A DNA stretch of 61,406 nt, counting the filler. It is 7 parts of 7 records of this genome, joined end to end, with 100 filler letters (N's around TTAATTAATTAA, not from the genome) between each part and the next. Parts side by side here need not be neighbours in the genome. Positions count along the whole stretch, not along the records: positions 23,165 to 48,177 come from SRR20825010_1985; 6 more parts are not named here. One strand, given 5' to 3'. The notes under the pieces are model-generated. The model was given only the letters and a program-made list of their open reading frames with translations, did no database searches and was not told the DNA's origin. Every line of letters starts with the position of its first letter. Within the stretch, counting starts at the first letter, position 1. Positions 1-61,406 of this stretch are shown here, one piece after another. Position numbers and translations under genes: made by a program.

Positions 1-528
1 GAAAAGCTGATAGCCCCAGAACACGAACCACGGCGCGAGACCACCGGCCAGACGCGCTTTGCAGGTACGCTGCACCACGTGAAAGGAGGTCATGATCAGC
101 ACGTTGCCGCCAAAGGCAAAGATCACGGCGGAAGTGTGCAGAGGCCGCAGGCGTCCGAAATTCGTCCAGGGCAGGTCGAAATTCAGTACCGGGAAGGCAA
201 GTTGCAGGGCAATGACCAGACCGACGGTGAAGCCGACAATGCCCCAAAGAGTGGAGGCAATGGCCCCGGCACGGATGACGTCATCCATATAGCCGATATC
301 GTCACCGGCAACGGGAACTGCAGGGCTTTCGGCCATATCGTAATGGCGTTTCACCAGCACGAAGCAGCCAAGTGTGAAGAATGCAAAGAACAGGAAGGCA
401 TGAAACCCCAATTCGGGGCTATCTGCTTTCGCCATCCAAAGCAGGCTGACAATGGAACCAAGCGCGAAGAGCACGCCCATGATCCATGCGCCACCGCTGT
501 CGCGGTTTGCGGTTAGTGTGCTGTTCAT
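1..528 (-). CDS. ccoN: cbb3-type cytochrome c oxidase subunit I, 5' part (runs off the window edge)
   Basis: Not in the ORF track. Manual minus-strand translation from ATG 528 (preceded by GAGGGAAG) gives [18 protein letters not shown]...[34 protein letters not shown]...[34 protein letters not shown], the CcoN/FixN signature. hemN is adjacent and an FNR box lies upstream. Confidence 0.95.
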
Positions 529-621
529 GACTTCCCTCGCGATACTGAACACACCGGATTGACCATCCCGTTCCGGGAATGGCCGCTAATGGCACGCTAG
601 AAGCGTTTGATCGCGGATACA

Positions 622-635
622 TTGATCCAGATCAA
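622..635. promoter_or_regulatory. FNR/FixK box upstream of ccoN
   Basis: TTGATCCAGATCAA is a perfect TTGAT-N4-ATCAA, about 94 nt upstream of the ccoN ATG. Confidence 0.9.
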
Positions 636-755
636 ATTCCAGCGTCACCTCTGGCCCTGAGGCCGAAATTCCATCAAAAGGCGCGACGCGGCCATGTGGC
701 CGGAACGCGCAGCGGCAAAGCGCCGCATTTTTGAGCGTGGAATATCCTCTGGCTG

Positions 756-2147
756 TCACACGGCTTGGGAATGCCGCGCTTTCCCCGTTTGCAGGTAGGC
801 ATCGAAGCATGCGGCCACGACGCGAACATAGGGACGGCCATCCGTGGTGATTTCGAGCACCTCGCCATCCCAGCTCAGGAGGCCGTCAACCTGCATTTCC
901 TCAAGCGCGTTCTGATTGCCGAGTAACGTGCGAACGTCCATGCCGGCCCCAGCGCAACGCGTGACGACGTCCGTCCTGCCGGCGCACATCAGGTCTTCGA
1001 TGAGCTGTCTGCGCAATCGATCCTCGGCACTGACGGCAATGCCGCGGGCAACCGCGAAGCCGGTCTTGCGGATGCTTTCTTCGTACAGGCGTGTGTTGGC
1101 GATGTTCTGGATATAACCATTGGGGAGCGAGCCGATGGAGGATGCTCCAAGCCCGATCAGCGTGGCGGCATCGTCCGTGGTGTAACCCTGGAAATTGCGT
1201 TTCAGGGTACCGGCCTCGGTCACTTCGGCCATGCTGTCTCCGGGGCGTGCGAAATGATCAAGACCGATTTGCACATAACCGGCAGAGAGCAGTGTTTCTG
1301 TCATGGCCACAGCCTGGTCACGCCGGGCTTCCGCGCCCGGCAGGGCCTCAGCCGGGATCAGGTTCTGGTGTTTGCGCATCCATGGAACGTGCGCATAGCC
1401 GAAGACGGCAACCCGGCTTGGCTCCAGACTGAGAGCCATTTCGACACTGCGGACGGCGTCGCCGGTGCTTTGGTAGGGAAGCCCGTACATCAGATCGAAA
1501 TTCAGGGCGTCGATACCGGCAGTCCGGAGGGCAGCAACGCGATCTGCGACCAGATCAAACGGCTGCTCGCGGTGGATGGCGGTCTGCACGACAGGGGTGA
1601 AGTCCTGCAAGCCGAGGCTGGCCCGGGTGATCCCGGCAAGAGCGTAGGCCTCGACAAGGCTGTCATCGAAACTGCGAACATCGATCTCGATGGCGATTTC
1701 CGCGTCTTGCGCAAACGTGAACCGATCGCGCAAGACGGCCATCAAGCTGCTGAAATCATGTGCATTCAAGCGGTTTGGCGAGCCGCCGCCCCAATGTATA
1801 TGGCGGACGGTGCCCGGCTGGCCGATGTGGCTGGCGACGGTTTCGATTTCCCGCTCCAGCACGCGGGCATATTCCGAAACAGGCCCGTATTTCCGGGCAA
1901 CCTGGGTGGCACAACCGCAATACCAGCAGAGTTCCTTGCAGAAAGGGACATGCAGATAAAGTGACAGGGAGGTATCGGCGTCCAACGCCCCAAGCCAGCT
2001 TTTGTAGACCTCCGCATCGACGCCTTCATGGAAGTGCGGTGCCGTCGGATAGCTTGTGTAGCGCGGCACGCTGCGTGTTCCGTATTTTTGCAGAAGTGCC
2101 CGCTCTGTGATGTCTGCTGTACACATCATGTTCATTGGCTTGTTCAC
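756..2147 (-). CDS. hemN: oxygen-independent coproporphyrinogen III oxidase (radical SAM)
   Basis: PRYTSYPTA, YLHVPFCKELCWYCGC (CxxxCxxC), HWGGG and LKRNFQGYT motifs. The exact start Met is uncertain. Confidence 0.95.
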   Translation of the reverse strand: MNKPMNMMCTADITERALLQKYGTRSVPRYTSYPTAPHFHEGVDAEVYKSWLGALDADTSLSLYLHVPFCKELCWYCGCATQVARKYGPVSEYARVLEREIETVASHIGQPGTVRHIHWGGGSPNRLNAHDFSSLMAVLRDRFTFAQDAEIAIEIDVRSFDDSLVEAYALAGITRASLGLQDFTPVVQTAIHREQPFDLVADRVAALRTAGIDALNFDLMYGLPYQSTGDAVRSVEMALSLEPSRVAVFGYAHVPWMRKHQNLIPAEALPGAEARRDQAVAMTETLLSAGYVQIGLDHFARPGDSMAEVTEAGTLKRNFQGYTTDDAATLIGLGASSIGSLPNGYIQNIANTRLYEESIRKTGFAVARGIAVSAEDRLRRQLIEDLMCAGRTDVVTRCAGAGMDVRTLLGNQNALEEMQVDGLLSWDGEVLEITTDGRPYVRVVAACFDAYLQTGKARHSQAV

Positions 2148-2175
2148 CTGAAATTTCTGGTGGTTCGGGTTGTTT

Positions 2176-2775
2176 CTAGAGGCGGAGTTTTTGGTCGCCG
2201 GGAACGTGGTCGTTTGCCGGCTCCCGCGCGCTCTGCCACTCCAGGATTTCCTGGCGCAGGGAGTCGAACTGGTCTTCCCTCTGACTGCCGAAAATCGGGT
2301 CCGCGATGTCGGAAAGGTCCGCGTCGAGAGAGTCCCAGTCTTCCCTGGTCAGAACGCGCAATGCCGTCGGGAAGAAGATGCTTTCCTCCATCCGGATATG
2401 ACGGCGCTGGGACTCGATGAATTCGAGTGCTGCATTCGTGAACTGACTGCGGGTGATGATGCCCGCGCCGAGGACATTCGAGAGCGCGGCGGCGAAAGCC
2501 TTTATGAAGGCCTCGCAGGCTTCGTGTTCTTCTGCGAGCGGGCCGATTTCCTGCGCGGCGGCAATGTCCCGTGCGGCGATCTTCTCGTAGATCCTGTCTT
2601 CTCGAACGTGATGAAATTCGGCGGGGTAGGTGAGGAAGTAATCGACGATCGCGGAAACAATGTCGTAGTCGGGCTCGCCCGTGAGGTGCGCGTCTTTCAC
2701 CTGATTCTCGAGGATTGACAGCAAGATATCGTGGTGCCGGTGATCTTCTTCCAGGAGTTTCAATATTTTAGGCAT
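2176..2775 (-). CDS. hemerythrin-like (HHE cation-binding) protein
   Basis: Repeated His/Glu motifs: EDHRHH, FHHVRED, LAEEHE, RRHIRMEESIFFP. ATG at 2775 with AAGGGTGG upstream. Confidence 0.85.
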   Translation of the reverse strand: MPKILKLLEEDHRHHDILLSILENQVKDAHLTGEPDYDIVSAIVDYFLTYPAEFHHVREDRIYEKIAARDIAAAQEIGPLAEEHEACEAFIKAFAAALSNVLGAGIITRSQFTNAALEFIESQRRHIRMEESIFFPTALRVLTREDWDSLDADLSDIADPIFGSQREDQFDSLRQEILEWQSAREPANDHVPGDQKLRL

Positions 2776-2837
2776 GACGACCACCCTTGCTTAGGTCTTC
2801 GGTAGCAAGAGCGTATGTGATCTGATCCCGGCCGACG

Positions 2838-2851
2838 TTGACCTATGTCAA
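2838..2851. promoter_or_regulatory. FNR/FixK-type box upstream of hemerythrin-hemN
   Basis: TTGACCTATGTCAA (TTGAC-N4-GTCAA, perfectly palindromic arms), 63 nt upstream of the hemerythrin ATG. Confidence 0.75.
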
Positions 2852-4419
2852 AGAAGGTTCAGACGAGATTTCACGGTCGCGAGTGTGGCCTCCAGCGTGT
2901 CCCCGGCATCTATTTTTTGCCAGTCGCCGAGTGCGCCGTGGCCCTGTTCCGCCTGGGCAAGCATCACCGCTTCGGTGGCGTCGGATGCGTCATTGGACCG
3001 TCCGGCAATCCGCGTTGCCATAACCTCTTCGGAAACGTCGAGCCAGAAGCCTTTGAATGGAACGGAGCGGGACTGTGCCAGGGCCGCGATGGCATCCCTG
3101 TCTTCGGCGCGGTCATTCACCGCATCCATGATCACGGGATAGCCCGCCTGCAAGGCTTCATCGGCCCGGCTCAGCATGGTTTCGTAGACTTGTACGCTGA
3201 CGTCTGCGCTATACGCGGAAGCGGGAAGACGTTCCGTCAGGGCGCACCCGTGAAGCCGTTTCCGGATGACATCGCTACGCAGATGGATGGCACCGGGGGG
3301 CGGGAGGCATAACGGGGCAAGTGCCTGTGCAAGGGTGGATTTGCCGGAGCCGGAGAAGCCGCCGACCGCGATCAGGACGGGCTCTGCCGGTTCGAGTTGA
3401 CGCTGTGCCGCCTGGAAGGATTGGCGCGACTGTTCCAGCATTTCCGCTCTGCTGGACGGATCCTCCTGTGCGTCCGCGCCACTCACCATGATTTTCGCGC
3501 GTATGGCCGACCGGGTGGAGATGAACAGGGGCAGGCATGGCAGGCCGTCATACCCGCCGTCGATGAAGTAACGGTTGAAGGCACGACTGGCGAGCTCGGG
3601 CAGACCCCGGATATCCAGATCGCTCAGGAAATAGGCCAGATCGTAGAGCGTATCGATACAGGCGAAGTGCGGGTTGAACTCGAGACCGTCAAACAAGGTC
3701 GGCGTGCCATCGATAACGCAGATATTCCGCAGATGCAGATCGCCATGGCAATGTTTCGCCTGTCCGGCCTCGACACGGGCGTCGAGCAGTGGCGTCAGCT
3801 TCAAGAGCGCCTCGCGGGCGCGGGCCGTATAGGTTTTCGCTTCGTCCGGAGCGAAATGCCCGGGCTGGGAGGCGAATTCCTCAAGGTTTTCCTCTATCAC
3901 CCAGCGCATTCCGTCGGAGCCTGCCCCCGGAGCATCCTCGGCCGGGAGCGGTTCCGCCGCGTCGTGAAAGGCGCGAATGCGCTCTGCCGTTTGTTCGATC
4001 AATGCCGGGGTTAGCCGGCCTTTTTCGGCCATCCTGTCGAGCAGCAGCTCCTGATCGAAGCGTTGCATTTCGAGGACATATTCAATGGTCTTGCCTGCGC
4101 CATCAAAGGCAATTGTGCCGTCTTCCTCCCGTGTCAGACAGCGAATACCGAGATAAAGCTCGGGCGCGGTCCGGCGATTGAGCTCCAGTTCCGCTTCCGT
4201 GAACCTCTTCCGGCGATCGAGCGTGCCGAAGTCCATATAAGGGAAAGAGACCGCGCGCTTGAGCTTGTAGGCCCGGTCTCCAGCCAGGAAAACATGCGAG
4301 CCATGGGTGACGATATGCTCGGGCTCTTCCGCTGGCCGGGGATCATAGTTTTCCGCGCGAGCCAGAAATTCCAAAGCCGCACTTTGGTTCTCGGTTTCTT
4401 CCATGGTTCGATGGGGCAT
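2848..4419 (-). CDS. bifunctional aminoglycoside-phosphotransferase-like / AAA_33 P-loop kinase protein (COG2187+COG0645 type)
   Basis: N-terminal THGSHVFL...AYKLKR...CHGDLHLRNI...FDGLEFN (APH-like fold). C-terminal GGFSGSGKST Walker A and SDVIRK. Confidence 0.85.
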   Translation of the reverse strand: MPHRTMEETENQSAALEFLARAENYDPRPAEEPEHIVTHGSHVFLAGDRAYKLKRAVSFPYMDFGTLDRRKRFTEAELELNRRTAPELYLGIRCLTREEDGTIAFDGAGKTIEYVLEMQRFDQELLLDRMAEKGRLTPALIEQTAERIRAFHDAAEPLPAEDAPGAGSDGMRWVIEENLEEFASQPGHFAPDEAKTYTARAREALLKLTPLLDARVEAGQAKHCHGDLHLRNICVIDGTPTLFDGLEFNPHFACIDTLYDLAYFLSDLDIRGLPELASRAFNRYFIDGGYDGLPCLPLFISTRSAIRAKIMVSGADAQEDPSSRAEMLEQSRQSFQAAQRQLEPAEPVLIAVGGFSGSGKSTLAQALAPLCLPPPGAIHLRSDVIRKRLHGCALTERLPASAYSADVSVQVYETMLSRADEALQAGYPVIMDAVNDRAEDRDAIAALAQSRSVPFKGFWLDVSEEVMATRIAGRSNDASDATEAVMLAQAEQGHGALGDWQKIDAGDTLEATLATVKSRLNLL

Positions 4420-4482
4420 GACGATTCGGTCCCGTATTTCGGTTGAGCGCCGATCCTGGCGCAGTGCCGTCTACGCGACCAT

Positions 4483-4512
4483 GACATGACTCAATTAGGG
4501 ACATGACTCAAT
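4483..4512. repeat. 13-bp direct repeat GACATGACTCAAT x2 in a divergent intergenic region
   Basis: Identical copies at 4483-4495 and 4500-4512. Confidence 0.8.
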
Positions 4513-4554
4513 CCGGGCCGTTCTCAATCGGTCGGGCGAGCGAAGGAGGAAATT

Positions 4555-5934
4555 GTGGGTAGAGCGGAAATCGACACTGCGGAGCAGGCTGGGCCGTCAG
4601 CGGTGACACGTGAGTTGGCGGATTGGATTGTTTCGATCGGGGCCGATGAGATAGGCGCCGCGCCGCGTGCCTGGGCGACCGATGCGATACTCGACTGGTT
4701 TGGCGTAACCATCGCCGGAAGCCGCGAGCCGTTGAGCCATATTCTTGCCGAAACCATGGGCGAGGAGGGCTCCGGGCCTGCGCGTCTGATTGGCCGCGCA
4801 AATGCATTGAGCCCGCTCAATGCCGCGCTGGTGAATGGCGCTGCGTCCCATGCCCTTGATTATGACGATGTGAATTCCCGGATGCTGGGGCATCCGACCG
4901 TGCCGCTGGTTCCGGCATTGCTGGCGATTTCCGACATGCAGCCGGTATCTGGACGCGCCTTCCTTGAGGCCTTCATTGTCGGTTACGAAGCGGAAGTCCT
5001 GACGGCGGAAATGGTGGGCGAGGGGCATTACAATCTCGGCTGGCACATGACGGCCACTGTCGGCACCGTTGGCGCGGCTGCTGCCTCGGCCCGCCTGCTT
5101 GGGCTGGATGCCGAACAGACGGCGCATGCACTCGGTCTCGCCATTGCGCAGGCTGCCGGTCTCAAATCCATGTTCGGCACAATGTCCAAGCCTTTCCAGG
5201 TCGGCAAGGCGGCGATGAACGGATTGCTGGCAGCCCGGCTGGCTAAAAAGGGCATGACCTCGCGCACCGATGCCATTGAATGCGCGCAGGGCCTTGCCGA
5301 TACCCAGTCCGATGGATTCTTCCCGGCCGAAATAACATCCGGCGGCAACCGGTCCTTTGCGGTGGAGGGAAATCTCTTCAAGTATCATGCGGCTTGTTAC
5401 CTGACCCATTCACCGATCGAGGCCGCCCGCCGGTTGCGGGAGCTGCATTCCATCGAACTGGATGCGGTGGAGCGCGCCACTATCGAGGTGAACAAAGGCG
5501 CTTTGACCGTCTGCAACATCGATCGCCCGGATACCGGCCTGCAAATCAAGTTCAGCCTGAAACATACGGTCGGCATGGCGTTAAGCGGGATGAATACGGG
5601 GGATCTCGACGCCTATACGGACGAGAATGCCCAGGATGAAACCCTGCGCGATCTTGGCAAGCGTTCCGTCGTGGTTGGTGTCGAAAGCGATATCTGGAGC
5701 CACGGCCGGGTTAAACTCGACCTGAAAGATGGATCGTCGGTGGAAGAGGTGCAGAATGTCGGTGTGCCCGCATCTGATCAGCCGGAGCAACGTCGACGCC
5801 TGCTGGCCAAGTTCGGAACCATGAGCGAGCCGGTCCTTGGAGCCAGCAGGACTGATGAGCTTGCCGAGCGTATTTTGTCTCTGAACGAGATTGCTGACGC
5901 CAGCGTTCTTTCGGAAATGGCGCAAACGAACTGA
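4555..5934 (+). CDS. MmgE/PrpD family protein
   Basis: NGAASHALDYDD..GHP, GWHMTATVG and FKYHAACYLTH motifs. GTG start after AAGGAGG. Confidence 0.9.
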   Translation: MGRAEIDTAEQAGPSAVTRELADWIVSIGADEIGAAPRAWATDAILDWFGVTIAGSREPLSHILAETMGEEGSGPARLIGRANALSPLNAALVNGAASHALDYDDVNSRMLGHPTVPLVPALLAISDMQPVSGRAFLEAFIVGYEAEVLTAEMVGEGHYNLGWHMTATVGTVGAAAASARLLGLDAEQTAHALGLAIAQAAGLKSMFGTMSKPFQVGKAAMNGLLAARLAKKGMTSRTDAIECAQGLADTQSDGFFPAEITSGGNRSFAVEGNLFKYHAACYLTHSPIEAARRLRELHSIELDAVERATIEVNKGALTVCNIDRPDTGLQIKFSLKHTVGMALSGMNTGDLDAYTDENAQDETLRDLGKRSVVVGVESDIWSHGRVKLDLKDGSSVEEVQNVGVPASDQPEQRRRLLAKFGTMSEPVLGASRTDELAERILSLNEIADASVLSEMAQTN

Positions 5935-5940
5935 GAGCGT

Positions 5941-6678
5941 TCAGGTCACCCCTGAAGCGATATTCGAAAGCGCTTTCAGGTCGGGGATGATGACCAGGGA
6001 CGGTCGCGGAAGCCGGATGATTTCGGCTTTCTTGAAGCTGGACATGATTCGGCTGATGGTTTCTGGCTGCATACCCAGATGGTCGGCGATACGTTCCCGC
6101 CTCATACTGAGCTTCAGCTCTACCCCGCGCTTGGTGGCCCGGCCGGTGCGTTCGGCAAGATCCAGCAAAAAACCGGCGAGCCGTTCGGCGGCGGATGAGC
6201 GTGCCAGCAGGAACATACGGGACTGGGTGCGGCCGACCTCATCACGAGCAGCCCTGTAAAGGGCTTTCACTAGCCGCGCCGCGCCGGGTGCGCTTTGCGC
6301 GATCGGATCGACTGAGATGATGCACAGTTCGGTCGGCTGTACGGCTTCGTAAAATTCGCGGATATCACCTGGTTTGTGTGGCGGCAGTGGCCATGACAGA
6401 TCGCCATTGGTTTTGAAGGCCGCGATATGACGGCGCCCGTCGTCGGCAACGTGTTCCTGCATGAGCATGCCGTTAGCGACGCGGAAGACGGTATCCGGGG
6501 AAAAGCCTGCGATATCCAGCTTTTCTCCCGCTCGTGCCGAAACGCGGGTAACCGCATTGGGGCACGTGGAGAGACCGGCTTTGCCGACAGCCTGACGGAT
6601 TGGGCAGGTTAACTCCTCGCACCCGCAGCAGGGTCCGGTTCCGGTTCGTTCCGTCAGTGCGGGGGTCGCCCCATCCAT
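5941..6678 (-). CDS. Crp/Fnr family transcriptional regulator (FNR/FixK-like)
   Basis: C-terminal HTH RRERIADHLGMQPETISR (FNR-type ETISR recognition helix), AAERLAGFLLDL, an N-terminal Cys cluster and a central ELC. The start could be 6678 or 6702. Confidence 0.85.
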   Translation of the reverse strand: MDGATPALTERTGTGPCCGCEELTCPIRQAVGKAGLSTCPNAVTRVSARAGEKLDIAGFSPDTVFRVANGMLMQEHVADDGRRHIAAFKTNGDLSWPLPPHKPGDIREFYEAVQPTELCIISVDPIAQSAPGAARLVKALYRAARDEVGRTQSRMFLLARSSAAERLAGFLLDLAERTGRATKRGVELKLSMRRERIADHLGMQPETISRIMSSFKKAEIIRLPRPSLVIIPDLKALSNIASGVT

Positions 6679-6755
6679 TGCCAGTTCGCTTCCCTGTTTC
6701 ATATGCCGGTGGCATGAAAACAGCTGAAGCATGCATACCGGAATACCGGCCGGCA

Positions 6756-6769
6756 TTGATCCAGATCAA
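6756..6769. promoter_or_regulatory. FNR/FixK box upstream of the FNR-family gene
   Basis: TTGATCCAGATCAA, identical to the ccoN box. The shared 16-mer CATTGATCCAGATCAA occurs at 620-635 and 6754-6769. Confidence 0.85.
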
Positions 6770-6785
6770 TTGGGTGCGGGAGGGG

Positions 6786-7571
6786 TCAGCCCCGGGCGGC
6801 GAGGCGCATCTTGATCGGGCCACGGGCCTGACCATTGATCATCTGTTCGAGATAGGGGTCGCCGGCCTGCGGAACGTCGTCGCGTTTTCCGGACCATTTG
6901 ATCTCTCCGTCGAACAGCATGGCGACATTATCGAACCGGCTGCGTGCCGCCTTCATGTCGCCGGTCACGACAAGCACGGTGGTGCCCTTGCCCGATGTCT
7001 CACGCTCGATCAGCGAGAGGATTGTATTGGTCAGGATCGGGTCGAGCCCCGCTGTCGGATCGTCGAGGATCAGCAGTTCCGGGTTACCGACCATGGCGCG
7101 CGCCACGCCGACCCGTTTCTGCATGCCGCCCGACAATTCCACAGGATAGAGATCGGCCATCTCCTCGCCGAGCCCGACGGACGCCATGCGTTTAACCGCA
7201 CGGTCGCGAGCCTCGTCCCGTGGAACGCCTTCATGATGGGTCAGGCGGAAGGCGATGTTTTCCCAGATCCTGAGGCTGTCGAAGAGGGCGTTTTGCTGAA
7301 ACAGCATGCCGATCCGGCCCTGGAAATCGCTCCATTCTCCGGTACTTAGATCGGTGAGTTCGAGATCGCCATACCGCATACTGCCGCTATCGACCTGCAT
7401 CAGGCTGACCAGACATTTCAGCAAGACGGACTTGCCGCTCGCCGACGGTCCAATCAGGACCGTCGACTGTCCGGCGGGAATGTTCAGGGAGACAGACCGC
7501 AGCACCTCATTGTCGGCGAAGCTCTTTGCGAGCCCGTCGATATGGATGTCCGGAGCGTTTCCTGATCCCAT
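6786..7571 (-). CDS. mlaF: ABC transporter ATP-binding protein, MlaF/Ttg2A type
   Basis: GPSASGKS Walker A, MLFQQNALFDSL, LSGGMQKRVG, ILDDPTAGLDPI and a GPI C-terminus. The likely start is ATG 7571 rather than the ORF-track start. Confidence 0.75.
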   Translation of the reverse strand: MGSGNAPDIHIDGLAKSFADNEVLRSVSLNIPAGQSTVLIGPSASGKSVLLKCLVSLMQVDSGSMRYGDLELTDLSTGEWSDFQGRIGMLFQQNALFDSLRIWENIAFRLTHHEGVPRDEARDRAVKRMASVGLGEEMADLYPVELSGGMQKRVGVARAMVGNPELLILDDPTAGLDPILTNTILSLIERETSGKGTTVLVVTGDMKAARSRFDNVAMLFDGEIKWSGKRDDVPQAGDPYLEQMINGQARGPIKMRLAARG

Positions 7572-7593
7572 GCTTTTCTTCCTCGGCGTTTCT

Positions 7594-9318
7594 TTAGCTG
7601 GCGGCGCGAAGATCCTTCGTGCGAGCGTTGTCCACCATGCCTTTTCCATCGACGGCGACACCATATACTGTCTCTGCCGCCTCCGGTGAAACAAAGCCAA
7701 GCAGGACGTCGCGCGCAACCTCTGACGGATCGCGTTCGTGCGGATTTCCGAGACCGCCGCCTCCCGGCATGGAAATGATCAGCTTGTCGTCTCCGTTGAC
7801 GCTCTGTCGGCCTTTCGAATTCAGTCGGCTGCCATCATTGGCCCGTTCGATGATGCCGGCCGTGCCGTCACCGCCGCCGTTACGGCCGCGTGGCGGATAG
7901 GTCACCCGGTCGAACATGCAGTTGATGGCGAAGGGGGCGTGCTGGGAATGGGAAATTTCCATCACCTGACCGACGCCGCCGCGATACCTTCCTGCACCGC
8001 CGCTATCGGGGCGGTACTCCTTACGCCAGATGATCAGAGGCGCGATGGTTTCGTTCACCTCGATTGGGGTGTTACGCACGCCGGACGGAAAGGCCGTAGC
8101 GTTGAGGCCGTCCTTGTCCGGGCGGGCGCCCGTGCCGCCGGCATGGAAGGTGTTGATGGCGAACGGTGTCGCATTGCCATAGTCCGAATCCGTCAGTCCA
8201 TGGCCGCCGAGCAGCACCGGGTTCCACAGGCAGGAGGTGCCTTCAGCCGGCACCTGGTCCGGAATCACCTGATTGAGGCAGCCGAGCACGACATCCGGCA
8301 GCATCTGGCCGATCACGTGCCGGGCTGTAACCGCACACGGGTGTGGTGCGTTCAGGATACTGCCTTCCGGCGCGTTGATGATGACCGGGGCAAGGGAACC
8401 TGCATTGTTTGGCACGGCGCCGCCGATGACGCAGCGGATACCGAAGCTGGCATAGGCCTGCGTATAGGTCAGCGGCACGTTGATGCCGAAGGTCGATATG
8501 CCGGAAGTGCCGGTGAAATCGACCTCGATCTCCTCGTCCCGGATTGTCAGGGCGGCGACCAGATCGATCGGGCTTTCATAGCCGTCGATCCGCATCGAAT
8601 TGTGGTAGGTGCCATTCGGCAGCTCACGGATTTCCGCCGCCATGCCGGCCCGGGCGCCCTCGATCACATAATCGGCGAGCGTGTCGAGCGTCTCCATGCC
8701 GAATTCGCGCATCATGTCGATCAGGCGGGTGCCGCCGACATCGTTGCAGGCGGCGAGGGAGTAGAGATCGCCTTCGACCTCGATGGGGTTACGGACATTG
8801 TTCCGGATGATGGCCAGCACCGGCTCAACGAACTCGCCCTTCTCGGCGAGTTTCATGATCGGGATATTAATCCCTTCCTCATAGATCTGCCGTCCGTCCG
8901 GACCGAAGCCCTTGCCGCCGACATCGACAACGTGGGTGGTGCAGGCGAAGAGGGCGACGATCTCGTTACCGAGAAATGTCGGCGTGACCACGGTGAAGTC
9001 GTTCAAGTGACCGGTGCCGCGCCAGGGATCGTTGGTGACGAAGACATCGCCCGGTTTCATGGTCGAAAGCGGGAACTTCTCCATGAAGAACCCGACCGAA
9101 GCGGCCATGGCATTGACGTGACCCGGCGTGCCGGTGACCGCCTGGGCCAGCATGCGGCCCCTGCAGTCATAAACGCCGGCGGAAATATCGCCGGCTTCGC
9201 GGGCGGAAGTGCTGAAGGCGGTCCGGATCAGGGTCTGGGCTTGCTCTTCCACGACGGAGAGCAGCCGGTTCCACTGGATCTGCATGCGGATCTGATCGAG
9301 GGCTGATTTCTGGCTCAT
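7594..9318 (-). CDS. hydantoinase B / oxoprolinase family protein
   Basis: RTAFS..REAGD, NDPWRGTGHLND, HVVDVGG, EEG and PGGGGLG motifs. Confidence 0.92.
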   Translation of the reverse strand: MSQKSALDQIRMQIQWNRLLSVVEEQAQTLIRTAFSTSAREAGDISAGVYDCRGRMLAQAVTGTPGHVNAMAASVGFFMEKFPLSTMKPGDVFVTNDPWRGTGHLNDFTVVTPTFLGNEIVALFACTTHVVDVGGKGFGPDGRQIYEEGINIPIMKLAEKGEFVEPVLAIIRNNVRNPIEVEGDLYSLAACNDVGGTRLIDMMREFGMETLDTLADYVIEGARAGMAAEIRELPNGTYHNSMRIDGYESPIDLVAALTIRDEEIEVDFTGTSGISTFGINVPLTYTQAYASFGIRCVIGGAVPNNAGSLAPVIINAPEGSILNAPHPCAVTARHVIGQMLPDVVLGCLNQVIPDQVPAEGTSCLWNPVLLGGHGLTDSDYGNATPFAINTFHAGGTGARPDKDGLNATAFPSGVRNTPIEVNETIAPLIIWRKEYRPDSGGAGRYRGGVGQVMEISHSQHAPFAINCMFDRVTYPPRGRNGGGDGTAGIIERANDGSRLNSKGRQSVNGDDKLIISMPGGGGLGNPHERDPSEVARDVLLGFVSPEAAETVYGVAVDGKGMVDNARTKDLRAAS

Positions 9319-9330
9319 GTCTATGCTCCC

Positions 9331-11421
9331 TCAGGCCGCTTGCTTGCGGGTCAGGATGAGATATCCGAGTTCGTTGACGGTCGCGTCGAACGCGGATGTC
9401 ACGATGGTTGTGGTCTGGGACTCGGAGATGATAGCCGGGCCCTGAATGGATGCTCCAACGGGCAGGCTGTCGCGCCAATAGATCTTGGCTTCGACATAGC
9501 TGCCACTGGCCGGATCGAACAGCTCGCGCTTGCCGGTTGCTTCCGCCGTACCGCCGCTGGGCGCTGTCAGCTCGGCCGGGATCTGCGGCCGCGGGGCCGT
9601 CATGGTCAGCGTCCAGCTGAGGATTTCCGGTTCCGGTCCCGGGATGATCCGGCCATAGAGCCGCTTGTACTCGCTCTCGAACGCCGCCCGGATCGTGTCA
9701 GCATGGTCTGCCGTCAGGGCACCGTCGGGCAGGGGAACGGCGATTTCATGACCCTGTCCGACATAGCGCATGAAGGCGGTCCGGGTTTCCTCAAGCGCGG
9801 CACCGCCAGCGCCACTGGAAACGATGACGCGGGCCTCGTCCGCCATGCCGGAGAGCAGGGTATTGATCTCACCCGCATCGAAGTCCGAAAGCTTGACGTA
9901 TCTGGAGCGGACCACTTCGTAGGAGATCGGCGCGCGCAGGAAGCCGATTGCCGAGCCGACACCGGCGCCGGTCGGCACCACGACTGTCGGAATGTCGAGT
10001 TTCTCTGCTAGTCTGGCTGCGTGCAGCGGGGCGGCGCCGCCGAAAGCGATCATGGCCCGGGCCGCGATATCCTTGCCCCACTCGATGGCATGGACGCGCG
10101 CGGCGTTGGCCATGTTCTCGTCGACGATCTCGCAGACACCGAAGGCGGACAGCACTTCGGTGAGATCCATCTTGTCGCCAACCTCGGTTTTCAGGGCCGC
10201 TTTGGCCTTGTCCGGGTTGAGGGAGACGGAGCCTCCGGCGAAGCTCGCCGGATCGATTTTGCCGAGCACCACGTCCGCGTCCGTCACGGTCGGTTTTGTG
10301 CCGCCCTGATCGTAGCTGGCCGGTCCCGGATCGGCACCCGCGCTGTGCGGCCCGACGGCAATCCGGCCGAGCTTGTCGACAGCCGCGATGGAGCCACCGC
10401 CGGCACCGATCTCGACCATCTCGATGGCGGGAATGCGGACAGGCCAGCCGCTGCCCTTCATGTTGCGGTAGACCCGCGCGACCTCGAAGGTGCGCGTCGT
10501 CTGCGGCATGAAATCGTCCAGCAGGCAGATTTTCGCGGTGGTGCCGCCCATATCGTAGGAGACAACACTGGCAAGATCGCATTCGCGGGCAATTTCACTG
10601 GCCAGGATGGCGCCGCCCGCAGGACCGGATTCGACAAGCCGGATCGGGAATTTCATCGCCGTGTCCAGCGTGGTCAGCCCGCCGCCGGAGGTCATCAGCA
10701 GAACCGGGCAGGCGAACCCGCGTTTTTTCAGGTCTTCGCGCAGGATGCCGAGATAGCGGGACATGATCGGCTGCACATAGGCGTTCGCGGAGGCCGTCGA
10801 TTGCCGTTCGTATTCACGGATTTCCGGGCAAACCTCGCTCGACAGCGTGATGCTGAGATTGGGGAGCGCCTTGCCCAAGATTTCGCTGACACGCTTTTCA
10901 TGTGCGCCATTGGCGTAGGAGTGAATGAGACCGATGGCGACCGAGCCGATCTCGTGGCTCTCGATTTGCGGGACCAGCGCCTCGACGCTCGCCTCGTCCA
11001 GCGGGATCAGCACTTCGCCCTTGAAATTCAGGCGTTCGCGCACGGACCAGCGCAGATTGCGCGGCACCAGCGGGTCTGGCCGGTCGATATTGATGTCATA
11101 TTGTTCGAACCGGTTCTCGAAGGCCATTTCCACGGAGTCCCGCAGGCCTTCCGTCGTAATAAGCGCCGTCTTGGCGCCTTTCCGCTCGATCAGGGCATTC
11201 GTTGCCAGAGTGGTGCCGTGGATAATCAGTCCGATATCGGCCGGTGAGGCATTAGCCACCTCAAGCGCCTTTTCGATACCCTCCATCACACCACGCTCGG
11301 GCATTGACGGGGTTGTCAGCACCTTCGCCGTGAAGCGTTTGGGGCCAAATTCAAGTGCGACATCCGTAAAGGTGCCGCCGACATCGACCGCGAGGCGGCC
11401 TTGTACAGAGGTCTCAGGCAT
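9331..11421 (-). CDS. hydantoinase A / oxoprolinase family protein
   Basis: DVGGTFTD, HGTTLATNALIER, SGPAGG, DMGGTT, IGAGGGS, SAGADPGP and PTVTDA motifs. Confidence 0.93.
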   Translation of the reverse strand: MPETSVQGRLAVDVGGTFTDVALEFGPKRFTAKVLTTPSMPERGVMEGIEKALEVANASPADIGLIIHGTTLATNALIERKGAKTALITTEGLRDSVEMAFENRFEQYDINIDRPDPLVPRNLRWSVRERLNFKGEVLIPLDEASVEALVPQIESHEIGSVAIGLIHSYANGAHEKRVSEILGKALPNLSITLSSEVCPEIREYERQSTASANAYVQPIMSRYLGILREDLKKRGFACPVLLMTSGGGLTTLDTAMKFPIRLVESGPAGGAILASEIARECDLASVVSYDMGGTTAKICLLDDFMPQTTRTFEVARVYRNMKGSGWPVRIPAIEMVEIGAGGGSIAAVDKLGRIAVGPHSAGADPGPASYDQGGTKPTVTDADVVLGKIDPASFAGGSVSLNPDKAKAALKTEVGDKMDLTEVLSAFGVCEIVDENMANAARVHAIEWGKDIAARAMIAFGGAAPLHAARLAEKLDIPTVVVPTGAGVGSAIGFLRAPISYEVVRSRYVKLSDFDAGEINTLLSGMADEARVIVSSGAGGAALEETRTAFMRYVGQGHEIAVPLPDGALTADHADTIRAAFESEYKRLYGRIIPGPEPEILSWTLTMTAPRPQIPAELTAPSGGTAEATGKRELFDPASGSYVEAKIYWRDSLPVGASIQGPAIISESQTTTIVTSAFDATVNELGYLILTRKQAA

Positions 11422-11513
11422 TTCGATACAATCGGTTTGAATAAGAGAGAAGTCGGAGAGGAGTGAGCATTAGTAAAGACGTATGATTGCCGGGCGTCAA
11501 TGAATGACAGTGA

Positions 11514-11711
11514 TCATAACCGGACAACATTGACCGGCTCCGCTTTCAGCACCTCGACGCAGTATCGCCGCGCCTCGGCTTCAGCCTGATCCTGATCTTC
11601 GTAAAGGGTGGAGGTGTGCGAGGATTCGACCTGACGGCCGTCCTGCCAGACTGACCATGGATACCGGATTCCGTCCGGACTGGCCCAGCATTCTATGTAG
11701 ATCTCGATCAT
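11514..11711 (-). CDS. small hypothetical protein (65 aa)
   Basis: Fills an intergenic gap, has GAGG upstream of the ATG and a globular-looking composition (YPWSVWQDG, AEAEARRYC). Confidence 0.6.
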   Translation of the reverse strand: MIEIYIECWASPDGIRYPWSVWQDGRQVESSHTSTLYEDQDQAEAEARRYCVEVLKAEPVNVVRL

Positions 11712-11915
11712 GACCTCGATCCCAAAGCCGGCTTGAAGAGTTGTAAGATATTAGTCGGTTGCACGACTGTTTTTGAAACTGGCTTATTTAATCATCCCGG
11801 CGGGGGGCATGGCGAGTGTCTGTTCCGTTTTTCCGCCAGAAAGGGAGTACGCGGTTGAGCTGGCGGGTAAAATTGGATCGGGCGGAAGAGGATTGATGGG
11901 CATCCCGTGTCCGGA

Positions 11916-12857
11916 TCAGCCGGGGGCTCCCTGAAAACGCGAAAAGTATGATTCTGACGGTGGCGGCAAAGCGCCATCCACGCCGTTGACGGTGCTTTCC
12001 AGATACACTTGCGCCGGCTGCTTCAGCAGAGTGTATATCCGTTCGGCAAGTTCGGTGGCCCTGCGGCCGCTCCACGCCTCGGGCATGATGCAGGAGGGAA
12101 GACCGGGATCCCGGAGCAGGGCGCGCCGATAGACGTGGATCATCAGCACTCGCAGCAGGAAAGCCGTGTCGGGTGCGAGAGTTTCGTGCGTGTTTTCAAT
12201 AACATCCAGAATAGGCATGAAGCCTTCGATAAACGCCTGATATGCAGTATCCGTCTTTTCCAGATCCCAGGCTTCCTGGCATAGTGCCCGCAGGGTCATT
12301 ACGGCGGAATCCGGGGCGGCTTCGAACAGCGCGACCCGGTCTTCGAGGCCAAGATGTGCGAGTTCCTGCTTTGCGCCGCCGAGGTCCCCACCGATGCCAA
12401 GCAGGACCTGCGGGCCGAAAGCGCCATATCCCGCCCAACCAAGCACTTTCCTGAGGGATTCGCGCTCTGTGCTGTTTATGGCGCTGGTCAGCAAGGCAAT
12501 TTGCCAGGGTGCTCCGGTCATCTCGCGACTGCGGGCCGGTGCATAGATTCTCCGCTGGGCGACATCGAAATCCTGGCGGCCGTTTTCTGTCAGCGAATAG
12601 ATACTGCGGCGTCCGATCTGCCGTGCCGTCAGGATCTCGTCCTGAACCAGCCTGAAAACGGCCGTTCGAACCACCCGCTCACCGATGCCGAAAAGCTCCA
12701 TCAGGCTGATCAGGTCGCTGAGCCAGGCGGTGCCGCCATGCGGCAGGATCGCGTCCCCGTAGACTGTCACGATCAGGGATTTCGCGCGCGGCTTCAGCTC
12801 CGAGAGCATGTCCCGGGCGAGAACGGAAAGCGCGTCTGGGCTCATGGCGGGGGGCAT
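11916..12857 (-). CDS. paaX: phenylacetate degradation repressor PaaX
   Basis: PRAKSLIVTVYGDA, ERVVRTAVFRL and RRALLRDPGLP motifs. ATG 12857 overlaps the paaI stop. Confidence 0.9.
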   Translation of the reverse strand: MPPAMSPDALSVLARDMLSELKPRAKSLIVTVYGDAILPHGGTAWLSDLISLMELFGIGERVVRTAVFRLVQDEILTARQIGRRSIYSLTENGRQDFDVAQRRIYAPARSREMTGAPWQIALLTSAINSTERESLRKVLGWAGYGAFGPQVLLGIGGDLGGAKQELAHLGLEDRVALFEAAPDSAVMTLRALCQEAWDLEKTDTAYQAFIEGFMPILDVIENTHETLAPDTAFLLRVLMIHVYRRALLRDPGLPSCIMPEAWSGRRATELAERIYTLLKQPAQVYLESTVNGVDGALPPPSESYFSRFQGAPG

Positions 12858-13336
12858 CAGTGAGGCGTGTCCTCTATGAGCGCGCCGCCGAGGGTGCGGG
12901 ACTTGCCGCGAAAGAAGGCGATGGGTATGCCGTCGGACGTTGCCACGGCTGTGTCGTAAATCCCCGAACGGCCGCGTTGAAACTGTTCTTCGCAGGTCGC
13001 GACGAGTTCGTCTCCCTCGCGTGCCAGATGGACAAAACTGATGTCGCAACTCTGTGCCACCGTCAGGGTGTTTCCAGAATTGCAGGCGAAGGCAAAGGCG
13101 CTGTCGGCAAGGCAGAAGATCATGCCGCCATGGCAGGTGCCGTGACCGTTCAGCATGTCGGCGCGGACTTTCATGCGCAGCCGCGCGTATCCGGGCGCTA
13201 CCTGCTCCACCTTCATACCCAGGGCTCTGGTCGCCGGATCATTTTCATACATCCAGTCGGCAACGCGCCGGGCTGTCTCGTCAGCGGTGTTCTCCGCAGC
13301 ATTCTTGGCGGCATCTTTCGCCTGTTTGTCGCTCAT
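12857..13336 (-). CDS. paaI: hydroxyphenylacetyl-CoA thioesterase PaaI (hot-dog fold)
   Basis: MLNGHGTCHGGMIFCLADSAFAFACNS and GRSGIYD motifs, in a paa context. Confidence 0.92.
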   Translation of the reverse strand: MSDKQAKDAAKNAAENTADETARRVADWMYENDPATRALGMKVEQVAPGYARLRMKVRADMLNGHGTCHGGMIFCLADSAFAFACNSGNTLTVAQSCDISFVHLAREGDELVATCEEQFQRGRSGIYDTAVATSDGIPIAFFRGKSRTLGGALIEDTPH

Positions 13337-13356
13337 GCTGTGCGGTTCCCATGCGT

Positions 13357-13405
13357 TAATATGATACAATTTTTCTGGACGGATTAAAAAATATGTATCA
13401 CATTA
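13357..13405. promoter_or_regulatory. putative PaaX operator (long-spaced inverted repeat) in the paaI/paaA divergent promoter
   Basis: TAATATGATACA-N25-TGTATCACATTA. The arms match 11/12 and the GATACA...TGTATC core resembles PaaX operators. Confidence 0.75.
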
Positions 13406-13447
13406 TTGCTGCTGTTCGGCAACGTCCGAGTTAAGCGAGGAAACGCA

Positions 13448-14066
13448 ATGGTGGAAAGCCAAAGTCCGGGCCAATCCTCCGAAACGGAACAAGCGGCACG
13501 TTTCCAGGCGCGGGTCGATCAGGAAATCAAGATCGAGCCGCGTGACTGGATGCCGGAGGCGTACCGGAAAAACCTGGTCCGTCAGATTTCCCAGCACGCG
13601 CATTCAGAAATCGTCGGCATGCTGCCGGAGGGCTGCTGGGTAACGCGGGCACCGTCCCTGCGCCGTAAGGTGCAGTTGCTGGCCAAGATCCAGGATGAAG
13701 CCGGGCATGGACTTTATCTCTACAGCGCGGCCGAAACCCTCGGCACACCACGATCGGAGATGATCGACGCGTTGCATAGCGGCCGGGCGAAATATTCTAA
13801 CATTTTCAATTACCCGGTCCTCTCCTGGGCGGATATCGGCACGATTGGCTGGTTGGTCGACGGTGCTGCCATCATCAACCAGATCGCTCTCTGCCGGTGC
13901 TCTTACGGGCCTTACGCGCGGGCGATGGAACGGATCTGCCGGGAAGAGAGCTTTCATCAGCGTCAGGGCTACGAAGTCATGATGTCGATGGCCTTCGGGA
14001 CCATGGAACAGAAACGCATGGCGCAGAGCGCGCTGGACCGCTGGTGGTGGCCGTCGCTGATGATGT
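13448..14066 (+). CDS. paaA: phenylacetyl-CoA epoxidase subunit A, truncated by contig end
   Basis: [44 protein letters not shown] and EESFH (di-iron ligands). Confidence 0.95.
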
Positions 14067-14166
14067 NNNNNNNNNNNNNNNNNNNNNNNNNNNNNNNNNN
14101 NNNNNNNNNNTTAATTAATTAANNNNNNNNNNNNNNNNNNNNNNNNNNNNNNNNNNNNNNNNNNNN
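14067..14166. other. artificial contig spacer (N-run / TTAATTAATTAA / N-run)
   Basis: 100-nt spacer with the six-frame stop linker at 14111-14122. Confidence 0.98.
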
Positions 14167-14393
14167 GGCTCGTTCAGACTGTATAGCGCACTGTCCGTTT
14201 CCAGTTGGTCACTGACCAGCGTATCGATCTCATCACTGGCCAGCCCCTTGGGAATCCTGGAAGCAGTCACCACCGGCAATCCCACCACGTCGGGCGGAAA
14301 ATCACACTCATGGGTGACACCCACCAGACTGTCACGGAGTCCAATGCCACAGATGATCTCTGTGGCGCTGGGCAACAGCGAGACAACCCTCAA
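14167..14393 (-). CDS. BtuF-like cobalamin/iron-siderophore ABC substrate-binding protein, 5' part
   Basis: MRVVSLLPSATEII..GL..LVGVTHECDFP N-terminus. The start overlaps the upstream stop and the gene is truncated at the contig end. Confidence 0.8.
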
Positions 14394-15085
14394 GCCACCA
14401 CCTCTTTCAGGTCAGTGTACAAAAACCCCTCCCGAGTCACTGTTTCACCCACCTCAACCCGTATCGGCCATTTGAACATCGGCCCGTTCCAGGCAAAGCT
14501 GTGGAATTCACCATTCTCCCCGCAGGGATCGACCTTTGCCGGCAGTTTCGTCAGAAAATCCAGATTGAACGCGGCGCCCGCCAGTGACTGGGGCATCCTA
14601 CCGGGGTCCAGACAGGTCACACGTGCCTGCAAGCCACTGTCCACCATGGCCCGGGCCAGTTGATCTGTGGGCGTAGCCCAGATCGGAAACAATACCTCAA
14701 GCCCGGTCTGTGCCATACGGCTTTCGCGGTAGGCGCGAATGTCCTCCAGAAACAGGTCGCCAAAGGCAATGGCGTCGGGTGAGAATTGCTGTATGGCTTC
14801 CTCCAGCCCGGTACGCATGGCCTGCTCATACTGCTCATTGCTGCACGGCCAGGGCAGGGGAATCGCCAACAGCGGCAAGCCGGCAGCATCCGCCTGGGCG
14901 CGTACCAGGTTCAGGCGGACGCCGTGGATGGCCGAGCGGGCAAACGCCTGATTGTAGGTGGTCAACAACCCGACCACCTCCACGGTGGGATCCCGCTGCA
15001 ATTGATAAAGCGCCCAGGCGGAATCCTTGCCACTGCTCCAGGACAATAACACTCGGGTTTTCCCGAGTCTGCTGAAATCGGTCAC
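14390..15085 (-). CDS. PP-loop ATPase, diphthamide synthase (Dph6/MJ0570)-like family
   Basis: SWSSGKDS PP-loop, FGDLFLEDIRAYRE, FPIW and DPCGENGEFHS motifs. Confidence 0.88.
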   Translation of the reverse strand: MTDFSRLGKTRVLLSWSSGKDSAWALYQLQRDPTVEVVGLLTTYNQAFARSAIHGVRLNLVRAQADAAGLPLLAIPLPWPCSNEQYEQAMRTGLEEAIQQFSPDAIAFGDLFLEDIRAYRESRMAQTGLEVLFPIWATPTDQLARAMVDSGLQARVTCLDPGRMPQSLAGAAFNLDFLTKLPAKVDPCGENGEFHSFAWNGPMFKWPIRVEVGETVTREGFLYTDLKEVVA

Positions 15086-15111
15086 GCTACGCAGCTCCCT
15101 GAGCTGACAAC

Positions 15112-17061
15112 TTATTGGGTGAAGCTGTAGCGAACACCCACCATGGCACCAAAACCGAGTGTCTCATAACCAAAAACCTCTTCATAATCTTCATCCAGCA
15201 GGTTTTCCAGCCGGGTATAAATGGTCAGTGATTTGCCCGCCTGATACTGGGCACTCAGATTCACCAGCGTGTAATCATCCAGTTCAATCCGTGTTGAAGG
15301 TTGCGGCCAGGGTGGAAAATACTGGTCATCCTGGTGGCCATTGTACTGGGCATTCAGAACAATATTGAGGCGTTCAGCCACCTGCCAGTTCAGCGTCGTA
15401 CTGCCGAGATGGCGGGGCCGACGCAGTTCATCCACATCCCGACCGCCACTGTCTGGCTCAGTGGCATCCGTGTAGGTGTAACTGCCCTTGAGGGACAGGG
15501 TCGGCGTCAGGCTGGCATCAAAGGTCAGCTCTACACCCTGCCGGTCGCTGTTACCATCGACATTTTCTGCTGTGAAGGCAAAGGCAACCGGATCATAGAC
15601 AAACCCGTTGATTTCATTTTCCAGACGGGCGCGGAAATAGGTCAGGCCAAGTATCAACCGGTCATCAAACAGTGACTGATCGACACCCACATCCCAACTG
15701 GTGGACTTTTCCGGGCGCAGGTCGGGGTTGCCGACAAAATTTGTATAGAAACCAAAGCGCTCGGAGAACGTGGGGTTTTTCACCGCGGTGCCCCAGCTTG
15801 CACGCAAACGCGTGGCGGATGCGGGGATGCGGTAACTGGCATCAAAGCGCCGCGTGTAGGCATTCTGAAACTCACTGTTGTCATCGTGACGCACACTGGC
15901 ACCCAGTGTCAGGTCATCCCACAACACCACCCGGTACTCCAGTACCACACTGTCGGTTTCGCGGCTTTGATTCTGGTTCGGGTCACCAAAAAGAATGGGG
16001 CCTCGCTGACGAAAATCCTCGGTTTCCCGCTCCAGCAGCAGCGACAGGCGCTGGGTCTGCTCATCCCAGCTGAAACTGGTGAGGTAGCTGTACTGTTTTT
16101 TCCGCGTGGCATTCGAACCGGTGGTCGCGCCATCGGTATAGTTTTCATTGTTGTGGCGACTGACAGCCAGAGCGACCCGGTGCTGCCAGCGATTATCCAG
16201 CAGGGACAAGTCCGCCTGGGCGCGGACAAAGCGCTGTCGGAAATCTGATTCATGGTCGCCGTCCTCCGGCAAACCGGTAATCAGGTCATCAATGCCATCA
16301 AATTCATTTTCACCTTCTGTCTGACGAGCCGTCAGGGATAGGCCCAGGTTATCCAGCGGTCGCCAGCCGGCGTTGAGGTTGAGCGTGCTATTGCGATAGC
16401 CATCATCTTCACTGCCAGAGCGGGAAATATTGTCGCCGTCGGCAGACAGGTGAGAACCACTGAGGTTGATGCGAGCTGTCCCGGCACTGGCACCGATAAC
16501 AAAGCCCGTATGGTTGGTGCCATGACTGCCGCCTTCGGAGAAAACCTGCGCCTGAAATGGCTCGTCTGCCTGACGGGTAATTATATTGATTACCCCCGCC
16601 ACAGCATCGCTGCCCCAAAGGGCGCTCTGTGCACCCCGCACCACCTCGATCCGTTCAACCCCGGCGGTAGACATGTGAGCCCAGTTAAATTCATCGGCCT
16701 GGGCACCGTCATTCACCTCAACACCATCCACCAACACCAGCACATGGTTGCCTTCGGCACCGCGCATTCTCAACTGAGTAGTGGAACCGAGTGGACCACT
16801 CCGGTTGATGGCGATACCGGGCACATCGCGCAACAGGTCACTGACCACGGCGGCACCACTGACTTCGATATCCCGGGAGGAAATAACATGAATGGCGTTG
16901 CCGGTCTGCTGCAACTGAACCGGTGCCAGGGACGCGGTGACCACGACTTCCTGAAGATTATTTTTACCGGTTTCAGTGTCAATCGCCGTTTCGGCAGCCT
17001 GTGCGCTGGCAATAGAGATGACAAGGAGTGCCAGGCAACTGACGGGAGGAAATTTTTTCAT
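15112..17061 (-). CDS. btuB: TonB-dependent vitamin B12 receptor
   Basis: Signal peptide, TonB box EVVVTA, plug motifs (LRDVPG, RGAEGNHVLVLVDG, ERIEVVRGAQSALWGSDAVAGVINIIT), C-terminal ENLLDEDY...YSF. It lies downstream of a cobalamin riboswitch. Confidence 0.88.
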   Translation of the reverse strand: MKKFPPVSCLALLVISIASAQAAETAIDTETGKNNLQEVVVTASLAPVQLQQTGNAIHVISSRDIEVSGAAVVSDLLRDVPGIAINRSGPLGSTTQLRMRGAEGNHVLVLVDGVEVNDGAQADEFNWAHMSTAGVERIEVVRGAQSALWGSDAVAGVINIITRQADEPFQAQVFSEGGSHGTNHTGFVIGASAGTARINLSGSHLSADGDNISRSGSEDDGYRNSTLNLNAGWRPLDNLGLSLTARQTEGENEFDGIDDLITGLPEDGDHESDFRQRFVRAQADLSLLDNRWQHRVALAVSRHNNENYTDGATTGSNATRKKQYSYLTSFSWDEQTQRLSLLLERETEDFRQRGPILFGDPNQNQSRETDSVVLEYRVVLWDDLTLGASVRHDDNSEFQNAYTRRFDASYRIPASATRLRASWGTAVKNPTFSERFGFYTNFVGNPDLRPEKSTSWDVGVDQSLFDDRLILGLTYFRARLENEINGFVYDPVAFAFTAENVDGNSDRQGVELTFDASLTPTLSLKGSYTYTDATEPDSGGRDVDELRRPRHLGSTTLNWQVAERLNIVLNAQYNGHQDDQYFPPWPQPSTRIELDDYTLVNLSAQYQAGKSLTIYTRLENLLDEDYEEVFGYETLGFGAMVGVRYSFTQ

Positions 17062-17189
17062 TAACAAGTCTCCGGCGTTCGACCCCGAACGCGTGCTGAG
17101 TGAGATCAGTCCACGGAGTTATGATTGGCGATGAAACAGGAAAACTGTCGACACCAACGCAACCACACCCCGTGGTTCGTTTGCGTAGC

Positions 17190-17410
17190 GACAGGCCGGT
17201 CTCCGGACTCATGAGCGGTTTCCCCTGCCAGATCGCCTTCCCATGCATGTGCACAGTGGCTGTGTGATCTGGCGTTTGAACCCGTACTGCGGGTTCACTC
17301 AATTACCGTTGCGGGGGCAGTGTCGGGTTTGCCTTTGACTGGCGTCATGGAGCGCACCGACTTCCCGTTTCACCCGACGCACTGAACGCTGCGTCGAGAA
17401 CCTGTTGCCT
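17190..17410 (-). ncRNA. cobalamin riboswitch
   Basis: The minus strand reads AGGT...AAACGGGAA...CTGCCCCCGCAACGGTAA...GCCACTG...TGGGAAGGC...GAGTCCGGAGACCGGCCT, i.e. the conserved B12-element motifs in order, upstream of btuB. Boundaries are approximate. Confidence 0.93.
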
Positions 17411-17424
17411 AAGCAAGGTGGAGG

Positions 17425-17453
17425 AATTTACGCCCGGAACCGGGCAAAGTCAA
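17425..17453 (-). promoter_or_regulatory. putative sigma70 promoter for the riboswitch-btuB transcript
   Basis: Minus strand TTGACT-17 nt-TAAATT immediately upstream of the riboswitch. Confidence 0.6.
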
Positions 17454-17490
17454 TTTTGGGTTTTGCATGGGAGACGCGGGCAGGGAGGCA

Positions 17491-18861
17491 TTAGCCAAGC
17501 GCATCCAGCGCATCGGTCAGTTTGCGCACCGGTATCACTTCCATCCCCTTGATCGGTTGGCGAGGGGCATTACCAAAGGGGATTATGGCACGCTTGAAGC
17601 CATGTTTGGCGGCCTCTCGCAGTCGCTCCTGACCGTTTTGCACAGGCCTGATCTCCCCGGACAGGCCCACCTCGCCAAAGACCACCAGATCACGGGGCAG
17701 CGGGTGATCACGGAAGCTGGAAATAACCGCCAGGATCAGCGCCAGATCGGCACTGGTCTCCAAGACCTTGACGCCACCCACCACATTCACAAAGACGTCC
17801 TGATCACCGACCATGATTCCGCCGTGACGGTGCAACACCGCCAGCAGCATCGCCAGCCGATTGTGCTCCAGTCCCACGGTCACCCGCCTCGGGTTACTCA
17901 GGTGACTGTCATCCACCAGCGCCTGCAACTCCACCAACAGGGGCCGGGTGCCCTCCCAGACCACAATAACCACGCTGCCGGAAGCCACCTCATCACCTCG
18001 TTGCAAAAAGATGGCGGAGGGATTTGCCACTTCGCGTAGCCCCCTGTCGGTCATGGCAAACACGCCCAGCTCATTGACCGCACCGAAGCGATTTTTGTGG
18101 CTGCGCAGGGTCCGGAAATGGCTGTCGCTGGTTCCCTCGAGCATCAGCGAACAATCGATCATGTGCTCCAACACCTTGGGGCCAGCCAGACTGCCATCCT
18201 TGGTGACATGGCCCACCAGCAGCAACACTGTGCCCGTCTGTTTTGCGTAGCGAACCAGCATTGCGGCACATTCCCGCACCTGTGAAACGCTGCCGGGCGC
18301 CGAGGCAATCTCCTCAAGTTGCATGACCTGAATGGAATCAACCACCAGAATTCTGGGCTGTACCCGCGCGGCAGTGGCACAGACCGTTTCCACGGAAGTC
18401 TCTGCCATGATCTGCAACCGGTGTACCGGCAGCCCCAGACGATGGGCCCGCATGGCGACCTGTTGCGGGGATTCTTCACCAGTGACATAGAGGGCCACCT
18501 GACTCTCTGCCAGTTTGCAGAGGGTTTGCAGTAGCAAGGTGCTTTTCCCTGCGCCCGGCTCGCCGCCCACCAGAATGCAGGATCCAGGCACCAGTCCACC
18601 ACCCAGCACCAGATCCAGCTCCTGACTACCCGCACTGATACGGGGAATATCGGCCAGATCGATTTCCGCCAGCGTGTTCACCACACCGTCGGCAGCCCCG
18701 GCAAAGCCACCGCCACTGCGGCTACCCGGGGTGGCAACGGCGCCGAGACGCACTTCAGTCAAGGTATTCCATGCACCACAGTCGGAGCACTGCCCCTGCC
18801 ACTTGGTGTAATCCGCACCACAGTCGTTGCAAACATAGGCAGTGGTTTTCTTTCTGGCCAA
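17491..18861 (-). CDS. radA: DNA repair protein RadA/Sms
   Basis: CNDCG...WQGQCSDC Zn finger, GEPGAGKST, KNRFG motif and a Lon-like C-terminus GEVGLSGEIR. Confidence 0.97.
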   Translation of the reverse strand: MARKKTTAYVCNDCGADYTKWQGQCSDCGAWNTLTEVRLGAVATPGSRSGGGFAGAADGVVNTLAEIDLADIPRISAGSQELDLVLGGGLVPGSCILVGGEPGAGKSTLLLQTLCKLAESQVALYVTGEESPQQVAMRAHRLGLPVHRLQIMAETSVETVCATAARVQPRILVVDSIQVMQLEEIASAPGSVSQVRECAAMLVRYAKQTGTVLLLVGHVTKDGSLAGPKVLEHMIDCSLMLEGTSDSHFRTLRSHKNRFGAVNELGVFAMTDRGLREVANPSAIFLQRGDEVASGSVVIVVWEGTRPLLVELQALVDDSHLSNPRRVTVGLEHNRLAMLLAVLHRHGGIMVGDQDVFVNVVGGVKVLETSADLALILAVISSFRDHPLPRDLVVFGEVGLSGEIRPVQNGQERLREAAKHGFKRAIIPFGNAPRQPIKGMEVIPVRKLTDALDALG

Positions 18862-18935
18862 GTAACAATCTCCCGAAAATGCTTTTCAGTCTACCATGTG
18901 ATATCTCCCGTTCAGGGTGTTTAACTGTGGAGATA

Positions 18936-19171
18936 TCAGTGAAACTGCAGTGTAGCGCGCAAAAATGTCCGCGTTTCAAAACGGTTGGCCTGCTTGAACT
19001 CCACGTAATCGCCACCGAGGTTCTGACCAATCAATTCCAGCTTCAAATCGGCATTGCGCAGCGGGAACTGGCGGGCAATCCGCACATCAAGCCGTCGATA
19101 GGCATCAGTTTCGGAGCCCCACAGAATCCAGACCATATCGTCGAGATAGTAATAACCGGCACTCACCTGCC
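18936..19171 (-). CDS. C-terminal fragment of a probable TonB-dependent receptor
   Basis: RLDVRIARQF...QNL...R.F...LQFH has the alternating beta-strand pattern and aromatic C-terminus of TBDR barrels. The 5' end is cut by the spacer. Confidence 0.6.
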
Positions 19172-19271
19172 NNNNNNNNNNNNNNNNNNNNNNNNNNNNN
19201 NNNNNNNNNNNNNNNTTAATTAATTAANNNNNNNNNNNNNNNNNNNNNNNNNNNNNNNNNNNNNNNNNNNN
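19172..19271. other. artificial contig spacer
   Basis: N-runs with TTAATTAATTAA at 19216-19227. Confidence 0.98.
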
Positions 19272-19322
19272 CCTCCCGGGCGGCCGCCAAAACCCCCGCA
19301 TCCGCAACAGGAAGGCATCATC

Positions 19323-20060
19323 GTGTCATCCCGCTCTTTCAATTTGCCAACGCCTTTCCGTGCGGTCGTCATCGGCGGTACCGGCGGCATTGGCGGCGCC
19401 ATTTCCGAGGCTTTTCTAGAGCTCGGCGCCGAGCTTGTCGCAACCGGCGCATCCGAGGCGGAAATCGGCGCTTCGGCGCTTTCCGGCCGTAACGGCGTCA
19501 CGCTCGCATCGCTGGATGTCACCGATGATGCGGCCGTGAAAGCCCTTGCCGCGCAGTATGATCGCGTCGATGCCCTGATCAATTGCGCCGGCATTCTGCG
19601 GCGGGACGAGGAATTCGATATCGCGGTGTTCCAGAAGGTGATCGACGTGAACCTCACCGGGGCGATGCGCTGCTGCACGGCTTTTCGTTCGGCCCTTGCC
19701 GCCGCAAAGGGATCGATCGTCAATATCGCTTCCATGAATGCGTTCGCAGCCCTGCCGCGGCTGCCGGCCTATTGCGCGTCCAAGGGCGGGCTGGTGATGC
19801 TGACCCGTGCGCTCGCCCATGCCTGGGCCGAGGAGGGCATCCGCGTCAACGCCGTTGCGCCGGGTTATATTGAAACCGCGATCAACGCCGAGGGGCGCAA
19901 GGACAGCGAACATTACAACCGCATTGCCGCCCGCACCGCGCTGAAGCGCTGGGGAAAGCCGGATGACGTTGCCGGCACGGTCGTCTATCTGTGCATGCCG
20001 GCGGCGGGCTATGTAACCGGCAGCGTCGCCATGGTCGACGGCGGCTTTCTGGCCGGGTGA
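19323..20060 (+). CDS. short-chain dehydrogenase/reductase
   Basis: GGTGGIG, NCAG, YCASK, VNAVAPG and DGG motifs. Confidence 0.93.
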   Translation: MSSRSFNLPTPFRAVVIGGTGGIGGAISEAFLELGAELVATGASEAEIGASALSGRNGVTLASLDVTDDAAVKALAAQYDRVDALINCAGILRRDEEFDIAVFQKVIDVNLTGAMRCCTAFRSALAAAKGSIVNIASMNAFAALPRLPAYCASKGGLVMLTRALAHAWAEEGIRVNAVAPGYIETAINAEGRKDSEHYNRIAARTALKRWGKPDDVAGTVVYLCMPAAGYVTGSVAMVDGGFLAG

Positions 20061-20069
20061 GGGGAACCG

Positions 20070-20939
20070 ATGAGCAGGAATGAAGAACATCGAGGGCAAC
20101 TGGCGGCCATGTCGCTGCCGGCGCTCCTATTCACCATCGGCATGATCGCCTTTCCGGTGGTCTATACGGTGTGGCTGAGCTTCCAGAGCTTTTCGTCCAC
20201 GGGGCAGGTGCGCGGATACGGAGCCGTCAATTTTGTCCGCATGGTGGGTGACGACCAGTTCTGGAACGGCATCTGGGTCACCTTCTACCTCTATTTTCTG
20301 TCGCTTGCCCTGCAGCTCGTGCTTGGCACCGGGCTGGCGCTGCTGCTGTTCCGCGCCAAGCGGCTTCCCGGCATCATCCGCTCGCTGTTCATTTCGCCGT
20401 TCATGATCCCGCCGGTGGTGGCCGGCATGATGTGGCTGGTGATCCTTGATCCGTCGCTGGGCGCCGCCAATTACATCCTGACCTCGCTTGGCCTTCCGCC
20501 ATCGGCATGGCTTGCCTCGCCCATGTGGGTGGTGCCGACGCTGGCGATGATCGATACCTGGCAGTGGACGCCCTATGTCGCGCTGATCGTGCTTGGCGGG
20601 CTGCAATCGCTGCCGCCCTCTGTCTACGAGGCCGCCGAAATCGATGGCGCGCCACGCGGAAAGGTGTTCTGGCGCATCACGCTGCCGTTGCTGCTGCCGA
20701 CGCTGGTGACCGCGATGGTGCTGCGCTCGGTCGACCTGCTGCGCTTTTTCGACCTGATCTACATCACCACCCAGGGCGGCCCTTCCGACCGCTCGATGAC
20801 GCTCAACATCTACGGCTTCCGCACCGGCTTCGAGTTCTTCCAGCTCGGCTATGCGAGCGCGTTGATGATCACGCTTTCGGCGCTCGTCTTCGGGGCGGTG
20901 ATTGTCCTCAACCGGCTTCGCGCCGCGGTGGAGTGGTAA
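20070..20939 (+). CDS. carbohydrate ABC transporter permease 1
   Basis: Multiple TM segments, WQWTP and EAAEIDGA (EAA loop), ITLPLL. Confidence 0.93.
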   Translation: MSRNEEHRGQLAAMSLPALLFTIGMIAFPVVYTVWLSFQSFSSTGQVRGYGAVNFVRMVGDDQFWNGIWVTFYLYFLSLALQLVLGTGLALLLFRAKRLPGIIRSLFISPFMIPPVVAGMMWLVILDPSLGAANYILTSLGLPPSAWLASPMWVVPTLAMIDTWQWTPYVALIVLGGLQSLPPSVYEAAEIDGAPRGKVFWRITLPLLLPTLVTAMVLRSVDLLRFFDLIYITTQGGPSDRSMTLNIYGFRTGFEFFQLGYASALMITLSALVFGAVIVLNRLRAAVEW

Positions 20940-20940
20940 G

Positions 20941-21768
20941 ATGAGTAACAGACCTTCCGATTCCCGCTGGCTCGACGGCGTCAATATCGTGCTTCTGGTG
21001 CTGGCCGGCATGATCGTCATGGCGCCGACGGCGTGGATGATCCTGTCCTCGTTCAAGCACAGCTACGAGGTCACGGCCTATCCGCCGACGCTGATCTTCG
21101 AACCGACGCTGGAAAACTACCGTACCCTCAACAGCACCGTGCCGTTCGTGCGCTACACCATCAACTCGCTGGTGGTGACGATCGGCTCGACCACCCTTGG
21201 CCTGCTGCTCGGCGCGCCGGCAGCCTTCGTCGCCTCGTGGACGCGGATCACCTGGCCGGCGGTGGTGACGCTGATGGCGCGGATGGCGCCGGGCACGCTG
21301 TTCCTGCTGCCCTGGTATGTGATGTTTCGCCAGGTCGACATGATCGGCAGCTACTGGGCGCTGATCCTGACCCATGCCGTCATCACCATGCCGGTGGTGA
21401 TCTGGGTGCTGCTGCCCTATTTCGACGGCATTCCGCGCTCGGTGTTCGAGGCGGCCCAGGTCGATGGCTGCTCGCCGGCGCGGATTTTCCGGCGCATCGC
21501 CCTGCCGCTGGTGTCTTCAGGGCTTGCGGTCTCGGCGATCCTGGCCTTCATCTTCTCCTGGAATTTCTTTCTGTTCGCGCTGGTGCTCAGCAATTCCAAG
21601 ACCAAGACGCTGATTGCCGCCTCCTTCAATTTCATAGGCGAGGGCTCGACCAATTGGGGCGGGCTGATGGCTGCGGCGACGATTATCGCGCTGCCGCCGC
21701 TGATCCTCGCGGCTGTCGTCCAGCGCTGGCTGATTTCGGGCCTGACGCTCGGTGCGGTGAAAGGATGA
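20941..21768 (+). CDS. carbohydrate ABC transporter permease 2
   Basis: PTLENY, EAAQVDGC, FIFSWN and a [10 protein letters not shown]-terminus. ATG 20941 follows the previous stop. Confidence 0.93.
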   Translation: MSNRPSDSRWLDGVNIVLLVLAGMIVMAPTAWMILSSFKHSYEVTAYPPTLIFEPTLENYRTLNSTVPFVRYTINSLVVTIGSTTLGLLLGAPAAFVASWTRITWPAVVTLMARMAPGTLFLLPWYVMFRQVDMIGSYWALILTHAVITMPVVIWVLLPYFDGIPRSVFEAAQVDGCSPARIFRRIALPLVSSGLAVSAILAFIFSWNFFLFALVLSNSKTKTLIAASFNFIGEGSTNWGGLMAAATIIALPPLILAAVVQRWLISGLTLGAVKG

Positions 21769-22778
21769 CCATGACGATTTCCAACGAAGCTCCCGCCATG
21801 CGCGCCGCTGATTTTCAGGGCGACGACCGGATCGCGATAGTGACCGTTCCGCGTCCGGTTCCGGGTGAAGGCGAGGCGCTGGTGAAGATCGCCCGCACTG
21901 CGCTGTGCGGTTCCGATTTCAAGCTCTGGCATAATGGTTCGCAGCATATCGCCGGCCACGAGATCGCCGGCTATGTGGAACAGCCCGGCCACAAGCTCGA
22001 TGGCCGCCTGTGCGCGATATATATTCCGCTTCATTGCGGGCATTGCGATCCCTGCAAGGCCGGCCACACCCAAAGCTGCGTCACGGTTTCCTCGCTGATC
22101 GGCTGGAACCGCGATGGCGGATATGCCGAATATGTCACGGTCCCCGACAATTGCCTGCTGCCGGTGCCCGACGATATCGCGGACGATCTCGCGCCGCTGC
22201 TGCTCGACACGATCGGCACCTCCGCCCACGCGTTGCGCGAGGCGGGCCGTCATCTTGCCACCGAACGACCGAAAGTGCTGGTCACCGGTGCCGGGCCGGT
22301 CGGCCTTGGTGTTGTGCTCGCGGCGCAAGCGCTTGGCTATGACGCCGTGCATGTCTCCGAGCCCAATCCGGAACGGGCAAGGCTTGCGGAGGAATTCGGC
22401 GCCATCCTCGTTCCGGTCGGGAGCAAAGAGCATCGTTTCGACCTCATTGTCGAATGCTCGGGCAACCATGCGGCGCGCAATCTGGCGATCGAACTGGTCC
22501 TGCCCAAGGGGGTGATCGTGCTGGTTGGCGAGAATGCCGCGCCGTGGACCATCACCGAGGACAAGGTCTTCCGCCGCAAGGATTTCGTGATGCTGCGCAC
22601 CTTCTATTTCCCCAAGGGCGATTTCGACGCCAATGTCGAACTGCTGCGCGCCAACCGGGAAAGATACGCCCGCTTCGTCGATGACGCCTTTCCGCTTGAT
22701 GCGCTGCCGGAAAAGTTCGCGCATTTCGCTGAAGGCCGCTCGATCAAACCTGTCCTGTCATTCGGGGAGCAAAGCTGA
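21765..22778 (+). CDS. Zn-dependent (MDR) alcohol/polyol dehydrogenase
   Basis: CGSD and GHE catalytic Zn ligands, CGHCDPC...C structural Zn site, GAGPVG. The true start is an ATGA overlap at 21765; the 581-aa ORF is a 5' over-extension. Confidence 0.9.
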
Positions 22779-23064
22779 TGGCTTCGATCTCGGTCCGCAA
22801 TCTCGTCAAGAGCTATGGCCAGCACGAGGTGATTTCAGGCCTCAACCTGGAAATCGCCGATGAGGAATTCATCGTGCTCGTCGGGCCGTCTGGCTGCGGC
22901 AAGTCGACGTTGCTGCGCATCATGGCGGGGCTGGAATCGATCAATGGCGGTGAGCTGAGGATTGGCGACAAGCTGGTCAACAATACGCCCGCCGCCAAGC
23001 GCGATATCGCCATGGTGTTTCAGGACTACGCGCTCTATCCGCATATGACGGTGCGCCAGAACAT
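22778..23064 (+). CDS. sugar ABC transporter ATPase (MalK/UgpC type), truncated
   Basis: GPSGCGKST and [18 protein letters not shown]. Confidence 0.92.
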
Positions 23065-23164
23065 NNNNNNNNNNNNNNNNNNNNNNNNNNNNNNNNNNNN
23101 NNNNNNNNTTAATTAATTAANNNNNNNNNNNNNNNNNNNNNNNNNNNNNNNNNNNNNNNNNNNN
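23065..23164. other. artificial contig spacer
   Basis: N-runs with TTAATTAATTAA at 23109-23120. Confidence 0.98.
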
Positions 23165-24593
23165 AGATTGTTCGAATCCGAGGTGCCAAGTCCATCACCA
23201 TTCCACTCGCCGTTCCACCAGAAAGCGAACCAATGATGTAGACCGACGGAATCCGGTCACCACAGACCGCAGCCAAGTGATCAATCGATTCGCGAAGCCC
23301 CGAGTCGATGGTTTTCGCGTGATCAATCATCGCCAACCGACCCAATGGACGCATGCCTTCGGTCGTACCGCTGCGAGGCACGTTGTAAATCCAACGACGT
23401 GACAACGATCGGAAGTGATCAGTCCGTCCTTCGCGGTATTGCTGAGCCGATTTGAGCGGTGTGTGCAGAATTGTCGCCGGCGGAATGCGGTCCGATGCTT
23501 CTGCCAAACGAGCCGCGTGAATGGTATGCATGTCCGTGTCGATCAACACCGAATGCAAATCCAAGGGGCATGCACTATGCAAGGTCGCAACGCGGCTACG
23601 CAGTTCATGCAAGCATTCTGCTCCGACGCCACCAACGGCGACCACCAAGGCGTGTCCCGTCACACGGGCGTGGACCATCGCCTTTCCCGACTTCAGACTT
23701 GGCAAGTCTTCGACGGCTTCCTGGCGAGTCCGAATGCTTGGTTTGGTCGAAGTATGGATGGCCGTCTCATCGCGACCACGGGTCGTTCGCAAAGCTTCGA
23801 CGAAGTCCTTGCACGAGTCGAAACGACGTTCCGGGTCTTTCTCCAATGCTCGCGCCACCGCCACACGATCGGCTGCTGGCAATGAATCCAACACGGGTGC
23901 GGCATGGATGTGCTGCGTTGCCAATTGCGCAATCGTACGACCGGAGAATGGACGCGTACCGGTCAACAACTCTTGATACATCACCGCGAGCGAATACTGA
24001 TCGCTGTTGATGCATGGCCGACCGTCAAACAACTCCGGCGGAGCGTAGATGGGTGTCAATCCGCCAATCACCGAGTGATCGATCTCTCGCAGATCTTTGA
24101 GTAACCCAAAGTCACCGACTTTGACGTGCCCACCGACCAACAACAAATTTCCTGGCTTCACGTCGAGGTGCTGCAGTTGATAGCTGCCGTGCAAGTAATC
24201 CAAAGCATCCGCTGCATCGTGCAGATACGACAACAAAGCAGCCCGGGGAATGCCGCACGAACCACGGTCTTGGTGTCGTTTCAATACGTCTTCGAGCGAT
24301 CCGTCAGCCAGTTCCGTGACGATCACCAAGCGATCGTCCACGATTCCAAATCGCTCCAGAGTCAACAGAAACGGGTGGTGAACTCCCTTGATTCGCTCCA
24401 ACGATTTCAGCTCACGCGAACCGCGTCTGGCGTCGTTGGCACCAAACACAAACTTGACCGCTTTCTTCAATCCGCCTGGCGCATTGGCCAACCAAACTTC
24501 ACCAAAGCCGCCTTCACCAATCTTTTTCTCCAGCGTGTAGCCGGTGATTGGTTCGTATCCGGGAGCGATCGTTTGGGTTGTCTTGACGGTCAT
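23165..24593 (-). CDS. Ser/Thr protein kinase fused to a tubulin/FtsZ-like (Tubulin_2/FtsZl1-type) domain, truncated at the 3' end
   Basis: Kinase motifs: IGEGGFGEV, KAVK, HLDVKPGN, DFG, YAPPE. Then VVAVGGVG, LIDTD, GMRPLGRLA and GSLSGGTASG, matching tubulin/FtsZ loops T1, T2, T3 and the T4 signature. Confidence 0.85.
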
Positions 24594-24735
24594 CGGGCGA
24601 CTGTGAACGACATTGTTGAGCGGCGAATGGAAAAGTTGGTTCGGCGCGAATTCTTTGATGGAATCCGCTGCTTTCGAAAAATCAGTAGACGTCGAGCATT
24701 CCCTGTTGAAGGGTCAGCCACGCCTAGAACAAAAC

Positions 24736-26136
24736 CTAGAGAGCACTGAAGTAACTACGGCATGCTTGATCGAGGTACTCCGGACGTAACGTCAAAGGCA
24801 ATCGACGGTAACGACAGAAGTTAGCGACCTGCGTCAGCAAATCTCGCGGGTGGCATCGACGCGGTGGTCGATTGTTTTGCTTGTAGTAGGCGAGCAAATG
24901 GTTGGCGGCTTCGGGTGTCTCAGGGAAACCCATTTGCGAAGCGACTGTTTTCATGAGCGACCGAAACTCGTCGGGCGACGGGTCGTTCACAAAAATCTTG
25001 TAGGGGACGCGGCGAAGAAACGCTTCGTCAACAAGGTCGTCCGGGTTCAAATTGGTCGAGAACAAGATGAGCTGCTCAAACGGGATCTGAATCTTCTTAC
25101 CCGTTGGCAACGTCAAGTAATCGCATCGATTTTCCAGCGGCACAATCCACCGGTTGAGCAACTCTTCCGGAGCAATTCGTTGACGACCAAAGTCATCGAT
25201 CAACAGACAACCGCAGTTGCTTTTCATCTGAAGCGGTGCTTCGCAGATATTGGATCGATGATCGTGGCGAACTTCGAGGTTCTCCATTACCAATTCACCG
25301 CCAACAACGACGCTGGGTCGTTGAATTCGCACCCAACGCTTGTCCCATTCTTGCGCCTTCAACAACTGACCGTCGCCTTCCGGCACAGGCGCTTCTTGGT
25401 GATAGGCATCGTCTTTGACTTTGATCAAATTGCCGTCATCCAGAATCGCATGGGGGATCCAGATTTCCTGTCCCAAACACTGGGTCAAGCTTCGAGCGAT
25501 GGTGGTCTTTCCATTGCCGGGAGGACCGAACAGGAACATCCCAGTGTTGCTATTGATCGCGGGACCAATCTGGTCGAGCAATTCGTCCTGGTAGGAGATC
25601 TTCGAAAGTGAAGCTTGCAAATCATCTCGCTCGATGGGATCGACACCGGCGGCTTGAGCTTCCACGCTGAGTGTGTAATCAGCCAATGGCACGGGTGCTG
25701 GCCCGATGTAGCTGCATTGCTGAAGGTGAGTCTGCGCCCGCTTTTGTCCCAGTTCGGTCAGCGAGTAGTAATAGTCGTTGAACGCTGCCGGTCGCACGTG
25801 AGCAACAAACTTGCGAGTCCGAAGCGCATCAACGATGGGTTCCACCAAACGAAACGGCAATCCCATCATCGTCGCCACATTGCGACCGCTGATGGTTCCG
25901 ATTTGATGAATCGACTTGATCGTCAACGCTTCGATAAAGCTGACCGACAGGCCGAGTTCATTCAGCGAGCGGGGTTCCGCCGGCCAAAACGTATCGTCCG
26001 TCAACAAACCGCCCAACGCGGCTGATTCGAAGTTGTGTGTGTCGGTTAGCAGGGCATTCATGCGTGAAGCAAGCATTTGGAGTTGTTTGCATTGGTTCCG
26101 AACAACCCACCCCAGCGGGACGAGATCGTTGGCCAT
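24736..26136 (-). CDS. uncharacterised AAA-family ATPase with a probable N-terminal winged helix
   Basis: GPPGNGKT Walker A, LLIDDFGRQ Walker B, FSTN sensor 1 and DEAFLRR arginine finger. The start may be at 26076. Confidence 0.85.
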   Translation of the reverse strand: MANDLVPLGWVVRNQCKQLQMLASRMNALLTDTHNFESAALGGLLTDDTFWPAEPRSLNELGLSVSFIEALTIKSIHQIGTISGRNVATMMGLPFRLVEPIVDALRTRKFVAHVRPAAFNDYYYSLTELGQKRAQTHLQQCSYIGPAPVPLADYTLSVEAQAAGVDPIERDDLQASLSKISYQDELLDQIGPAINSNTGMFLFGPPGNGKTTIARSLTQCLGQEIWIPHAILDDGNLIKVKDDAYHQEAPVPEGDGQLLKAQEWDKRWVRIQRPSVVVGGELVMENLEVRHDHRSNICEAPLQMKSNCGCLLIDDFGRQRIAPEELLNRWIVPLENRCDYLTLPTGKKIQIPFEQLILFSTNLNPDDLVDEAFLRRVPYKIFVNDPSPDEFRSLMKTVASQMGFPETPEAANHLLAYYKQNNRPPRRCHPRDLLTQVANFCRYRRLPLTLRPEYLDQACRSYFSAL

Positions 26137-26196
26137 GCAAACCTAGCTTGCGATTCGAGCCCGAACTGCAACCTGCCTTCATAGTGAACATATCTA

Positions 26197-27039
26197 TCAA
26201 TCCACCACCAAGCGTGCCGCAACAATCGCCGCAGCCGTTTCAATCCTCAAAATCCGCCGCCCCAATCCAATGGATTCTGCTCCGACGTCGACGCATCTCT
26301 GATGCTCCGCCTCCGACAACCCACCCTCCGGGCCTATCAATGCCAGCGTTCTCGGTCGGCCATTCAAACCGGATTGCCCTGTGTTGAGTTGTCCCACGTC
26401 GGTTTGTCCCACGCCCGTTTGGCCCGCGCCGGTTTGCCTCACGCCGGTTGGCTCAACATCCGTTGCACTCAGCGGCGGTGAGTCCGGCATCGCGACCAAC
26501 ACCCGTTGCCAACTCCATTGACGCGGCTGTGGATCTTCCTCGTCGTTGGTCGCGCTGCTTGCGGCAAGTGTCTCGGTGAAGCTAACGAAGTCGATTGGTG
26601 ATTCGATTGTCATCAGAACGTTGCGTCCCGATTGCTTGCACGACTCGATCACGATCCTTCGAAGCTTGTCGAGAAAATTTTCCTTAGGAGGCCGCTGGGT
26701 TCTTTCGAAGACGATTGGAAACACACGCGCAACGCCCAGCTCGGTCAACCGCTCGATCATTTCCTTGGCTCGATCCGGTTTGGGCAAACCGATCGCAAGG
26801 TCGACCGCGATGCTGGGCTCCCGATCCACGGCCTCGATCGCATCGCACCGGACAACACATTCCCGTTTGCTGACTGATACGACTTCCGCATCAGACTGAT
26901 GCCCGCACCCGTCAAACAACTCGATCCGGTCACCTATTTGCACCCTCATGACTCGCGACGCGTGCGACGCCTCTTCATCAGGCAGTTGCACAACGGGTGC
27001 TTGGGTTTGTAGATCGGGAACGTAATAGCGTCGGGTCAT
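26197..27039 (-). CDS. rsmE: 16S rRNA m3U1498 methyltransferase
   Basis: HASRVMR, ERLTELGV, ESCKQSGR, IGPEGG and LGRRILRIETAA motifs. Confidence 0.93.
   Translation of the reverse strand: MTRRYYVPDLQTQAPVVQLPDEEASHASRVMRVQIGDRIELFDGCGHQSDAEVVSVSKRECVVRCDAIEAVDREPSIAVDLAIGLPKPDRAKEMIERLTELGVARVFPIVFERTQRPPKENFLDKLRRIVIESCKQSGRNVLMTIESPIDFVSFTETLAASSATNDEEDPQPRQWSWQRVLVAMPDSPPLSATDVEPTGVRQTGAGQTGVGQTDVGQLNTGQSGLNGRPRTLALIGPEGGLSEAEHQRCVDVGAESIGLGRRILRIETAAAIVAARLVVD
26374..26448 (-). repeat. 15-bp degenerate tandem repeat inside rsmE (TGVRQ-TGAGQ-TGVGQ-TDVGQ-LNTGQ)
   Basis: Units ttgtcccacgtcggt, ttgtcccacgcccgt, ttggcccgcgccggt and ttgcctcacgccggt at 26389-26448, plus a weaker unit at 26374-26388. 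Confidence 0.8.
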
Positions 27040-27293
27040 CGCGAGCGGTTCAGCAGGATTCGAAAAGATACAAAAAAGACAAAAGGTACAATCGTGCCGG
27101 TTGCATCGATCGGTGCAAGGTAACCGAAACGGAAAGCGATCGGCGAGCGGGTCAGTCGATCTGACTGACTAGCGAACCCCAGTGGTGCCTCAAACCAACC
27201 AAAGATTCTTGACTCAGATTGCTGCCACGTCAGCTTCGGTCATGCATCTCCCCGCTGGGTCAGCCGATTCTTTTCCGAGAGAGACCGCCGTCG

Positions 27294-28070
27294 ATGCCGA
27301 TCCCGTTGCTCAGCCCGGCCGATCAAAGCCACTGGGGATTGTTCCGCCAACCATTCGCCGATTCTCCCGCGGTGAACGTTCCATCGCGGCCAGATGAGTT
27401 TCTATACGCGTCCGCAGAACATTCGCAGGCTCGGATCTGGTTGGAAACCATTCTGCGAAACAAGGTCGGAATCGCGAAGTTGAACATCTGCCCGGGAGTT
27501 GGCGCAACCACGTGGGCCAGACAGTGGATGGCAACACACGGTTTGGCTGATCTACCGCTGGACGTTTTGGGAACAGAGGCAACAAAATTTGACCATGACG
27601 TTTGTCAGCAATGGCTGTCGATTGCAAGAAGCAATCGGCCCCTTGGCATTCACACGTTGTGCATCGTCGACGGAACACCCGACCAGGCAACGATTCAGTG
27701 GTACAAGCAGTCCTTGAAGCTCGATCCGCGATGCAGCCCAATGACGTTGCTCCTGATGGGTCCAGAAACCTCTTCTGGCGTCAGTTATACCATGAGCGTT
27801 TCCACAGATTCGCTTGCCCGTTGTCTCGCAGCAGCGCTGTCACACGCCGGTCAGCTCCGACCTCGCGTCACCGAAGACGCCGTGAAGCTGATCGCTGAAT
27901 GGGCCAACGAAGACTATCGTCAACTGGCGTTTTGGACGCACGTCGTGTTGGCATGGGGAGCACGCGAAAGATGTCAACATATCGACGAACGAACGATCCA
28001 TCGGCTGGATCAACAACGCCAAGCTTGGACTTCTGAAACAGCTGCTCAGCGGAGCTCGGCTGCGGCCTGA
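27294..28070 (+). CDS. hypothetical protein resembling a degenerate ExeA/GspA-type ATPase
   Basis: N-terminal HWGLFRQPF, a Walker-A-like PGVGATT lacking Lys, CIVDG, LLLMG and C-terminal TEDAVKLIAEWA..YRQL. The start is uncertain (27219 or 27294). Confidence 0.5.
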   Translation: MPIPLLSPADQSHWGLFRQPFADSPAVNVPSRPDEFLYASAEHSQARIWLETILRNKVGIAKLNICPGVGATTWARQWMATHGLADLPLDVLGTEATKFDHDVCQQWLSIARSNRPLGIHTLCIVDGTPDQATIQWYKQSLKLDPRCSPMTLLLMGPETSSGVSYTMSVSTDSLARCLAAALSHAGQLRPRVTEDAVKLIAEWANEDYRQLAFWTHVVLAWGARERCQHIDERTIHRLDQQRQAWTSETAAQRSSAAA

Positions 28071-28651
28071 TCAACGAACGTCACTCGCCACGAATGTGGT
28101 TGGTGGTCGCTTTCGTCCGGGTCAAAAGAATGATCCGCCGCGAAAGATTCGAAGTCGGAGGGGACAAACGTTCCGCGATTGATGATCCGCGAATAGACGG
28201 GATCGACTTGTTTGTACCCCGAATCCAGCGGTGTCAAACAATGGTCATCGCTCCATGCGGCACCAAGTTCGCTTAAGTCGTCGACCGTGCCATTTTGGTT
28301 ATCATCCCAGCCGTCCCAACCTGGTTTGCCATCGGCACCCGACACGATCCACACTTCCGCGTTGGGATCGAATCGCTGAACAGAATCAAGCTTCCATGAT
28401 CGAGATGCAGCAACCGATGGCTCTGTCGAGCTGGCATCACCAAAATACGCCAACACCTGAACGCTATGCAGGTTCTGCGGACCGGAGACATGTCCGCGTG
28501 TCTTCAGTTCATCAGTGATTTGGCGGAGCAACTCGGTGCGAGTCACGTCGGCAACCGAGGTGGAATTGGTCACGCCGGCGGACAGCCACAACCCACGCCA
28601 AACGCATCCCACTACAACGACAACAACCATCAAGACGTTGCCGCGATTCAT
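28046..28651 (-). CDS. hypothetical exported/membrane protein with a Gly/Asp-rich motif
   Basis: Hydrophobic N-terminus and GADGKPGWDGWDDNQNGTVDDLSELG. The ATG overlaps the upstream stop. Confidence 0.65.
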   Translation of the reverse strand: MNRGNVLMVVVVVVGCVWRGLWLSAGVTNSTSVADVTRTELLRQITDELKTRGHVSGPQNLHSVQVLAYFGDASSTEPSVAASRSWKLDSVQRFDPNAEVWIVSGADGKPGWDGWDDNQNGTVDDLSELGAAWSDDHCLTPLDSGYKQVDPVYSRIINRGTFVPSDFESFAADHSFDPDESDHQPHSWRVTFVDQAAAELR

Positions 28652-30411
28652 GAACCCTCTCGCAATCGATCAAAGTATTCACGGGTTTGTTCACGTTCGT
28701 CACGAGGCAAGACCTGATCTTCGAGTGGATCACCTTCTTCGCTGAGGTTCGACTCGATCGCCGACTGGATGTCTTCGCGGGTCACACCTTTTCGGTTGGG
28801 ACCGTCCGCAAAACCAGCGATGATTGCTCGTCCGCGTTTGACCTTGCCGCGAACCTGAGTGTCGTAGGTGTTGACGTCCGTTTCTTCTTCGGGTCGGTCT
28901 CCTTTACCCTTGCCGCGTCCCATTCCCATCCCTGGTTCTTCGCCCTCACCAAATCCCTGACCCTGGCAGGCTTGGCAACCATCGCCATTGCATTGTTTGC
29001 AGTTCATTTGGTTCTTGGACTGCGACAGGTCACCCAGGGCCGATTCCAAATCTTCCAGCTCGGACATGGCCATTTGCATGTCGCCCAACTGACTGGACAT
29101 TTCTTCCATCGCTTGAGCAGCTGCGGATTCATCGCCTTGCTGCATCGCGTCGGCGGCTTGCTGCATCGCATCAGCCATCTTCTGCATTTGCTGCATCTGT
29201 GCATCGGCTGATTCAGATTCGTTCAGTTTCTGCTGCAACTTGGCGGCCTCTTCGTTGCGTCCTTCTTTTTTGGCCTGTTCGATCTTCTCTCGCAATTGCT
29301 TCTTTTTCTCTTCGTGGTTCTTTGCAGCCTCTTTCATCTGCTCTGCCATCTTTTTGATTTGCTTGTTCAGCTTTTCTTTCTGCTGATCGGTGAGCTTGCC
29401 ATCTTTCACTTGCTTTGCGAGCTTTTTGATCTCTTCCGCAGCTTTGCCAAACTCACCCTTTTGGATCTGCGACAAAACCTTTTCGGCCGGACCGCCATCG
29501 AGCCCCTTCATCTGAGCGAGCGTCTTTCGCATCTCTTCCGGCGACCCCAGTCGGTCCTTGCGAGCTTGAATTTGTTCTTTGATGTCGTTGAGTTCCAGCA
29601 ACGCGTCCTTGCGTTTCAACGTTTTGCTTTCGGTGATCTTGTCGAGTTGCGATTCCATCTTCTCGAACAGTTCGCGTGCCTCGAGTAAGCCCTTCGCATC
29701 GGCTTCTCGCTTTTGTTGAGCCAAACGTTTCTTCAGCTCCGCGGCGGCGATTTTAACTTGTCGAACTTCGCTCGCGTTGACTTCGTTGTTCAGCTCGGAA
29801 GTGATTTCGGTTGCCGGCTCGATCGCGAAAACCAAGACGGCCAAAATCGGGACAATCGCCAGCGGCAACCAAGAAACTCGCTGAGGTGACAAAGCAAACT
29901 TCTCCGCCACGTCCAGCTTGCTGGCTCGTCGGGCGGCATCCTGCCGGAGTGCGTTCCCGGCCGCGGATTTTCCATCCGTCGAATCATCGGATGACAATGC
30001 GCTGCTCAAACGTTCTTTCAATCCGAATCGAGAATCGACTTCGGCAGCGACTCGCATGACCGATGGAGCCGAGACCATCGTCACGATCGCGGACACAATC
30101 ATGGAAACCACGGTGGCAGCCACGATCCATCCCATCGCCCATTGCTGCACCGTCAACGGGGAGGCTCCAACTTCGGATGATTCCAATCCGAAGCGATCCA
30201 GCGGCAACGGAGTGATTGCCATCGCACCGACCGCAATCGTTGCGACAATCAAACCAACAAACCAAGTTACAGCGAACGTGCGTCCAAACTTCCCAAGCAT
30301 CATTCGCCTGCGAGCGGAACGAACCTTCGATTCCACTTTGGACTTGGCTTCCTCGGGCGACCACTGGGTCAACTCGTCGTGCGGATCCTGCGATGGGGCG
30401 ACGCTGGTCAT
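28648..30411 (-). CDS. membrane-anchored long coiled-coil protein with a CxxCxGxGCxxCxGxG motif
   Basis: Three TM segments, VDSRFGLKERLSSAL, an extended K/E/Q/M-rich coiled coil, CKQCNGDGCQACQGQG and a C-terminal LP..ERE..REYF. The likely start is ATG 30411. Confidence 0.8.
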   Translation of the reverse strand: MTSVAPSQDPHDELTQWSPEEAKSKVESKVRSARRRMMLGKFGRTFAVTWFVGLIVATIAVGAMAITPLPLDRFGLESSEVGASPLTVQQWAMGWIVAATVVSMIVSAIVTMVSAPSVMRVAAEVDSRFGLKERLSSALSSDDSTDGKSAAGNALRQDAARRASKLDVAEKFALSPQRVSWLPLAIVPILAVLVFAIEPATEITSELNNEVNASEVRQVKIAAAELKKRLAQQKREADAKGLLEARELFEKMESQLDKITESKTLKRKDALLELNDIKEQIQARKDRLGSPEEMRKTLAQMKGLDGGPAEKVLSQIQKGEFGKAAEEIKKLAKQVKDGKLTDQQKEKLNKQIKKMAEQMKEAAKNHEEKKKQLREKIEQAKKEGRNEEAAKLQQKLNESESADAQMQQMQKMADAMQQAADAMQQGDESAAAQAMEEMSSQLGDMQMAMSELEDLESALGDLSQSKNQMNCKQCNGDGCQACQGQGFGEGEEPGMGMGRGKGKGDRPEEETDVNTYDTQVRGKVKRGRAIIAGFADGPNRKGVTREDIQSAIESNLSEEGDPLEDQVLPRDEREQTREYFDRLREGS

Positions 30412-30617
30412 GGATAGCTCCGTGGGTGCCCGAAGTTGTGAACTTGGAACGAGTGCGGTTCGATTCTTATCATTATAGCGCGGCGAACGCTTTTCCCGCA
30501 CGCCGAATCTGGCTCCCGACAGCAGAATCTGTGCGGCGGAGTCCGTGCCGTTCCTCAAATTCGCCGTTGAACGAGAATCCTATCCGGCGGGTTCGCCAGT
30601 GACGTACACTTCCATAC

Positions 30618-31109
30618 ATGTCTCAAACCCAACCCATTACCGACGCGAAAACGGCCGCAGAGCCATTGCCCGCTCCTTCGCAAACGACACGCGGATCTGG
30701 CGATTTGCCGGATCCTGACCAGTGCTCGACGTGCGATGTGGTGATTTACGATGGCCACTGCAATTTTTGCAAAGCGGGCGTCCAGAACCTTCGGCGTCTG
30801 GATTGGGGCGGAAAGAAGCTGGCGTTTTTGTCGCTCCATGACGATCGAGTGTCGACCCGTTATCCCGATCTGACGCGAGAGCAGCTGATGGAACAGATGT
30901 ACGTGATTGATCAGCAAGGCCAACGTCACGGCGGTGCCGATGCGGTTCGCTACCTTTCGCGGCGGTTACCGATGCTGTGGTTTGCTGCTCCGATCTTGCA
31001 TCTTCCGGGGACGGCAAAATTGTGGCGTCGGCTGTATCACGAGGTCGCCAAACGTCGGTATCGGCTGGCGGGCAAATCGTGCGACTCAGGTAGTTGTTCG
31101 ATCCACTGA
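30618..31109 (+). CDS. DCC family (DUF393) putative thiol-disulfide oxidoreductase
   Basis: IYDGHCNFC (DxxCxxC), GADA and LY..VAKRRY motifs. Confidence 0.88.
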   Translation: MSQTQPITDAKTAAEPLPAPSQTTRGSGDLPDPDQCSTCDVVIYDGHCNFCKAGVQNLRRLDWGGKKLAFLSLHDDRVSTRYPDLTREQLMEQMYVIDQQGQRHGGADAVRYLSRRLPMLWFAAPILHLPGTAKLWRRLYHEVAKRRYRLAGKSCDSGSCSIH

Positions 31110-31237
31110 ACGACGATCGTGAAACGTAGTATCGGGCACCGCCGTATCGAAATGGTTTGCCCGGGTCGGCAAATCTGAATGATGGTGAGCTTTAGACGCT
31201 GGGTGACAGAGCCGCACGACCGGGCTAAAGTTCGGCG

Positions 31238-31792
31238 ATGAGCCAAACACCTCCCTCTTCCGACAAGCCATTGCCAGAGCTGTCCGACGCGATTCGGATG
31301 TTCGAAGCCGCACGTGGTCAAATTGAATTCGCCCGTCAGTACACACTGGAACTGCTTCGAGCGACTCCGATGGATCGCTGGTTCGAGATTCCACCCGGTG
31401 GCGTATCCCATGTGGCTTGGCAAGTCGGACACTTGGCCGTCAGCCAGTACGGTTTACTGATGTTCCGGATGCGGGGCCGTCGTCCCGAGGATTTGGATTT
31501 GATAAAAGGTCGGTTTCGCAAGACCTATGGCCGCGGCGGCAAGCCGCCCGAATCCAGCGAAGGTCAACCAACCGCGCAAGAGTTGCTCGACAAACTCAAT
31601 CGCATCCATGCTCTCGCGTCGGCGGAACTGGACGAACTGGATCCTGCTGAGTTGTTGGTCGAGATCGACATGCCGTACGCGGTGTACCCCTGCAAGTTGG
31701 GCGCGGTTTTGTTTTGCCCGATTCACGAAGGTTTGCATGCGGGCCAGATTGGAATGCTGCGACGCGGGCTCGGCCTGGAATCTGTTCGCTAG
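31238..31792 (+). CDS. DinB/YfiT family protein
   Basis: HVAWQVGHL and HEGLHAGQI (His-triad pattern). Confidence 0.85.
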   Translation: MSQTPPSSDKPLPELSDAIRMFEAARGQIEFARQYTLELLRATPMDRWFEIPPGGVSHVAWQVGHLAVSQYGLLMFRMRGRRPEDLDLIKGRFRKTYGRGGKPPESSEGQPTAQELLDKLNRIHALASAELDELDPAELLVEIDMPYAVYPCKLGAVLFCPIHEGLHAGQIGMLRRGLGLESVR

Positions 31793-31813
31793 GAACTGAA
31801 AGAAACTGAATCC

Positions 31814-32641
31814 ATGGAAGTCCTCGAAGAATCAATCTACGACCATCCCAAGTACTACGACTTGGTCTTTGGAGCTGACATCGCCGCGGAGACGCAGTTC
31901 ATCTTGGACTGCGCTGACAGTTTTCTAACCCGCAAACCGAAGTTGTTCTTCGAGCCTGCGTGTGGGACAGGACGCTTGATGGCTTCGCTGAACCGCAAAG
32001 GACATGCGACCTGTGGATTGGACCTGAACGAAAAAGCCGTCAAGTTCTGCAATCAGCGTTTGGAACGAGGTGGATTCAAACGAACCGCGATCGTCGCGGA
32101 CATGTGCGACTTCTCACCCGCTGATTTTCGATCCGCACTCGGCAAAGCCAAAACGTCCAAAGCGGAAGGGCCAGCCTGCGTCGCGTTCAACACGATCAAC
32201 AGTTTTCGGCACGTGAACTCCGAAGCCGCCGCTCGCGGGCATCTACGCAGTATGGCATCGATGGTTCGTCGCGGCGGGATCTACTTACTCGGTGTGCACC
32301 TGACACCCACAAAGGTTCCACCCAGCGAAACGGAATCATGGTCGGCGCGTCGCGGCAACTTGGCGATCAACACACACATGTGGACGATCAACCGCGACAA
32401 GAAGAAACGAATGGAGCGTTTCGGAATTCGCTTTGACGTGCACACCCCGAGTCGAAGTTTCCGCATCAACGATGAACTTCACTTGCGAAGTTACACACCG
32501 GCACAGATGAATCGGTTGATCGCGGCGGACGACCAATGGGAATGCTTGGCAACGTACGACTTTGCGTATGACATGGATGATCCCATCACCGTCGATGCGT
32601 CAACCGAAGACGTTGTTTACGTGCTGCAGAACAAGGGTTGA
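31814..32641 (+). CDS. class I SAM-dependent methyltransferase
   Basis: EPACGTGR motif I, GLDLN, ADMCDF and NSFRH. Confidence 0.88.
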   Translation: MEVLEESIYDHPKYYDLVFGADIAAETQFILDCADSFLTRKPKLFFEPACGTGRLMASLNRKGHATCGLDLNEKAVKFCNQRLERGGFKRTAIVADMCDFSPADFRSALGKAKTSKAEGPACVAFNTINSFRHVNSEAAARGHLRSMASMVRRGGIYLLGVHLTPTKVPPSETESWSARRGNLAINTHMWTINRDKKKRMERFGIRFDVHTPSRSFRINDELHLRSYTPAQMNRLIAADDQWECLATYDFAYDMDDPITVDASTEDVVYVLQNKG

Positions 32642-32743
32642 GCACAGACAGACGCCCCCGAAGAGGACGCCAACCAAGTGTCCCTCAACCGAACGGTGTT
32701 GAAATGTATCGGTCCAGATTTTTTTTCTGGATTGTGAGCGGGT

Positions 32744-33289
32744 TCACACCTCGCTTGCCCGACCGGATCGACCGACAAAAAACGCCCCGATGACAGCCAG
32801 CAAACCAGCTCCGGAAAACAGCCCGGCGTTCGTCAGCCAAGCCTGTTTGTCGAGCTCCATGACGCGGTACTGATACATCGCCGGAAGGTCGACTCCGTTG
32901 CGATTGATTTCTTCCCATTCCCGAATCATTTGAGCTGAGCTGACCTCTTTGTAGGCCTGACGGAACTCATCGATGTGCCCTTCGGTGGTCAGTGGAACGC
33001 TGATAGTGGCCCAATTCACGACACAAAACGCGGCCGCGAGAAACAGGCCGGCTGCCAGCAAACCGAGTGCCGTGAACAGCACTGTCGGCCGGTTGGCTCG
33101 ACCCTCGGCCGCCTTGGCTTTGGACTTCTCCGTCGCCGCGTCGCCCTCTGCGGTGGGGAGCTGACGCAGTTCACCCAGTTTTGGAACGGGGATGTTCTGG
33201 CCGCAATGAGGGCATGGGATCTGGTCACCGGCGCGGGCGGGACTAACCTCGGCGGACTCTTCGCAGTGCGGACAGGGAAGCAAATACAT
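32744..33289 (-). CDS. hypothetical Zn-ribbon membrane protein
   Basis: CPHC...AG..I.CPHCG...VPKLGELRQL N-terminus followed by two TM segments. Confidence 0.75.
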   Translation of the reverse strand: MYLLPCPHCEESAEVSPARAGDQIPCPHCGQNIPVPKLGELRQLPTAEGDAATEKSKAKAAEGRANRPTVLFTALGLLAAGLFLAAAFCVVNWATISVPLTTEGHIDEFRQAYKEVSSAQMIREWEEINRNGVDLPAMYQYRVMELDKQAWLTNAGLFSGAGLLAVIGAFFVGRSGRASEV

Positions 33290-34097
33290 GGCTGAAATCA
33301 CGGGTCAAAAGAACAACGCCCGGGTGGACCGAGACATTCTGGGAACTAGAATCACGGTGTGCTGAGGGTAACACACGACCAATCGCTCCCGTCAGGACGT
33401 CACTCTCGTCGAACGGCCATTTGGCGGCAAGCTGATTCAGAGTTTCATCTGAAATTCTTCAACTTGCTTGGCCAATCGATCACGAGAATCACGTTTGCCT
33501 GACCGGACATCCTCTGGATGAGTCGCGATACAACCACAACGAGCTATCGTTCGTCTTCGCTTCCGAATGGGATTCGGTTCGCGCAACAAACGGTCCACCG
33601 TCCCTTTTCAGCCTCCAGGATGGAATATCGGGTCAATCGGAAAATTTTTCCAATTGGCAGTTGATTCGGAGGTTCGCAGGTTAACGGGTGGTAGAGTCAC
33701 TGTGTGTCGGAATTTTCTTCAATGGACGTCGTCGGTCGGTCAATCGATCTGCACCCGCGTCCCTCGCACTGGCAACATTCCCAACACATGGACCGTTTCG
33801 AATTCGTTATTGATTGATTGTTCTTCTCGAAACCCAAGTGCTTCTCGAACTTCTCCTGACCGACTTCGCCAGTGACCCAATGCCCGGCGGCAGATTACGT
33901 CTCGACCTCACATTCGGCGTAACTACACTCCGACGACGAGCTGCTCATACGAGTGCCGCCGCCCAACGACACGGATGTTCCAAAACCAATTGAATTGCCC
34001 CGAACGCTGAATCGCCACAGCGTTCTTTGTGACGACCCACCAAACCAATCGCGGTCGTCGAACATAGAAAAGACAGCCACCTAAAGGAGTATCTACT

Positions 34098-35657
34098 TTG
34101 TTTGATCCGATGATGGATGATTTCGACGACGTTTCAGCACAAAGCACTGACGTGGTCACAGGAGGATTCCGCAAGTTACCAGTCGACGACAGCGAAGACG
34201 ACAACGCGGTCAGCGTTGCCGATGCGCCCGAAGGCGAAGTCCAATTGGACAGCCCGGACGAACTGATTGCGCTCGATGAGTCGGAAACTTGGTCGGACGA
34301 CCCTGTTCGAATGTACCTGACGCAAATGGGCGAGATCCCTTTGCTGACACGTCGTCAAGAAATCGAGTTGGCCAAACGTATCGAAGAAACTCGCCGCCGC
34401 TTCCGCACGAAGCTGCTCGAGAACCACTACGTATTGGTCGAAGCCTACAAGACGTTGAAGAAGGTTTACCGCGGCCAACTGCCGTTCGACCGAACCGTTC
34501 AGGTCAGCGTGACCGATCGTTTGGAAAAAGAACAGATCATTGGTCGTTTGCCACACAACCTGAAAACCCTGCAAACGTTGCTCAACCGCAACCGTCACGA
34601 CTGGAAAGTCGCGATGAGCAAGAGTGCACCTGCCCGCCGTCGCGCGGAAGCTTGGCGTGCATTGGCTCGTCGCCGTCGTCGTGCGGTTCGTTTGGTCGAA
34701 GAACTCGGTCTGCGTACACAACGCATCGAAACCCGAATCGGCTTGCTGGAGAAATTCTCTCGCCGACTCGACGAAATCGATGAATTGGTGCGTCAGCAAA
34801 AACGTACCAAGCACGGCCGCGAAGTCCGTGAGCAATTGCTGCACGAGCGTCGTCAGATCCTGACCGCTTGCCAGGAAACGCCCACCTCGCTTCGCAATCG
34901 CGTGAAGATGTTGGGATCGGTTTACAGCGATTACCAACAAGCCAAACGTGAGCTGAGCGAAGGGAACCTTCGTTTGGTCGTCTCGATTGCGAAAAAGTAT
35001 CGCAACCGGGGACTGTCGTTCTTGGACCTGATCCAAGAAGGCAACGCCGGTTTGATGCGAGCGGTCGACAAGTTCGAATACCGTCGTGGTTTCAAGTTCT
35101 GCACCTACGCCACTTGGTGGATTCGCCAAGCGATCACCCGTGCCGTCGCGGATCAAAGCCGCACGATTCGGATTCCCGTTCACATGGTTGAAACCATGAG
35201 CCGTGTTCGCAACGTGGCTCGCCAGTTGTTGCAAGAACTTGGTCGCGAACCATCGATCGAAGAAACTGCTCGTCGTGCGGACGTCACTATTGAAGAAGCA
35301 CGTCGTGTTTTGACAATGAGCCGTTTCCCAATCTCGTTGGATCGTCCCGTTGGCAACAGCGAAGACAGTCAGTTCGGCGACCTGCTGCCCGATGGCACCG
35401 CAGAGAGCCCGCAGATTGGTGCGACGCAAGAAATGCTTCGTCAACGAATCACTGGCGTGCTGAAGAGCCTGTCCTACCGCGAACGCGAAATCATCAAATT
35501 GCGTTACGGTCTAGGCGATGGTTACAGCTACACGCTGGAAGAAGTCGGGCACATCTTCAAGGTGACCCGTGAACGAATTCGCCAAATCGAAGCCAAAGCG
35601 GTTCGCAAGCTGCAACAGCCCAGCCGCAGCCAAGATTTGGTTGGTTTCCTGGACTGA
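34098..35657 (+). CDS. rpoD: RpoD-family sigma70 factor
   Basis: Region 1.2 [47 protein letters not shown] and region 4 TLEEVG...[12 protein letters not shown] start after AAGGAG. It may be a paralogue rather than the housekeeping copy. Confidence 0.85.
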
Positions 35658-37117
35658 TGCCAACCTTGGCCGAGATCTTGCAGCAAAGCTGGCAAGTTCA
35701 TCAATCGGGTAACGTGGACGCCGCGATGCAAATGTATCGCGGCGTTTTGCGTCAGGTACCCAACTCCGCGGATGCCTGGGTCTACCTGGGCATCGCTCAG
35801 TTCGACAAACGAGATTTCACCGGAGCGGTGGACTCGTACCAAAAAGCGATCGATCTGCGTTCCAACTTCCCGATCGCGTGGAACAACCTAGGCAACGCAT
35901 TCCGAATGATCGGCCAAGTCGATCAAGCCGAGGCAAGCTTTGCCAAAGCCTTGGAGCTTCAGCCAGGCTATCTTTCCGCGATCAAGAATCGTGGCACGCT
36001 TTGGATCTGGAATGGTGAGATCGAACGTGGCCTGAAATGGTATGAAGAAGGCCTCGCGATCCAGCCCGACAACGCCGAACTGCACCGCAACCTCGGTGTG
36101 ATCTCGCTATTGCTGGGTGACTACGACCGGGGTTGGAACGAATACCGCTGGCGTTGGCGAATGCCCGGTGTCGGTCGTCCCGCAATCACGGATCACTTGC
36201 GTTCCGCGGGTGGGCATGTGCCAGTTTGGTCCGGCCAACCACTCGCTGGCAAAACCATCTTGATCTATCCCGAACAGGGACTTGGCGATGCGATTCACTT
36301 CCTGCGTGTCGCCGCGGCACTCGCGCAGGATGGTGCTCACGTGATGGTCGTCTGCCCACCAAAGATGATCCCACTGTTTTCCTCCGCCGTCGGACCATCA
36401 GGTTTGGGCATCGAACGTTTGATCCCCGACATCGACGCTCAATCCGGGCTGATGAGTTTGCCCGCGGGTGTCGAGATCGATTACCAGGGATCTTTCCTCG
36501 AGGTACTCGACGGTTTGTATCAGCGCGATGGCAAACTTTACGACGGGTCCGATTTGTTTCAGCGGAATGAATCGGATCACTGGGCGGGGTACTTGAGCGT
36601 TCCGGAATCAACCGTCCACTACTGGGCAAACTTCCTGCAACCGCTGAAGCAACCCGGAAAGAAGCTGATCGGGCTCAACTGGCAGGGCAATCCGGAACAC
36701 CATGCCGATGTGTATCGCAGCGTTCCGCTGGAAACGTTTCGCCCGCTGATTGAAATGCCAAACTTAGAATCGATCAGCCTGCAATTCGGCCATGGATCCG
36801 AACAACTCGAGCAAAGCGATTTGGGAAGCTCGATCCACCGGTTGCCCGACGACATCGACCAATCGGGTGGACAATTCGTGGATACCGCGGCAGTGCTGTG
36901 CAACTTGGATGCGTTGGTCACCACCGATACAGCCATTGCCCACTTGGCGGGATCCCTTGGTGTACGCACGATACTGCTGCTGGGCAAAGTTCCCGATTGG
37001 CGTTGGCTCCGATCGGGGGAGACGACTGTTTGGTACCCCAGCGTTGAAATCGTTCGCCAAACCGAGCTCGGGGATTGGAAACCGTGCATTGAAACGGTCC
37101 TTTCCAAACTCGCATGA
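35657..37117 (+). CDS. TPR-repeat protein with a C-terminal glycosyltransferase (GT9-like) domain
   Basis: N-terminal TPRs (AWNNLGNA), EQGLGDAIHF, LDALVTTDTAIAHLAGSLG, DWRW and WYPS. Confidence 0.88.
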   Translation: MPTLAEILQQSWQVHQSGNVDAAMQMYRGVLRQVPNSADAWVYLGIAQFDKRDFTGAVDSYQKAIDLRSNFPIAWNNLGNAFRMIGQVDQAEASFAKALELQPGYLSAIKNRGTLWIWNGEIERGLKWYEEGLAIQPDNAELHRNLGVISLLLGDYDRGWNEYRWRWRMPGVGRPAITDHLRSAGGHVPVWSGQPLAGKTILIYPEQGLGDAIHFLRVAAALAQDGAHVMVVCPPKMIPLFSSAVGPSGLGIERLIPDIDAQSGLMSLPAGVEIDYQGSFLEVLDGLYQRDGKLYDGSDLFQRNESDHWAGYLSVPESTVHYWANFLQPLKQPGKKLIGLNWQGNPEHHADVYRSVPLETFRPLIEMPNLESISLQFGHGSEQLEQSDLGSSIHRLPDDIDQSGGQFVDTAAVLCNLDALVTTDTAIAHLAGSLGVRTILLLGKVPDWRWLRSGETTVWYPSVEIVRQTELGDWKPCIETVLSKLA

Positions 37118-37848
37118 CTTCTGTTCCACTTCTCAGCATGAATCTTCCACGTCACGTCGCGATCATCATGGACGGCAATGGCCGATGGGCCCAAGCACGC
37201 GATTTACCTCGCATCGAAGGCCACCGACGCGGCGTCACGACGGTGCGAACGGTCACGGAAATGGCCAGCGAACTCAAACTCGACGCTCTGACGTTATATT
37301 GCTTGTCGAGCGAAAATTGGAAACGGCCGCAGGCAGAGCTCGACTTTTTGATGCACCTGCTTCAGCAGTATCTCGTCGAGGAACGGCGAACCATTCGCGA
37401 TCAGAACATGCGATTGCGTTTCATCGGAAGACGCGACCGGCTGAGCGATGAAGTCCTGAAGGAAATTGCGAAAACACAGGCGGTGAGCGAAAACAACACC
37501 GGAACGGAATTGGTCCTGGCCGTCGACTATGGCGGACGCGACGAACTGACTCGAATGACTCGGCAACTCGCTCAGCAAGTCCGGGACGGTGAGCGGTCAA
37601 TCGACGAGATCACTGAGTCGCTGGTGGACGAGTCGCTCGACACGGCGGGACTGCCCGACGTCGATTTGATGATTCGCACCGGGGGAGACATCCGAATCAG
37701 CAACTACCTGCTGTGGCAGATCAGCTATGCCGAGCTGTACTTCACCCCGAAATGTTGGCCAGAATTCGAGCGAGACGACTTCCAGGCTGCTTTGGATGAG
37801 TTTGCCGGCAGACAACGTCGCTTTGGCGGGTTAAACGTGGGCGCCTGA
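37114..37848 (+). CDS. uppS: undecaprenyl diphosphate synthase (cis-prenyltransferase)
   Basis: HVAIIMDGNGRWA, SSENWKRP, DYGGRDE, IRTGG..RISNYLLWQ and RRFGG. Confidence 0.96.
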   Translation: MTSVPLLSMNLPRHVAIIMDGNGRWAQARDLPRIEGHRRGVTTVRTVTEMASELKLDALTLYCLSSENWKRPQAELDFLMHLLQQYLVEERRTIRDQNMRLRFIGRRDRLSDEVLKEIAKTQAVSENNTGTELVLAVDYGGRDELTRMTRQLAQQVRDGERSIDEITESLVDESLDTAGLPDVDLMIRTGGDIRISNYLLWQISYAELYFTPKCWPEFERDDFQAALDEFAGRQRRFGGLNVGA

Positions 37849-37928
37849 CACACTTCCCGACCCAATCTTCCATGACGTGGGTATGATAGAGAAGGTGTTT
37901 TCTCCATTCCGTTTTCTTTCGTTGCCTC

Positions 37929-39590
37929 ATGCCTCGCAGTCGTCTCGGTCCGCTCGCCATTGAATCCCCGCTGGGTCCCGATCCGTCGGCGAGGGACGCG
38001 CGTGTTTGGCGTGCTGTGCACATCAAAATGCGAAAAGCGGTGGCCGTTCGCGTCTTCCAAATGCCATTTGGCGGAACGCAAGAATCGCGACAGGCTTTCG
38101 CGGAAGAATGGGATCGCCTCAAACGGCTTGATCATCCAGCGATCGTCAAATGCTACGGCGGCGGCTTTGAAGAGTCAGAAGCCTACCTGGCTCATGAGTT
38201 GGTCGAAGGATCCACTTTGGCCGAAGAGATCCAGCGTCGAGGTCGATTGCCTTGGGAATCGGTTCTAGAACTTGCGGAACCTCTGATCGATGCGTTGATG
38301 TATCTGCACGACCGCGACATCGTTCACGGAAGAATCACCCCTGACAAAGTCATCATCGCTGGGCTGAGTCCGGTCTTGATCGATGTTCGCGACGTCGACG
38401 GAACGCCTCCCTTTCGAAGCGGTCCGTACCACGTTTCGCGTCCACCATCGATCGGCCAAATGATGCGGTCGGCTCCGGAGGCCCCCACGCCAAACGATCC
38501 GGTGACCGCCCGCACCGACCTCTATCTGTTCGGTGCGTTGCTATACGAAGCACTCACAGGTGCCCCGCCGATCACTGGTTCCACCGTTCAAGAAGTCACC
38601 AGCAACCTGAAATATCAGTCGCCAACTTCCGTGGCTTCCACCGTGATGGAATGCCCCGTGTGGATGGATCGATTGGTAATGCAGTTGCTCAACAAAGATC
38701 CCGGACAACGCCCGGTGTCGGCTGCCGCGGTCAAGCTCCAGCTAGCCGAAGTCCGCAAACGTTCCATGTCTCGCAGTGGTGTCGCCGAGCATGCCTCGAG
38801 TGGTTTCAGTCCGTTGTCGGTGACGGACGATGCGGATCGGAAAGAAGCCCGCAAGCTGCTGGGGCGAAAGGAAATCGAAGCGGAGGTTGATTCGATTCCG
38901 GATGCGACACCGTGGCACGATCAAGCATTGGTGCTGCTACCAATCCTGGCTTTGTTGATCGGCATATTGGTATGGGTCGCTTGGCCAATGAACGAATCAA
39001 AGATGCGAAACGAAGCAGAGGAGTTGCTAGCACAAGACACACGCTCGTCGATGTCGCAAGCTCGCATCAGTTACCTGGAACCAATGTTGGCTCAATTCCC
39101 GGATGGAGAACACTCCGAATGGGCGGCCGAACAAATTGACCGCGTGCGAATGGTCGAGGCTGAGCATGCTTTGACAGTCAAGATGAATCGCAACTTGCCT
39201 CTCCAGAACGAAGCCGAACGCCTGGTTGCCGAGGCCATGCGGTATGAAACGTTCGGAGACAATGCCACCGCAGTCGACAAATACCAATCGATGATCACGG
39301 TGCTCGGAGACGAAGAACAATACAAACCATTGGTCAATCTCGCCCGCAACCGCATTGCGCAGATCTCACAGGCGGACACCAACCAAACCGAAGCCGCCCG
39401 GATCATCACGGACCGGCTGAAAGAAGCCGACCGTATGTTCGTCGAAGGGCGAACCATCGCGGCGCGGAAGATCTGGTACAGCATCGAAGAACTGTATGGG
39501 TCCAATGCGGCTGTCGAACCGCTCGTTGCCACCGCACAAAGTCGATTAGCGGAAACATCTGCCGGTGCCGCCGTCGACAAACTTCCTTAG
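37929..39590 (+). CDS. membrane-spanning Ser/Thr kinase-like protein (probable pseudokinase)
   Basis: Kinase fold visible (LDHPAIV, ELVEGSTL, APE, DLYLFGALLYEALTG, DPGQRP) but the catalytic motifs are altered. One TM segment and a helical C-terminal domain follow. Confidence 0.82.
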   Translation: MPRSRLGPLAIESPLGPDPSARDARVWRAVHIKMRKAVAVRVFQMPFGGTQESRQAFAEEWDRLKRLDHPAIVKCYGGGFEESEAYLAHELVEGSTLAEEIQRRGRLPWESVLELAEPLIDALMYLHDRDIVHGRITPDKVIIAGLSPVLIDVRDVDGTPPFRSGPYHVSRPPSIGQMMRSAPEAPTPNDPVTARTDLYLFGALLYEALTGAPPITGSTVQEVTSNLKYQSPTSVASTVMECPVWMDRLVMQLLNKDPGQRPVSAAAVKLQLAEVRKRSMSRSGVAEHASSGFSPLSVTDDADRKEARKLLGRKEIEAEVDSIPDATPWHDQALVLLPILALLIGILVWVAWPMNESKMRNEAEELLAQDTRSSMSQARISYLEPMLAQFPDGEHSEWAAEQIDRVRMVEAEHALTVKMNRNLPLQNEAERLVAEAMRYETFGDNATAVDKYQSMITVLGDEEQYKPLVNLARNRIAQISQADTNQTEAARIITDRLKEADRMFVEGRTIAARKIWYSIEELYGSNAAVEPLVATAQSRLAETSAGAAVDKLP

Positions 39591-39603
39591 CGAGATCGTC
39601 TGG

Positions 39604-39978
39604 ATGACTTCCGCCGAAGCGAACCTGGAACTCCCCCCGCCGAACGAAGGCGTTGACTCGTCAGCGGAACAAACGCATGGCGTCACCGATAGTGTTCACC
39701 GTTCGATCGTCATTCAGCCAGGAACGGTTGCACCGGCGTACTTGAAAGGCACCAATGACGACGATGCGGCCCAGTGGTCGAATCGTCCCGTGGCAACATT
39801 GACAGTCTTGTTTTTTGTGACCGGTGCCTTCGGGATACCGCTGTTGTGGCGAAACCCAAATTTTTCTGCTTGGCAACGAATCATCTGGTCAATTGTGGTG
39901 CTGATCTACACGATTGCACTCTTCGCAGGAGTCGGAATGCTGGTGCTACACACTCTCGCTCCCACGCAGGGCAACTGA
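39604..39978 (+). CDS. small hypothetical membrane protein
   Basis: Two hydrophobic segments (LFFVTGAFGIPLLW..P.FS). It fits between co-oriented genes. Confidence 0.65.
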   Translation: MTSAEANLELPPPNEGVDSSAEQTHGVTDSVHRSIVIQPGTVAPAYLKGTNDDDAAQWSNRPVATLTVLFFVTGAFGIPLLWRNPNFSAWQRIIWSIVVLIYTIALFAGVGMLVLHTLAPTQGN

Positions 39979-39981
39979 CCA

Positions 39982-42564
39982 ATGTGGCAAGCGTGGTACG
40001 AATATCGCATCGACTACGCTTTGTTCACCATCGTGTTCTTAGTCGGGCACTCCTCCATCCTTTCGCGCGTCCGACGGGCAATGCCGCCGCCTTCCACGAC
40101 GCACCCGGAAACATCCACCTCTCCCGAAGCGATTGGTTCCGGCTTGCGGACGAGGCTGTCATTCTGCATTCTCGTCTTGTTGCTGATCGGTGGTTTCATA
40201 GCGGTCGAAACCGCGGACCGTGTCCAGCGATCGCGAATGCGACAACAAGTTTTCGGAATTGCACCAACCTATGCGGCCGAGTTGCAACAGCTTGGGCATG
40301 CGAACATCGACGAGCAAACATCGCCGGATGATCCGCAATACCTTCGCATGATTGAGGCTCAGAAACGTTGGTTATCGGTCAATCCACAAGTCACCGACAT
40401 CTACACCATGCGGCGGGTCACAGAGTTGGATTTGTCCACCCGTCCGTTGCCCGATCGCGAAAACAACAACGGACATCTCTACAAAATCATCGTCGACTCA
40501 GAGACCGACTATAGCGGCGATGGAAGGATTGAAGGCGTTCGAGAAAGTCGCACTGAGATCGGCGAGATTTTTTCTGACAGCAGCGTCGAGCAAATCGAAC
40601 AAGCTTTCCGCGGAGTGACAACTTTTGCCAATCAACCCAGTCGAGACCGATGGGGGAAATGGGTTTCCGCTTACGCGCCTCTATTTGATGCCGATGGGAA
40701 GGTTGAGTCGTTGGTCGGAGTCGATTTCCCCGCCGAAAACTACATCCATTCGATCATCCTGACCCGGCTCGGTGCGATGGGAATCATTGCCGCACTCATC
40801 ACTCTGTTTTTGGGTGCAGTCACCAGCATTGGAATGCTGAAGGCTGGAATCGTTGCCCAACAGCGCAGCCACGCTCTGTTACAAGACCAGCGTGATTTGG
40901 CCACCCAGGCCGCCGCGCAAGCCCGGCAAGCGGCCATCATCAAGAATCAATTCCTGGCCAACATGAGCCACGAAATCCGAACGCCCATGCACGGCATTTT
41001 GGGAACCGCCGAACTGATGACCCGCAGTTCGCTCGATGAGCAACAGCGACACTACATGTATATGATTCAGACCTCGGCAAAAGGTCTGCTCACCGTACTG
41101 AACGACATCCTCGATTTCTCGAAGGTCGATTCAGGACAGATGACGTTGGAATCGGTTCCGTTTGAGTTGAAGGATCTTCTCAGCCAAACGATGCACGCCG
41201 TTGTGAATCTCAAGAACGAAGAGGTCGATCTGCAATTCCAACCGCCCGTCGGAGTCCCCGAAATCATTGTCGGTGACCCCACACGACTCCGTCAGGTCCT
41301 GATCAATCTGGTCGGAAACGCTCTGAAGTTCACCGAACAGGGCCGAGTCACTGTAACCGTCGAGAACGAAACGCGAGACGCGACGACGTTGGACACATCG
41401 GATTCGAAAGGATCTCGCATCGCATTCACGATCACCGACACCGGTATCGGCATGACGCAGCAACAGCAGGCCAAGATCTTTGAGGCATTCACTCAAGGCG
41501 ACTCATCCACGACGCGACGGTTCGGCGGAACCGGATTGGGTTTATCAATCAGTTCGCAATTGGTGGAGTTGATGGGTGGACGTCTGCAGGTCAGCAGTGT
41601 TCCAAACGAAGGCAGCAGCTTTCGCTTCGACATCCCGTTGCGGACAACCAATGGGGTGGAGCCTCACGAGATTGCGAAGACACAGCCGCTCGAGACGTCC
41701 ACCAAGTCATTTGGTCAGTGCGACCAACCGCGTGAACTATTGCTAGTTGAAGACGGTGCCATCAACCGCACCGTCGCGGAAACCATGCTGCGTTCGAGAG
41801 GTCATCGTGTGACATCCGTTTCCAATGCGAAAGACGCAATCGAACAACTCCGATTGCATTCATTCGACCTGGTTCTGATGGACGTGCAAATGCCTGAAAT
41901 TGACGGTTTGACGGCGACTCAGATCATTCGAAACGACTTGCCTGCTCCGGCCAGCGAGGTTCCCATTGTCGCATTGACCGCCCATGCAATGCGTGAAGAC
42001 CGACAACGATGCTTGGACGCGGGGATGAATGATTGCCTTACAAAGCCCTATCCGCCGGAGGTTTTGTTTGAAACAATCGAATCGTTCGCCACTCATACCG
42101 ATAACCAAGATGACTTGGTTTCTTCGCCTCAATCAATCGAAAAGTCACCTTCAACCAATGTTGACGAACCGTCGGCCGAACCATTGAACCGCGAGGTGAT
42201 CCTTCACAATGTTGGCGGTGATTTGCAGGTGCTCGCCATGTTGGTCCAAACCATCACGGATGAATTGCCACCACAAATGCAAAGGCTTCAACAAGCCATC
42301 GAAGTGGGCGATTCAACTCAAATTGCACGAGCCGCACACACGTTAAAAGGAACCGCTTCGGCAATCGGTGCGACGCGGGCTCAAGAAATCGCTGACAGGT
42401 TGGAAACCTTTTCTTCTGGGGAAACGTCTCAAGAGAAGTCCTCGCATTTTTTCAACAATCAGATGAAAGCACTCGCTAGTGCCTTCGATTTGGCCCAAAC
42501 TGAACTGAAGAAGTTTCTGCGTTCTTCATCCGGAAGAGAAAACCCCGGAAACGAAACACTATGA
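39982..42564 (+). CDS. hybrid sensor histidine kinase (TM sensor-HisKA-HATPase-REC-Hpt)
   Basis: [49 protein letters not shown]; Hpt AAHTLKG. Confidence 0.95.
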
Positions 42565-43814
42565 AATTGCTGATCGCTGACGACAATCCAGTTTGGCGAA
42601 ACCTGATTTCGGCGGCTGTCGAAAACTGGGGCTACCGGATCGAGCTGGCTTCGGATGGGAACGAGGCTTATGAGCTTCTTCAGTCCGACGACCCGCCTCG
42701 GTTGGCGTTGCTCGATTGGTTGATGCCGGGGATGGAGGGAGTCGAAATCTGCCGCCGGATCAAACAGGATCCCGAAAACCCATTCACCTATATCATTCTG
42801 CTCACCAGTCGCGATCGCGACGAAGACATGATTCAGGGTTTGGACGCGGGCGCCGACGACTATTTAACAAAACCAATTGTCGCGCCGCTTTTAAAGAGCC
42901 GCCTGACCGCCGCGAGGCGGATTGTCGAAGCCGTTCCACCGATGAAGTGGACGAAACCTCAAATCGAAGGCTTCGACATTGATCATCTGATCGGACGAGG
43001 AGCCTTTGCGACCGTGTGGAAAGGCATGCATCGTGCCTCGGGCAAACCGGCAGCGATCAAGATCATTCGCGCGGACCTGGCAACCGATTTGGTCTTCGAA
43101 CGGTTCGCTCGCGAAATTCAGGTGATGCGAAAAATGGATCATCCGGGAATCGCAACCATCTATGCGAGCCATCTAGAACGCGACCTTGCTTACTACGCGA
43201 TGGAATTGATCGATGGCGAGTCTTTGGCGAATTACATCGCTCGGGAATCTCCCCGTGCGACTCGCATCATCGAGATGATGGCGATGGTTTGCGATGCATT
43301 GCAACACGCGCACGATCATGGTGTGATCCATCGAGACGTCAAACCATCCAACATCATGGTGGGTCCCGACGAACAACCCAAGTTGGTTGATTTTGGATTG
43401 AGCAAATCCATGTTCCGAACCAAATCACCAGTGTCGGCAAACAGCACCCACGATGGCGCTGTCCTGGGTACACCACTTTACATGTCACCGGAACAAGCCC
43501 GCGGTGACGCAAATAGCGTCGATCATCGATCGGACCTTTACGCAGTCGCAACGATGCTTTATCTGTTTCTGCTTCGAGAGCACCCGCACGGTGCACTGTC
43601 GCTGAGCCGCGAAGAAACGATCGATGCGATTGCGAACACCGATCCGCGACCGGCGACCGAAATCAATCCCAAGTTCAACCCGAAACTCGAATCCATCCTG
43701 TCTCGATGTCTGTCCGACGATCCCGAGGAACGCCCCCAGTCCGCGGGCCAATTGGCTCAAGAGCTTCGAGATTTCCTCAACGATCGTGCTGCGCTGCGAA
43801 CGCAAACTCTTTGA
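42561..43814 (+). CDS. response regulator receiver domain fused to a Ser/Thr protein kinase
   Basis: REC: LIADD, LLDWLMPG, LLTS, DDYLTKP. Kinase: IGRGAFATV, AAIK, HRDVKPSN, DFG, GTPLYMSPEQ. ATGA overlap with the kinase gene. Confidence 0.93.
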   Translation: MKLLIADDNPVWRNLISAAVENWGYRIELASDGNEAYELLQSDDPPRLALLDWLMPGMEGVEICRRIKQDPENPFTYIILLTSRDRDEDMIQGLDAGADDYLTKPIVAPLLKSRLTAARRIVEAVPPMKWTKPQIEGFDIDHLIGRGAFATVWKGMHRASGKPAAIKIIRADLATDLVFERFAREIQVMRKMDHPGIATIYASHLERDLAYYAMELIDGESLANYIARESPRATRIIEMMAMVCDALQHAHDHGVIHRDVKPSNIMVGPDEQPKLVDFGLSKSMFRTKSPVSANSTHDGAVLGTPLYMSPEQARGDANSVDHRSDLYAVATMLYLFLLREHPHGALSLSREETIDAIANTDPRPATEINPKFNPKLESILSRCLSDDPEERPQSAGQLAQELRDFLNDRAALRTQTL

Positions 43815-43820
43815 TCTGCC

Positions 43821-44504
43821 ATGCCTCGACTTGATGCCCGCCTCAAACTGGTTGCGGCAGAAATCCGAGGGAAGACCCACGCCGACATTGGATCGGATCA
43901 TGGGCATCTGCTTGCCGCTCTGCTGTCAGCCGACCGAATCGAGCGAGGCATCGCGGTGGAGAACAAACTGCAACCGTATCGGAATTCCTCCGCCACGTTG
44001 GAACGATTCAACGCGGAAGTTCGACTCGGCGATGGAATGGACGTCATCGAGGAAAATGAGATTGATTCACTGAGCATTTGTGGCATGGGCGGTCAATCCA
44101 TTGTTCGCATTCTCAGTGAGCATCCGAACCGACTGCCCAAACAGATCGTTTTACAACCCAATAAAGCGATCGCCTCGGTCCGGCAATGGGCAAGAGACAA
44201 CGGCTATTGGCTAACGGATGAAAAGTGCACCGGCACCAAACGGCGTTTTGAAGTGTTGGTTTTTTCGCGGTTTGGACCACCACATGATCCGGTCTATCAG
44301 AAGCTAAACGCGGTCGGCTTGGATGAGTCCATCGGCCTGATGTTTGGGCCGTGGTTTCTGTTGCGAAAGGACGAACGGTTGTTGCAGCGATTGGCGGAGG
44401 AACAACGCTATCTGCAATCAAAACAAAATCTCACCCAAACGAGTCGTGCGAGGGTGGAAACCATCCGCCGACTTCTATCTTCGGATCACTTCCTAAGTCG
44501 ATAG
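43821..44504 (+). CDS. trmK: tRNA (adenine22-N1)-methyltransferase
   Basis: ADIGSDHGHL, RLGDG, ICGMGG..I..IL and LQPN motifs. Confidence 0.85.
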   Translation: MPRLDARLKLVAAEIRGKTHADIGSDHGHLLAALLSADRIERGIAVENKLQPYRNSSATLERFNAEVRLGDGMDVIEENEIDSLSICGMGGQSIVRILSEHPNRLPKQIVLQPNKAIASVRQWARDNGYWLTDEKCTGTKRRFEVLVFSRFGPPHDPVYQKLNAVGLDESIGLMFGPWFLLRKDERLLQRLAEEQRYLQSKQNLTQTSRARVETIRRLLSSDHFLSR

Positions 44505-44869
44505 CCGATCTCGGCAAGTTTCTGCCGAACTCGTTCCACGTGGTCGCCCTGCAGTTCGATGAAGTCGTCCGCCTTCTTCACCGTCCCACCCGCACCGCAT
44601 GCAGATTGCAGCTTTCCAAGCAATTCGGGTAAATCATTCGCCCGGGACGTCAAACCTTCGACCAGCGTGACGGTTCGGCCACCTTTACGTCGATCCAATC
44701 GAACACGTGCGGTTTGCTTTTCCGGCGGCAATCGGTCGGCTTCCCGTTGCTGTTGCGCCTCGGCTTCAGCCTTTTGCTGGGGCGTGCATTTGCATTCGGA
44801 TTCCTTCTGACCGCACAAATCGCAGGTCGGAGGAATATCAAACGGTGTTCCTGCGAAGAGACGCGTCAT
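44486..44869 (-). CDS. yciH: SUI1/YciH translation initiation factor family protein
   Basis: RKGGRTVTLVEG, LQSACGAGGTVK and IELQGDH, with an N-terminal CxxC..CxC. Confidence 0.9.
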   Translation of the reverse strand: MTRLFAGTPFDIPPTCDLCGQKESECKCTPQQKAEAEAQQQREADRLPPEKQTARVRLDRRKGGRTVTLVEGLTSRANDLPELLGKLQSACGAGGTVKKADDFIELQGDHVERVRQKLAEIGYRLRK

Positions 44870-44896
44870 GACGTCGAAGGGGGCAAAAGGATCGAA

Positions 44897-46594
44897 TCAA
44901 TGACTCACGAGAGATCGCTTTCGAGCAGCCATCGGGTGTCGTGAGAACGGTTGGTGATGATCCATCCCAACGACGTTCAATTCAATCCCTTCACGAGCGA
45001 ATTCGCCTTCGAGTTCGTGCAATTTTTCCATCACACTGTGATCGATCAAGTGAACTTCGCTGAAATCGACGGTGCAGTTCTTGCCTTGTTTGAGACTCTT
45101 TTCGACAACCTGACGCCGAAAACCAATCCAGTTGCTGAACACAGCCGAATCGCCTGCATGAACATTGACTTCCGTTTCGGACGTTTCGTCGAATTGCAAC
45201 GTCGGCACAAACAACGATCGCAAAGGAACTCCATTGATCATGTGAATGGCAAACTTGGTCGCAATACCGATCGCAATTCCGATCAACAGATCCGTGGCGA
45301 GGACGGCAACCAATGTCGTCGCGAAAATGATCAATTGTTCGCGGCCAACACGATACACACTTCGGAATTCACTGGGCGATGCCAAACGAAAGCCGGTGAA
45401 GACCAACATCGCGGCCAACGCCGCTCGCGGAATGTTGTGGATCAAACCAGGCAACAAAGCGACGAATCCCAATAAGAAGACTCCGTGCCACATATTCGCG
45501 AATCGAGTCTTGGCTTGATTGTCAATGTTGGCTTTGCTCCGCACGATCTCTGAGATCATGGGAAGGCCGCCGATTAACGACGCCGCCATGTTTCCGACAC
45601 CAACCGCCCAAAGGTCTCGGTCCAGATTGGTTTTTCGTTTGTGGGGATCTAACATGTCGACTGCTTTAGCGCTGAGCAACGATTCCAGTGAACCAATCAA
45701 CGCAAACATCAGCACCCAGCCCAGAGCAGCGGGAAGTGTTTCGCTGTTGAGGAAGACACCAAAATCAGGAAACGTGATCGCACCAAACAGGTTGAAAGGC
45801 ACAGTCACCAAGTCGCTTTCGCCCACCGTGAATTCTTTTCCCATCAGAGTGTAGGTGTGGTCGCTGCTCAGATTCATCGCCATTCCCATCGGGATTGCGA
45901 CCAACAGAACCACCAACGGACCAGGGATCTTGTTGATGAAGCCGTCGCTGGTACGACTTTTTAGAAATGCCAACCCAAACAGGATCAGCAGTGACACACC
46001 GCCAATCAATGCGATCTCGGGATTCGCATTCATCAAGAGGTGCGGTAGCTCTTGCAAGATTTCAAGCGGTTCGCCGCTGGCGGACTGGCCGACAACGATG
46101 GGCAGTTGTTTGACCATGATGATGACGCCAATCGCCGCCAACATTCCGTGGACGGCTGCCGTCGGGAAGAAGTCACCGAGAATGCCAGCTCGTAGCAAGC
46201 CGAATGCGATCTGAACCAAACCGGCCACAACACCGACGGCGAGCGCCATTTTGTACGCTTGCATGTCTGCGACGGGGTCCACTCCGGCGGTGTAGCCGAA
46301 GCTATTCACGGCACCCAGTACGATCACGATCATCCCAGCCGCGGGACCTTTGATGGTGAGCTCGCTGTTGCTCAAAAAGGTCGTCAGGATCGAACCGACG
46401 ATCGCGGTGAACACACCGGCAATCGCGGGGAACCCGGAGGCGAGTGAGATCCCCAAACACAGTGGCAGGGCGATCAAAAACACCAAGCCGCCGGCGATCA
46501 AATCGTCTTTCAGAAATCGCTTGAACCCGCTGATGTCACCGCGGGGTGGGGTATCCATGCTGGCGGTCGAAGAATCCGAAGGTGCATTCATCAT
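44897..46594 (-). CDS. SulP/SLC26 family inorganic anion (possibly bicarbonate) transporter
   Basis: [46 protein letters not shown] and a C-terminal STAS-like segment. Confidence 0.92.
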
Positions 46595-46654
46595 GAAGTC
46601 GGCATCGCGAATTGAGTGAAAACCTCTGCCATTGCAGAGGCCGACGCACTCAAT

Positions 46655-46670
46655 TGCAGGCGCCGTACCA
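46655..46670 (-). promoter_or_regulatory. putative sigma54 (-24/-12) promoter of the SulP gene
   Basis: Minus strand TGGTACGGCGCCTGCA (GG-N10-GC), about 60 nt upstream of the ATG. Confidence 0.65.
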
Positions 46671-46802
46671 ACCCGACTTGGCATCTGGCATGACCGGTGA
46701 CCGACCGCTCGTTTTGCCAGCGTTTTCCGCGGCGAAACCTATTTCGTTTTTTTGGAAAACGCAGAGAGTTGCCGCTTCGGCTGCACATCCGCGACGTGGA
46801 CG

Positions 46803-46837
46803 TGCAAACGATTGCGTGAAACCTGCAAAGAATTGCA
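46803..46837. promoter_or_regulatory. tandem palindromic enhancer (UAS) sites for a sigma54 activator
   Basis: TGCAAACGATTGCG (46803-46816) and TGCAAAGAATTGCA (46824-46837), with starts 21 bp apart. Confidence 0.6.
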
Positions 46838-46841
46838 CGAT

Positions 46842-48176
46842 TCAGTGCAGACCGTAGCGACCCATTTTGTAGTGGAGTGTCCGGACGCTGACACCGAGCC
46901 GCTTGGCCGTGTTTTCTCGATGAAAATCGCATTCGGCCAGAATGGTCGAGATCATCTCACGTTCGCAGTTTTCGACCGCTTCGCTGAGCGAGGCCGGCAG
47001 CGTCTTGACCCCGCGATCCGTCATGGCCGGCTGCAAATCGGTGGGTAGTTCGTTTGAATCGATCACGTCGCCGGTGTGAGTCACCACCAATCGCTCGACC
47101 AAATTGCGAAGCTGCCGGACGTTCCCCGGCCACTGGGCACCAACCAGCACACGCATGGCATCCGGAGCAATCTGCTTCATCGGGCGACCATGACGCGAAC
47201 AGAAATGTTGAAGGAAGTGTTCAATCAACAAAGGGATGTCATCGCGACGCTGACGAAGCGACGGCACTTCGATCGGAATGACATTCAGTCGATAGTAAAG
47301 ATCCTCCCGAAAGGAACCGTCTTGAATCAACTCGGGCACCGATTTGTTGGTGGCGGAAACCACTCGCACGTCCGTTTCCAGCAACTTCTCTCCGCCGACT
47401 CGCGTGAAACGACGTGACTCCAACACCCTCAGCAAATCCACTTGGCTTTTCGCTGACATCTCCGTCACTTCGTCGAGAAACAAAGTCCCACCGGTCGCTT
47501 GCTCAAAACAGCCTGGCTTTTGCCGCGAAGCGCCGCTGAATGATCCTTTTTCGTGGCCAAACAACTCGCTCTCAAGAAGTGTCTCGGGCATCGCGCCCAG
47601 ATTGACCGCCACGAATGGTCCACCGCTTCGGTCGCTCAGATCATGCAACGCTCGCGCCACCAATTCTTTGCCCGAACCGCTCTCTCCCTGGATCATCACC
47701 GTGGCTTCGGTCGCGGCGACCTGTCGGATTTGATGAAATACGTCCTGCATCGCGGCACACTGACCGATGATGTTTGACAACTCACCGGCGTCGGCCAATC
47801 GAGTTCGCAGAGACTGGTTTTCTTGACGCAGCTCTCGGTGCTCTCGGGCTTTCCGAACCTGTTGCCGAACCAAATTCAAATCGAGCGGTTTGGAGATGAA
47901 ATCAAACGCGCCGGCACGCATCGCATCGACGGCGGTTTCAACTGTGCCGTGGGCGGTGATGACGATGACGGCGACCTCCGGATCGATGTGCCGAATTCGC
48001 CCCAGCAATTCGATCCCGTCCATGCCACCACCCAGCCGAACGTCGGCAATCACCAATTGGTAAACACCTGATTCAAACGTTGCCAAACCTTGTTCAGCGT
48101 CGGCTGCGGTTTCGATTCGATCCGCTTCATTGACCAATCCCTTCTGAAGCCCCGAACGAATGTTGGGTTCATCATC
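46842..48176 (-). CDS. sigma54-dependent response regulator (NtrC/AtoC family), 5' end cut by the spacer
   Basis: REC (DDEP, ADVRL, TAHG, KP), GESGSGKE, ESELFGHEKGSFSGA (GAFTGA variant), LFLDE, FREDLYYRL, WPGNVRQL and a Fis-type HTH. Confidence 0.93.
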   Translation of the reverse strand, partial: DDEPNIRSGLQKGLVNEADRIETAADAEQGLATFESGVYQLVIADVRLGGGMDGIELLGRIRHIDPEVAVIVITAHGTVETAVDAMRAGAFDFISKPLDLNLVRQQVRKAREHRELRQENQSLRTRLADAGELSNIIGQCAAMQDVFHQIRQVAATEATVMIQGESGSGKELVARALHDLSDRSGGPFVAVNLGAMPETLLESELFGHEKGSFSGASRQKPGCFEQATGGTLFLDEVTEMSAKSQVDLLRVLESRRFTRVGGEKLLETDVRVVSATNKSVPELIQDGSFREDLYYRLNVIPIEVPSLRQRRDDIPLLIEHFLQHFCSRHGRPMKQIAPDAMRVLVGAQWPGNVRQLRNLVERLVVTHTGDVIDSNELPTDLQPAMTDRGVKTLPASLSEAVENCEREMISTILAECDFHRENTAKRLGVSVRTLHYKMGRYGLH

Positions 48177-48177
48177 G

Positions 48178-48277
48178 NNNNNNNNNNNNNNNNNNNNNNN
48201 NNNNNNNNNNNNNNNNNNNNNTTAATTAATTAANNNNNNNNNNNNNNNNNNNNNNNNNNNNNNNNNNNNNNNNNNNN
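48178..48277. other. artificial contig spacer
   Basis: N-runs with TTAATTAATTAA at 48222-48233. Confidence 0.98.
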
Positions 48278-48278
48278 T

Positions 48279-48467
48279 ATCGTGCTGCATTGTTCCGGTG
48301 TCCTTATCGAGATGGAGGAAGTGGCTGCTGTCTGCCCGCCCCTGACGGAGGAGGCCAAGGCGCGGATCAATCTTGGCAATCAGGTGTTCAACCATACCCC
48401 GGACAAGATGGACGCAAAGGTGGATCTCGCCCGGCTTAACGATCTTCTGGAAATGGGCGTCGCCTGA
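48279..48467 (+). CDS. nagZ: C-terminal fragment, probably beta-N-acetylhexosaminidase
   Basis: IVLHCSG..EM..VA...P.L resembles the alphaproteobacterial NagZ C-terminus. The position before scpAB fits the usual gene order. Confidence 0.6.
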   Translation: MVLHCSGVLIEMEEVAAVCPPLTEEAKARINLGNQVFNHTPDKMDAKVDLARLNDLLEMGVA

Positions 48468-49153
48468 TGGATTTTGGCAATATTTTCTACCAGATTTCCA
48501 TCTGGATTATCCCGGCGCTCGCGGCCATTACCCTGCATGAAGCGGCGCATGGCTTCGTTGCCTGGAAACTCGGCGATGACACGGCCAAGCGGCAGGGGCG
48601 GGTGACCTTCAATCCGTTCAAGCATATCGACCCGATGGGCACCATTATCATTCCGGGCATTTTGCTGCTGATCAAGGCGCCGTTCCTGTTCGGCTACGCG
48701 AAGCCGGTGCCGGTGAACTTCGGGCGCCTGAACAATCCGCGCCGCGATATGATCTGGGTGGCGCTGGCCGGGCCGGGCATGAATTTCCTGCTGGCCTTCC
48801 TCTTTGCGCTCGGCTTTCATCTTCTGCCGCTCTTCCCGGGAGAGGTGGCTGAATGGCTCGCACATAATTGCAAAAATGGCATTATTCTCAATGTGGTGCT
48901 GGGTGTTTTTAATCTGCTGCCGCTGCCGCCGCTGGATGGCGGGCGGGTCGCCGTCGGCATTCTGCCCGACAGTCTCGCCCTGCCGCTCGCCCGGTTGGAA
49001 CGCTATGGATTTTTCATCCTGATCGGGGTGATTTTCCTTCTTCCCATGATCACGCGCCAACTCGGCATGGAGGTTGATCTGCTGAACTGGCTGTTCACCG
49101 GACCGATCAGCTATGTGGTCAATCTGATTGCCAATCTGGCCGGTCTGGGATAG
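48467..49153 (+). CDS. site-2 protease (peptidase M50)
   Basis: HEAAH, GYAKPVPVN, ALAGP and FNLLPLPPLDGG motifs. Confidence 0.93.
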   Translation: MDFGNIFYQISIWIIPALAAITLHEAAHGFVAWKLGDDTAKRQGRVTFNPFKHIDPMGTIIIPGILLLIKAPFLFGYAKPVPVNFGRLNNPRRDMIWVALAGPGMNFLLAFLFALGFHLLPLFPGEVAEWLAHNCKNGIILNVVLGVFNLLPLPPLDGGRVAVGILPDSLALPLARLERYGFFILIGVIFLLPMITRQLGMEVDLLNWLFTGPISYVVNLIANLAGLG

Positions 49154-49202
49154 GCTTTTGCGATGCTGACAGGCACAGAAATCAGAGTAAAGGCGGCGCA
49201 CC

Positions 49203-49997
49203 GTGGATAAGGGCTCCTTCGACGAGGCGGGAGAGAAAAATCCCGATGTTATCCCGCTTCCCACGCATGCGCTGCTGGTCGATCTCGACGGCTATGAAGG
49301 GCCGCTGGACGTGCTCTTGGTGCTGGCGCGGGACCAGAAGGTCGATCTTCTTAAAATCTCCATTTTGCAGCTGGCGGAGCAGTATCTCGCCTTTATCGAG
49401 CAGGCCCGCGCGCTCCGCCTTGAGGTGGCGGCGGATTATCTGGTGATGGCGGCCTGGCTTGCCTATCTGAAGTCGCGCCTGTTGCTCCCGGCGGAGGAAG
49501 ACGATGGCCCGACCGGAGAGGAACTGGCGGACCGGCTGGCCTTTTTGCTGAAAAAGCTGGAGGCGATGCGCGACGCGGCGGAAAAGCTGACGAACGGCAC
49601 GGTCGTCGGGCGCGACCGGATGCAGCGCGGCAGGCCCGAGGCGATCCGGATTACCCGCCATTCGAAATATGATTGTACGTTACGGGAGTTGCTTCAGGCC
49701 TATGCCGCGCAGAAGGAACGCAAGGGCATCATCAATCCGCTCCGCCTGATGCGCGACGCTGTCTTCTCGGTGGAGGCGGCGCTCGACCGGCTTGAAAAGA
49801 TGCTCGGCACCCTGCCGGAATGGACGGATTTGATGGCGTATCTGCCGGAGAATATCTCCGATCCGTTCAGCCGCCGCTCGGCCCAGGCCTCGACCTTGCT
49901 GGCGAGCCTGCAGATGGCGAAAGAGGGGCAGCTTGAGCTGCGTCAGGGCGCGACATTCGGCCCCATTCAGGTGAAAAAGAGGAATAGCGAGAAATGA
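49203..49997 (+). CDS. scpA: segregation and condensation protein A
   Basis: YEGPLDVLL and AADYLVMAAWLAYLKSRLLLP motifs. Confidence 0.95.
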   Translation: MDKGSFDEAGEKNPDVIPLPTHALLVDLDGYEGPLDVLLVLARDQKVDLLKISILQLAEQYLAFIEQARALRLEVAADYLVMAAWLAYLKSRLLLPAEEDDGPTGEELADRLAFLLKKLEAMRDAAEKLTNGTVVGRDRMQRGRPEAIRITRHSKYDCTLRELLQAYAAQKERKGIINPLRLMRDAVFSVEAALDRLEKMLGTLPEWTDLMAYLPENISDPFSRRSAQASTLLASLQMAKEGQLELRQGATFGPIQVKKRNSEK

Positions 49998-50602
49998 GTC
50001 TCGATCCCGAGCATGTCAGAATGGCGGAGGCACTGCTGTTTGCCTCGAAAGAGCCGCTGGACGAGGCCGCGCTGGCAGAACGTCTGCCCGACGGCGCCGA
50101 TATTTCGGCCATCCTCGCGACCATTGAGGAGCAATACCGCCATAAGGGCGTTAATCTCACCCGCCTTGCCGGGAAATGGACCTTTCTGACGGCGCCGGAT
50201 CTTTCCTGGCTGCTCGAAGAGGAGCGGGAGACCACCCGCCGCCTCAGCCGCGCCGCGCTTGAGACCCTCGCGATTATTGCCTATCACCAACCGGCGACCC
50301 GCGCCGAGATTGAGGAAATTCGCGGGGTTGGCCTCAGCCGCGGCACCATGGATGTGTTGTTCGATGCGGGCTGGATACGCCCGCGTGGTCGCCGTCGGAC
50401 GCCGGGACGGCCGGTCACCTATGGTGTGACGGAAGACTTTCTCATTCATTTCGGCCTTGATGATATCAATGACCTCCCGGGCTTTGACGAGATGAAGGCG
50501 GCGGGTTTGCTCAGTACAGAGCCCACCGGCATTTTCAATGATCTTGCCCGCCCCGACGAAGAACTGGACGAAGTTGAGGACCCGGAGGAAGAGGAACTCT
50601 AG
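49994..50602 (+). CDS. scpB: segregation and condensation protein B
   Basis: EALLFAS, LSRAALETLAIIAYHQP.TRAEIEEIRGV, GRP..YG and FGL....DLP motifs. Confidence 0.96.
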   Translation: MSLDPEHVRMAEALLFASKEPLDEAALAERLPDGADISAILATIEEQYRHKGVNLTRLAGKWTFLTAPDLSWLLEEERETTRRLSRAALETLAIIAYHQPATRAEIEEIRGVGLSRGTMDVLFDAGWIRPRGRRRTPGRPVTYGVTEDFLIHFGLDDINDLPGFDEMKAAGLLSTEPTGIFNDLARPDEELDEVEDPEEEEL

Positions 50603-50669
50603 GCGGGGCCTCGTCGGCATCACGAATAACAAGAACAAGTCGGCACAAGGCGGCAGAAAAGGAGAGGGG

Positions 50670-51518
50670 ATGTCAAAAAGCAGGGGGTACGTCTTTATTC
50701 ACGGGGCCTGGCATAGCAGCGGAACATGGGCCGAGATCAAACCCCGGCTTGAACGGCAAGGGCATCTTGTGCGCGCCGTTGATCTGCCGGGGGCGGGCCC
50801 GAATGCGTCTGAGCCGGCCTCGCTGACCCGGCGACCTTTCGATAAGGACGCCTTTGCCACGGAACCTTCCCCAAATGCAGATGTTACGCAACGGGAACGA
50901 ACCGATGCCGTTATTGCGGCAATCCGCGAGATTAACAGCCAAACCGGCGGCAAGGCCATTCTCGTCGGGCATTCGCTTGGTGGCCTGACGGTGTCCCATG
51001 TGGCGGAAGAAATTCCGGAAGAGATTGGCGCGGTTGTCTATTTAACGGCGATGATGCTTCCGAGCGGCATGTCGGCATTGGAGGTATCCAAGCGCGATGC
51101 TCTGCCGGATGAGATGCTCCCGTCCCTGATATGCGCCAATCCGAATACCGTCGGCGCGATGCGGCTTAATACCAGAAGCGAGGATCCGGCATATCGCGCG
51201 CGGATGAAGGAATGCTTTTACGGGGATGTGGATCAGGAGACATTTGATAGGGTGGCCAAAGGGTTGCATTGCGACGAACCGGCAGAGGTGCGGATGGAGC
51301 CGTCACCGATGACGGCCGGGAACTTCGGGACCGTCCCAAGACATTATATCGAATGTACCGAGGATAATGCGATTCCCATTTATCGACAGCGGTTTATGAT
51401 CGCAGCCGTTGATGCCGCCTTGGGTTCGAAAACAACCGTCCATACTCTGCGCTGCAGCCATTCGCCCTTTGCCTCAATACCGGATGACCTTGGCGGGATT
51501 CTGCTGAACATTCGGTGA
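50670..51518 (+). CDS. alpha/beta hydrolase (methylesterase/SABP2-like)
   Basis: FIHGAWH, DLPG, GHSLGG nucleophile, YIECTEDNAIP and SHSPF. ATG 50670 after AAGGAGAGGGG. Confidence 0.88.
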   Translation: MSKSRGYVFIHGAWHSSGTWAEIKPRLERQGHLVRAVDLPGAGPNASEPASLTRRPFDKDAFATEPSPNADVTQRERTDAVIAAIREINSQTGGKAILVGHSLGGLTVSHVAEEIPEEIGAVVYLTAMMLPSGMSALEVSKRDALPDEMLPSLICANPNTVGAMRLNTRSEDPAYRARMKECFYGDVDQETFDRVAKGLHCDEPAEVRMEPSPMTAGNFGTVPRHYIECTEDNAIPIYRQRFMIAAVDAALGSKTTVHTLRCSHSPFASIPDDLGGILLNIR

Positions 51519-51589
51519 TCAGGCCCGTTTTGGGCTTGTTGCGGAAAACGCGGCGATTTGCCGCTCACATCCGCCTTTTCTTATCCCTT

Positions 51590-51608
51590 GCAAATGATTA
51601 TTATTTAC
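51590..51608. promoter_or_regulatory. Fur-like box upstream of the iron ABC permease
   Basis: GCAAATGATTATTATTTAC is a near-palindrome with 13/19 identity to GATAATGATAATCATTATC. Confidence 0.65.
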
Positions 51609-51666
51609 CGATTGCGCCGGGTGGCTTAGACAAGCCCCTGCGCGTGAACTGGAATGAGGGAAATCA

Positions 51667-53385
51667 TTGGCAGTCCTGGAGTTTGAAAATCAGCAACCGC
51701 TTGTGCGGCAGGGGCGGCGGCGCAAGGGCACGTCCCTTGCGACGGGCTTCGTGCTGGTGATGGCGTTGATCCTTTCGATCCCTGTGCTTGTTGTCCTCGG
51801 CTATGTGTTTGTGCCGGCGCAGGACATCTGGGCCCATCTCGCCAGCACGGTTCTGCCGACCTATCTCTATAACACGCTGGCGCTCGCGCTCGGCGTGGCG
51901 GCCGTGGTCCTTATCATCGGGGTGGGGACGGCCTGGCTGGTCACCATGTGTGAGTTTCCGGGGCGGAGGATTTTCTCCTGGGCGCTGTTCCTGCCGCTCG
52001 CCATGCCCGCCTATATCATTGCCTATACCTATACCGGCATGTTTGATTTTGCGGGGCCCCTCCAGACGGCTCTGCGGGAGATGTTCGGCTGGAGCCGGGC
52101 GGACTACTGGTTCCCGTCAATCCGGAGCCTGGGCGGGGCCATCGCCATGCTTGGCCTGGTGCTCTATCCATATGTCTATCTGGTGAGCCGCACGGCCTTT
52201 CTTGAGCAATCGATCTGCGCGCTGGAAGTGGGGCGGACGCTGGGACGCGGGCCGTGGCGCGGCTTCTTCTCGATCGCGCTCCCGCTTGCCCGCCCGGCCA
52301 TTGTCACCGGCCTTGCGCTGGCTCTGATGGAGACCTTGAGCGATTTCGGCACCGTTCAGTTCTTCGCGGTCGATACTTTCACCACCGGCATCTACCGGAC
52401 ATGGTTTGGCCTCGGGGAGCCTGCAGCGGCGGCGCAGCTCGCGGCGATCCTGATGCTCTTCGTCTTTACCCTGATCCTGATCGAGCGGTTCAATAGGGGA
52501 AAACGCAAATTCCACCACACCACGGGGCGGTATCAGAAGATCACCCGCTACCGCCTTGGCAAGGGACATCAGGGCCTCGCCCTGCTGGCCTGCGTGCTTC
52601 CGATTATGTTTGGCTTCCTGCTGCCGACCGGTTGGCTCTTGAAAGACAGCATTTCGCATTCAAGCAGCGCCTTTAACGCCCACTTTCCGCAGCTGGTGCT
52701 GAACAGCGTGACCGTCGCCCTGATCGCGGCGGGGCTGTCGCTGCTGCTGGCGCTCTTCCTCATCTATGGCCTGCGGCGGGATAGCGCTGCCCCCTCCCGC
52801 CTTGAGCAGGGGGCGCTCCGCGTCGCCTCAATGGGCTATGCGGTGCCGGGTCCGGTGCTTGCCGTCGGGATCATGCTCCCCTTCGGATTTGTTGATAATG
52901 CGGTCGATAGCTGGATGCGAACGGCTTTCGGTATTTCGACCGGCCTGATTTTAAGCGGCACCATGGTCGCGCTCTTGTTTGCCTATATCGTCCGGTTCCT
53001 GGCGATTTCCCTCAACACGGTCGAGGCCGGGGTGGACACGGTGACGCCGAATATGGACCGGGCGGCGCGAACCCTCGGCGTCACCGGGCTCAAAAAGCTC
53101 TTCCGGGTGCATATCCCGATTATCTCGGGCAGCCTGATGACGGCGGTCCTCTTGGTCTTTGTCGATGTGATGAAGGAACTGCCCGCGACCCTTGTGCTCC
53201 GGCCGTTTGGCTTTGACACCTTGGCGATCCGTGCCTATGAAATGGCGAGCGATGAGCGGCTCGCCGACGCGGCCGGCCCGTCGCTGGCCATCGTCATCGT
53301 CGGTATCCTGCCGGTTGTTATCCTCAGCCGGGCGATCGCCAAATCCCGCCCGGGACAGCATTCAGCTTCGAGAAGCGATTTTTGA
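51667..53385 (+). CDS. fbpB: Fe3+ ABC transporter permease
   Basis: Duplicated permease with [33 protein letters not shown] and [18 protein letters not shown]. Confidence 0.9.
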
Positions 53386-53664
53386 TGAGTAATCTTGTTT
53401 TCAGCAATGTCCGTCATCAGTATGACGGGGTAAATTCCGTCGATATCGAGTATCTGGAGGTGGGCACGGGCAAGCTGGTCTGCCTGCTCGGTCCGTCGGG
53501 CTGCGGTAAATCGACGACATTGCGCCTCGCGGCGGGTCTTGAAAGCCCGCTGGAAGGAGATATCAGCATCGGCGGCGAGGTAATGGCGAATGAGAAGATT
53601 TTCGTCGGGCCGGAGGATCGCCGTGTCGGGCTGATGTTTCAGGATTACGCCCTGTTTCCGCATT
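53385..53664 (+). CDS. fbpC: Fe3+ ABC transporter ATPase, truncated
   Basis: [14 protein letters not shown] and [18 protein letters not shown]. Confidence 0.85.
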
Positions 53665-53764
53665 NNNNNNNNNNNNNNNNNNNNNNNNNNNNNNNNNNNN
53701 NNNNNNNNTTAATTAATTAANNNNNNNNNNNNNNNNNNNNNNNNNNNNNNNNNNNNNNNNNNNN
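53665..53764. other. artificial contig spacer
   Basis: N-runs with TTAATTAATTAA at 53709-53720. Confidence 0.98.
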
Positions 53765-54020
53765 CGTCCATGTCGCCACGAATTCCGATCGTCTTGCCGT
53801 TGCCCTGTCCGATGGTGGCTGCAACACCGGTCTTGCCGAAGCCGGAGCGATGATCGACCCCCAGACGCGTCAGTTCCCGCATCACCAGTGCCGAGGTTTC
53901 GTATTCCTCAAAGCCGAGCTCCGGGTTGGCATGGAGCTGCCGGCGGATTTCGATCAGGCGCGGTGTGATCTCGGCTGTGATCTCTTCAATGCGCGCGCGC
54001 AGGTTTTGCTCTTCACTCAT
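53765..54020 (-). CDS. M20 family amidohydrolase, 5' part
   Basis: RRQLHANPELGFEEYETS, TGVAA and IRGDMD. Confidence 0.9.
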
Positions 54021-54103
54021 GGCTGGGCAGCAGTCCTCGATAAGTAAAAAATGGCCGGCGCAGCCTGTCAGGGCCACGCCGGCAGTTGTCGTCAGGGGAT
54101 CGG

Positions 54104-55054
54104 CTATTCCTTGCCGATTGCGACGATCTGCTTGTAGACGTCTTCGCCCCAGACACCCTTGCCCAGGTTGTCACGCACGGACTGCGTGGCTTCCATGAAA
54201 GGCGTCTTGTCGGGATGGGTGACCGTCACGCCGGCCGCTTCCATCTCGGCGATGTACTTCTTGGTCTGGTCCGGCATCAGCTCGTTGATTTTGGCGGTCG
54301 AGGCGTCATTGGCCTTCTGGAGAAGTGCCTGGTCTTCCTCCGAAAGTCCCTGCCAGAACTGATCGCTGATGACCACATAAGCGGGCTTGTTGATGTAATC
54401 GACCATCGCCACGCCCTTCTGCACCTCGAAGAACTTCTGTGCGTAGATCGTTTCGATCGGGTTTTCCTGCCCGTCCACGATGCCGGTCTGCAGGGCGGTA
54501 TAAACTTCTGCGAAGGCCATCGGGGTGGGGTTCGCGCCAAGAGCCCGCAGCGATTCCACATAGTAGTCGCGTTCCGGCGCGCGCAGTTTCAGGCCGCTCA
54601 GATCGTCCATGGAGTTGATGACCACATTGGCGCTGATCTGGCGCGGGCTGCGGGGCATGAAGCCGAGCATCCGCACCTGACGTTCGGCAGTTAGACGCTC
54701 GTTCCATTCCTTGCCGAAATCCGTATCGAGCACTTTCTTGTAGTTGTCGATACCGTTCATCAGATAGGGCAGGGCGAGGTATTCGATTTCCTTGAGACCG
54801 GGGTCTCCGCTTGCCAGCATCTGCGTCGAGCCAAGCGCCATCTGTGCATAAACCTCACGCGGAGTGCCGAGCTGGTCCCCGGGGAAGATCGTCACCGTGT
54901 GGTCGGAGTTTTCCTCCACCACACGCTTGAACTCCATGGCGCCTTCATACTGCGCTTCGCCCGGTTGGGCCCAGAGCGCATAGCGGATTTCGTCCGCCTC
55001 TGCGCTGGCTGTCGCCAGAAGAACGGCGCTGAGTGCGAGTGCTTTCATCTTCAT
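54104..55054 (-). CDS. dctP: TRAP transporter substrate-binding protein
   Basis: Signal peptide, FPGDQLG, DLSGLKLR and PMAFAEVYTALQTGIVDGQENP. The start ATG 55054 overlaps the upstream stop. Confidence 0.92.
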   Translation of the reverse strand: MKMKALALSAVLLATASAEADEIRYALWAQPGEAQYEGAMEFKRVVEENSDHTVTIFPGDQLGTPREVYAQMALGSTQMLASGDPGLKEIEYLALPYLMNGIDNYKKVLDTDFGKEWNERLTAERQVRMLGFMPRSPRQISANVVINSMDDLSGLKLRAPERDYYVESLRALGANPTPMAFAEVYTALQTGIVDGQENPIETIYAQKFFEVQKGVAMVDYINKPAYVVISDQFWQGLSEEDQALLQKANDASTAKINELMPDQTKKYIAEMEAAGVTVTHPDKTPFMEATQSVRDNLGKGVWGEDVYKQIVAIGKE

Positions 55055-55881
55055 GCTGCATACTCCCCTTTTGATTTCGCTTTTGTGGATGAAGAAACGG
55101 ACCGTATGTGCTCGACAAAGTCCGAGCAAAACGTCACCAGGTGATCGACGAAACGGGCGCCCTTGTCAGCCGAAGAGCGAGAGGCGTCACCGCCGGCAAT
55201 CCCGTTGGAGCAGTGATCGTCCACATTGACCGGCAGGCCGATCTCCGTGCCCTGAAAGCGCACCGCGGCAAGCCCGGCAGTGGGCAGGTCGATCATCTTT
55301 CCGAACTGGGCATCGATCTCCACGGCATCCATGCGGGTCAGATCCGGGAAAAGGTGCAGATAGACCGAGGTGATGGGGTCGCCGCCATGGGCAAACGCCT
55401 TCTTTCCGAACTCGCCATGCACCTCTTTCCAGAGGGAATCGGGAATCGAACGCCACAGGTTGATGCAGGGAACCAGAACGTCATGCTCTCGGCGGACCGC
55501 GCGCGTTACCTGATCGATCAGCGGCGCATTACCACTGTGGCCGTTGACGATCACAAGCTTCGTGAGCCCATGGTCGAGAAAATTGTCGAGCATGTCGCGT
55601 AGCGTGGCACGGAATGCATCGGCTGAAAGCGCGATGCCGCCCGGTACCGAGCGGAAATACTCCGCATATCCAAAGGGCATGGTGGGTGCCGCAATGGCTC
55701 CGCTTTTTTCCGCCACGCGACTGGCGATTTCACGCGTCAGCATGAAGTCGCCCATCGGCACCATCGGCCCCTGGATTTCCTGCGAGCCGAGCGGGATGAG
55801 GATCACCGGATCCTCGCCCATACGCTCCTGGAATTCCAGAAAGGTCATGTCCTCCAGGAGGTGCTTGTTCGCGGTACTCAT
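55051..55881 (-). CDS. creatininase (creatinine amidohydrolase) family protein, atypical active site
   Basis: IPLGSQEIQGP..P.GD, PFGY, FRSVPG.I, VNGHSGN and HGGDPITS. Confidence 0.85.
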   Translation of the reverse strand: MSTANKHLLEDMTFLEFQERMGEDPVILIPLGSQEIQGPMVPMGDFMLTREIASRVAEKSGAIAAPTMPFGYAEYFRSVPGGIALSADAFRATLRDMLDNFLDHGLTKLVIVNGHSGNAPLIDQVTRAVRREHDVLVPCINLWRSIPDSLWKEVHGEFGKKAFAHGGDPITSVYLHLFPDLTRMDAVEIDAQFGKMIDLPTAGLAAVRFQGTEIGLPVNVDDHCSNGIAGGDASRSSADKGARFVDHLVTFCSDFVEHIRSVSSSTKAKSKGEYAA

Positions 55882-55911
55882 TGATGTATGGACTCCAAAG
55901 TCATTGAACGC

Positions 55912-56867
55912 TCAGTTTCCGAACACGAGGTTGGGAATGAAAAGGCTGATCTGCGGGAACAGGACCAGCAGCACGACCGCGGTGAAAAGCGGGATGTAGA
56001 AGGGCAACATCGCCTTCACCATCTGGCCGTGGGAGATCTTCGCGGTGTCCTGTGCGATGAACATCAGCACACCCACGGGCGGCGTCGCGCCACCGATGAT
56101 AAGGCTGAAGACCATCAGCACGCCGAAATGCACCGGATCGATGCCGAACTGCAGGATCACCGGAACGAGGATCGGCGTCAGCACGATCTCGGCGGAGGAG
56201 GCGACCATGAGAAGCCCGACGCCGAGAAGCATGGCAACGATCACGAAAAGCGCGATCACCGGGTTCTCCGAGATGGTGGAGATGCCGTCGGCGATGGCCA
56301 GCGGCACCTGCTCGCGCACCATGATCCACGAGAAGGCCGAAGCCACGGCGATGATGGAGAGAATGCGTGCCGTTCCAAGCGCCGTGTTCTGAATGGCGCC
56401 CCAGATGTCGGCGGCCTTCACATTGCGGTAGAAGAGGCTGAGAAGCAGGCCGTAAAGCACGGCAACTGCCGCCGCCTCGGTGGGCGAGAATATGCCGAAC
56501 AGAATGCCCGCAACGATGATGACCGGGAAGAGTATGGCCGGTCCGCCGCCCTTGATGGCGGTTGCCAGCTCCGGCAACGTCGCCCGCTCATAACGGGGGA
56601 ATTCCCGTTTGCGCGCATAAAAATATGTGAACAGCATCTGCGTTCCGATGATCACGAAACCCGGCAGGATTCCGGCGAGAAGCAATCGCCCGATCGAGAC
56701 ATTGGCGAGAGTGCCGTAGATCACGAGTGCGACGCTGGGCGGGATCATCGGCCCGACCATGGAGGAGGCAACGGTCACCGCGGCGGAGAACGGCGCGGGA
56801 TAGCCTTCCTTCTTCATGGCCGGAATCAGCACGGAGCCGAGCGCTGTCGTGTCGGCGGTTGGAGAAC
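55912..56867 (-). CDS. dctM: TRAP transporter large permease, 3' part
   Basis: IPPS, SIGRLLLAGILPG, SPTEAAA, GIDPVHFG and TPPVG motifs. Confidence 0.93.
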
Positions 56868-56967
56868 NNNNNNNNNNNNNNNNNNNNNNNNNNNNNNNNN
56901 NNNNNNNNNNNTTAATTAATTAANNNNNNNNNNNNNNNNNNNNNNNNNNNNNNNNNNNNNNNNNNNN
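56868..56967. other. artificial contig spacer
   Basis: N-runs with TTAATTAATTAA at 56912-56923. Confidence 0.98.
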
Positions 56968-57804
56968 GGCGACGACGAGCGCGGCGAATTCCTCTACCGT
57001 TTCGTCTCGACCAATCCGTATGTGGCCGGCGGCGATACCGATGGCCTGCTCGACGACGGCACGCTCTATGTCGCCAAATTCAACGACGACCAGACCGGCG
57101 AATGGCTGGCGCTGACGCCGGAGACCACCGGCATGGAACCCGCCGACATGCTGATCTTCGCCCGCATGGCCGGATCGAAGGTCGGCGCCACGACCATGGA
57201 CCGTCCCGAATGGGTCGCCGTCAATCCCTACGCCGTCGAGGCCTATTGCTGTCTCACCAACAACAAGAACCGCGGCGTCAAGGCCAATGCCGGCGGCGAC
57301 GCCACGCCGGTCGGCGGGCCCAACCCGCGCGAGACCAATGACTACGGCCAGATCGTGCGCTGGTATCCCGATGACGACGACCACGCCTCCGACACCTTCC
57401 GCTGGGACCTGTTCGTCATGGCCGGCAATCCGGACGTCCACGCGGACGCCTATGCCGGTTCATCCAACATCAACAGCGGCAACCTGTTCAACTCGCCCGA
57501 CGGCATGGCCTTCGATACCAGCGGTCTCGTCTGGATCCAGACCGATGGCGAAGACAGCAATGAGGGCGACTTCGCCGGCATGGGCAACAACCAGCAGCTT
57601 GCCGGCGATCCGGTGACGGGTGAGATCGTCCGATTTCTGACCGGTCCGCGCGGCGGCGAGATCACCGGCCTGTGCTGGTCCGCGGACCGTCGCACGATGT
57701 TCGTCGGCGTCCAGCACCCGGGCGGCTCCTGGCCGGCCGAAGAAGGCCTGCCGCGCTCGTCGATCATGGCGATCAAGCGCGATGACGGCGGCCTCGTTGG
57801 CTGA
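56968..57804 (+). CDS. phoX: PhoX family alkaline phosphatase (DUF839), 3' part
   Basis: GDDERGEFLYRF, GTLYVAKF, GATTMDRPEW, TNN, FNSPDG, WIQTDG, EITG and VQHPG. Confidence 0.93.
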   Translation, partial: GDDERGEFLYRFVSTNPYVAGGDTDGLLDDGTLYVAKFNDDQTGEWLALTPETTGMEPADMLIFARMAGSKVGATTMDRPEWVAVNPYAVEAYCCLTNNKNRGVKANAGGDATPVGGPNPRETNDYGQIVRWYPDDDDHASDTFRWDLFVMAGNPDVHADAYAGSSNINSGNLFNSPDGMAFDTSGLVWIQTDGEDSNEGDFAGMGNNQQLAGDPVTGEIVRFLTGPRGGEITGLCWSADRRTMFVGVQHPGGSWPAEEGLPRSSIMAIKRDDGGLVG

Positions 57805-57826
57805 GAATACCGAGATCGTAACTTGG

Positions 57827-57857
57827 CAGGGCATGGCGCGCGAAGCGCCATGCCCTG
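57827..57857. terminator. 13-bp stem-loop between convergent phoX and Rrf2 genes
   Basis: CAGGGCATGGCGC-GCGAA-GCGCCATGCCCTG is a perfect inverted repeat. There is no clear U-tract. Confidence 0.6.
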
Positions 57858-57858
57858 A

Positions 57859-58347
57859 CTATCGATCAGCCCTGAAATGTTGGAAGGCTGTATTGGCGCT
57901 GGCCTCGCCCGCCTCGACCTGAAGCGCGGCAAACCGCCGCTCGAAATCCTGTGCCAGGTCCTCCACCGAGATTTCGGAGAACTGCTGCAACAGCATGCGT
58001 TCAGCCTCCTGCATTGCAAGGTCAAGCCGTGCATCGACGGCCTTCTCCACCAGACAGTCGGCGGGGTCGGCGCCGGGGCCGATGTTGAAGAGCGGCGGGC
58101 TACCGATCGCCTCGTAGACATCAAGCAGCGATATCGCGCGCAAGGGGCGCGCCAGCTGCCAGCCGCCGCCATGGCCCTTTTCCGAGATCAGGATCTCCTT
58201 TTTCCGCAGACCCGCCATCATCCGCCGCACCACGACAGGGTTCGTCGAAATCATCCCGGCGATCTGATCCGAAGTCGCGCGCTCGACGTGCCGGTCGAGA
58301 TGGATCAGCACGTGCAGCATACGGGACAGGCGGAGATCGCGCGGCAT
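57859..58347 (-). CDS. Rrf2 family transcriptional regulator
   Basis: TS..IA..ISTNPVVVRR, S.KGHGGGWQLAR..I.LLDVYEA, and a single Cys (DCLVE). Confidence 0.92.
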   Translation of the reverse strand: MPRDLRLSRMLHVLIHLDRHVERATSDQIAGMISTNPVVVRRMMAGLRKKEILISEKGHGGGWQLARPLRAISLLDVYEAIGSPPLFNIGPGADPADCLVEKAVDARLDLAMQEAERMLLQQFSEISVEDLAQDFERRFAALQVEAGEASANTAFQHFRADR

Positions 58348-58391
58348 GACAAGGGTTCCTTGTTTTCGGGTTAACTCTGTTTAGCAGCGTT

Positions 58392-58458
58392 CACGCAACA
58401 ATGAAAGTTTCGTGTCTTGCCCCGGTGTTGGATTTCATGTAACTTATAAAAATACATT
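58392..58458. promoter_or_regulatory. two related palindromic sites, putative Rrf2 operators
   Basis: CACGCAAC-N7-GTTTCGTG (58392-58414) and CATGTAAC-N7-AATACATT (58436-58458) lie in the AT-rich divergent promoter. Confidence 0.55.
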
Positions 58459-58482
58459 AAATCATAAACACAGGATCAGGCT

Positions 58483-59412
58483 ATGGATCATGATGTCCTC
58501 ATTATCGGCGGCAGTTTTGCCGGAATGTCCGCCGCCATGCAGCTGGCGCGTGCGCGAAAGGCGCTACTGGTGCTGGATACCGGTGTGCCCCGAAACCGCT
58601 TTGCGGCAACATCGCACGGCTTTCCGGGACAGGACGGGCAAAGCCCGGCAGACATCAAGGCCATGTTGCGCGAAGAGCTGAGCGCTTATCCGACCGTCCG
58701 TTTTCGCAATGGAGCGGCTCTGTCAGCCAGGCGTGAGGGTAATGGATTTAGCGTTTCTCTGGCTGACGGTAGCGACGTCACCACGCGGCGGATCATTCTT
58801 GCCTATGGCGTGCGCGACAGCCTCCCGGATCTGCCCGGCCTTGCCGAGCGCTGGGGCGCAAGCGTGCTGCATTGCCCCTATTGCCATGGATACGAACTCA
58901 ACCAACAGCCGGTTGGCGTGCTGGCGCGAAACGAAATGGCCCTGCATCAGGCGATGCTGCTGCCCGACTGGGGGCCGACAACGCTGTTTACGGGAACGGC
59001 ATTCCGCCCGACTGCAGAGCAGGTGGAATCGCTGAAAAGTCGTGGTGTGCAGATCGAGGAAACACCGGTGTCAGAACTCATCGGTACCGGTCCGGCGCTT
59101 GAGGCTGTGCGGCTGAAAGACGGGCGGACGGTCCCGCTTGCGGGCCTGTTTCTGGCACCTCAGACCGCGCCTTCCAGTGACATTGCGGCTCAGTTGGGTT
59201 GTGAAATGCAAGACGGGCCGACGGGACCTTATGTTGCAGTCGACCAGATGCAGGCGACAACGGTTGCCGGTGTCTTTGCCGCTGGCGATCTCGCAAGTCC
59301 GATGCCGAACGCTACCCTTGCGGCCGCATCCGGCGTACTCGCCGGCGGTGCTGCGCATCGCTCGCTGATCTTCGACCCCGATCTGAAACAGCAAAAGGAG
59401 AGGGCATCGTGA
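58483..59412 (+). CDS. thioredoxin-reductase-like FAD-dependent oxidoreductase
   Basis: GGSFAG.SAA, PRNRFA..SHGF, HCPYCHGYE (CxxC) and GVFAAGD. It lacks the GGGxxA NADPH-binding motif of canonical TrxB. Confidence 0.88.
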   Translation: MDHDVLIIGGSFAGMSAAMQLARARKALLVLDTGVPRNRFAATSHGFPGQDGQSPADIKAMLREELSAYPTVRFRNGAALSARREGNGFSVSLADGSDVTTRRIILAYGVRDSLPDLPGLAERWGASVLHCPYCHGYELNQQPVGVLARNEMALHQAMLLPDWGPTTLFTGTAFRPTAEQVESLKSRGVQIEETPVSELIGTGPALEAVRLKDGRTVPLAGLFLAPQTAPSSDIAAQLGCEMQDGPTGPYVAVDQMQATTVAGVFAAGDLASPMPNATLAAASGVLAGGAAHRSLIFDPDLKQQKERAS

Positions 59413-60035
59413 TGCAGGTGTCTGCACAGGACGAGTTCTGGAACGATCTCTACCGAAAGGCCGCGCCAACATCGTCGGGAAAGCCCGGACTGGCGCTCGC
59501 CCGGTTTGCCGGTCCGCTTTCTCCCGGTAAAGCGCTTGAGCTTGGCTGCGCCAGGGGTGACGATGCCGTGTGGCTGGCCCGGCGGGGCTGGCAGGTCACT
59601 GCCGTCGATATATCACCTGTCGCACTTGAGTATGCGGTGGAAAATGCGCGCCGCGCCGGTGTCGAGAAACGCATGCATTTCGAGGTGCACGATCTCGCCG
59701 TTTCTTTCCCTGAGGGCGCCTATGATCTGGTGACGGCAAGCTTTCTGCATTCCCCGCACGACTGGCCTCGGGCTGAGGCTCTGGCCCGCGCAGCCAGTGC
59801 CGTCACGCAGGACGGGCATCTGCTGATCGTCGAGCATGGCTCATACGCGCCATGGTCATGGTCGTCGAATGAGACGCCGCCGCCCACCGCCGAGGAAACG
59901 CTTGATGCCATGCACCTTGCCGGCGACCACTGGCAAAGGTGCAGTGTCTGCCAGATCGAGCGCGCCGCAAAGGGGCCGGAAGGTCAGACCGCGGATGTGA
60001 AAGACAACATCATCTTCCTTCGGCGTATCGGCTGA
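59409..60035 (+). CDS. class I SAM-dependent methyltransferase
   Basis: ALELGCARGDDAVWLA..GWQVTAVDIS and YDLVTASFLH. It overlaps the upstream stop. Confidence 0.9.
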   Translation: MMQVSAQDEFWNDLYRKAAPTSSGKPGLALARFAGPLSPGKALELGCARGDDAVWLARRGWQVTAVDISPVALEYAVENARRAGVEKRMHFEVHDLAVSFPEGAYDLVTASFLHSPHDWPRAEALARAASAVTQDGHLLIVEHGSYAPWSWSSNETPPPTAEETLDAMHLAGDHWQRCSVCQIERAAKGPEGQTADVKDNIIFLRRIG

Positions 60036-60195
60036 GCGGAGCACACCTGTCCAGCTTATCCGCCGATGGCACAAAAGAGGTGAGGCTTGCAACTGACGAG
60101 GACCAAACAATGGTCCTTTGGCATGACGGCGGCGTTGGTTTATCATGACCTGGATTTGAGTAATATTCCACATTCATGACAACGGATCATACGCC

Positions 60196-61068
60196 ATGAT
60201 TGATATCCAGCCTCTGGCCATCCTGCGCGAGATTGACCGGACGGGGAGCCTGACCCAGGCTGCCGAGCAACTGAACCTGACCCAATCGGCAGTCAGTCAT
60301 GCAATCCGTCGTTTCGAGGAACGCCACGGTGTCAAACTGTGGGAGCGCGAGGGGCACAAGCTGCGTCTGACGCTTGCGGGCGACTATCTTCTGGGCCTTG
60401 CGATGCGCGTGCTGCCTCAGCTGGAACATGGCGCGTCGGTCATCGAGGATTATGCCCGCGGGCGGCGCGGGGCGATCCGGGTCGGGATGGAGTGTCATCC
60501 CTGCCAGGACTGGCTGATGCGGGTGGTCGATCCGTTTCTGGCGGAGTGGCCCGATGTCGAGCTGGATGTTACCACGGCCTTTCAGTTTGGCGGGCTGACG
60601 GCGCTTGTCGGTCACGAGATCGATATTCTCGTCACTCCCGATCCGCTGGAGCGTCCGGAGGTCGAATACAAGCCTGTCTTTAACTATGAACTGGTTCTGG
60701 CCGTGGCCGAGGGCCACGCTTTGGCGCATAAGCAGCGGGCCGAGCCACAGGATCTGGCGGGCGAGGTGCTGATAACCTATCCCGTTCCCCGCGAGAGGCT
60801 GGATATTTATACCCGCTTTCTGGTGCCCGCCCATGCACAGCCACGCCAGCACCGCACGGTGGAAACAACCGATCTGATGTTGCGGTTGGTGGCATCGGGC
60901 CGCGCCGTCAGCGCGACCCCAGACTGGCTTCTGCGCGAGGCTAAGGGGGTAAAAGGCGTACGGCTCGGTGAGGGGATCGCAAAATCCATCCATCTCGGTC
61001 ACCGCAGGGGCAAGCGCCCAGATTATCTGGATGGCTTCATGGAATTGGCCGAGACCGTCAGGATATGA
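60196..61068 (+). CDS. metR: LysR family regulator, MetR type
   Basis: GSLTQAA..LNLTQSAVSH HTH, MECHPC..WL, TPDP and LITYPV..ERLDIY..FL (MetR-specific motifs). Confidence 0.85.
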   Translation: MIDIQPLAILREIDRTGSLTQAAEQLNLTQSAVSHAIRRFEERHGVKLWEREGHKLRLTLAGDYLLGLAMRVLPQLEHGASVIEDYARGRRGAIRVGMECHPCQDWLMRVVDPFLAEWPDVELDVTTAFQFGGLTALVGHEIDILVTPDPLERPEVEYKPVFNYELVLAVAEGHALAHKQRAEPQDLAGEVLITYPVPRERLDIYTRFLVPAHAQPRQHRTVETTDLMLRLVASGRAVSATPDWLLREAKGVKGVRLGEGIAKSIHLGHRRGKRPDYLDGFMELAETVRI

Positions 61069-61174
61069 GCCCGCCACCGCGTGGTCGCTGTGTTCCTTCT
61101 GCAGCGTTCCTGGATAATTTGGTCGGCGAGAAGCTGCGTCGTTTTAACGAAAATCAAGGCTGAATGGCGAGTTT

Positions 61175-61209
61175 ATGATTCCGTGTCATGTTTTCCTGAA
61201 ATAATTTCA
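61175..61209. promoter_or_regulatory. tandem MetR boxes
   Basis: TGAAATAATTTCA (61197-61209) is a perfect TGAA-N5-TTCA. The weaker ATGATTCCGTGTCAT (61175-61189) lies two helical turns upstream. Confidence 0.65.
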
Positions 61210-61338
61210 TTTTTATTCATGTTCTAACTCGGGCATAGCGCTCGTATCGCATTCAATGGTCGGTACATCGGAGCCGCTGATTGAGCAGACTTGCGATGAA
61301 AGTCGCGAGCTATCGAAACGATGCGTCGATTGAGTAAC

Positions 61339-61406
61339 CTGTAGCGTCCTTTGGGCATCCGAATGGATGTGCGGCGCTCTAGAGCATTTCGCAGTCAGGT
61401 GGAAAC
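61339..61406. repeat. rhizobial-type intergenic palindromic repeat element(s)
   Basis: Imperfect hairpin CTGTAGCGTCCTTTGGGCATCCGAATGGATGTGCGGCGCTCTAG runs into CTAGAGCATTTC..., reminiscent of Rhizobiales RIME/motif-C repeats. The contig ends inside it. Confidence 0.5.

Follow-up and report, generated by a model that had tools for sequence, protein, structure and literature searches.

The window analysed here, a 61,406-nucleotide stretch of contigs chained by linkers of the form N44-TTAATTAATTAA-N44, holds the 5' 44% of a single-copy gene of Pirellulaceae type for a 1079-residue multidomain protein, in which a Hanks-type Ser/Thr kinase is followed by a GTPase-like domain of the FtsZl1/Tubulin_2 family with a predicted FtsZ/tubulin fold. 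The fusion of a kinase to FtsZl1 is already known, having been in print since 2010, and is not a discovery. What we add is a confident fold model in which the similarity to FtsZ reaches to and includes an H7-like helix, an element left unplaced by the sequence analysis of 2010; the finding that the fusion is largely found in one family, with a phyletic pattern that argues against an essential role in division; and the conserved association with an AAA+ ATPase and an FHA-EAL protein, from which a testable signalling hypothesis follows. The joining of a Hanks kinase to the tubulin superfamily's most divergent branch is genuine, is conserved, and makes a reasonable target for planctomycete cell biology.

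The reading frame opens with an ATG at 24593 on the minus strand, where the N-termini of 39 orthologs align, and continues stop-free for 476 residues to 23165, at the low end of a contig that occupies 23165-48177. As the preliminary description had noted, the gene (23165..24593, minus strand, residues 1-476 of 1079) is cut by the contig end, for it is truncated by a non-biological assembly joint (N44, TTAATTAATTAA and N44, at 23065..23164) that adjoins the last position of the frame. The full gene could be recovered, as had been recommended, from the nearest genome, G001, in which the same gene has a longer open frame encoding 1079 amino acids from the ATG common to the orthologs, or 1097 from an upstream GTG. 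Over the 476 residues the search reports the two as 100% identical; by eye, residue 216 shows a single S/T difference. Because the frame stops at 23165, it might be supposed that the gene is truly truncated in this strain, and so a pseudogene, but the end coincides with an artificial linker between contigs, and in each of three runs from three studies (X2, X3 and X6) a single contig spans the upstream ATPase gene and the entire fusion gene, differing from G001 by 79-89 substitutions and by no indels. Run X2 contains all sampled words of the stretch and has the complete gene, free of indels, on a single contig of 100,562 nt. The cut is therefore a break in the assembly, not in the gene, and we consider a pseudogene scarcely credible. 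As to expression, the RNA library X1 yielded five short contigs (205-446 nt, with 12-26 mismatches each) covering the AAA+ gene and the start of the kinase; these come from a relative and may be DNA carry-over.

The kinase domain occupies residues 19-257 (23823..24539, minus strand), where the Pfam Pkinase profile matches the fragment in the stretch with an E-value of 8.7e-30 and 104 bits (cut-off 31.7), and the same residues of the full protein with an E-value of 6.6e-29. The motifs on which the kinase had first been recognised are all present, GEGGFG at 24518-24501 (residues 26-31), AVK at 24461-24453, HLDVKPGN at 24170-24147 and DFG at 24113-24105, and the earlier view of an intact Hanks-type kinase is borne out. 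Residues G26, G28, G29, G31, K47, E61, H142, D144, N149, the D161-F-G motif, and A184 and E187 of the A184-P-P-E187 motif are invariant in 39/39 orthologs, and judged by these residues the kinase is catalytically complete. It carries HLD (H142-L-D144), with L143 likewise invariant, and is thus a non-RD kinase. In the ortholog alignment, no part of the fusion protein is better conserved than the kinase. PADLOC and NCBIfam searches returned generic kinase matches only, all under curated cut-offs. Between the kinase and the second domain lies a poorly conserved linker (residues 258-312; 23658..23822, minus strand) that is predicted to be disordered, with variable alignment columns and with pLDDT below 50 at residues 271-290 and 303-306 of the full-length model.

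The window reaches only the first half of the FtsZl1/Tubulin_2 domain (residues 313-476; 23165..23657, minus strand), which is recognised by the Pfam Tubulin_2 profile, an AlphaFold2 model and fold matches. This half comprises S1, a T1 loop with GGVG, S2 with IDTD, an insert with SRRWIYNVPR, H3 with RPLGR and a T4 loop with SGGTASG. We located VVAVGGVG at 23645-23622, IDTD at 23543-23532, GMRPLGRLA at 23357-23331 and GSLSGGTASG at 23231-23202, and every motif quoted in the preliminary description, here and in the kinase, proved to lie within about 10 bases of the place given for it (VVAVGGVG, put at about 23654, begins at 23645). Tubulin_2 (PF13809) matches residues 316-475 of the fragment with an E-value of 1.8e-14 and 54.2 bits against a cut-off of 27, and residues 316-551 of the full protein with 64.9 bits against the same cut-off; a search of the G001 genome gave 68.2 bits at a single locus. 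The proposed profile check thus finds both Pkinase and Tubulin_2 above cut-off (104 and 54.2 bits), matches far beyond chance, and these are the only domains that Pfam finds on the full protein. The assignment to FtsZl1/Tubulin_2 made from the letters of the fragment is therefore sustained by the profile as well as by the fold evidence below. The full protein covers about positions 1-270 of the 356-position Tubulin_2 model, with E-values of 1e-17 to 1e-18. PF00091, by comparison, gave no match to the fusion protein at E <= 1, and a phmmer search of PDB sequences with the FtsZ-like part returned a best E-value of 0.32, to PrgI, which is a chance match.

The loops expected to contact nucleotide are well preserved. 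T1 reads G321-G322-V-G324 and T4 reads S458-G-G-T-A-S-G464; G321, G459, G460 and G464 are invariant in 39/39 orthologs, while conservation is 90% or more at G322, G324 and T461 and, among 150 cluster representatives, at G458, G459 and G463 (P0005 numbering). Position 462 of T4 is A in this copy and G in the family consensus, so that the loop reads SGGTASG as against GGGTGSG. On the basis of these conserved loops, GTP binding is plausible.

Structure prediction places the second domain within the tubulin superfamily. An AlphaFold2 model of residues 300-720, built with 45 sequences, reached a pLDDT of 86.4 and a pTM of 0.71, and its top Foldseek matches were FtsZ, CetZ, BtubA and TubZ, with E-values from 3e-7 and a probability of 1.00. 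Two dehydrogenases stand lower down among the Foldseek matches listed for this model. VIA-align placed CetZ1 (4b46) at Z 18.7, with 192 residues superposed at an rmsd of 2.7 A; many FtsZ structures scored about 17 and tubulin 16.9, so that overall the CetZ, FtsZ and tubulin chains lie at Z 16-19 (16.3-18.7) over 185-230 residues with an rmsd of about 3 A; 892 of the 953 chains compared reached Z >= 8. Model residues 13-310 align with FtsZ residues about 11-230, that is with the GTPase domain, through H7 and into T7/H8. The predicted elements run from S1 (313-320) into the T1 loop, to S2 ending in I-D352-T-D, a conserved insert of 37 residues (378-414, SRRWIYNVPR...TEG) before H3 (RPLGR), and S4 followed by the T4 loop (S458-G464). 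An H7-like helix (563-592) carries the invariant residues Y570 and W572, and the loop after it has a conserved R602. No acidic T7 loop of the FtsZ type was identified in the sequence and model map, R602 being the conserved residue that follows the H7-like helix, and the matches listed in the structure comparison include none to the FtsZ C-terminal domain. The second domain is thus modelled as a GTPase-like domain of the FtsZ/tubulin fold at about 313-610, and the expectation that the region downstream of the kinase would match this fold, whose failure to do so had been named as grounds for rejecting the idea, was upheld.

The full-length AlphaFold2 model (39 sequences, mean pLDDT 79.2, pTM 0.53) shows how the remainder of the protein may be arranged. 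The disordered linker, here 271-306, leads into the compact alpha/beta GTPase domain at 313-610, which is followed by about 300 amino acids of helices (614-926) including long ones at 741-780, 786-840 and 892-926, then by a disordered stretch (921-979) and a confidently predicted, small, conserved alpha/beta domain at 980-1079. A search of the ESM Atlas with the C-terminal domain (975-1079) gave no usable match. Only the full-length model predicts a strand at 600-608, which could conceivably pair with the C-terminal domain 980-1079, in which case the helical region of ~370 residues between them would be a giant insertion. A predicted complex of two copies of residues 300-720 with two GTP scored 0.00, with the mark at 0.32; the controls for this run were left unfolded and the ortholog alignment was not used in it, and we count its score neither for nor against self-association.

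Homologs of the fusion are numerous. Searching by sequence found 109, of which 105 have both Pkinase and Tubulin_2, in the genera Rhodopirellula, Novipirellula, Rubripirellula, Stieleria, Roseiconus and Crateriforma, among others, with Rhodopirellula species as the closest named relatives. When residues 300-720 were searched exhaustively, 1052 cluster representatives passed E <= 0.001, and 187 of them also passed E <= 1e-30. The best 150 were scored with an HMM derived from the ortholog alignment, which finds the kinase in 128 and not in 22; 13 of the latter are proteins of 780-837 amino acids, and the others are fragments. We read six of these 13, and all six begin at or near the FtsZ-like domain, four of them carrying the same C-terminal motif.

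These kinase-less forms bear on whether the FtsZ-like domain is only a regulator of the kinase, a non-polymerising module that switches it according to GTP or GDP state, with the helices serving for dimerisation only. Such a GTP-sensing kinase would account for conserved GTP-binding loops in a domain where neither an acidic T7 loop nor an FtsZ C-terminal domain is recognised, and for the kinase being the part of the protein under the strongest conservation. Proteins of about 780-837 amino acids nonetheless keep the FtsZ-like and C-terminal domains when the kinase is gone, and their existence argues for a separate role of the FtsZ-like part; the long coiled coils and the adjacent AAA+ remodeller also suit assembly better than a simple switch. 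We consider this reading unlikely, if still worth weighing.

The phyletic distribution is informative with regard to cell division. Tubulin_2 was found in 137 of the 201 sampled genomes of the family to which G001 belongs (135/201 with a protein query in place of the profile), and in 100 of the 145 good ones; it was not found in the other 45, and whole genera are without it (for example 0/3 in two genera). In a sample of 301 genomes drawn from the whole phylum it was found in 13 and not found in 288, and nine non-family Tubulin_2 ORFs that we examined have no kinase and match the Pfam model at full length. The kinase fusion therefore looks to be mostly a feature of one family, in which it is common without being universal, and this argues against an essential role in division. 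The preliminary description had linked the protein to division without FtsZ, and one part of that proposal stands: in G001, which is 99% complete, PF00091 and PF12327 (FtsZ_C) give no match, where 13 of 14 control genomes do match, and the Tubulin_2 gene is its only tubulin-superfamily gene. It would be natural on these grounds to see the fusion protein as a cytoskeleton for division or budding that replaces the missing FtsZ under kinase control. The part concerning division itself fares poorly, since Tubulin_2 was not found in many genomes although all these lineages must divide. The conserved partners described below are, moreover, signalling proteins and not cell-wall or division genes, and Makarova & Koonin (2010; PMC2875224), in the sections consulted, also judged a direct role of FtsZl1 in division unlikely. 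We therefore hold a replacement for FtsZ to be very improbable.

The gene immediately upstream of the fusion, separated from it by 142 nt and on the same strand (24736..26136, minus strand), encodes an AAA+ ATPase of 466 amino acids that belongs to no named family and is a likely operon partner; the 142-nt gap yielded no terminator-like site. Its Walker A (GPPGNGKT), Walker B (LLIDDFGRQR), sensor (LFSTN) and FLRR motifs are clear, and the Walker A, Walker B, sensor-1 and Arg motifs are conserved among 13 orthologs, in which 125 of 473 columns are invariant. Its Pfam matches, to AAA, bpMoxR and AAA_5, are weak, and its neighbours in the ESM Atlas are unnamed 'AAA family ATPases'. Among PDB sequences, spastin, Msp1 and VCP match it only over a P-loop stretch of ~30 residues, which we do not take as grounds for a 'severing' role. 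We sampled the loci of 20 relatives, with 8.5 kb on each side, and found the AAA+ gene directly upstream of the fusion gene, and co-oriented with it, in 14; one more locus has it no further than 4.4 kb away (15/20 within 8.5 kb). Identity in these loci is 49-80% for the AAA+ protein as against 38-59% for the fusion protein, in local alignments of unequal length. The AAA+ family also has two to three paralogs per genome, located elsewhere, and adjacency therefore need not mean a dedicated partner.

A second conserved partner is an FHA-EAL gene, for a protein of about 375-450 amino acids, which 19 of the 20 loci contain within 8.5 kb, both domains being matched by Pfam in the 10 scanned. It is transcribed divergently from the AAA+ gene in 14 loci, and in the other five it directly precedes the fusion gene; the EAL catalytic signature is intact in the AAA-linked group and degenerate in the other. 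Some loci add GGDEF, further FHA and PP2C genes. In G001 the FHA-EAL ortholog, at C1:6880940-6882052 and 75% identical, lies 1.28 Mb from the fusion gene, and it is absent from the window; the trio of FHA-EAL, AAA+ and fusion genes is thus broken in this organism.

Neither a vWA protein nor a GTPase was found among 32 flanking ORFs from nine of the relatives' loci, or in the contig 23165-48177, and with an AAA+ ATPase and an FHA-EAL protein as its conserved partners in place of vWA and GTPase proteins, the fusion points to signalling. The same neighbourhood weighs on the suggestion that the protein is a component of biological conflict, resembling defence or abortive infection systems, in which the kinase would sense an invader and a polymer of FtsZ-like type would act as effector. 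In the sections consulted, Kaur et al. (2020; PMC7159879) interpret neighbourhoods that combine tubulin, vWA and GTPase genes as conflict systems whose effectors are multimerising tubulins, and the patchy distribution of the fusion, together with a weak match of the AAA+ neighbour to the anti-phage ATPase IetA/IteA that extends only to the surroundings of the P-loop, fits with such a role. Against this, besides the failure to find vWA and GTPase genes in the loci and contig just mentioned, PADLOC matches no more than the generic kinase domain, and the gene is single-copy, with synteny conserved across genera and housekeeping flanks (tRNA synthetases, DapF, XseA and RsmE). A conflict system is, in our estimation, rather improbable.

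In proposing what the protein does, we tentatively favour a phosphorylation-controlled, nucleotide-dependent scaffold tied to c-di-GMP signalling, an accessory and not a replacement for FtsZ. The FtsZ-like domain would bind GTP and self-associate into a scaffold, helped by the coiled-coil region, and the fused kinase would phosphorylate itself or the scaffold on Thr. Through its FHA domain the syntenic FHA-EAL protein would be drawn to the resulting phospho-Thr sites, so that local breakdown of c-di-GMP would be coupled to the state of assembly, and the probably co-transcribed AAA+ ATPase would remodel or disassemble the assembly. The whole would act as a signalling or morphogenetic switch, for instance in cell polarity or in the alternation of sessile and motile states, and would be no essential stand-in for FtsZ in division. 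Several observations run against a scaffold of this kind: the FHA-EAL ortholog is not adjacent in this organism, no acidic T7 loop was identified and no FtsZ-type C-terminal domain matched in the model, T4 reads SGGTASG and not GGGTGSG, and the structures are all predictions. A bolder extension, which we regard as a long shot, is that the FHA-EAL/AAA+/kinase-FtsZl1 trio constitutes an undescribed module found throughout the Pirellulaceae, in which a phosphorylation-gated, FtsZ-like polymer would scaffold c-di-GMP turnover and be recycled by a dedicated AAA+ ATPase. If true, such a module would control polarity or the sessile-swimmer life cycle. No less speculative is the idea that the family has kept a second domain of FtsZ type in split form, made up of the 600-608 strand and the C-terminal domain.

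The published record, as far as our searches reached, consists of comparative analyses. Makarova & Koonin (2010; PMC2875224), in the sections consulted, defined FtsZl1 and described an N-terminal kinase for four planctomycete proteins; the table in that paper lists RB10367 of Rhodopirellula baltica SH 1 (as 'Pirellula sp'), a 1097-amino-acid 'serine/threonine protein kinase' of FtsZl1 type, a length equal to that of the present gene from its upstream GTG. In the portion of the table consulted, no neighbours are given for the RB10367 entry, an FHA protein is listed as a neighbour for two species, and an AAA+ partner is absent. The accompanying text describes Ser/Thr kinases as frequent in FtsZl1 operons, and kinases as 'implicated in FtsZ phosphorylation'. 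Planctomycete Tubulin_2 proteins with an N-terminal kinase domain are also mentioned by Santana-Molina et al. (2023; PMC9871819), as far as the consulted sections go. The preliminary description had called the function of this family essentially untested by experiment, and our literature searches, with subscription journals outside their coverage, agree: they returned only the analyses of 2010, 2023 and 2020, and no experimental work on FtsZl1/Tubulin_2. A search for 'RB10367' returned 0 papers, and this locus tag and those neighbouring it are absent from two supplements of an R. baltica stress-transcriptome paper.

Comparison with known systems places the protein within FtsZl1 while setting it apart in its surroundings. 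It shares with that family (PF13809) a profile match above the cut-off and the succession of FtsZ-like domain, coiled coil and C-terminal domain, with an N-terminal kinase as in the planctomycete members described in the consulted parts of PMC2875224. The C-terminal domain is mostly alpha-helical in that account and alpha/beta in the present model. The vWA, GTPase and OmpA partners typical of FtsZl1 are not found at the present gene; in the same sections a vWA operon is the condition of the majority of FtsZl1 genes, not an obligatory one, and none is given for the planctomycete entries of the table. With the conflict systems of Actinobacteria and Firmicutes that combine Tubulin, vWA and a GAP1 GTPase (PMC7159879, sections consulted), the fusion shares a divergent tubulin domain and a coiled-coil or helical C-terminal region, but it differs from them in having no vWA, GAP1 GTPase or FNIII, in the fused kinase, and in its FHA-EAL and AAA+ neighbours. 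Coverage of the Tubulin_2 model also differs, the fusion matching positions 1-270 of 356 whereas non-fused planctomycete members match at full length (E-values of 1e-27 to 1e-67).

The likeness to FtsZ, CetZ, tubulin and TubZ lies in the predicted fold through the H7-like helix, in the Gly-rich T1 and T4 loops and in an NTD-like 'DTD' after S2. Unlike these proteins, the fusion has no PF00091 or FtsZ_C match, carries a 37-residue insert before H3 and shows no recognised acidic T7; the FtsZ C-terminal domain is unmatched, with long helices in its place, and sequence identity to solved structures is 10-16%.

In Actinobacteria, the Ser/Thr kinases PknA and PknB control FtsZ, with FHA-domain proteins reading phospho-Thr. 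By analogy, the present system would share the logic of a Hanks kinase paired with a protein of FtsZ type, and of an FHA domain as the reader of phospho-Thr. It differs from PknA/PknB in that the kinase and the FtsZ-like domain are contained in one polypeptide, and in that the FHA reader is itself fused to an EAL domain.

The seven contigs of the window (1-61406) are joined by artificial N44-TTAATTAATTAA-N44 linkers, which start at 14067, 19172, 23065, 48178, 53665 and 56868. The GC fraction is about 0.63 in the neighbouring contig (19272-23064), compared with 0.53-0.57 across most of the contig carrying the fusion gene, and G001, the nearest genome, contains just 25% of the words sampled from the window. 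The contigs may derive from more than one source organism.

Just past RsmE and upstream of the AAA+ gene lie three ORFs, the largest of which (28648-30558, minus strand) encodes a 636-aa protein with Rad50 and ZorA-like coiled-coil matches, all of them weak, and no others. The two ORFs adjoining it (283 and 201 aa; 27219-28651) returned no match in family searches, and when the relatives' loci were checked, none of the three was found to be conserved beside the fusion gene.

At five relatives' loci (L048, L049, L050, L053 and L057) the FHA-EAL protein encoded directly upstream of the fusion gene has degenerate EAL motifs, for instance DFAGG or GFAGG replacing DDFGAG, together with a missing E..E; such proteins may bind c-di-GMP instead of hydrolysing it. 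At the last of these loci (L057, on G305:C1) the fusion gene itself appears as two successive ORFs (8335-11809, minus strand), the first of 710 aa, comprising the kinase and a full Tubulin_2 domain by Pfam, and the second a separate 445-aa ORF in which a Pfam scan found no match; the gene may be split or frameshifted here.

The Hanks-kinase complement of G001 is very large, with kinase-domain matches at 39 places in a genome-wide search (E <= 0.001). On the fusion gene's contig, domain matches identify a further Hanks-type kinase (37929-39590, plus strand), a hybrid histidine kinase with HisKA, HATPase_c, REC and Hpt domains (39982-42564, plus strand), and a protein (42561-43814, plus strand) that combines a receiver domain with a Hanks Ser/Thr kinase in one chain. 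The latter two genes overlap by 4 nt, and the pair (39982-43814) looks like a two-component phosphorelay leading to a eukaryotic-like kinase.
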